IMG/VR virus record: IMGVR_UViG_2711768042_000003
Length of the DNA stretch: 39,964 nucleotides
Direction: 5' to 3' (one strand)
Origin: a virus
Taxonomy: Duplodnaviria; Heunggongvirae; Uroviricota; Caudoviricetes
Of the stretch, positions 1 through 39,964 are shown piece after piece (the stretch's first letter is position 1; each line of letters begins with the position of its first letter). The notes under the pieces are model-generated. The model was not told the DNA's origin, did not search any database, and saw only the letters and a list, made by a program, of their open reading frames with translations. The position numbers and the translations under genes are program-made.

Positions 1-803
1 GCATTCGTTTCGCTGGTCTTCGCTGCCGTCTGGCTGGACTTTGCGTTAGTTTCACTCGTCTTCGCAGCTTTCTGGCTGTTAGCCGCAGCAGTTGCTGATC
101 CGGCAGCTGAAGTCGCAGAACCGGCAGCGGCACTCTCGCTTTGGGCTGCTGAAACCTGGCTGTTTTTTGCTGCAGTTTCACTGGCTTTAGCATTCGTTTC
201 GCTGGTCTTCGCTGCCGTCTGGCTGGACTTTGCGTTGGTTTCGCTCGTCTTTGCGGCTGTCTCGCTATTTTTCGCGTTGGTTTCTGATTTTTTGGCTGCT
301 GTCGCGTAGTTTGCCGATGCAGTCTTTGAGGTCGCTGCCGCCTGTGCACTATTAGCTGCATTCGTTTCTGAGGTTTTCGCTGCGTTCTTCGATGATGCCG
401 CTGCAGTTTCGGATTTCTTTGCCGCCGCTGCGCTCTGAGAGGCGGCTTCGGCGTTGCGTGCCGCTTCTTCCACCATTGCCTCAAAACGACGCAATGCCTC
501 CGGCATGACATCATCTTCCGTCATGGCACCGAGAAAATCATTCAGCGTACCTGGTCTGGAACCTTCATAGACGGTAATGGTCCCGGCATGTGAAGGCGGA
601 AAACCTTCAACCAGCAGGGTGACGCTGTACTGACCGTACTCAACATCCATGCTGTAACGCCCGGCTTCATCCGGATTTTCAGAGGCCACCGTGTTCACCA
701 GTACCGTGGTGCTGTTACGCTTTGCCTTCAGTTGAATAGTGCAGTTCTGTATTGGTTTTCCCGCACCATCTTTCAGCACACCTGAGATTTTTACTGCTGC
801 CAT
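1..803 (-). CDS. stf: side tail fibre protein, N-terminal part (runs off window start)
   Basis: Minus-strand ATG at 801-803; translation MAAVKISGVLKDGAGKPIQNCTIQLKA matches the lambda Stf N-terminus; open frame to position 1; Ala/Ser/Thr-rich KTSETNA repeats. Confidence 0.8.
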   Translation of the reverse strand, partial: MAAVKISGVLKDGAGKPIQNCTIQLKAKRNSTTVLVNTVASENPDEAGRYSMDVEYGQYSVTLLVEGFPPSHAGTITVYEGSRPGTLNDFLGAMTEDDVMPEALRRFEAMVEEAARNAEAASQSAAAAKKSETAAASSKNAAKTSETNAANSAQAAATSKTASANYATAAKKSETNAKNSETAAKTSETNAKSSQTAAKTSETNAKASETAAKNSQVSAAQSESAAAGSATSAAGSATAAANSQKAAKTSETNAKSSQTAAKTSETN

Positions 804-812
804 ATCCACTCC

Positions 813-841
813 ACAAAAAAGCCCGCCTGAACCGGCGGGCT
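813..841 (-). terminator. hairpin plus U-run downstream of lom
   Basis: Stem AGCCCGCC/GGCGGGCT (820-841) followed on the minus strand by TTTTTTGT. Confidence 0.5.
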
Positions 842-867
842 GTCATAACACTGTGTTACCTGGCTAA

Positions 868-1467
868 TCAGAACTTATAACCGACACCCACGATGAAACC
901 GTCAGTGCGCCAGTCGCCACTGCCGGAGCCTTCATAAGCAATATCAATGGCCACGGATTCGGTCGGGTTAAACTGCACGCCAGCTCCCCACGCCAGAGAC
1001 GTGTTGCTGTGGCGATCGTCATCACTTCCGGTCAGCACATCGTGCGTTTTCCCCTTGTTGTCAGTTACGCGGAGATAATCCCCGGAGAACGTCGAAACAC
1101 GGCTGTAAGCCACACCTGCCATCGCATAAGCACTGAACCATTCATTCACGCGTACAGATGGCCCCGCCATCATGCTGAACCAGCGGTTACGCACTGAATC
1201 TTCATGCCAGCGGGTATCGCTGTAATGCGTTTTTTGCTCATCTTTGGCATTGGCATAACTGAATGACGTCACCAGCCCCAGCGTGTCCGTAAATTCATAA
1301 CGGTATTTCACGTTAATGCCCTTCAGGTCATCACTGCCTGGCATATCAGTATGGGTTTGAAGATACCCGGCGCTTAGTGTGGACTGATGCTCTGCTGCGC
1401 TCGCTGGCGTACCAGCGGCAACCAGCCAGACTACTGCGGACAGAATAACAGCACATAATTTACGCAT
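868..1467 (-). CDS. lom: Ail/Lom-family outer membrane protein
   Basis: 199 aa with signal peptide, beta-barrel-like sequence ending GVGYKF; lambda Lom position after J. Confidence 0.9.
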   Translation of the reverse strand: MRKLCAVILSAVVWLVAAGTPASAAEHQSTLSAGYLQTHTDMPGSDDLKGINVKYRYEFTDTLGLVTSFSYANAKDEQKTHYSDTRWHEDSVRNRWFSMMAGPSVRVNEWFSAYAMAGVAYSRVSTFSGDYLRVTDNKGKTHDVLTGSDDDRHSNTSLAWGAGVQFNPTESVAIDIAYEGSGSGDWRTDGFIVGVGYKF

Positions 1468-1486
1468 AATTACCTCTCGCTTTTCT

Positions 1487-1515
1487 GCAATAAAAAAGGC
1501 GTCATTTCTGACGCC
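1487..1515 (-). terminator. hairpin plus U-run downstream of J
   Basis: Stem GGCGTCA/TGACGCC, then TTTTTTATT on the minus strand. Confidence 0.5.
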
Positions 1516-1534
1516 CGTATTGGGGTTATAAAAT

Positions 1535-4500
1535 TCAGCTGATACTGATGCCTGCGGTGGCTTTCTTCATCACCACAACCAGCAAATCACTGATACTTGC
1601 TGTGGGATACCAACCATTTACCCACCATGCTGATACAGAAAACTCCAGCGTCATGTGACCGCGACCAGCAGGCATATCAATAACACCACTGTAAACCAGC
1701 GTATTATCCAGCGCGGTACGGTTATAAATTTCAGCACCGTTTTTCTTCACTATCAGGCGGCATGACGAATAAGTATCGCTGTTCTCCCGCTCATGTCTGG
1801 CACCGCTGAAAGCCACCGCCGGAATAACAATCTGCCGGTCAAACGGCTGATCGTCATAAACCCTGACGGTAATGGTCCCTGATGGCCACCGCTCCGGTGC
1901 ACGGGAGTCCCGGGGGAAAGCTTTGCCCACCGTTTTAACAATATCGCCTTCAATCTGGTTGGCTGACAGTTTTCCCAGAATCCGGCAGTTCTGATTAATC
2001 GTGACATTGTTGAGCGTCCCGGAGTTCGCATTCACGTTACCGCTGATATCTGCATTTTTCGCCGTCAGCCGCCCGTCCGGTGTCAGGGAAAATGCCGGAG
2101 GATTACCGCCGCTGGTAATGGTGGGAGCCGTCAGGTATTTCAGGAACACTTCGTTCATGAATATCTGATCGCCCTGACCAACAAACATCGGCTTTGTGTT
2201 GCCATTCGCAGGATTAATCATCGCAATCCTGTCCGCCGCCAGCAGCACCTGACTCTGCATACCGTCAGGGGTATTCTCAATACCGGCACCAATACCCGCG
2301 ATATAAAGGCGTCCGTCCTGCATCTGCTGCAGCTTCACAGCCCACATGCTGTTCAGGTTATTATTTGTATCAACCTGAACCTTCTGTATCTGCTGGATTG
2401 CCGCACTCTGGTCTTCCAGTTTCTTATTGACGGTCTGCGTGATTTCATTACTGACATCCGTGATGGACGTTCTGATTTCCGCCAGGTCAGGCGCAAGCTG
2501 ACCGTTATCAATCTGCGTCCACAACTCCTGAGCCAGATGGGTTTTCCCTATCTCTCCTTTGAAAAAATTCAGATAGCCGGATGCATCATCACTCGGCTGG
2601 CCAACAGCCTCCACGAATGCCGATTTGCCAACGGTGTTCACACTGCGGATGTAAAAATAATAATCATGGCCCGGTTTGATATTGATACTGGCGGCTATCC
2701 AGTACAGCGCCGTGCCAAGATAGCGTGCTGTGGTTTCAACCTGCCTGATATCCGCAATCCGCTTTTCCGAGAACCAGAACTCAAACTGTACCGTCGGGTC
2801 ATAAACGGCAAGATGCGGCGTGGCGGTTATCTGAAAATACCCCGGTGTCAGCTCAATCCGCGACGGTGCTGCCGGTGCGGCAATCCGGAACGATACCGAC
2901 GCCGGATCGCCCTGCTGCCCCCAGGCATTTGCCGCCCGGACTGTCAGCCTGTAGTTTCCCAACGCCAGTTGCGTGAAGCGGTATGTGGTTTCCGTCGTCC
3001 GGGCCGTGCTGACCAGCCGCTCACTGCCGTCATCCGCTGCCACGGTCAGGCGAAGCATAAAGCTCACGCCCTTCACCACCTTCGGCGTGTCCCAGCGCGC
3101 CAGTACCTGATATTCCCCGCTGTCTGCGGTGACTTCGGCAGTCAGGTGCTGCACCGCTGGCGGCGTGACACCATTCACCGTGCCACTCTGGTCGCCGTCA
3201 AAGTGCGCCCCGTTATCCACGATGGCCTCTTTCTCCGGCACATGCTGCACGGCGGTGATGGCATACGTGCCGTCGTCGTTCTCACGGATACTCACACAGC
3301 GGAACAGGCGCTGACGCAGCATCGGCAGCTTCAGCCCCCACACGCTGTATTCGGCAACGCCGTCAGGAACACGGCTCACTTTTACCTTCACGCCGTCGGT
3401 GACGGACTGGACCTCCACGCTCACCGGATTACCCTGCCCGTCAACCAGGCTTATCAGCGTGGTGCCGGAGGATGGCAGCGTGATTTCACGGTCGAGCGTC
3501 AGCGTCCGGGTCTGGCTGTTCACCGCCAGCACGCGCCCGCCAATGCTGATCCCCGCATAGTCATCATCGCAGATTTCAATAACATCACCCGGTACATGGC
3601 GCAGCCCTTCTGCACCCACGCTGAAGTCCACGGTCTGCGTTTCCAGCAGTTCCGTTTTAATCAGCCACAGCCCGGCGCGGTGCGCCTGCCCCCGGCTGGT
3701 ACAGCCAAAGGCATCCATTTTCGTGACGTTACGACCGTAACGGGCAATGGCCTGCGTGTCCTCCACAAGCTCTGTTGCCGTTTCCCAGCCGTTATTCGGG
3801 TCAATCCAGTTCACCTCAACGGCATTATGGCGGTCCTTCAGGGAGCTGAAACTGTAGCGGAACGGCGCGCCATCATCCGGCATCACCACATTACTGCGGT
3901 TATAGGTCCACACCTTATCCGACGGCCGGTCCTGCACGAACGTCAGCGTCTGCCCGTTCCATACCGGCATACAGCGCATCGCCGAGCAGAAATCACTGAG
4001 CACATCCCACGCCTTGCGCTGTGTGGTCAGGTACGCATTACAGGTGATGCGCGGCTCCGTGCCACCAAAACCATCCGGCACCGACTGGTCGCAATACTGT
4101 CCGATGACATACAGCGCCCATTTGTCCACATCCGCCGCACCAAGACGTTTCCCCATGCCGTAGCGCGGATGGGTCAGCATATCCCACAGACACCATGCCA
4201 TGTTGTTGCTGTATGCCGGTTTAAACGTTCCGTCCCAGATACCGCTGTATTGCCGCCTCTGCGGGTTATAGTTCGACGGCACCTGCAGAATGCGCCCGCG
4301 AAGATGATAATTACGACTCACCTGCTGGCTGCCGAACTGTTCCGAGTCCACCTGCACGCCGACCAGTGCCGTGTTCGGGTAGCACTGTTTCACATCGATG
4401 ATTTCGGTGTATGACGACCAGAGCGTTTTGTTCTGCAGCTGGTCTGTGGTGCTGTCCGGTGTCATCCTGCGCATCCGGATATTGAACGGGCGCGGAGGCA

Positions 4501-5014
4501 GATTATCCACCACCACCGAGGCCAGATACTGCGAGGTGGTTTTGCCCTTAATGGTGATGTCTTTTTCCGTCACCCAGCCACCGTTACGTTGTATCTGAAC
4601 CAGCAGGCGAACTTCCGACGGATTCCGGTCCCCCTTTGAAGTGGTTTCCACCAGAGCCTGCACACCGAAGGTAAAGCGCAGACGGTCGATGTTTGCAGAC
4701 GTGATGGTCCGGGTGATCGGCGTGTCATATTTCACTTCCGTACCCAGCACCGTCTCGGATCCGGAGGATTCAAAACCCTCCGGCGGTGTCTGCTCCTGCT
4801 CACCTGCCCGGAACACCACCGTGACACCGGCGATGTTGGTATTCCCTTCACTGTCCAGCACCGGCGTACTGTTCAGCAGCACGCTTTTTAATCCATCCAC
4901 CGGACCTTCTATCGGTCCTTCGCTGATGGCATCGATCACACTCAGTAACTGCGTGGATTTCAGGTTGTCCTTCGCTTCGCGCGGGGTATGCCCCTTACTG
5001 CTGCCTTTACCCAT
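1535..5014 (-). CDS. J: tail tip / host specificity protein J
   Basis: 1159 aa, N-terminus [24 protein letters not shown] as in lambda J; position after I. Confidence 0.95.
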
Positions 5015-5074
5015 TCGTCATGCTCCATAAACGACAAAACCGCCCGCAGGCGGTTTCACATAAAACATTTTGCA

Positions 5075-5746
5075 TCAGCGACCAATCACCACAACCTGAC
5101 CACCATCCCCTTCGTCTGCCGTGCTGATCTCCTGAGAAACCACCCGCGACCCCACACGCATTTCACCGTACAGAACAGGCAGAACATTGCCCTGAGCAAC
5201 CATGTTATCCAGTGAGGAAAAATAGGTGTTCTGTTTGCCGTTATCTGTACTGGCTGCCGTGGACGTCCTGGCTTTCGGTGCCAGCATCTGAGCCACACCG
5301 CCGAGCACCATACTGGCACCGAGAGAAAACAGAATGCCGGTCATACCACCGGCCCCAATGGCTGTCCCCCATGCTGCAAGGGTGGCTCCGGCGGTAAAGA
5401 ATGATCCGGCAATGGCGGCTGCCCCCAGGACAATCTGGAATACGCCACCTGACTTGGCCCCGGCGACTCTAGGAACGATATGAATCACAGCGCCGTCAGG
5501 CAGATCCTCATGTAACTGCGCCGTTAATCCGGACGTGCTGACATCCTGCCCGGCAATACGTACCTGATACCAGCCGTCGCTCAGTTTCTGACGAAACGCA
5601 GGGAGCTGTGTGGCCAGCGCCCGGATGGCTTCGGCCCCCGTTTTCACACGAAGGTCGATGCGGCGGCCAAATCGTTGTAAATCCCCGTAAAGGCAGATGC
5701 GTGCCATGCCCGGTGACGCCAGAGGGAGTGTGTGCGTCGCTGCCAT
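5075..5746 (-). CDS. I: tail assembly protein I
   Basis: 223 aa, same length as lambda I; overlaps the K 3' end as in lambda. Confidence 0.9.
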   Translation of the reverse strand: MAATHTLPLASPGMARICLYGDLQRFGRRIDLRVKTGAEAIRALATQLPAFRQKLSDGWYQVRIAGQDVSTSGLTAQLHEDLPDGAVIHIVPRVAGAKSGGVFQIVLGAAAIAGSFFTAGATLAAWGTAIGAGGMTGILFSLGASMVLGGVAQMLAPKARTSTAASTDNGKQNTYFSSLDNMVAQGNVLPVLYGEMRVGSRVVSQEISTADEGDGGQVVVIGR

Positions 5747-6387
5747 TTGTCGGTATACCTCTCTCGTTTGCTCAGTTGTTCAGGAATATGGTGCAGCAGC
5801 TCGCCGTCACCACAGTAAATGGCGGCATGATTCGGCACAGATGAACCAAAACAGCACAGCAGCACATCGCCCGGCTGCGCCGCTGACAGCGGCACCTGAT
5901 ACAGCCCTGTGGCCTCCAGATTATCCAGATAGAGATTCTGACCGTGACGCCACCAGTCATCCTCACGATGAAAATCCGGCATCTCAATCCCCGCCAGATG
6001 GTAAGCATCCCGGAACAGCGTGTAACAGTCCGTCACCCCGTGCTCAAAGAGCCGCCCGGTAAGATGCGGCACACAGCGGAACTTATGAATCGCCCCCCGG
6101 CAGACCAGCCACCACGGCAAATCACTCTGCACCTGCAGCCGCCGGTCGGCTTCACTCAGCCAGGGCAGACCACCGGGATGGCTGTGCACCAGCGCGACTA
6201 TCTCACCCTGCATTTCTGCCTGCAGCCAGTCTTCCGGCGACATCCGGAAATACGCCTCAGGCTCACCGGAGATATTCACGCAGGGAAAATATCTTTCCCC
6301 CTCCGGCGTTCTCACCACGAAGCCGCACGACTCCGCTGGCGCACATCGCCGGGCGTGCGCCAGAATCGCTGATTCTGTCTCTGTCAT
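5644..6387 (-). CDS. K: tail assembly protein K (JAB/MPN plus NlpC/P60-like)
   Basis: HSHPGG motif and NlpC/P60-like C-terminal half; position between L and I; exact start uncertain. Confidence 0.85.
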   Translation of the reverse strand: MTETESAILAHARRCAPAESCGFVVRTPEGERYFPCVNISGEPEAYFRMSPEDWLQAEMQGEIVALVHSHPGGLPWLSEADRRLQVQSDLPWWLVCRGAIHKFRCVPHLTGRLFEHGVTDCYTLFRDAYHLAGIEMPDFHREDDWWRHGQNLYLDNLEATGLYQVPLSAAQPGDVLLCCFGSSVPNHAAIYCGDGELLHHIPEQLSKRERYTDKWQRRTHSLWRHRAWHASAFTGIYNDLAAASTFV

Positions 6388-6392
6388 GGGAT

Positions 6393-7091
6393 TTACTGCG
6401 AAAGTTTGTTAATGGAAAGGAAGCCGCCAAAGTTGCCGACGTTATTGCGAAACTTACAGCCACTCAGGCATTTGCTGCATTTATCCTTCGTGATATCGGT
6501 TGTCGGCTGGTCATATTCATCCGCGACAGCCGGACCGTGATAACCGCACTCATCACCGCGATAGGTCCAGGTGCAGGTGTTGGCCAGCATGATACGTCCC
6601 GGAAAAACAGCGCCATCCGTTTCCGTCGGCGTGGACAGTACAAAAGAGGCACTCACCGCGCTCAGTTCGCTGCACTGCTCAATGCGCCAGCGGCTGATCA
6701 CCTCCTGCTCCGGATCGGCGCCACTGTTTCCGTTGACGAAGTTCACCGCATCCAGAAAACGGGCGTAAACCTTACGCCGGACCACCGTTCCACCGACCAG
6801 ACTCTGCAGATCTTCCGCCATCCCGGTGACCATACCGTACAGGTTAGAAACCGTCAGTGTGGGGCGCGTACTGGTGCCTTTGCCATTCAGTTCAAAACCA
6901 CTTCCCTGAATGGGATACGGCTGATACTGTCGCCCCTGCCAGGTGACCGGCTCACCTTTTTCGTTCAGCTCATTACAGAAAAAATAACGTTCTCCACCGA
7001 CCTCTGTCAGGTCGATTTCCCAGAGCACCACGCTGGCCGACTGCTCCGCACGGGTGCATTCATTCAGTGTTTCCTGCCGGATATCCTGCAT
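6393..7091 (-). CDS. L: tail tip protein L
   Basis: 232 aa, lambda L-like throughout including C-terminal Cys cluster. Confidence 0.95.
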   Translation of the reverse strand: MQDIRQETLNECTRAEQSASVVLWEIDLTEVGGERYFFCNELNEKGEPVTWQGRQYQPYPIQGSGFELNGKGTSTRPTLTVSNLYGMVTGMAEDLQSLVGGTVVRRKVYARFLDAVNFVNGNSGADPEQEVISRWRIEQCSELSAVSASFVLSTPTETDGAVFPGRIMLANTCTWTYRGDECGYHGPAVADEYDQPTTDITKDKCSKCLSGCKFRNNVGNFGGFLSINKLSQ

Positions 7092-7420
7092 CAGTTCACC
7101 ACCTGTTCAAACTCTGCGCTGAACTCAACACGCAGCATACTGACCCGCGACGACCATTTTGCGCAGGTCACCTTTATCTGCCGCCACTCATAAGGCGGCG
7201 TCCACAGAAAGGCTTTCCAGCCCCCGTGCTCTTCCAGAAACGACTCCAGTACCGTGGCCTCCTCACGGGGGACAGAAAGCGTCACGCTGTACGTTTTCAG
7301 GTTGGCATTCAGCCCGGCAGGCGCTCGCTGGGAATAGCCATCACCAAAGCGCACCTTTCTTACAGAAGGGGCCGAAGCCACATCCATACCGGGTTTCACT
7401 TTCCAGCGGAAGGTTTTCAT
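7091..7420 (-). CDS. M: tail tip protein M
   Basis: 109 aa, lambda M-like. Confidence 0.95.
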   Translation of the reverse strand: MKTFRWKVKPGMDVASAPSVRKVRFGDGYSQRAPAGLNANLKTYSVTLSVPREEATVLESFLEEHGGWKAFLWTPPYEWRQIKVTCAKWSSRVSMLRVEFSAEFEQVVN

Positions 7421-9978
7421 CGTCCACCTCCGGAGAACAGGCCACCATCACGCATCTGTGTCTGAATTTCATCACGGGCACCCTTGCGGGCCATGTCATA
7501 CACTGCCTTCATCATCTGTGGACCTGGCAGACCATTCGTACCGTCGTTCTGAATCACCACGTGATTGTTCTGATTAAAATTAATGCCTTCAGCCCGCCGC
7601 ATCTGCGCCGGACTTCCGGCACCGCCCACATAACCACCTTCCGCATAGCCCCGCATCAGGCGGTACAGGTTGCCGACACCAATCCGGCTGGTTGCCTCCT
7701 TCGTGAAGACAAATTCACCACGGTGAACAATCCCCGCTGGCTCATATTTGCCGCCGGTTCCCGTAAATCCCCCGGTCGCAAAACGGAATTTCGCCGCAGC
7801 GGCCTGAATGGCTGTACCGCCTGACGCGGATGCTCCACCACTGGCAGCACCGCCAATGGCGCTGCCGATACTCCCGACAATCCCCACCATTGCCTGCTTA
7901 AGCAGAATTTCTGTCATCATGGACAGCACGGAACGGGTGAAGCTGCGCCAGTTCTGCTCACTGCCGGTCAGCATCGCCGCCATATTCTGTGCAATACCAT
8001 CAAAGGTCTGCGTGGCTGCACTTTTAACCTGCGACATACTGTCCGTGGCGCTCTCTTCCCACTCACTCCAGCCGGACTTCAGGCCTGCCATCCAGCTCCC
8101 GCGAAGCTGGTCTTCAGCCGCCCAGGTCTTTTTCTGCTCTGACATGACGTTATTCAGCGCCAGCGGATTATCGCCATACTGTTCCTTCAGGCGCTGTTCC
8201 GTGGCTTCCCGTTCTGCCTGCCGGTCAGTCAGCCCCCGGCTTTTCGCATCAATGGCGGCCCGTTTTGCCCGTTGCTGCTGTGCGAATTTATCCGCCTGCT
8301 GCGCCAGCGCGTTCAGGCGCTCCTGATACGTAACCTTGTCGCCAAGTGCAGCCAGCTGGCGTTTGTACTCCAGCGTCTCATCTTTATGCGCCAGCAGGGA
8401 TTTCTCCTGTGCAGACAGCTGGCGACGTTGCGCCGCCTCCTCCAGTACCGCGAACTGACTCTCCGCCTTCCACAAATCCCGGCGCTGCTGGCTGATTTTC
8501 TCATTCGCTCCGGCATGCTTCTCCAGCGTCCGGAGTTCTGCCTGAAGCGTCAGCAGGGCAGCATGAGCACTGTCTTCCTGACGATCGCCCGCAGACACCT
8601 TCACGCCGGACTGTTTCGGCTTTTTCAGCGTCGCTTCATAATCCTTTTTCGCCGCCGCCATCAGCGTGTTGTAATCCGCCTGCAGGATTTTCCCGTCTTT
8701 CAGTGCCTTGTTCAGTTCTTCCTGACGGGCGGTATATTTCTCCAGCGGCGTCTGCAGCCGTTCGTAAGCCTTCTGCGCCTCTTCGGTATATTTCAGCCGT
8801 GACGCTTCGGTATCGCTCTGCTGCTGCGCATTTTTGTCCTGTTGAGTCTGCTGCTCAGCCTTCTTTCGGGCGGCTTCAAGCGCAAGACGGGCCTTTTCAC
8901 GATCATCCCAGTAACGCGCCCGCGCTTCATCGTTAACAAAATAATCATCCTTGCGCAGATTCCAGATGTCGTCTGCTTTCTTAAACGCAGCCTCTGCCTT
9001 AATCAGCATCTCCTGCGCGGTATCAGGACGACCAATATCCAGCACCGCATCCCACATGGATTTGAATGCCCGCGCTGTCCTGTCTGCCCAGGTCTCCAGC
9101 GTGCCCATGTTCTCTTTCAGGCGGCGGGTCTGGTCATCAAACCCTTTCGTTGCGGCTTCGTTCGCCGCCTGCAATGCCCCGGCTTCATCGCCGGAACGCT
9201 GCAACTGAGCAACATACGCAATCTGCTCCGCCGTCACGTTATGGAACTGGCGCGCCATCGCCGTCAGCCCCGACGTCGGGTCAGTGGTCAGCTTCCCGAA
9301 GGCTTCAGCGACCTTGTCCACCTCCACGCCGGATGCAGAGGAGAAACGCGCCACACTCTGGCTGATGGACGCAATCTGAGCCTCACCGCTTACCCCCGCC
9401 TTAACCAGTGCACTGAGTGACTCGCTGGTCTGGTTAAACGTCAGCCCTGCCGCCTGCCCGGCTCTGGACAGGACCAGCATACGATCTGCCGTCAGACCTG
9501 ACTGATGACCGGAAAGGACCAGCGTTTTGTTGAAATCGGACAGGGTTGAGTTACCCTGATACCAGGCATACGCCAGCGCACCGGTCGCCACCGCCAGCGA
9601 GGTGGCCCCGACCATCGGCAGGGTGATCGCACCGGCAAGCCCCCGGAACATGGGGATCATCCCGCCGAAGGAGTCCTTAACCTGACCACCCTGTTGCAGC
9701 AGGATCAGCCACGGGCTTTGCCCGCCTGCAAGCTGCGTGGCCACGTCAGTGAACTGTGCAGGAAGCATACGCATGGCGGCTTTATACTGCCCGACGGAAA
9801 TCCCCGCTTTCTGTGCAGCCAGCGCCTGCCGGTTCATTGACTGTTCAACGACTGCCGCTGTTTTTTTCGCATCACTTTCCGTACCGGAAAAATGACGCCT
9901 GACTCTGGCCATCTGCTCGTCAAATCTGGCTGCATCCAGACTTAAATCAACGACCAGATCGCCTACCGGTTCAGCCAT
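7417..9978 (-). CDS. H: tail tape measure protein H
   Basis: 853 aa, same length as lambda H; coiled-coil centre, Gly-rich C-terminus. Confidence 0.95.
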   Translation of the reverse strand: MAEPVGDLVVDLSLDAARFDEQMARVRRHFSGTESDAKKTAAVVEQSMNRQALAAQKAGISVGQYKAAMRMLPAQFTDVATQLAGGQSPWLILLQQGGQVKDSFGGMIPMFRGLAGAITLPMVGATSLAVATGALAYAWYQGNSTLSDFNKTLVLSGHQSGLTADRMLVLSRAGQAAGLTFNQTSESLSALVKAGVSGEAQIASISQSVARFSSASGVEVDKVAEAFGKLTTDPTSGLTAMARQFHNVTAEQIAYVAQLQRSGDEAGALQAANEAATKGFDDQTRRLKENMGTLETWADRTARAFKSMWDAVLDIGRPDTAQEMLIKAEAAFKKADDIWNLRKDDYFVNDEARARYWDDREKARLALEAARKKAEQQTQQDKNAQQQSDTEASRLKYTEEAQKAYERLQTPLEKYTARQEELNKALKDGKILQADYNTLMAAAKKDYEATLKKPKQSGVKVSAGDRQEDSAHAALLTLQAELRTLEKHAGANEKISQQRRDLWKAESQFAVLEEAAQRRQLSAQEKSLLAHKDETLEYKRQLAALGDKVTYQERLNALAQQADKFAQQQRAKRAAIDAKSRGLTDRQAEREATEQRLKEQYGDNPLALNNVMSEQKKTWAAEDQLRGSWMAGLKSGWSEWEESATDSMSQVKSAATQTFDGIAQNMAAMLTGSEQNWRSFTRSVLSMMTEILLKQAMVGIVGSIGSAIGGAASGGASASGGTAIQAAAAKFRFATGGFTGTGGKYEPAGIVHRGEFVFTKEATSRIGVGNLYRLMRGYAEGGYVGGAGSPAQMRRAEGINFNQNNHVVIQNDGTNGLPGPQMMKAVYDMARKGARDEIQTQMRDGGLFSGGGR

Positions 9979-10405
9979 ACCGGACTCCTCCTGCGATCCC
10001 TTCTGATACTGTCATCAGCATTACGTCATCCTCCGTCATGTCCGCTACATCCGGGGAAGCGGGGATAACTTCATTCCCGTCCGGGCCAAAGCGGACGCCT
10101 CCGGCAAGCCCTGCCGCTTTCTGCATCAGCACATCATCTTCAGGCTCTTCGTCAGCCTCGCGCCGGTTCAGCAGACTGAAATCCAGCGGATGCATATCCG
10201 GATCGCTGAAAAACAGGCTGAGTACGGTGTACGTCAGCCCGGAAAAGTGCATATCCAGCAGGACATCATGAAAATAATGGGTACTGTAAAAGCGGTGCCA
10301 GTCGGCATACTCCGTGGATGACATCCCGGCAAGCATGGCGCGCCAGTCGGGTCGCCCCATCTCACGCGCCAGTTTCAGGGCAAAACTCAGCTCACCGTCG
10401 AACAC
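9971..10405 (-). CDS. T: T portion of the G-T tail assembly chaperone (reached by -1 frameshift from G)
   Basis: Open frame overlapping the G 3' end in the -1 frame; begins at the slippery heptamer. Confidence 0.8.
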   Translation of the reverse strand: MFDGELSFALKLAREMGRPDWRAMLAGMSSTEYADWHRFYSTHYFHDVLLDMHFSGLTYTVLSLFFSDPDMHPLDFSLLNRREADEEPEDDVLMQKAAGLAGGVRFGPDGNEVIPASPDVADMTEDDVMLMTVSEGIAGGVRYG

Positions 10406-10809
10406 TTTCCCGCAGAAACAGGCTCTGCAGGCCCGGCGTCATCTGCCTGTTCAGGGGCATTATTCACCACAAACTCAGACATTCCGGACAGACGTAACAC
10501 CACGTTTTCAGCCTGAGCAATTGCCTCCGTGGGCCAGGTGGTAAGCACTTCCTGCTCAATCTGTTTAATGGCTTCATTCATGGACGGCAGCTTTGTCTTC
10601 TGCGGATGGTTATGCCACAGAGACATCGCCACCAGAAACGCCCCGCCTCTGATAAGATCCTCTACAGACACCTGCAGGTTGCCACTGGATTCAGCCTTTT
10701 TTTCCTGCTCTTTCAACCAGGCAAGATGCTCAATACGCTGCAGGGCTGACAGTTCAGAAAGCGTGACGGTCACGCCGTTATGTTCAAATGATTCGGTTTT
10801 CAGGAACAT
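10387..10809 (-). CDS. G: tail assembly chaperone G
   Basis: 140 aa, lambda G-like; immediately downstream of V. Confidence 0.9.
   Translation of the reverse strand: MFLKTESFEHNGVTVTLSELSALQRIEHLAWLKEQEKKAESSGNLQVSVEDLIRGGAFLVAMSLWHNHPQKTKLPSMNEAIKQIEQEVLTTWPTEAIAQAENVVLRLSGMSEFVVNNAPEQADDAGPAEPVSAGKCSTVS
10405..10411 (-). other. programmed -1 ribosomal frameshift slippery site GGGAAAG
   Basis: Minus-strand GGGAAAG lies exactly at the G/T frame junction. Confidence 0.7.
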
Positions 10810-10824
10810 CGCTGACTCTCCGGA

Positions 10825-11565
10825 TTAACTGGCGGTGACGGTGATTTCTGCAACCGCAGCAAACTCACCATTACCGGATACCACCGGAATGTTGACCTTA
10901 CCTGCAGCAACGCCGTTCACGGTGATGGTCATACCACTGACCGACACGGTGGCTTTTGTTTTATCCGCAGACACCGCACGGAAGCTCTTGTCGGTTACGC
11001 CTTCCGGCTGGAATGCCACGGTCAGCGTGGTGCTCTGCCCTTTCACTACGGAAGCACTGGCTGGTGTTACCGTCATGCCGGTTGCCGCTGTTACTGTGCT
11101 GCGATCTTCTGCCATCGACGGGCGTCCCACATTGGTGACCTTCACCGTGCGGGTGATCACTTCCTTCGCCGTCACCGCCTTACCGATACTGCTGACCCAG
11201 CCACGGAACACATCGACCGTGCCGTTCGGAAAGCGGATTTTATAGGCACGGGTATCACCTTCATTAAACCACGCCAGCAGCGCCTGCTGCCCCTGCTCTC
11301 CGGGCATCCACGCCAGCGTGAAGCTGGTATCTCCGGCTGACTTCTGCCCCTGTCCGGTCGCGGTCCAGTCCGCATCTTCATCATCGAGATAACTGTCGTC
11401 ATAGGACTCAGCGGTCAGTTCGCCGGGCGTCAGGTCTTTAACTTTAGCCAGACGCGACCAGTCAACGTCTGAAAGCGGGTTCGCATAAGGGTCACCGTTC
11501 CCCTTATAAACCCACAGAGTGGTTCCGGCACCTTTCACCGGCATTGTTGGATTTGGTACAGGCAT
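10825..11565 (-). CDS. V: major tail tube protein V (with C-terminal Big_2-like domain)
   Basis: Start taken at internal Met ([12 protein letters not shown]) with GAGGA RBS; lambda V-like. Confidence 0.9.
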
Positions 11566-11572
11566 AGCGTCC

Positions 11573-11968
11573 TCACATTTCATAGGTAATGACATAAGTC
11601 AGATCGGCTGAACTCCACAGGCCCGCATCATCGTCGCGCCGGTAGTCATAGCCACTGGCCACCATACTGGTGATCAAATCTGACAGTGCCGGGATATCGC
11701 TCATCACCGGATAAATCCGGGACTCCATCCACGAATCCAGCTCTGAATCCGGCACCTGAGCAGGCAGGAAAACTTCAATATGCAGCTCCGCCTGCCAGGT
11801 ATCGCTGTCCAGCTCTTCGCCCGTGTATTCAGCGCCAGTGAGATAAACGGCAATTGCCGGAAAATCTTCCTCATCAAAAACAGCGGGGCGACCATCAAAA
11901 AGCGTCGCCCCGGTGTCATGCTTCTCCAGTGCATCCAGTACGGCTGCACGGAGTTCAGTATGTTTCAT
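11573..11968 (-). CDS. U: tail terminator protein U
   Basis: 131 aa, lambda U-like. Confidence 0.95.
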
Positions 11969-12543
11969 CGCTTTATTACCATTCTCAGTTGATGCTGCAG
12001 CGCATAGCCCAGCTCTTTCGGAAGACGTTCACGCCGTATCCGTTCAATATTCTGTTTAAACGCCGTGGTCAGCGGCACCGCCATCGGGATTTTCACCACA
12101 TCAATGGGGTAACGGTTTTTCCCGGCCACACGCTGCATGACATGCCACCGCCCATTTTTCAGTTGCTGAATAAACGCGCCGGGAATACGACGGTTACCCA
12201 CCACAAGCACGCTGCCGCCACCTTTCAGGGATGAACGCTGCCCCTTTTTACGACGCCTGCGTCGGGACAGGACAATCCGCGCATTACCCAGCTTGATTAC
12301 GGGCAAATCCCCCCGGTTAACTTTGATTCTGGCCTGCGGATTTTTGACCGTGGCCCTTTTCAGCCTGGCCCTTTCCTTTACCAGTTTCCGGCGTACCTTT
12401 GTCTCACGGGCAACCTGTGACGCAGACTGCGATATCGCGGATGAAGCAACGCGGTTAATGGCCATTGCGGCGGCACCAGGCACCGCCGTTTTGCTGATAC
12501 GGCTGAGGTTTTCAACGGCCTGCTCAAGACCTTTTATGGCCAT
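11965..12543 (-). CDS. Z: tail completion protein Z
   Basis: 192 aa, lambda Z-like. Confidence 0.9.
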   Translation of the reverse strand: MAIKGLEQAVENLSRISKTAVPGAAAMAINRVASSAISQSASQVARETKVRRKLVKERARLKRATVKNPQARIKVNRGDLPVIKLGNARIVLSRRRRRKKGQRSSLKGGGSVLVVGNRRIPGAFIQQLKNGRWHVMQRVAGKNRYPIDVVKIPMAVPLTTAFKQNIERIRRERLPKELGYALQHQLRMVIKR

Positions 12544-12554
12544 ACATCCCCCTT

Positions 12555-12908
12555 TCAGCGGCGACGGTTAACGGCAGGCGGCACGCCACGCCCAAGCCAG
12601 AGATGACAGCTTCCGCCATCATCCGGCGTAACCCGATCTACCCAGAAGTTTTCCTCACCGATGGTCAGCGTGTCTCCACGCCGCAGCTGCCGCACATCAT
12701 CAGTCCGGACAAACAGGGACGGGCTGGAGCCTTCAACGCGCACGCCCTGTCCGGCATAGCTGATATTTTCAGGGTCATCAAAAACACCACGTATTACTGC
12801 GCCGGACTGCTCACCGGATGTAATGGTGGCTGACGTTCCCATGTACCCGCGTATCGTTTCATCGGCGCGGGCAATGGCAGCATCGAACAGGTTATCGAAA
12901 TCAGCCAC
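12555..12908 (-). CDS. FII: head-tail joining protein FII
   Basis: 117 aa, lambda FII-like. Confidence 0.9.
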   Translation of the reverse strand: MADFDNLFDAAIARADETIRGYMGTSATITSGEQSGAVIRGVFDDPENISYAGQGVRVEGSSPSLFVRTDDVRQLRRGDTLTIGEENFWVDRVTPDDGGSCHLWLGRGVPPAVNRRR

Positions 12909-12919
12909 AGCGCCTCCCG

Positions 12920-13318
12920 TTATTGCATTCTGGCCAGGCTACGTTCTGTCATTTCGGCTGCCACACCGGCAGAGACACGAAACGCCGTTCCAGGCAGCAC
13001 AAATGCCACAGGTTCATCCCGGATGGCGTGAAGTGCATCGGTGTGCAGCGTCACCAGTGCCACGACCGTGACCAGATCAGCCGCATCCTGAATCACGGTA
13101 TCCGGCTGCGCTGATACAACCTCATTTTCATGCCCGGTCAGCACATTTTCCGGGCTGAGAGGGGTGTCCTGACCGGCAGTGTCATCCGTGTCATCAAGCT
13201 CTTCTTCCAGCTCTGCCACACGGAGCGCCAGTTCTTCTTTCGTCCCCGTCAGGCTGACATCACGGTTCAGTTGCTCACCCAGCGACCGGAGACGGGCAAT
13301 CAGTTCATCTTTCGTCAT
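12920..13318 (-). CDS. FI: DNA packaging protein FI
   Basis: Start at internal Met (MTKDELIARL) with GGAGG RBS. Confidence 0.85.
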   Translation of the reverse strand: MTKDELIARLRSLGEQLNRDVSLTGTKEELALRVAELEEELDDTDDTAGQDTPLSPENVLTGHENEVVSAQPDTVIQDAADLVTVVALVTLHTDALHAIRDEPVAFVLPGTAFRVSAGVAAEMTERSLARMQ

Positions 13319-13359
13319 GGACTCCTCCACAGAGAGAAAATGGCCCCGAAGGGCCACGA

Positions 13360-14385
13360 TTACGCCAGTTGTACAGACACGAATTCATCAGGGTCAGCCA
13401 GCAGCATCAGCGGTGCTGACTGAATCATGGTGAACTCACGCGCCGGATCGCCGGTGGTCACCCAGTTTTTCGGGTAACGGGCAGAGGCGTTAATGCCTTC
13501 GCGCTGTGCGTCCGCATCCTGAATGCAGCCATAGGTGCGCAGACCGCGTGCCTGAGTGTTCCCCAGCACCATCGTGTTGTCCGGCAGGAAGTTCTTTTTG
13601 ACGCCGTTTTCCACGTACTGTCCGGAATACACGACGATGGCCACATCGCCATACATTCCCTTATAAGACACCGCTTTGCCCAGGTCTTTTACCGCTGTCT
13701 CCAGCTCGGAATGAGAGCCGCGACGGGTATCCAGCTTCTCCTTGACGGCCTTGAAGGAACGGAACAGCGCCCAGCCTTTCGGATCAAACACGATGATATT
13801 CACCACGCCGCTGGCGTTCAGCGCGTAGGCTTCGATATCGTCGGTCGGGTCATACGTGGACTTGTCACGCTTGCTCCACTCCGTGCCGCCGGACTGCGTG
13901 ATGTTATTCGCCGCACTGCGGCCCATATCCACCTCAACCGGATCGAAGGCTTCACCGGTCATGGTGTATTTGCCCTTAAGCACGGCAGAAACTGCCTGCA
14001 TCTCTTCCACCTGGGCAATGGCCAGCTCTTCGTCACGCATGTTCTGCATGATGATGCGACGGCGACGGTAAGCCGGGTCCGCCAGATTCTGCGGATCTTC
14101 ATCCGGCAGGCGACGCAGGGTCATCTGCGGATTCACTTCATGCTTGGGTTTGACATATCCCGGCGTAAATTCAGAGGTGGAGCCGCCACGGGAGCGGATA
14201 ACCTCACCGGAAACAATCGGCGAAACGTACAGCGCCATGTTTACCAGTCCCGGAATTTGTGAGAGATAGACTTTCTCCGTGGTGAAGGGATAGCTTTCAC
14301 GGAAAAAGAGACGCAGAAACAGCGGATCAAACTTAAATTTCTGCTCATTTGCCGCCAGCAGTTGGGCGGTTGTGTACATCGACAT
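13360..14385 (-). CDS. E: major capsid protein E
   Basis: Start at MSMYTTAQLL; lambda E-like throughout. Confidence 0.95.
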   Translation of the reverse strand: MSMYTTAQLLAANEQKFKFDPLFLRLFFRESYPFTTEKVYLSQIPGLVNMALYVSPIVSGEVIRSRGGSTSEFTPGYVKPKHEVNPQMTLRRLPDEDPQNLADPAYRRRRIIMQNMRDEELAIAQVEEMQAVSAVLKGKYTMTGEAFDPVEVDMGRSAANNITQSGGTEWSKRDKSTYDPTDDIEAYALNASGVVNIIVFDPKGWALFRSFKAVKEKLDTRRGSHSELETAVKDLGKAVSYKGMYGDVAIVVYSGQYVENGVKKNFLPDNTMVLGNTQARGLRTYGCIQDADAQREGINASARYPKNWVTTGDPAREFTMIQSAPLMLLADPDEFVSVQLA

Positions 14386-14440
14386 AAAAAAATCCCGTAA
14401 AAAAAGCCGCACAGGCGGCCTTTAGTGATGAAGGGTAAGG

Positions 14441-14773
14441 TTAAACGATGCTGATTGCCGTTCCGGCAAACGCGGTCCGTTTTTTCGTCTCGTCGCTGGC
14501 AGCCTCCGGCCAGAGCACATCCTCATAACGGAACGTGCCGGACTTGTAGAACGTCAGCGCGGTGCTGGTCTGGTCAGCAGCAACCGCCAGAATGCCAACG
14601 GCAGCACCGTCGGTGGTGCCATCCCACGCAACCAGCTTACGGGTGGAGGTGTCCAGCATCAGCGGGGTCATTGCAGGCGCTTTCGCACTCAATCCGCCGG
14701 GCGCGGTTGCGGTATGAGCCGGGTCACTGTTGCCCAGCGGCTGGTAATGGGTAAAGGTTTCTTTGCTCGTCAT
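14441..14773 (-). CDS. D: head decoration protein D
   Basis: Start at [12 protein letters not shown]; lambda D-like. Confidence 0.95.
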
Positions 14774-14782
14774 AAACATCCC

Positions 14783-16082
14783 TTACACTGGTGTGTTCAG
14801 CAAATCGTTAACGGCATCAGATGCCGGGTTACCTGCAGCCAGCGGTGCCGGTGCACCCTGCATCAGACGATCCAGCGCAGTGTCACTGCGCGCCTGTGCA
14901 CTCTGTGGTGCTGCGGCCAGAATGCGGCGGGCCGTTTCCACGGTCATACCGGGGGTTTCTGCCAGCACGCGGGCCTGTTCTTCGCGTCCGTGAGCCTCCT
15001 CACAGTTGAGGATCCCCATAATGCGGCTGTTTTCTGCCGCAACCGCTGCGGTGATCTGCGCGTTCACGTCCGGCTGCGCCGCGCTGGCGTTTTCGCCCTC
15101 CGTCGCTGGCACCACGTCAGTAACGTCAGCCTGCGAAGCAGTGGCTGAAACAGTTGTTGATTGAGTCTCTTTGGTCATTCGCCCTCCTGAGAGACGGGAT
15201 TTACGTGCATCCAGTGCATCACGCATGACGGTGATCGCATCGGTGCTGTTAACAAGTTCATCAGCCAGTCCGGCATCAATGGCCTCCTGACCGCTGTACA
15301 CTGCAGCCTCGGTATCCAGCACAGCCTGCACAGACAGGCCGGTATATGCCGACACCTTCTGCGCAAACATCTGGCGGGTTGCGTCCATCCGGGACTGCAG
15401 TGTCTCCCGGACGTCATCCGGAAGATGGCTGTAGGGATTGCCATCCACCTTATGGCTGCCGCTGTAAATCAGCGTGATTTCCACGCCCTGTTTCTCCAGC
15501 GCAGCACCGTAATTACTGTGAGCCATCATGACGCCGATAGAGCCTGTCCGGGCGGTCTGCGTGACCAGACGCCGGGAGGCGGCACTGGCAAGCAGCTGAC
15601 CTGCACTGCAGTTCATGTCGTTGGCCAGCGCCCATACCGGTTTTATGTCACGCACACGGGCGATGATGTCAGCGCAGTCAAATGCCCCCGCCACCATCCC
15701 GCCGGGCGTGTCCATATCGAGCAGAATGCCGTCCACCATCGGATCGCTGGCAGCCTGTTGCAGACGGGCGATAATGCCGTTGTAACCGGTCATCCCCGAA
15801 TACGGCTGCAGCGCCCGCGTCCGGCTGACCAGCGTGCCGGACACCGGCAGCACGGCGATGCCGTTCATGATCTGATAACTGCGGGCCTGTCGTGGTCCGT
15901 CATCATCACCGGATAACGCCAGCGTCGCGGGTGCCTCTCCGGCAGCCAGGCTGTCACCGGACACCGCATCCGTCAGACGGCTGATCCCAAGCTGGCCTGC
16001 AAGCGCACAAAAGAAAACCCGCGCATAGGCGGGTTCAAGCATCAGCGGCTCATTAAAGGCCATGCTGGCAATATGCGGGAGA

Positions 16083-16102
<20 letters not shown>
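14783..16102 (-). CDS. C: head maturation protease C with nested in-frame scaffold Nu3
   Basis: S49 (ClpP/SppA-like) protease sequence; start taken at GTG (VTAELRNLPH) overlapping the B 3' end; an upstream in-frame ATG at 16237 is the alternative. Confidence 0.85.
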
Positions 16103-19783
<3,681 letters not shown>

Positions 19784-19809
<26 letters not shown>

Positions 19810-20329
19810 TCAGCAACCCCGGTATCAGTTCATCCAGCGCGGCTGCTTTGTTCATGGCTTTGATGATATCCCGTTTCAGGAAATCAATATGCCGGTTATC
19901 CAGCTCAGGAAAACGTCGCTGCACCGACAGAGGAATACCGTCGAGAATACTGGATATTTCCCTTGCTATACGCGACAGCACGAAAGTACAGAATGCGGTT
20001 TCCACCACTTCAGCCGATTCTTTGGCATTTTTCAGTTCTTGCGCCGTCGCCTGAGCACGAGTCAGGCGATGGCGCTCAAATTCAAGTGTTCCGGGGTGAA
20101 GATCTGCCTCGCTGGCCAGCCGTAATTCTTCAACCTCCCGGCGCAGCTTTTCGTTCTCAATTTCAGCATCCCTTTCGGCATACCATTTTATGACGGCGGC
20201 AGAGTCATAAAGCACCTCATTACCCTTTCCACCGCCTCGCAGAACGGGCATTCCCTGCTCCTGCCAGTTCTGAATGGTACGGATACTCGCACCGAAAATG
20301 TCAGCCAGCTGCTTTTTGTTGACTTCCAT
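19784..20329 (-). CDS. Nu1: terminase small subunit
   Basis: 181 aa, N-terminal HTH MEVNKKQLADIFGASIRTIQNWQ. Confidence 0.95.
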
Positions 20330-20339
20330 TGTTCATTCC

Positions 20340-20540
20340 ACGGACAAAAACAGAGAAAGGAAACGACAGAGGCCAAAAGGCCTGTTTTCAGCACCTGTCG
20401 TTTCCTTTCTTTTCAGGGGGTGTTTTAAATAAAAACATTAAGTTACGGAGAAGAAGAACGGAAACGCCTTAAACCGGAAAATTTTCATAAATAGCGAAAA
20501 CCCGCGCGCCTTCCGCCCCGTAGCCTGCCGGATCGCCGGA
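20340..20540. other. cos region (cosB-cosN-cosQ equivalent)
   Basis: Immediately upstream of Nu1; lambda-like flanks around a 12-mer at 20507-20518; nested inverted repeats at 20358-20407. Confidence 0.65.
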
Positions 20541-20590
20541 AAGGACCCGCAAAGGTGAGAATAATTATCACTTGCATTAATATCCAGCTT

Positions 20591-20760
20591 CTTCCACCAT
20601 CGCACCGGACGGGCGACTATGAGGGACAAAACCGCGCACCATAAACGCGGTAAAAACCCGGTGTGCATCGTTTTTGATTATTTCCGCACACTCGCGCAGA
20701 AGGAATTCCCCGTCGGGCTACGGTCATGGTTAATGCGGAAATACGGCGACGATGCAGCGC
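20591..20760. repeat. copy 1 of a duplicated ~170 bp element
   Basis: About 90 percent identical to 21542-21710, same orientation. Confidence 0.75.
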
Positions 20761-20880
20761 ATGATGTGTCAGGCTTGAATACCTTTATCCGTTAAAAGGG
20801 ATATCAGTTAAGTTATCCCGTGCAGGGTATAAGCCATTATCAAAGCCACTCAGTAGCGAATGGCTTTTGTAATGGACTAT

Positions 20881-21477
20881 TTAATTAGTGATGCTGCGTG
20901 GCTTCATACAAATTTCAGAAATATGATTCTTTTCGTCCAAATGATGCTGGACATCATTTTTATCATCACTCAACAACTCTGCTGTTAATACAATCCCTGC
21001 TGTCTCAGATTTCCAGGAAATGCTGATATCCTGATCATCTGCATCAACATCATATTTTATCGAGTAAGGACTAAAGCTACGTCCAACGAACGCATCATTT
21101 ACCAGTACACGCCCACCCTGTCTGACCTGAAAGTCAACGCGCCCTGAAAGCTGATTTGCTGTTACAAGCAATGCCTTTTTTCTTTTTGTTTTATTGCTCA
21201 TTGCCACCAACTGTTCAGCCATCTCTCTTGTCACACTACCAGAAACTCTTTCTTGAATTTTCACAGAAAATTTTCTGGATGTAGTAGCATCGACATTAAA
21301 AAATCTGGATGTCATCAGGCAGTTATTAACAATTGGCATCAGCTCACTTACGATTGTAAAAAATTCCCGGTAAAGCTCATTTTGCTTTTCAACACACAGC
21401 TTTCCACAATCGTCCAGCTTACGCTCAAGAGCACTTAATCTTTCCATTATTGAATTAATTTTTTGCAACTCTTTCAT
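20881..21477 (-). CDS. hypothetical protein, AT-rich cargo gene
   Basis: 198-aa ORF with GGAGG RBS 6 nt upstream of the ATG; visibly AT-rich against GC-rich neighbours; no family recognised. Confidence 0.7.
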   Translation of the reverse strand: MKELQKINSIMERLSALERKLDDCGKLCVEKQNELYREFFTIVSELMPIVNNCLMTSRFFNVDATTSRKFSVKIQERVSGSVTREMAEQLVAMSNKTKRKKALLVTANQLSGRVDFQVRQGGRVLVNDAFVGRSFSPYSIKYDVDADDQDISISWKSETAGIVLTAELLSDDKNDVQHHLDEKNHISEICMKPRSITN

Positions 21478-21500
21478 CAAAACCTCCTGACAAAGATACC

Positions 21501-21518
21501 GTGCGACCACGGTCGCAC
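21501..21518. promoter_or_regulatory. centromere-like palindrome GTGCGACC-AC-GGTCGCAC (sopC-core-like)
   Basis: Perfect 8-bp arms, 2-bp spacer; one of five copies in the window. Confidence 0.55.
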
Positions 21519-21541
21519 GCTCCTGAATACATGCCCTGTTT

Positions 21542-21710
21542 CTTCCACCCTCGCACAGGACTGGCGAGCATGAGGGACAAACCCGCGAATCATTAGCGCG
21601 GTAAAAACCCGGTGTGCATCGTTTTTGATTATTTCCGCACACTCGCGCAGAGGAGTTCCCCGTCGGGCTACGGTCATGGTTAATGCGGAAATACGGCGAC
21701 GATGCAGCGC
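21542..21710. repeat. copy 2 of the duplicated ~170 bp element
   Basis: Direct repeat of 20591-20760. Confidence 0.75.
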
Positions 21711-21720
21711 GGTATTTAAT

Positions 21721-21738
21721 GTGCGACCACGGTCGCAC
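21721..21738. promoter_or_regulatory. centromere-like palindrome GTGCGACC-AC-GGTCGCAC
   Basis: Identical to the copy at 21501-21518. Confidence 0.55.
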
Positions 21739-21757
21739 ACGAGAAACAAAGAGATTT

Positions 21758-22069
21758 TTATGCTACAGAGGAACAAGCTGGCGGGTAATTCAGCGTAGTG
21801 AATACCGGCATCTCCATCTTGTATGCGTAATGATACTCAGCAGTTGCTCCAGCAGACGCTTTCCAGCCAGGAAGCATCAAAATAGCATCAGCACAACGAA
21901 GCATTGCAAAGCAAATATCCATGTATTCACGTTGTGTCAGACCATTAGGCAAAGTGGCTGGATTCAAGACAGAGTGACCATGTCGTGACAAACGATCTGC
22001 CTCTTTATTAAAGGCGTCACGATTAAAGTTCTCATATCCAGTCATTGGCCCGGCAATATAAATTTTCAT
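21758..22069 (-). CDS. DUF4406-like (nucleoside 2-deoxyribosyltransferase-like) protein
   Basis: 103 aa, N-terminal MKIYIAGPMTG motif typical of this fold; assignment by eye. Confidence 0.55.
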   Translation of the reverse strand: MKIYIAGPMTGYENFNRDAFNKEADRLSRHGHSVLNPATLPNGLTQREYMDICFAMLRCADAILMLPGWKASAGATAEYHYAYKMEMPVFTTLNYPPACSSVA

Positions 22070-22110
22070 TCACTATCCAACAAATTGAGTTCGTTTTTGA
22101 TACAGAGGGA

Positions 22111-22578
22111 TTAATTCGGGCATTGCGTCTTGATGTATTCCTGAAGCGTTCTCAGTGCTGTCTGGTCTCTGATGATTCCGTCCCGGATACCGAGAACGTT
22201 TCGTCCAGCAACTGGAGAGAGTTCGACGGTGGCATCATTGCCCATGCCGGAGGCGCTGGAGGTTTCGGCTGAGGATGGCACAGAGCATTTTCCTTTGACG
22301 AGCACCCGACCACCATTATCAAGCTTGCGCCGAAGAGCATCATTTTCAGCTTTCGCATCAGCCAACTCCTTCGTGTATTTTGCATCGAGCGCAGCAACAT
22401 CACGCTGACGCTGCTGCATGTCAGCGATGGTGGCGGTCGCCTGCTTCAGCTCACTGACTTTTTTATCACGCTGTTCTTTGTAGGCGATGGCGTTATCACG
22501 GTAATGATTAACAGCCCACGACAGGCAGACGATGATGCAGATAACCAGTGCGGAGATAATTGCGGTTACTCTGCTCAT
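22111..22578 (-). CDS. Rz: i-spanin Rz
   Basis: N-terminal TM segment and coiled coil, lambda Rz-like over the N-terminal half; start at MSRVTAIIS. Confidence 0.85.
22152..22358 (-). CDS. Rz1: o-spanin Rz1 (lipoprotein embedded in Rz in the +1 frame)
   Basis: [19 protein letters not shown] lipobox followed by a Pro-rich segment. Confidence 0.7.
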
Positions 22579-23075
22579 TGCTGCCCCCACAAACAGACTT
22601 CACGCTCAATCTCACGGCGAGTCATCAGCCCTTTCCATTGCTTACCGCCAGCATATGTCCAGCGACGTAGTTGATCACATGCACCTTTGATATCGCCCTG
22701 GTTGATTTTGCGAAGAAGTGTCGATGTTCTGAAATTGCCTGCACCCACGTTGTAAACGAACGAGTAAAGAGCACCACGCGTTGTTTCCGGTATATCGACT
22801 TTGATGTACGGGTTAATTTGTCTGGCGACAGTAGCAAGGTCTTTATTCAGGAGAGCTTTGCATTCTGCTTCGGTATACGTTTTACCGAGCATAATGTCTT
22901 TTCCTGTATGCCCGTAACATACAGTCCATACACCAACGATGTCTTTGTAGGGGTTATGTCTCACACCTTCCAGACCATCGTTGCCGCTCGGACCAGAGAT
23001 GAGCACAGATGCTATGGCAATAGCCCCGCCACCAATAGCAGTTGCGACAGCTTTGCGTAATGATGACTGCATCAT
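22575..23075 (-). CDS. R: SAR endolysin (T4-lysozyme-like, GH24)
   Basis: N-terminal Gly/Ala-rich signal-anchor-release segment [20 protein letters not shown] followed by a lysozyme-like domain. Confidence 0.85.
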
Positions 23076-23344
23076 ATTTCCTTCGGTGCTCTCTTTCCCA
23101 ATTCACCAATAACCATCGCCGTGGCGGAAATATTATTGGCATCAGTTTTATCCAATATGTCCTGCAATATCTTCGTGCGCTTCATCTGCTCGCGTTTATT
23201 GAGCCGGTATGTAAGTACACCGAGGATAATGCTGAACGCGACACCGATAATGAAGCCCCAATCCTGCAATGACAGGCTGGCAAAGAACGCAGTAAGACCA
23301 GCACTACCATAAGATGCGCTGCTGTATCGTTCATCCATCTTCAT
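23072..23344 (-). CDS. S: holin with dual-start motif
   Basis: 90 aa, starts MKM (Met-Lys-Met), two predicted TM segments, directly upstream of the endolysin. Confidence 0.75.
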
Positions 23345-23439
23345 ATCTCTTACCTCGCAATAGTTGCTGAGGTTTCGGCTTGGAAACTATACGGCGAGAA
23401 ATAACCCCATCAAAAACGGCAAGGGAATATATTCTTCAG

Positions 23440-24516
23440 TTACTCAAATAACTTTTTCACTTCATCAACTGTCTGAAGATAACGTTCACCCTCAATCTCA
23501 ATACCGATTGCCTGACGACCTAACTTCAGCGCGGCTTTAATAGTAGAGCCTGATCCCATAAAGAAATCGGCAACGATATCTCCGGGGCGGGAACTACTTT
23601 TTATAATATGTTCCATCATCGCTGCAGGTTTTTCACATGGGTGCTTGCCAGGATAATATTGCACAGGAGGAAACTCCCATACATCGGTATAAGGTACATC
23701 AGCAGTAACATGAAATGGGCGGCGCAAATTTTCATACTGAGCCTTCAAATCATCATACTGCTTCTTTACTTCCTCATAACGCAATTTCAGATCGCTATAA
23801 CGCTTTTCATGTTCTGAATAATCAACATTAAAAGGATATGGACACGGGACACCGAGTGAATCTGCCTTCCTGCGAAATAATTCGCATAGTTTATTAAAAT
23901 CACTTAATGATGGAAGCCGCCACTGCGAATAAGAAAACCAGTGCGAACACATCTGCTTTCCTGTTGCTGAATTAATGTCTGCGGCTGATATATCTAACTG
24001 ACGGCGAGCCAGCGAAAAAGCATCAATTAGTGGAGAAAAAATATTTTTTCTTAAATCTGCACATTTTGAAGCATAACCTGACTGACCTTTAGCATAACCT
24101 GACGCGCCGTAATGCTCTGCAAATAATATTCTTTCAGTGGCAGGAAAATAAGCCCTTAAACTTTCTTTATGACAACCGCGCCACATACCACTGGGTTTAG
24201 CCCAAATGATATGGTTCAGAACATTGAAACGGTCGCGAGTTAATAATTCAATTTTTGACGCAAGGCGAGAGCCGGTAAACATATACAGGCTGCCATTAGG
24301 GGCCAATATCCGCCAAAATTCTGCCAAAAATTCATCAATCCACCCCAAAAAGTCAGCATCGCTATCCCACTGGTTATCCCATGCGTTAGCCTTTACGCCG
24401 AAGTATGGTGGGTCTGTTGCAATCAAATTGACCGAGTTATCAGGGATGGTTTTGATAAATTGCAGAGAATCTGCGCAAACGAGTTGCGCGCCATGAATAT
24501 TAGTGGTTTTGAACAT
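23440..24516 (-). CDS. DNA N6-adenine/N4-cytosine methyltransferase (orphan)
   Basis: DPPY catalytic motif near the N-terminus, C-terminal FxGSGST AdoMet motif; start taken at MFKTTNIHG, upstream ATG at 24561 possible. Confidence 0.85.
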   Translation of the reverse strand: MFKTTNIHGAQLVCADSLQFIKTIPDNSVNLIATDPPYFGVKANAWDNQWDSDADFLGWIDEFLAEFWRILAPNGSLYMFTGSRLASKIELLTRDRFNVLNHIIWAKPSGMWRGCHKESLRAYFPATERILFAEHYGASGYAKGQSGYASKCADLRKNIFSPLIDAFSLARRQLDISAADINSATGKQMCSHWFSYSQWRLPSLSDFNKLCELFRRKADSLGVPCPYPFNVDYSEHEKRYSDLKLRYEEVKKQYDDLKAQYENLRRPFHVTADVPYTDVWEFPPVQYYPGKHPCEKPAAMMEHIIKSSSRPGDIVADFFMGSGSTIKAALKLGRQAIGIEIEGERYLQTVDEVKKLFE

Positions 24517-24650
24517 AGCTATTATTTTTTTGCCTGGGTAAGCTAACCCGGTGATGCGCATCGCGGGTGGGCTTTAGGTTCAGCCTATAGCTCTGGCATG
24601 GGTTGACCGCAGGACAAGCTGCAACTTGTCCTGCGCCCACTTTTCAGGCA

Positions 24651-24676
24651 CAAAAAAACCGCCATAAAGGCGGCTT
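24651..24676 (-). terminator. intrinsic terminator in the late leader
   Basis: Minus-strand GCCGCC-TTTAT-GGCGG followed by seven U; an 11-bp stem hairpin lies at 24609-24636. Confidence 0.45.
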
Positions 24677-24712
24677 GTTGGCTGTTGGGTACAAAAAACC
24701 CAACTTAACAAA

Positions 24713-24741
24713 ACAATAACTAAAAACCGTAATTTTGCCAA
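24713..24741 (-). promoter_or_regulatory. candidate late promoter (-35 TTGGCA, 17 bp, -10 TATTGT)
   Basis: Sigma70-like hexamers on the minus strand upstream of the methyltransferase-lysis operon. Confidence 0.4.
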
Positions 24742-24758
24742 GCTTTTTCGTTTTTGTG

Positions 24759-24780
24759 CTGTGCGACCGTGGTCGCACAG
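24759..24780. promoter_or_regulatory. centromere-like palindrome, extended form CTGTGCGACC-GT-GGTCGCACAG
   Basis: 22-bp perfect palindrome 18 bp upstream of the candidate late promoter -35. Confidence 0.55.
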
Positions 24781-24783
24781 TTT

Positions 24784-25011
24784 TTAGAAAGTTGCCTGCT
24801 TATATTCATCGGTCAAAGAATATCGACCAGACCCGCTACGCTTTGCAACCCCAAAACAGATCATCTGTTCGATGATAAATTCAACGGCAGCTTGACTCAA
24901 AAAACAGGCTTCGCTTAACTCTTTCAGGGAAATGCGTGGGTATCCACGCATAACACATTCCACACTCAGGGCCGCTTCAGTCATATTTCCACGAATTTCA
25001 TTAATATTCAT
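24784..25011 (-). CDS. small winged-helix-like DNA-binding protein (hypothetical)
   Basis: 75-aa ORF, second gene of a two-gene minus-strand operon. Confidence 0.5.
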   Translation of the reverse strand: MNINEIRGNMTEAALSVECVMRGYPRISLKELSEACFLSQAAVEFIIEQMICFGVAKRSGSGRYSLTDEYKQATF

Positions 25012-25024
25012 AACGCCTCTCTAA

Positions 25025-25264
25025 TCAATCTTGAAACTGGAAATCAACATCAGCCATAAAGCGGTTCAACTCAGCCAGTTTTGGCCCCATAGTCCCAACT
25101 AAGCGACCAGCCAGTCGGTCTGCCAGGTTGGTACTGTTGAAACCATATTCCTTTTCGAAACGTTCAACCTTCTGCCACAACTCATACAGTTCGTTAGCTA
25201 TCTCCGCAACGTCGTCGCGCATTTTTTCGTTACCTTGATAATTCATAATATCCTCCAAATTCAT
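25025..25264 (-). CDS. hypothetical protein
   Basis: 79-aa ORF divergent from the toxin-antitoxin pair. Confidence 0.5.
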   Translation of the reverse strand: MNLEDIMNYQGNEKMRDDVAEIANELYELWQKVERFEKEYGFNSTNLADRLAGRLVGTMGPKLAELNRFMADVDFQFQD

Positions 25265-25411
25265 ATAGTTAGTGGGTTATTGCCCCTCAATGACACGAAC
25301 TGTAACTCTGCCAAACGAACACATCCAGTGTTATTTTTCACTTTTTAGTGAAATTTTTAATTTGCGCTTTTTTCTTGTTTTGGTGTATTTTATGGCTATG
25401 GAGGCTATAAT

Positions 25412-25723
25412 ATGTTTAACGTGATAACCCACCCTGCAGCACTGGATGAACTGCTTGAACTACCAGATGATTTGCGAGGTCGCATGACCAGATTAATTGA
25501 GCGACTGGAGAAGGAAGGCAACAAACTGAAGATGCCCCATAGCCGTGTAATAGGTGGAGGGCTTTTTGAACTACGAGTAGGGGATAAAAACATCGCAAGA
25601 ACGCTGTACGCCTACGCGACTGGTAACGAAATTTATCTATTGCATGCATTTGTAAAAAAGACACAGAAAACACCGGTGAAGGCTATCGAAATCGCCAGAA
25701 CTCGCCTGAAGGAGATGAACTGA
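25412..25723 (+). CDS. RelE/ParE-superfamily toxin, Gp49/HigB-like
   Basis: 103 aa; GGAGG RBS; toxin-first order with ATGA overlap onto an XRE antitoxin. Confidence 0.75.
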   Translation: MFNVITHPAALDELLELPDDLRGRMTRLIERLEKEGNKLKMPHSRVIGGGLFELRVGDKNIARTLYAYATGNEIYLLHAFVKKTQKTPVKAIEIARTRLKEMN

Positions 25724-26010
25724 TGAAAGCGAAAGGCATCCCGTTTAACGAAGTAAAAGAAAAACTTCTCAACACTCCAGAAGCCATCAAAGGATATGAA
25801 GAGGCCGATAAAGAGCTGGAGATGGTCGAAATGTTATACGAAATGAGGGAAAGAGCAGGTTTAACGAAGTCAGCTCTGGCTGAACGAATGGGATTGCGCC
25901 CGTCAGCTATCAGCCGCCTGGAAAGCAATCCTTTAGGGGCAAGCATGAAAACTTTATCAAAATATGCCCAAGCATGCGGTGCAACGATTAATATTAATGC
26001 CGTCTATTGA
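25723..26010 (+). CDS. HTH XRE-family antitoxin (HigA-like)
   Basis: 95 aa with XRE-type HTH (LTKSALAERMGLRPSAISRLE). Confidence 0.75.
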   Translation: MKAKGIPFNEVKEKLLNTPEAIKGYEEADKELEMVEMLYEMRERAGLTKSALAERMGLRPSAISRLESNPLGASMKTLSKYAQACGATININAVY

Positions 26011-26053
26011 TTAGACCCTTTTCGCTACCCCGTCCAGAAGGGCGGGGTGTGTA

Positions 26054-26272
26054 TCAATGATGCAAACACTCAACAGCAATAACTTGTTGGCAATTCTGAG
26101 CAATCTCCCGCGACATACTAACAAGTCGTGAAATCTCGCCAAGATGCAAGCTGGCTTCTGGAGAAGCCAGAGCAACGCTAACCAGATCTAAAACGGCGTC
26201 GATGTCTTTTAGGTTTGATCCGAGTTCTTCAAGAGTTGATACAGGTGCTTCAGTCATTGAATCTAATACCAT
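26054..26272 (-). CDS. hypothetical small protein behind a LexA-box-like site
   Basis: 72-aa ORF, start 23 bp from the CTGT-N8-ACAG site. Confidence 0.5.
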   Translation of the reverse strand: MVLDSMTEAPVSTLEELGSNLKDIDAVLDLVSVALASPEASLHLGEISRLVSMSREIAQNCQQVIAVECLHH

Positions 26273-26294
26273 TTAATTAAAAAAGGTTATTTGA

Positions 26295-26312
26295 TACTGT
26301 ATAAAATTACAG
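26295..26312. promoter_or_regulatory. LexA-box-like site TACTGTATAAAATTACAG
   Basis: CTGT-N8-ACAG with AT-rich spacer, matching the SOS box consensus. Confidence 0.5.
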
Positions 26313-26514
26313 GGTAAAACTCAAATTTTATAGCCAACTTTCAATGGATTAACTGGTTAAATATCTTTGTAGTCCGATACTTATGTTCCCTTCCTACGCC
26401 TCGCCCAACCACTTTCAAAAGCCCATCACCACCATCAGAAAAGCTCTTTTCGCTCCGTTTTCGTATCATTTCAAAAAGCAATGCCTTTTTGTCCATTTAT
26501 CCCTCCGTGACCAG

Positions 26515-26841
26515 TCACACTTTGAGCGCAAGTTTCAGCCTCGTGGTTGTAAGGTGGCATGAGCCTTCACCATCAAAAATGCATTCTGAAACAGGCATTT
26601 TTTGACCACATCGCGGACAAGTAGTAGATAGCTGTTTCTGCAACTCCTTATAGTTTTTCCTGATCAGCAGTCCGATGACTTCGTTCTCTGAATATGGAAC
26701 TCGCCCTGGTCTACGCAATACACAAATTTCCCCCAACATACGTAACTCGTCAGGTTCCAGAATCCAGTCACGTCTTGATGTTCCTTCCTTCTTCAACCGT
26801 TCCCTGCGTCTTCTTTGCCGTTCTGCCGGTGTCAGCGCCAT
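26515..26841 (-). CDS. hypothetical protein with Arg-rich N-terminus and Cys cluster
   Basis: 108 aa; ERQRRRRERLKK at the N-terminus; CPRCG...C...C motif. Confidence 0.55.
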   Translation of the reverse strand: MALTPAERQRRRRERLKKEGTSRRDWILEPDELRMLGEICVLRRPGRVPYSENEVIGLLIRKNYKELQKQLSTTCPRCGQKMPVSECIFDGEGSCHLTTTRLKLALKV

Positions 26842-26856
26842 AAATCCTCCTAAAAA

Positions 26857-27447
26857 TTACTTAACCCAATTAACTACACCGCCAGCGGCCACAACCGCTT
26901 TTTCACAGTCACGCTCATATCTCAAAGGTTGAAATACACCATCAATAAAATATTTATCTCCACCACATGCTGCTGGAAGTGAAACAGAAAACTGAATACG
27001 ACCATCATCTGGCATTTGCTCACTACAGCTTATCCAACCATCCGGAGTTACCGGAGAGTTGCCAGACAGCTTGTTCAACTTGTAAGTCTGGCTTACAGGT
27101 TTGACACCGTGAAGCATGGTGGCGCGGCAGGCGTTCCAGCCTTCATCAAAACCGACTATGCCATTATTTAAAGTCGGACGAGCATCTGGCACCACCGGCA
27201 CTGGCTTGGCTATATATAGCGGCTGAACATACCAGCCCTTTGATAACCAACTGTCAGCAATGTTTTTACTCCTGGTTATTGCTGGAATACCTAAGCCATT
27301 GTCTGAATGTAGCCATGCCACCGGCTCCTCTTCCAGCGATGCCAGTGCGATTTCATAAGCTCGGCGCTCAATATTGTCTCGAACGTCCAGGCTACCGATT
27401 CGCTCTTTGATTTCTTTAATCAGTTCTTTGTCGGTAAACGTGATCAT
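26857..27447 (-). CDS. hypothetical phage protein
   Basis: Start MITFTDKEL overlaps the upstream stop as TAATG. Confidence 0.55.
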   Translation of the reverse strand: MITFTDKELIKEIKERIGSLDVRDNIERRAYEIALASLEEEPVAWLHSDNGLGIPAITRSKNIADSWLSKGWYVQPLYIAKPVPVVPDARPTLNNGIVGFDEGWNACRATMLHGVKPVSQTYKLNKLSGNSPVTPDGWISCSEQMPDDGRIQFSVSLPAACGGDKYFIDGVFQPLRYERDCEKAVVAAGGVVNWVK

Positions 27448-28025
27448 TATGCTCCAGCCTCCGGTGCTTTCGGCATTACTGCCCAATGAGTGATATTGAC
27501 GTTTTCAAGATCCCCGACCTGAAATGTCCACTGCCAGTCTCCGGTTTCTTTTTGTCCCCAGGTGTACCAGAGAGAACGCCAGCCAATAAGCCAGCCTTCT
27601 CCGTTAGCATCGAATAACAAAACACTTTCATTTGCAGGTGGCAGTTCAACTGACACTGGTGTTACTTTGTTTCCCTGTTCTACAATTCGCTTTCTTGCAG
27701 CTTCCAGCTCAATAGACAATTTTTCCAACTGCTCTTTATGCTTTTTGTATTCCTGATATGCGTGCCAGGACTGTCCTTTGCGCACGCTTTCAGTAATATC
27801 AGCAACCTGCTCTGGAGTTAGCGTAGTCAGTTGCTGGGCTGGAAAAATCATTACTTGTCCGGAATCCCAGTCAAAACCAGCCTGAATTGACTGAACATCA
27901 ACTGATGGTGTTGAACCAATGCTACCTGGTGAATGAACAACAATCGTTACATTCATATCGCAACGCTGGCTGTGTTTGTTGGACAAGATACGATTCACCA
28001 ACTCAGAAAATTTGGAAAATTTCAT
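27447..28025 (-). CDS. DUF551-like phage protein
   Basis: Trp-rich C-terminal domain ending ITHWAVMP. Confidence 0.6.
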   Translation of the reverse strand: MKFSKFSELVNRILSNKHSQRCDMNVTIVVHSPGSIGSTPSVDVQSIQAGFDWDSGQVMIFPAQQLTTLTPEQVADITESVRKGQSWHAYQEYKKHKEQLEKLSIELEAARKRIVEQGNKVTPVSVELPPANESVLLFDANGEGWLIGWRSLWYTWGQKETGDWQWTFQVGDLENVNITHWAVMPKAPEAGA

Positions 28026-28312
28026 GCGGATTCCCCTTTCTCTGCTTTCTCCTGTCGGAACATCATGATCATCAGATCACCTTTGGTTGCCACTCTGACT
28101 GTTGTGCCTGGTTCAATGCTGTTAAGTTCAAATGCGTCATAGAACGCTTCTAATGCCTTCTGGCGTAGCTCCTGTTTGCGCCGTTTTTTCCACTGTTTTA
28201 GAAAAACAGTGGCCGCCCACTTCCCTGCGCTGAACATGATGTAAAAATAACCAAACAGGGCCAGACCAGTATTCAGAACCGTATCGACCGTCATTGTTGT
28301 GTCGATATTCAC
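28022..28312 (-). CDS. small membrane protein (hypothetical)
   Basis: 96 aa with one hydrophobic segment. Confidence 0.5.
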   Translation of the reverse strand: MNIDTTMTVDTVLNTGLALFGYFYIMFSAGKWAATVFLKQWKKRRKQELRQKALEAFYDAFELNSIEPGTTVRVATKGDLMIMMFRQEKAEKGESA

Positions 28313-28731
28313 CGCACCACCTCATGAAAATTTCCCTGATAAAACGCCAGTACACGCTGCATAACTTCGCTCTTCCGACAATCGTGACAAATCATGTTCA
28401 AGCGCCTGTCGTAACGACGTATTTCTCCGTCAGGTAATGACCAGATAAGGTCTGGATCAACCACTACCGATTTCTTCGGCTTTACTCTTGATAGTTTTTT
28501 ACGGGCGTTTTGCCAGTCCTTGCGTGCTTGTGCAGACAGAAATATCCCGGAGCCAGAGATATACAAATCACCACTGGCAGCAAGCTCTCTTGATAAACGA
28601 CTAACAGCACACCGGCTAATACCAGTTTCATCCGCAAGTTGCCTAACCGTTCCTCGTCCATTCAGGCGCACGAGTTCCACAATTTGTTTATTCAGTTCTT
28701 CCCTCTGTTCTGGTGTAAAAGCCTTTGCCAT
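28309..28731 (-). CDS. HTH-containing hypothetical protein
   Basis: 140 aa, N-terminal HTH-like segment VRQLADETGISRCAVSRLSRELA. Confidence 0.55.
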   Translation of the reverse strand: MAKAFTPEQREELNKQIVELVRLNGRGTVRQLADETGISRCAVSRLSRELAASGDLYISGSGIFLSAQARKDWQNARKKLSRVKPKKSVVVDPDLIWSLPDGEIRRYDRRLNMICHDCRKSEVMQRVLAFYQGNFHEVVR

Positions 28732-29330
28732 TACGATTCTCCTTGCCCTTTTACAAGACGGGAGAAAATTGCGGATACATACTTAGCCTGATGAATAGCA
28801 TCAGCCAGGGCATTGTGTCGTTCACCATCAAATGGCATATCTTTTTTAGGATTGAAACCAATAAACTGACCAAGATTAACGATTGTTCGAACATCCTGAT
28901 CATTAAAATATTCCCACGGACAGGCTAAGCCAACGCGCTCATAAGCACCGCGTAAAATTACATTGTCGAATGTTGCTCCATTTCCCCATACTTTCAATTT
29001 TTTTAAATTACATGCATGGCAAGTAATAAAGTGTGATAATTCAAAAAGTGCATCCTTAATATTAAGGGCATCATTAGTACAAATTGCGGCTCTGGCTTCC
29101 TTGCTCTGTTTCAACCACCATAAAATGGTATCACCATCGGCGACACCACCATTCAACATCGAGCTTCTGAGATTCACTGGCACATAAAAAGTAGGACCTA
29201 ATTCCTCACCTTCTGGAGAAAAAAACACTGCCCCGATAGAAACAATTGGAGCACATGTGTTAGTACCCATTGTTTCAAGGTCAATCATTACATCAGACCG
29301 TTTCCTGTCGTAAATAATCTGATTAGTCAC
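28731..29330 (-). CDS. DEDD-type 3'-5' exonuclease
   Basis: DLETMG Exo I motif and C-terminal H...ALAD motif. Confidence 0.7.
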   Translation of the reverse strand: MTNQIIYDRKRSDVMIDLETMGTNTCAPIVSIGAVFFSPEGEELGPTFYVPVNLRSSMLNGGVADGDTILWWLKQSKEARAAICTNDALNIKDALFELSHFITCHACNLKKLKVWGNGATFDNVILRGAYERVGLACPWEYFNDQDVRTIVNLGQFIGFNPKKDMPFDGERHNALADAIHQAKYVSAIFSRLVKGQGES

Positions 29331-29353
29331 GAATAATTCTCCTCAACGTTTAT

Positions 29354-29557
29354 CTATACCCAAATTTTCTGTTGATATGTTCTGGATGGTTTTGGTGTTC
29401 TTTCTGATTCAGGTAAATGAACATAAACGCAATATCCATCACCTAAAAAATCAGAACGAACAACCAGAACTTTCTTACCACGCCGCCGATAAGTATCTGA
29501 AAGACGCTCTGCTTCATCATGCGTCATCGGCCCCTGCTTAAATGGCGTTATTTTCAT
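29354..29557 (-). CDS. hypothetical small protein
   Basis: Start taken at MKITPF; the longer ORF start lies inside the palindrome and is probably an artefact. Confidence 0.45.
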   Translation of the reverse strand: MKITPFKQGPMTHDEAERLSDTYRRRGKKVLVVRSDFLGDGYCVYVHLPESERTPKPSRTYQQKIWV

Positions 29558-29783
29558 TTTCTTGTGCGACCACGGTCGCACCCTCTCTGATTTCCAAGTA
29601 ACGCTTAATCCAAAGATTTTCTATATGCTTATTACCTGGCTGATTTGATAAATACCAATCGGCAATTACAGACTGCTTATTACTATCTGGTCGTGTCCTG
29701 TAACCACAAGTTGGACACCAGATAACATATTCATTTCTTACCCCCGAATACCTTAATTCCGGCTTCGACGGTTTCCTGAACAT
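29538..29783 (-). CDS. small zinc-ribbon protein (hypothetical)
   Basis: CPTCGY motif; start taken at internal Met to avoid overlap; the longer ORF reaches 29858. Confidence 0.45.
   Translation of the reverse strand: MFRKPSKPELRYSGVRNEYVIWCPTCGYRTRPDSNKQSVIADWYLSNQPGNKHIENLWIKRYLEIREGATVVAQENENNAI
29564..29581. promoter_or_regulatory. centromere-like palindrome GTGCGACC-AC-GGTCGCAC
   Basis: Overlaps the 3' end of one ORF (encoding ATVVAQ) and the initiation region of the next. Confidence 0.55.
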
Positions 29784-29790
29784 AACTTGT

Positions 29791-30501
29791 TTACAAAGGC
29801 AGAATGGCACTTCCTGCCCGATGGCGTTTGATGATTTCACTGCGCTTCTCCGCCGCATTTAATAATGCAGTTCGATTTAAGCTCAGACATCGCGACTTAA
29901 TTAAAAGCCAGCGTTCTTTATAATCTTGTCTCCAGCTATCAATAGATATATTCAGTAGAAAACTCAGCTGCCTGTCCTGTTCTCTATCATCAACTGCCTC
30001 AGCACACGTAAGTTCTGACTTAACCTGCTGTGCCGCGTAATAAATCAATTTTCTCATGGCTTTTTTCGTGGAGGCCTTCATTTTTTTAAACCCGCCACCC
30101 GAATGCGCAACCAGAAAATCAAGCCATAACCACTGACAAACAATCACATCATTGTTGTAGTTAGGCTTGCATCCGTAGCAATAATAAAGCCAGGCTGATT
30201 CCTCGTTATTCAACTGACCAATAGCCCTGCGCCAGCTGGCGCTCTGAAAATCAATATCAGTGAGCAACATTGATGATTGTTTAAATGTTTTGCCCTGGTG
30301 GAATCTAACCGGCTCAGCAGGAACAGACACTTCGTATGAGTTATCATCACCTACACTGATTGACCGGACTGGTTTATTGTTAAAGCGTCCTGATCTGCCT
30401 AGACGCATCTGCTCAAGCTGGACCTCTAGGATGCCACGCTGGCGATAATGAATATCAGCCAATGCCGTGGAGACGCAGCTGCGTATATACTCAAGCTCCA
30501 C
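29791..30501 (-). CDS. hypothetical early protein, possible Q-like antiterminator by position
   Basis: 236 aa directly downstream of the cro-like gene; Cys cluster YYCYGC; no family recognised. Confidence 0.5.
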   Translation of the reverse strand: MELEYIRSCVSTALADIHYRQRGILEVQLEQMRLGRSGRFNNKPVRSISVGDDNSYEVSVPAEPVRFHQGKTFKQSSMLLTDIDFQSASWRRAIGQLNNEESAWLYYCYGCKPNYNNDVIVCQWLWLDFLVAHSGGGFKKMKASTKKAMRKLIYYAAQQVKSELTCAEAVDDREQDRQLSFLLNISIDSWRQDYKERWLLIKSRCLSLNRTALLNAAEKRSEIIKRHRAGSAILPL

Positions 30502-30739
30502 GCTTACGGCTCTCCTTAATCGACTGCTTTACCCGCCGAGTTGTAAAGTCACTCTTCAGCTTGTAAGCAGTACGAACTTCAATATCACTTTGCCGCAATG
30601 AAGGAATCTCTCCAGCGGTTAACCATTGGTAAACAGCACCGGGTGTTACACCTACCCCAGCCGCTGCTTTTTCTACACTGCCAAAGTGGCGAATAAGTTC
30701 TTCTGGTTTCATGCGGTTATTATAAGCAATAAATCGCAT
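30491..30739 (-). CDS. cro: Cro-like HTH regulator
   Basis: 82 aa with HTH (VEKAAAGVGVTPGAVYQWL), divergent from the CI-like repressor; start may be the internal Met at 30712. Confidence 0.7.
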   Translation of the reverse strand: MRFIAYNNRMKPEELIRHFGSVEKAAAGVGVTPGAVYQWLTAGEIPSLRQSDIEVRTAYKLKSDFTTRRVKQSIKESRKRGA

Positions 30740-30740
30740 T

Positions 30741-30780
30741 TAAAGCCAGCTATAATAAATAAATTTTATAGCCAGCTATA
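30741..30780. promoter_or_regulatory. immunity operators: two 14-bp sites TAAAGC-CA-GCTATA and TATAGC-CA-GCTATA
   Basis: Inverted-repeat half-sites, centres 26 bp apart, between the divergent repressor genes and overlapping TATAAT-like hexamers. Confidence 0.55.
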
Positions 30781-30803
30781 AGAAGATCATTTATGATTAA
30801 GCT

Positions 30804-31400
30804 ATGAAAACACGAGGCGAACGACTGAAAGCACGCCGTTTAGAGATGAAGCTGACGTTGCGAGAAGTTGCTGAGGCTGTCGATATCTCTATTGCAGGCG
30901 TCCAAAACTTAGAACGTGGCGACGTAATGCCGTCACTGGAGATAGGTATTGCCCTGGCTAAATGCTTACGCAAGCCAGTGCATTGGGTGCTGTATGGGAC
31001 AGAATATGACCCTGATCGCATTCCTGTTATTGGCACAACTGAAAGTGGACCTGATGAAGAGTGGAAGCCAGGACAGGTTCCAAATACTGAGCGATTCCTG
31101 CCATTCATCAGCCAGCGCAATACTGTTTATGCGTTAACTATCAGCAATCTGGCGCAGGGAAACTATCAGCCAGGCGATTTTCTCCTGGTCGATTCTGCGC
31201 TGGAACTGGTTCCCGGCGAGGATGTTCTGGTTCGTGATACTGCAGGAAATATCACCATCCAGCGCCTGGCCCGTTTTGATGATGAAAATTACTATCTGGA
31301 CGGAACAAATTCACAACGCGCCATCTTCAGGAAAAGCGATCTTGAATTTGTTCACCAAATAGTCGGAACGATCAAATCATTCATGGTTGAGGGTAGATGA
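30804..31400 (+). CDS. CI/LexA-like prophage repressor (HTH plus S24-like C-terminal domain)
   Basis: N-terminal XRE HTH; C-terminal LexA-like fold; Gln where the catalytic Lys is expected (ITIQRL). Confidence 0.85.
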   Translation: MKTRGERLKARRLEMKLTLREVAEAVDISIAGVQNLERGDVMPSLEIGIALAKCLRKPVHWVLYGTEYDPDRIPVIGTTESGPDEEWKPGQVPNTERFLPFISQRNTVYALTISNLAQGNYQPGDFLLVDSALELVPGEDVLVRDTAGNITIQRLARFDDENYYLDGTNSQRAIFRKSDLEFVHQIVGTIKSFMVEGR

Positions 31401-31501
31401 CTTAATACGGGGTTTATTGTTTGCTGTAAATCTGGTTTAATGCAGAGCATATGTTCTGTGGGTTGACTCAGGTTACAGCAGCAGAAAAAAGACGAAAAAA
31501 A

Positions 31502-31530
31502 ACCCGAGTCGGCAAACTCGGGTCCTTTTC
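31502..31530 (+). terminator. hairpin plus U-run downstream of the repressor
   Basis: Stem ACCCGAG/CTCGGGT, then CCTTTT; A-run upstream allows bidirectional use. Confidence 0.5.
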
Positions 31531-31645
31531 AGGAAGCAGCCACAGTAACGCGACGGATTCCGTCAATTCAAGATGCGTTTATTGTGGCTGCTCCTGCGGA
31601 TTTTTTCAACCCGAAAAAACATAATTCGCATGGAATGGCTAAAAA

Positions 31646-34600
31646 ATGACATTAAACGATTTCTATGCGGATCGCTTTGGCAGCGATCCGTTCTCGCTAA
31701 TTGAAGCAGCACGGGATGAACTAACCGAGCTGGCACAGATGGCTGGTATCAACTGGTCTGCCTGTTCCGACAACATCCAACTCAACCCTCGCGGGGGTGT
31801 TGAGCGTTACTCTTCATACAATAAAACATCTCCAGAAGCTCTCGAAAAGAGCCTCAAAGGACGCGTAGAAATTTACTCCCGGCTGGAACACAGCAAAGGG
31901 ATTGATTACCCGTTCATTAACTTCGTCCATAAAGGCAGCGATGCTGGCTCATGGAGCGGTTTCTCCTTCCTGTTTTCTGAATATCGCCGTGAGCAACAAC
32001 GGAATAATGCGACCGTGGTCGCACAACCGGAAGAAGAACGGGCAAGAATAGAACGTCAGGCCGAAGCACGTCGTCGCCGTGAAGAACAAAAACGAATTAA
32101 TGACCTGAAAAACAACCAAATGGACCATGAACGTTTGCTGGGATGGCTGGCATTCCACAGCGCGTGGGAACATGCTCCTGCAGAAGACGGCTCATGGCCA
32201 TATGCGATTAAAAAAGGTATTCGTGACGTTTTTAATTCGTGTGATGTGCGTCGCGTGACCAGTCACGACAGCGCAAAATGGAGCAGGGGGCCAACCACGT
32301 ATATGGCTATCCCTCTGGCTCACCTGGACGGTCGTTACGATGGTCGTATTGTGGGTTGGCAGCGAATCGACAAACAAGGTGGAAAATACCAGACCAGCGC
32401 CGTAACCAGCGGCGATTTCGTCGGTGCCTGCTTTGTTATCGGTGAGCTAAAAGGGGCGCAAAACATCGCTGTTACAGAAGGTTTTGCTACTGGTGCATCC
32501 ATCTGGCTTGCCACGAAAAAAGATAAACGCTTTGACGCTGTGGTTGTCGCTGTATCCGCTAATAACATGGTTCATGTTGTGGAACAACTGGTAAACATGT
32601 ACCCGGCGGCAAAAATCACCTGCGCACTGGATAATGACCGGAAATCAGCCACAGAAGGAAAAGGGAATACCGGCCTGCGGACTGGCTATGAAATCTTATC
32701 GAAATTCAACGATGTCCGCTGCGTCTATCCAACTTTTGAAGACGATCCGCAAATGGAGTGCAGTGACTTCAACGACCTGCACAAACTGCGTGGACTTCGT
32801 GAAACAGCACGTCAACTGTTTGCAACTGCAAACCGCCTGAAAACCGGCACTGATTTGCTATCTCTGACGCTCAACCGCCTGAAGACAATTAAGCGGGATA
32901 ACCGTCGTACTTTTGCCAAAGAGCTGCTGAGAGCGGTGGATATTGGCATGCTAACCTGTCCGGTTCCTAACAGTCCGTCAGACTTATTTAACATGTTCTG
33001 CATCGTTCTGCGTGAAATGGGGCTGGAAAATATCTATCGCGCTACGGTAAAAGACCACATTGCCCGTCGCCTGAATAAAAAGTGCCGTATTGCCCAGGCT
33101 CCGCGCTCATTCAGCGAACGCATAACTGATCCCAATAAACGTCCTCAACATATCACCTATAAGCGTTTTGAAACTTCGGTAATGACCGATGACGTCCTGA
33201 AGTATGTGCAATCACTACAGGGGATAGTCATCGTTCGTGCTGGTATGGGTTCCGGCAAATCTACTGGATTGTTACGACCTTTAATGCATAGCTCAGAACG
33301 TGGTATCTCTGTTGCTCACCGTGTTTCCCTTATTGGTGGCCTGTGGGAAATGATGACAGAAGGAAAAGGTGTAAAAGCCGATATCCTGCACTATCAGGAC
33401 CCTGGCTATCAGGAAATGGCTCCATACGCCAGTAAACTGACCATCTGCATAAACTCGATTGTTAAAAACTGCTGGCAACCGTTGATGCGCCAGCACGACT
33501 ATTTTGGCTTTGACGAGGCCACGCAAGGGCTACGTGCCGTTCTTTCCGGTCGGGCTATGGAAAACCCGGTGGCTGTATTCAATACGTTAATCGACGCGCT
33601 GGCCAGAACGGAACAACACCCAATAATGGTGGATGCTGATGCGAACGATCTGCTGGTTGACCTGGCTGAACTGGCTATGAAACGCCGTGAAGAACTAGGT
33701 TTACCGGCATGGCTGCAGATCCACGTAATTGAATTACCTGTTGATGTTCGCAACCGCGAAACAGGTGAGCCAATCCGGGTTTTTTATACAGAAAAAGATC
33801 GCATTATGACCGAGGTGGTGAAAGCTGTATCGGATGGCGAAAAAATCATGTTGGCCACCGACAGCTCCACCTTTGCAGAAGATGTGACAGCCACCCTGAG
33901 AATGCATTTTCCTGGTAAGAAATTTCTGTGTGTAAACCAGAAAAACAAACCAGAGCCAGAAGTTGAAGCATTTACCAATCAACCGAAAAAGATGGTCAAA
34001 AAATACGACGGCCTGATTTATAGCCCGTCTATTTCATCCGGTGTGTCGATTGAGCAAAAACATTTTGACCGTCATTTCGGCATGTTCTGTGGTGAAGTTG
34101 TACCCAGCGACGCAGTGCAAATGCTACGCCGCGACCGTACAGCAAAAGAATTTATTATCGGCTTTGATAAAGCTCGCGCAAAACGTGAAACTGACCCGCA
34201 AAAAATAGAACGAGCATTCGCCCAGGCATTGCTTGCTACCGCAGGCATGAACGGTGAACTGACGGATGTCGTTTTCGATGGCGACCGTATATCAATGGGG
34301 GTGGCCAATACCGACTTTACCAGGATGAAAATTAAAGCAGCCGCAATTGAAGCGTCTGCGCGTAACGACTACGCCAGCAACATGATCTGCATCATGCACA
34401 GCGACGGTTATAAGGTATCGCCGCTGGCCACCGATTATGCTGCGAATGATATCGGTAAAGATCTGCGTAAAGAAGCGCGGGATATTGTGTGGGAACAGAC
34501 ACTGGATCTGCATCTCAATACAGAAACTCCACAAGAATCAGAGCGTGAAGAACTGCTAAAAAAACGCGCGCTGACGCTTGAAGAACAAGCAAAACTTGTC

Positions 34601-35641
34601 CGCTGGGATATTGAGAACGAACTGAAACTACCGGTTGAAGAAGGCACGCTGAAATTCTATTTCGATGGTGCTCGAGACAAAGTTCGCCGCTATGAAACAA
34701 TGCTTTTAGATGAGGTAACAGCTCGTCGTTACGACCGGGAAGAAGCAGCCATCAATTTTACCTACGCATACCGTCAGGCGGGACAGTGGCAATATTTTGT
34801 AGTGACCGCGATGACTCGCGAGCAGGCTGATGATGTCTTTAAAACTAAATTCCCTGGAATAATCGACTACAAGGTAAAAGCTACTCCTACTGTTGAAGTC
34901 GGGGCGCGCGGTTTCTATGCGCTTAAATCAGCAACTCTCCGGCAGTACTTTATCGACTGCGGTATCAACCCTGAGACTATGACCGGCGAGGCGACTCAGG
35001 AGCGTCTCAAATTCGCTCGAGATAACCTCATGACAGCCGAACGCCGTGACCTGTTGAATAACGTTCTGCACATTGGTGGTTTTATGACGCCAAAAGGGAA
35101 GCCTAAAGTGCCGGAAGCGTTGTTTAAAAACATTTGCGACTCTCTTGGCCTTAAAACAGGTAAACGTCGCGGCAGAGACGGCGATAAGCGTCCAACCTTG
35201 CGTTTTGTTGAGCCTGAATCAGCGGCATTTATGCTGGATATTCTTGTTCAGCGTCAGAAAGATGGCCTAACCCTAAAAACGCGTAAAGCCGAGAAGACAG
35301 CCATCGAAATGGATCGCGATTTGGATCTCAATATATATATGGATGATAAAACGCGATCCACAAACGAGCAGGTTCAAAACGCCCCTCATTCAGTAATTTC
35401 TGAGGCTTTGGCCGTATTGCCGGTGGCTGTTCCTGAGTCCTGGGCGATGAGTGCGCTTTCCGGTGAGGAGCTGGCCACTATGTCATCATGGTCATCAGCC
35501 AGCATAGCTATGACGTTTGCATCTCTGTATCTCACAGAGTTCATGGATCACTTGTCCAGCAATGAATTGCGGCGGTTACGAGAATACATTACCGGGAATA
35601 GCTCATGCAGCTACGAAGAGCAGGGCGCTTTCTATGGGTAA
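31646..35641 (+). CDS. repA: multidomain replication protein RepA (primase Toprim plus P-loop helicase)
   Basis: 1331 aa; Toprim motifs (VTEGFATG, DND); Walker A GMGSGKST; Walker B FGFDEA. Confidence 0.9.
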   Translation: MTLNDFYADRFGSDPFSLIEAARDELTELAQMAGINWSACSDNIQLNPRGGVERYSSYNKTSPEALEKSLKGRVEIYSRLEHSKGIDYPFINFVHKGSDAGSWSGFSFLFSEYRREQQRNNATVVAQPEEERARIERQAEARRRREEQKRINDLKNNQMDHERLLGWLAFHSAWEHAPAEDGSWPYAIKKGIRDVFNSCDVRRVTSHDSAKWSRGPTTYMAIPLAHLDGRYDGRIVGWQRIDKQGGKYQTSAVTSGDFVGACFVIGELKGAQNIAVTEGFATGASIWLATKKDKRFDAVVVAVSANNMVHVVEQLVNMYPAAKITCALDNDRKSATEGKGNTGLRTGYEILSKFNDVRCVYPTFEDDPQMECSDFNDLHKLRGLRETARQLFATANRLKTGTDLLSLTLNRLKTIKRDNRRTFAKELLRAVDIGMLTCPVPNSPSDLFNMFCIVLREMGLENIYRATVKDHIARRLNKKCRIAQAPRSFSERITDPNKRPQHITYKRFETSVMTDDVLKYVQSLQGIVIVRAGMGSGKSTGLLRPLMHSSERGISVAHRVSLIGGLWEMMTEGKGVKADILHYQDPGYQEMAPYASKLTICINSIVKNCWQPLMRQHDYFGFDEATQGLRAVLSGRAMENPVAVFNTLIDALARTEQHPIMVDADANDLLVDLAELAMKRREELGLPAWLQIHVIELPVDVRNRETGEPIRVFYTEKDRIMTEVVKAVSDGEKIMLATDSSTFAEDVTATLRMHFPGKKFLCVNQKNKPEPEVEAFTNQPKKMVKKYDGLIYSPSISSGVSIEQKHFDRHFGMFCGEVVPSDAVQMLRRDRTAKEFIIGFDKARAKRETDPQKIERAFAQALLATAGMNGELTDVVFDGDRISMGVANTDFTRMKIKAAAIEASARNDYASNMICIMHSDGYKVSPLATDYAANDIGKDLRKEARDIVWEQTLDLHLNTETPQESEREELLKKRALTLEEQAKLVRWDIENELKLPVEEGTLKFYFDGARDKVRRYETMLLDEVTARRYDREEAAINFTYAYRQAGQWQYFVVTAMTREQADDVFKTKFPGIIDYKVKATPTVEVGARGFYALKSATLRQYFIDCGINPETMTGEATQERLKFARDNLMTAERRDLLNNVLHIGGFMTPKGKPKVPEALFKNICDSLGLKTGKRRGRDGDKRPTLRFVEPESAAFMLDILVQRQKDGLTLKTRKAEKTAIEMDRDLDLNIYMDDKTRSTNEQVQNAPHSVISEALAVLPVAVPESWAMSALSGEELATMSSWSSASIAMTFASLYLTEFMDHLSSNELRRLREYITGNSSCSYEEQGAFYG
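32008..32025. promoter_or_regulatory. centromere-like palindrome inside repA (outer base of one arm mismatched)
   Basis: ATGCGACC-GT-GGTCGCAC, encodes NATVVAQ in the RepA frame. Confidence 0.45.
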
Positions 35642-35829
35642 TCAGTGGATATTATCTTTGTGTCTCTTGCTTTGTGTGTTCCAGCAATGGTTTTGGTTCA
35701 TAGATCGAAAGTCTCACAAGGAAAACATGAAGGCCAGGAAGGCGATGTTTCGTGGTGAACAACTCGCGCAGACTTATCGTATGTGGAAACGCTTCTATCG
35801 TGATTTTTCGGTGAACGGGGAGTAAAAAT

Positions 35830-36156
35830 ATGTCTACTACTGCATTTTTGGACAAACTTGATTACCGTCAGCTGCAGTTCTGCCGGGATGAATGCGATCG
35901 ACGCATTAAGGCTATCCAGGAGGAAGAAAAAAAGGTCGCCTGGGCTGTAACAGATCGTGGCCTTATCTTTGGCTGGTTCCGTACGGAGGATTACCTGAAA
36001 GCAGTGGAATTATTGGCGCGTAAGGCTGCTGAGCGTTGGGAACGAGCCGACAAGGAAAACCCGGAGACGAAGTATGAACTGAATCTCTACATCGAGGGCA
36101 ACCGTCTACCATTGTCAGAGTATAACGCTTTGTTTGCTGATGGTGAGTGGGGTTAA
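35830..36156 (+). CDS. hypothetical protein
   Basis: 108-aa ORF, first of three co-directional genes after repA. Confidence 0.5.
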   Translation: MSTTAFLDKLDYRQLQFCRDECDRRIKAIQEEEKKVAWAVTDRGLIFGWFRTEDYLKAVELLARKAAERWERADKENPETKYELNLYIEGNRLPLSEYNALFADGEWG

Positions 36157-36158
36157 AA

Positions 36159-36554
36159 ATGGCTTTTCAATCATACAAATACGAATCCCCTTTGGATAAG
36201 GGATACATTCGTATCAAGTTAAGTCGTTCTCAGCATAAGGCTATTTTTAAGGTAAGGAAAATTCGCATATTGGATGCGTATGCGTATTACTACAACGGTG
36301 AAAATGTTGTTGTTGAACACTTTCTTGCACGATGGTTTGTAGCTCTGATTTTTGTCCCTCTCCTGTTAATTGGTACTTTTGTGGATGGTTTTCCTAGTAC
36401 ATGGCGGGAGATAAAGAAAGGCCTATTCCCGCGTAAGTACGGCAGATTTTCGCAAGATAGCTGGCGAGTTATACCTGGTAAACATTCTGTGGATGAGCAG
36501 CCGATTGTTGATTACTGGTTGAAGCGTATGGCTGATGCTAAAAAAGTTGATTGA
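36159..36554 (+). CDS. hypothetical membrane protein
   Basis: Start MAFQSYKYE; hydrophobic segment WFVALIFVPLLLIGTF. Confidence 0.5.
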   Translation: MAFQSYKYESPLDKGYIRIKLSRSQHKAIFKVRKIRILDAYAYYYNGENVVVEHFLARWFVALIFVPLLLIGTFVDGFPSTWREIKKGLFPRKYGRFSQDSWRVIPGKHSVDEQPIVDYWLKRMADAKKVD

Positions 36555-36581
36555 GTTGTGATAACTGTTACAGGAGATAAA

Positions 36582-36869
36582 GTGAAGAGTTTTATTTTGG
36601 TTTTATGTTTTGCCTTTTCTGCTGCGGTTTATGCCCAGGAAGATAGCATTTCTGTTATTAACTCATCAGCGGAGCTTGCATGTAAAAATAATCCCGATGC
36701 TGCATCAAAAGAATCATGCAAAGAACTGCTCCTTTCGACGGCTGCTTTTGCTTCTGAAAATGCGAAATTTTATTCAGCCTTCTGTCGCGGCTATGTTAAG
36801 GAAGAAGATAAAGAAAAATGTGATGATGCCGGTAAGTTAGTTAGGTATTTCCACTCTCTTAATCCGTAA
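36582..36869 (+). CDS. small secreted protein (signal peptide)
   Basis: GTG start with AGGAG RBS; signal peptide VKSFILVLCFAFSAAVYA-QE; four Cys in the mature part; ATG at 36558 is the alternative start. Confidence 0.5.
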   Translation: MKSFILVLCFAFSAAVYAQEDSISVINSSAELACKNNPDAASKESCKELLLSTAAFASENAKFYSAFCRGYVKEEDKEKCDDAGKLVRYFHSLNP

Positions 36870-36970
36870 TGGCCTTTGATTAACGATCAACTTCTGATCA
36901 CTCGTTCAAGCAAACTATAAAAACACCTGTCCCCGTGACTGGTCACGGGGTAAAATGTCTTTGCAAATTA

Positions 36971-37083
36971 TTGACGTGTGCGTCGTTTTGGAGGTAAAGT
37001 CACCTCGCTGCGGTAAATCCCGCAGTCGGGACTTCGCAATCCTGGCAAAACGAAGCGCACAACACGCGCCAGCGTGTTTTTTT
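36971..37083 (+). ncRNA. candidate small regulatory RNA (c4/CI-like) with promoter and terminator
   Basis: Possible -35 TTGACG, 18 bp, -10 TAAAGT; stem-loop 37008-37025; terminator ACACGC-GCCA-GCGTGT plus U-run at 37062-37083; no long ORF. Confidence 0.35.
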
Positions 37084-37249
37084 GTGTGTATAGACCTGCG
37101 CATATCCGAATTATGGTGGCTCAGGTGGGGCTGACTTCGGTCGGGCCGGTTTCTTCGTTTACCGGTATTGCGAACCCCGCCTGGGCTACCACCAATAAAG
37201 AGATTCGCAACTCTGGTGGTAGCACGACCAATAAAACGGAGTGCATACC

Positions 37250-37414
37250 ATGTTCAAATTCAAATTTGCGGCAGTCGTTCGCACAGACAAAAAGTCCCAC
37301 ATTCATCATCTTTCCACTATCGCGTCATCTGAACGGGAAGCTCGTCGCCAGTTCGCCAGCCGGTTTGTCCTGGTATTGTCTGCCCGTATTCCGGTGCGCG
37401 AGGTGGCTGCATGA
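37250..37414 (+). CDS. small ORF (54 aa), first of three translationally coupled ORFs
   Basis: GGAG RBS; sequence MFKFKFAAVVRTDKK; stop overlaps the next start as ATGA. Confidence 0.45.
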   Translation: MFKFKFAAVVRTDKKSHIHHLSTIASSEREARRQFASRFVLVLSARIPVREVAA

Positions 37415-37644
37415 ATCAGGTAAAAATGAACACTGTTGGCCTGCTGGAATCGTTGGATGAACGTCTGGCTCAGGTCTATGCGCTCGTATCATCAGCCCAT
37501 CGGACAGTCTCCAGTTGTGAGGCGTCGATTTACCTCTCAGAGGCTGGAAAACTTCTGCAGATTGCGTGTGAGTTAACGCATGAAGCACAGGGATATTCTG
37601 CGTCTCTCTCGTCGCACTTGCTGCGCGATAAGGAGGCTGAATGA
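37411..37644 (+). CDS. hypothetical protein (77 aa)
   Basis: ATGA overlaps at both ends. Confidence 0.5.
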   Translation: MNQVKMNTVGLLESLDERLAQVYALVSSAHRTVSSCEASIYLSEAGKLLQIACELTHEAQGYSASLSSHLLRDKEAE

Positions 37645-37805
37645 GCGCGTTAGCAGTCTTTTCCTTTCAGGAAGAGCATCAGGTTCGTGTAGTGATGATC
37701 AACGGCGAACCGTGGTTTGTTGCATCTGATGTGTGTATGGCGGCGGGTATTGATTCTACGGCTATCAGAAAGTTGGATGAGGACGAAAAGGGGCAGGCGA
37801 GGTAG
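37641..37805 (+). CDS. short Bro-N-like ORF (antirepressor N-domain fragment)
   Basis: AAGGAGG RBS; HQVRVVMINGEPWFVASDVCMAAG resembles the start of Bro-N/antirepressor domains but the ORF is only 54 aa. Confidence 0.45.
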   Translation: MSALAVFSFQEEHQVRVVMINGEPWFVASDVCMAAGIDSTAIRKLDEDEKGQAR

Positions 37806-37815
37806 ACCACACAAC

Positions 37816-37839
37816 AAGGCACCGATAATTCGGTGCCTT
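37816..37839. terminator. hairpin between convergent operons
   Basis: Stem AAGGCACCG/CGGTGCCTT with loop ATAATT; weak U-tract. Confidence 0.35.
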
Positions 37840-37850
37840 TACCGTATGCT

Positions 37851-39764
37851 TTATCCGAAATATGTCAGCCATGCTAACTGCATTGCTGATATAGGGCTGT
37901 TTGCACTGCCGGACCAAGCATAATTCTGGCCATTATAATGAAATTCAACAACGTATGATCCATCACCAATATTTCTCACAGGCTTAAATACCGGCTTAGA
38001 TACAGGTGAAGAAGGCGCGGGCGGTTGCTGTTCTTCTACGCTCTCTTCCTCTTCCTCTTCCTCTTCCTCTTCCTCTATCTCTATCTCAATTTCGTCGTCA
38101 TCCAGATCGTCATCCTCTGATAATTCATCCGTCTGTTCAGGTATTGCTTCCAGCTCTTCTTCGTCAGGCATAACGATTTCTGGAGAATCTATTTTCAGCT
38201 GCCATTGTCCATTTTCGCCAACAAATTGCCCCAGAGCATCAGCAGCAAATTCTAGGTATCGACTAATCATTGTAGGGCTAAATTTGAATGCTCTTAGAGT
38301 GCTGTTCGTGATTTTTATAGAGGGGTCCTGCTCTACCAGCTGCTTAACTGTGTTATGCAGACGAACTCCGGCATCTCCTCTGGCGAATCCTGGCATTTCG
38401 TCATCAAGCTGCTGCAATGCTTCCAGCCTGGTATTTTCGTTTCCAGTATTTGGCCTCCATGTCTTTGAGAAGTTGGCCAGCTTGAATTGCTTATAGTGTA
38501 ATTGAGTGTTTTCATCGTCATGGCCTAAAATTTCCATAAAGAAAACATCCTCATCTACGTTTTTCCAACGAGGATCTACGCGGAAAAACATTTCATACGC
38601 AATACGGGCATAAATAGCACGACTATCTTTATAAACACGGCGGTCATCTTTGAAAAATGATTTAACCCACGGGTTAAAAGCCTTTGCTAATATGGCATTA
38701 ATCCGTCCGTTTTCAGAGCGTGTGTCGTTATCTCCATAACCTTTAACGACATCATCAAAATCAGATGCTGCTGGGCATGAGCGAAGTACATTTATTAAAT
38801 AAACAAATGTTTTTGCTTCGCATAATGTATATATTTTTCTGGTTATATCATCAGAAGTTCTTTTTTTTGCTTGGCCTAAAAAATCAACGGTATACTTACC
38901 AGAAACAGTAAATGTACCTTGATACATAATCTCAATCATTCGTCTTCCTGACAATGCAGCAAGTGCAAATGCCAAAGGAGCCATACCTGAACGAGTGTTT
39001 AGATTATTTAATGTAGCAGGGCTATTTATAATATCGTAAATAGCTTGCATATATTTGGGGTAATCAATGACCACCACGTTACGTTTCTTATTGTGCAGAA
39101 CGTCCGCCCATCGTTGCTGGATAGATGCGCGTTCGGCAGGGCTTAGTTGAAGATGATAGAGAATCTCATGGTTAACTTTTAGCTGATTCAACTCCTCAAG
39201 TAAGGCAGATCCTTGCTGTAGTAATTTATATAAATAATCGCGCTTATCTTTCCAGTTATCGCTAGTTAAATCAGAAATGGCGAATTGCCACTCTTTATAT
39301 TTATTTGATAATTTTAATAACTTATTATGATTTTTGTTATCGCCAATTCTGATATTAGATAAATCTTCTGATAGAGGGAGAATTAATTTTAATTTTGCCT
39401 GTAAAGCTGACATTCTCTGGCGAATATCGGCAGCAGGTAGAGAAAGCCATGATAATAGCTCCTCATTATATAAAGGATACTTTTCAGATAGGCGATGTAT
39501 ATTTTTTTCAAAGCTATGATGAAGTTTATCATCAAACCGTTTTCTGGCCCTGCTCATATAGGCATTGAATGTGTTCGCTGTAATTCTTTTTTCTAATCCT
39601 TTACCCCTAAACTTTCGCTTGTCATTAAATAATGCATTTTTAAATTTTAATGCAACAGCCTTTATTTTTTTTGTTTTCTCCCCTTGAGGACGGTCAGAGT
39701 TATCTATTGACTCAACATCGCTAACAAGTGAGTTTATTAATTCACCGATTTTTACTTTGCTCAT
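37851..39764 (-). CDS. telN: protelomerase (telomere resolvase)
   Basis: 637 aa; N-terminus MSKVKIGELIN and long conserved blocks match N15 TelN as I recall it; AGGAGAGG RBS. Confidence 0.95.
   Translation of the reverse strand: MSKVKIGELINSLVSDVESIDNSDRPQGEKTKKIKAVALKFKNALFNDKRKFRGKGLEKRITANTFNAYMSRARKRFDDKLHHSFEKNIHRLSEKYPLYNEELLSWLSLPAADIRQRMSALQAKLKLILPLSEDLSNIRIGDNKNHNKLLKLSNKYKEWQFAISDLTSDNWKDKRDYLYKLLQQGSALLEELNQLKVNHEILYHLQLSPAERASIQQRWADVLHNKKRNVVVIDYPKYMQAIYDIINSPATLNNLNTRSGMAPLAFALAALSGRRMIEIMYQGTFTVSGKYTVDFLGQAKKRTSDDITRKIYTLCEAKTFVYLINVLRSCPAASDFDDVVKGYGDNDTRSENGRINAILAKAFNPWVKSFFKDDRRVYKDSRAIYARIAYEMFFRVDPRWKNVDEDVFFMEILGHDDENTQLHYKQFKLANFSKTWRPNTGNENTRLEALQQLDDEMPGFARGDAGVRLHNTVKQLVEQDPSIKITNSTLRAFKFSPTMISRYLEFAADALGQFVGENGQWQLKIDSPEIVMPDEEELEAIPEQTDELSEDDDLDDDEIEIEIEEEEEEEEEEESVEEQQPPAPSSPVSKPVFKPVRNIGDGSYVVEFHYNGQNYAWSGSANSPISAMQLAWLTYFG
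38045..38074. repeat. hexanucleotide repeat (CTTCCT)x5 inside telN
   Basis: Five perfect tandem units; encodes part of the poly-Glu linker on the minus strand. Confidence 0.8.
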
Positions 39765-39928
39765 CTTTCCTCTCCTGATTATCCGCTCGGATTATCGTAA
39801 CACAATTTGAGAATAAGATAACTAATAACGCGTTAACTTAGTCACAAATTAACATAACACAATAACGGATAATAAATAAAAACACAATATCGGAACATTA
39901 AAATTTGTTCCTTGACTTTGTTCTGAAA

Positions 39929-39964
39929 ATCAGCACATAATTCCCCATTATACGCGCGTATAAT
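39929..39964. other. telomere-resolution palindrome (telO-like); window ends 9 nt past its centre
   Basis: ATCAGCACATAATTCCCCATTATACGCG|CGTATAAT; perfect palindrome centred between 39955 and 39956. Confidence 0.7.

Follow-up and report, generated by a model that had tools for sequence, protein, structure and literature searches.

A contig ending inside a telomere palindrome next to telN: the probable hairpin end of an N15-like linear phage-plasmid

Why should a phage contig stop 9 nt past the centre of a palindrome that adjoins a protelomerase gene? This question is posed by the right edge of the stretch of DNA analyzed here, which at its full length of 39,964 nt is referred to as the window. 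An earlier note, made from the letters alone, read the window as part of a hairpin-ended phage-plasmid, and this reading is supported by the telomere arm, the protelomerase, the permutation of the genome and the fold-backs found in close relatives. We consider it very likely that the window represents about 40 kb of a ~46-kb Escherichia N15-like (Ravinvirus-type) telomere phage-plasmid in its linear prophage form, and that its right edge is the telN-proximal hairpin telomere. In the N15 nomenclature this end corresponds to telL, and it is the end annotated as telL in the relative PhiR46_1.

Positions 39947-39964 (ATTATACGCGCGTATAAT) are identical to their own reverse complement, which confirms the perfect 18-nt palindrome described in the earlier note, with its dyad centre at 39955/39956 and the window edge truncating it 9 nt beyond. 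This is the visible part of a telO core (ATTATACGC before the centre and GCGTATAAT after it) that is identical in the telRL sites of N15 and phiKO2. The 27 nt leading up to the centre (ATCAGCACATAATTCCCCATTATACGC, 39929-39955, plus strand) make up the telN-proximal telomere arm, which is half of a 54-bp palindrome intact in relatives. The 9-nt overshoot (39956-39964, plus strand) can be compared with overshoots of 21-71 nt in related contigs, all of them perfect mirrors. By analogy with known protelomerases, the central CGCGCG (39953-39958) would be the 6-bp interval between the staggered scissile phosphates, and following resolution it would form the hairpin turn. Mononucleotide shuffles predict 0.23 perfect palindromes with arms of at least 9 nt per window, and just one other, consisting of A/T only, is present in the 39,964 nt (24034-24051). 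We estimate the chance of a palindrome centre lying within 9 nt of the window edge at roughly one in several thousand. In other words, the terminal palindrome is a real and not a chance feature. The A/T-only palindrome (AGAAAAAATATTTTTTCT) lies within a DNA methylase ORF (23440-24561, minus strand).

A hairpin read-through and an intact telRL would give the same 9 nt after the centre, in the latter case as the first 9 nt of the other arm. Since they fit both forms, the window by itself is no proof of a hairpin. When folded, a read-through strand gives a perfect hairpin (-79 kcal/mol, z = -26). An intact telRL continuing into sopA would read GCGTATAATGGGGAATTATGTGCTGATATGTTCTTG..., and the mirror-image arm on the sop side is expected to end ...ACATATCAGCACATAATTCCCCATTATACGC.

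The gene next to the palindrome is telN (37851-39764, minus strand), encoding a 637-aa protelomerase (telomere resolvase). It is transcribed away from the telomere, and its ORF starts 191 nt from the dyad centre. That a protelomerase adjoins the palindrome, as had been proposed, is borne out by four Pfam domains above the cut-offs (TelK_N, TelK_muzzle, ResT-TelK_cat and TelK_stirrup), by 77% identity to N15 gp29/TelN and by a match to the TelK crystal-structure chain 2V6E (E = 5.1e-295, residues 1-536). The motif carrying the nucleophilic tyrosine (...TQLHYKQF...) is conserved. Judging from the biochemistry of TelN and TelK and from the ...LHYKQF... motif, the enzyme would cleave and rejoin the tel site with a 6-bp stagger and a phosphotyrosine linkage. 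The C-terminal part (residues ~540-575; window 37851-38150) contains an acidic run, DDDLDDDEIEIEIEEEEEEEEEEE, which is longer than in N15 TelN. The C-terminal domains are reported to be variable and not needed for hairpin protection (PMC12624138).

Between telN and the telomere arm there is a non-coding spacer of 164 nt (39765-39928, plus strand), which contains three copies of AACACAAT (39799-39806, 39856-39863 and 39881-39888) and an inverted repeat, GGAACA-N8-TGTTCC (39892-39911). All three copies are on the plus strand and no other copy is present on either strand of the window. With 1.85 copies expected in the window the count itself is not significant; the case for this motif is that its copies cluster in a 90-nt stretch of a single strand and are conserved in N15 and phiKO2, the spacer blocks being conserved in the alignment with these two phages. 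In N15, tos spans ~310 bp, and degenerate L1/L2 copies of the L3 motif extend the target (PMC12624138). By this comparison, the spacer is probably the left half of a predicted tos-like extended TelN binding region, and the AACACAAT blocks plausibly correspond to the degenerate L1/L2 copies of N15. A promoter scan of 39500-39964 gave three promoter-like matches against 2.5 expected, and we claim no telN promoter. The 'terminator-like' match in the same scan is the GGAACA-N8-TGTTCC inverted repeat.

The gene content of the window is that of a phage-plasmid. Inwards from the telomere, telN is followed by an immA-type locus, repA, genes for a CI-like repressor, a Cro-type HTH protein (named so from the annotation of near-identical contigs) and Q, a methylase, lysis genes, cos, and lambda-like head and tail genes ending with J and Lom. 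The repA gene (31646-35641, plus strand) encodes a 1331-aa primase/helicase-type replication protein of a linear plasmid, with Pfam matches to Herpes_ori_bp and, below the curated cut-off, to Toprim_3; in records 99-100% identical to it, the protein is annotated as 'plasmid replication protein, CyRepA1 family' or 'primase'. A cosN-like cohesive-end site, GGGCGGAAGGCG, is located at 20507-20518 (minus strand), joined, internal and flanked on either side by continuous sequence. It was found by reading the region and aligning 20331-20600 (minus strand) to the junction of the end and the start of the N15 virion record, which carries a sticky-end annotation on its first 12 nt. A search for the lambda cosN pattern GGGCGGCGACCT with up to two mismatches gave nothing at the expected place, the window's cohesive end differing from it at four positions.

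As cos is joined and internal while tel lies at the edge, the window has the permutation of the plasmid prophage and not that of the virion. The presence of RepA fits this permutation, and so does the finding that no integrase is present among the ORFs scanned in the window, which agrees with what the earlier note had stated. The non-structural ORFs scanned correspond to the methylase, Q, the CI-like repressor, an exonuclease, DUF551 proteins, a toxin-antitoxin pair and Lom. Neither is an integrase among the 64 features annotated in PhiR46_1, which is 98-99% identical to the window.

Several other features of the replicon are worth pointing out. Two Rfam matches at the gathering level, isrK (37007-37082, 52.8 bits) and C4 antisense RNA (37109-37196, 82.3 bits), lie on the plus strand just upstream of Icd-like/antirepressor genes, and the region 37007-37196 is an anti-immunity locus of the N15 immA and P1/P4 type. 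A 128-aa 'Ash' ORF (37074-37460) overlaps this RNA locus. At 25412-26010 (plus strand), a Gp49/HigB-like protein (103 aa) is followed by an HTH protein (95 aa), both in the orientation opposite to that of their neighbours. This pair resembles a HigBA-type toxin-antitoxin and plausibly represents a plasmid-stability module.

Only one terminus of the replicon is inside the window. The other edge, the window start, falls in a repetitive part of a side-tail-fibre (stf) gene, which is on the minus strand. There is a 47-nt exact direct repeat (1-47 and 190-236) as well as 42/21-nt tandem repeats (181-284), and positions 1-80 match two places in the stf gene of PhiR46_1. Because tail-fibre repeats are a typical break point of short-read assembly, the window start is probably an assembly break. 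According to PhiR46_1, the missing 5.9 kb would include the rest of stf, tail-fibre assembly genes, parB/parA and the second telomere. The sopA/sopB genes are absent from the window; in relatives they are found within these 5.9 kb, by the other telomere.

To see what lies beyond the dyad centre, we turned to relatives; the identical TelN protein occurs in 104 indexed blocks of the assembly collection. Three outcomes are seen in independent assemblies of near-identical elements: a stop within ~90 nt of the centre, a perfect mirror of 21 nt to more than 8 kb, or a junction with the sopA side. The plasmid pEND_Eco 123-2 (NZ_CP126957.1), deposited as a 68,426-bp 'circular' plasmid, is 100% identical to the window over the last 2,165 nt. 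Past the centre it continues as a perfect mirror, for 3,009 nt (to the locus edge) in locus L002 and for 8,461 nt in locus L007, with telN duplicated head to head. The same fold-back is seen in phage YDC107_1 and, at two places per record, in several PLSDB records of 60-90 kb. Among contigs with the identical TelN, one assembled by MEGAHIT at k141 (L012) mirrors 71 nt past the centre and another (L013) 60 nt, whereas three NCBI contigs end 15, 28 and 28 nt short of it. Two more (L010, assembled at k119, and L011) carry the perfect 54-bp palindrome, with its 27-nt arms, joined to the sopA side. Of the nine IMG/VR contigs that carry the arm, five terminate or turn back at the centre, overshooting it by 21, 34, 51, 654 and 1,759 nt (the 654-nt mirror being at the sop-side telomere), and the remaining four have a joined telRL. 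Nine PLSDB records begin or end ~5-93 nt from the centre. In NZ_CP101200.1 (46,173 bp), a record of this lineage, only the last 31 nt up to the centre are missing on the telN side, where it starts, and 47 nt on the sop side, where it ends; it is effectively the whole linear replicon. We also considered the rule derived from de Bruijn graphs that the overshoot should equal (k+/-1)/2. This rule fits the 71-nt mirror of L012 but not the 60-nt mirror of L013, and the 9 nt of the window would need an unusual k of 17-19, unlike the k values common in assemblers, so it was not retained.

The inverted copy that the earlier note had regarded as the mark of a fold-back is therefore present in near-identical public records, as perfect mirrors of 21 to 8,461 nt. 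Continuation into unrelated chromosomal sequence, which the earlier note had set against its own reading, is found in none of the relatives inspected. Those that continue past the centre without a mirror enter the sopA/sopB arm of the same replicon and never a chromosome. Importantly for the choice between the two forms, the mirrors run beyond the 27-nt arm into unique telN-side sequence; they need a hairpin or a telLL junction as template and are impossible from an intact telRL. Together with the folding, they lend indirect support to the prediction that the ends of this element are covalently closed hairpins.

The alternative that survives best is that the sequenced DNA had an intact telRL, being circular replicative or virion-derived, and that the assembler broke within the 54-bp palindrome, making the edge an artefact. 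There is no mismatch between the joined form and the 9 nt past the centre, and joined telRL sites do occur: about seven of the related contigs and records inspected carry one (L004, L005, L026-L029 and the two identical-TelN contigs L010 and L011), four of the nine IMG/VR matches are of this form, and several PLSDB records are written as circular through the tel site. In a joined molecule the sopA arm beyond 39964 would read GGGGAATTATGTGCTGATATGTTCTTG.... However, ordinary reads and final k-mers exceed 54 bp, and joined molecules are normally assembled through a palindrome of this length, as in the k119 contig L010. The mirrors in relatives, which reach unique telN-side sequence, also speak for hairpin or telLL molecules. 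In addition, the joined cos indicates that the DNA was not simply virion DNA, and lysogens of the N15 family keep the prophage linear (PMC12624138). Therefore, we regard an intact telRL in the sequenced DNA as improbable.

Even less credit can be given to the possibility that the edge is an arbitrary pipeline cut inside a longer record, folded back or joined, with the position of the palindrome being coincidental. It is true that none of the three annotated collections contains a record identical to the window, which is matched at best at 99.5% over 25 kb. However, we estimate at only ~4e-4 the probability that a random cut in a 46-kb element would come to lie 9 nt or less from the dyad centre. 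Moreover, the odd length of 39,964 nt and the start inside tail-fibre repeats look like those of a whole draft contig, and many independent contigs end at the same place. Finally, an integrated or otherwise non-telomeric prophage, with the tel half-site as a relic beside chromosomal DNA, is effectively refuted: nothing was found in its favour beyond a lambda-like structural module, common in chromosomal prophages, whereas neither the scanned ORFs nor the annotation of PhiR46_1 include an integrase, both telN and repA are intact, every relative near-identical over the telN region is a stand-alone replicon or contig of ~46 kb, and past the centre these have only a mirror copy or the sop arm.

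If the edge is the hairpin telomere, as we prefer, the events leading to it might be as follows. After infection the cos ends would join, and a TelN dimer would bind the 54-bp palindrome telRL. TelN would then cut each strand, 6 bp apart about the dyad (at CGCGCG, 39953-39958), via 3'-phosphotyrosine intermediates, swap the 5' ends and reseal each strand onto its own complement, yielding two covalently closed hairpins. Bidirectional replication from repA would produce telLL and telRR inverted junctions, to be resolved likewise, and TelN would stay bound, shielding the hairpin from SbcCD. On this scheme, the contig would stop at the right edge of the window because the molecule ends there, the 9 nt beyond the centre would come from the complementary strand around the hairpin tip, and the opposite contig end would be the assembly break inside the tail-fibre repeats. 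The mechanism is established for N15 TelN and phiKO2 TelK, and we extend it to the window's element by analogy. A 6-bp spacing of the two cuts about the dyad is common to all known protelomerases, and cutting via 3'-phosphotyrosine links, with the 5' ends swapped and resealed into two hairpins, is established for the family (PMC3558466). The telRL and tos sites and the protection of hairpins from SbcCD by bound TelN have been described as well (PMC12624138).

What does this mean for the record itself? The contig would best be labelled as part of a linear N15-like phage-plasmid, incomplete and with a true telomere at one terminus, and not as a circular plasmid or an integrated prophage. Public assemblies mishandle hairpin ends in several ways: replicons are recorded as 'circular', extended to 60-90 kb by fold-back duplication or truncated at the termini. 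Many 'complete, circular' public records are fold-back artefacts of 60-90 kb with telN head to head (L002, L003 and L007-L009, including NZ_CP126957.1, CP025712.1 and JZWQ02000004.1, as well as PLSDB rows). In YDC107_1 the second telN copy has been split by sequencing errors into fragments annotated as 'protelomerase domain protein'. Other public records are written as circular through telRL. All of these, the fold-back records included, are misannotated linear replicons. A survey of this kind is useful for curation and for the detection of phage-plasmids, and it adds no new biology.

The feature itself is already known and ordinary, since near-identical elements with an annotated telomere are present in GenBank. 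N15-like linear phage-plasmids of E. coli and Shigella that combine lambda-like structural genes with a phiKO2/N15-like plasmid region have been reported (bioRxiv 10.1101/2025.09.12.675607), and a literature search found no paper mentioning PhiR46_1 or ECOR13 telomere phages. One might ask if the TelN/tel pair of the lineage with the lambda structural module is a distinct specificity variant that does not cross-react with the N15 and phiKO2 sites. What would point this way are the perfect 54-bp palindrome, the 3-5 arm differences from N15 and a TelN with only 77% identity to that of N15. If this were the case, it would be a natural orthogonal hairpin-telomere system with its own incompatibility and its own behaviour in SbcCD protection, a prospect that we consider doubtful.

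The closest known systems are E. coli elements. PhiR46_1 (PV340565.1, host E. coli ECOR13) is a linear record of 46,290 bp with a 'telL site' and a 'telR site' annotated at its ends and parA/parB beside the far end, and the window is collinear with the reverse complement of its positions 3-40363 at 98-99% identity. Over the collinear 40 kb, identity to PhiR46_1, pEND_Eco 123-2 and pEC21Z151-46K (NZ_CP101200.1) amounts to 98-100%. These elements share the window's gene order (telN, immA, repA, immunity, lysis, cos, lambda-like head and tail), and their telomere arm is the same save for one T/C variant (ATAATTTCCC vs ATAATTCCCC). The window differs from them in being without the last 5.9 kb, in a non-aligned segment (27006-27688) and in rearranged 172-nt blocks near cos. 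The short non-aligned segment, a variable accessory region, is contained in two DUF551-domain ORFs (26857-27486 and 27447-28025). The 172-nt blocks (20589-20760 and 21540-21710) each align to a separate part of PhiR46_1 (93% and 92%), a sign of local rearrangement or of a repeat between the lysis/accessory genes and cos.

N15 itself (AF064539.1; Ravinvirus N15) has an annotated inverted repeat cut at 24802/3. The resemblance to the N15 telO half-site that the earlier note had pointed out holds when the sequences are compared: window positions 39928-39955 match the sop-side arm of N15 at 25 of 28 positions and the telN-side arm at 23 of 28. The inner 11 nt, CCATTATACGC, and the 22-bp telO core, CCATTATACGC followed by GCGTATAATGG, are identical in N15, phiKO2 and the window's lineage. 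The two systems are also alike in layout (sopA, telRL and telN transcribed away), in the conserved flanking repeat blocks, in RepA, in the C4-type immA locus and in a cos of the same architecture. On the other hand, the outer arm differs at 3-5 of 28 positions, the DNA is only ~73% identical over telN, and telRL of N15 is an imperfect 56-bp repeat whereas that of the window's lineage is a perfect 54-bp palindrome. The window has GGGCGGAAGGCG as its cohesive end where N15 has GGGCGGCGTCCG, and the structural genes of the window are close to lambda-type prophages widespread in E. coli. The perfect 54-bp palindrome, the 3-5 arm substitutions and the other cohesive end are ordinary lineage variation.

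Beyond E. coli, Klebsiella phage phiKO2 (AY374448.1), the source of TelK (2V6E), has the same telO core and the same outer motif, ATCAGCACATAAT, as the window. However, its arm differs between the core and the outer motif, its DNA is ~73% identical over 84% of the telN region, and the host and the rest of the genome are different. The exact 22-bp telO was found in only one contig of the GTDB species representatives, from Pseudocitrobacter vendiensis (NZ_CALSBS010000033.1, 46,169 bp; L033), where it lies (2958-2979) in a longer palindrome with N15-like outer arms (ATCAGCACACAGTAGCCC...); this indicates an N15-type telomere phage-plasmid in Pseudocitrobacter, although a single contig is too little for any statement on distribution. 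Yersinia PY54 Tel, Vibrio VP882 and Borrelia ResT are not close relatives. DNA similarity to them is limited to a short stretch of the catalytic domain, and the PY54 palindrome has a different sequence with only the central ACGCGCGT in common with the window. Nonetheless, they belong to the same class of reaction, in which a tyrosine-recombinase-like resolvase acts on a palindromic junction.
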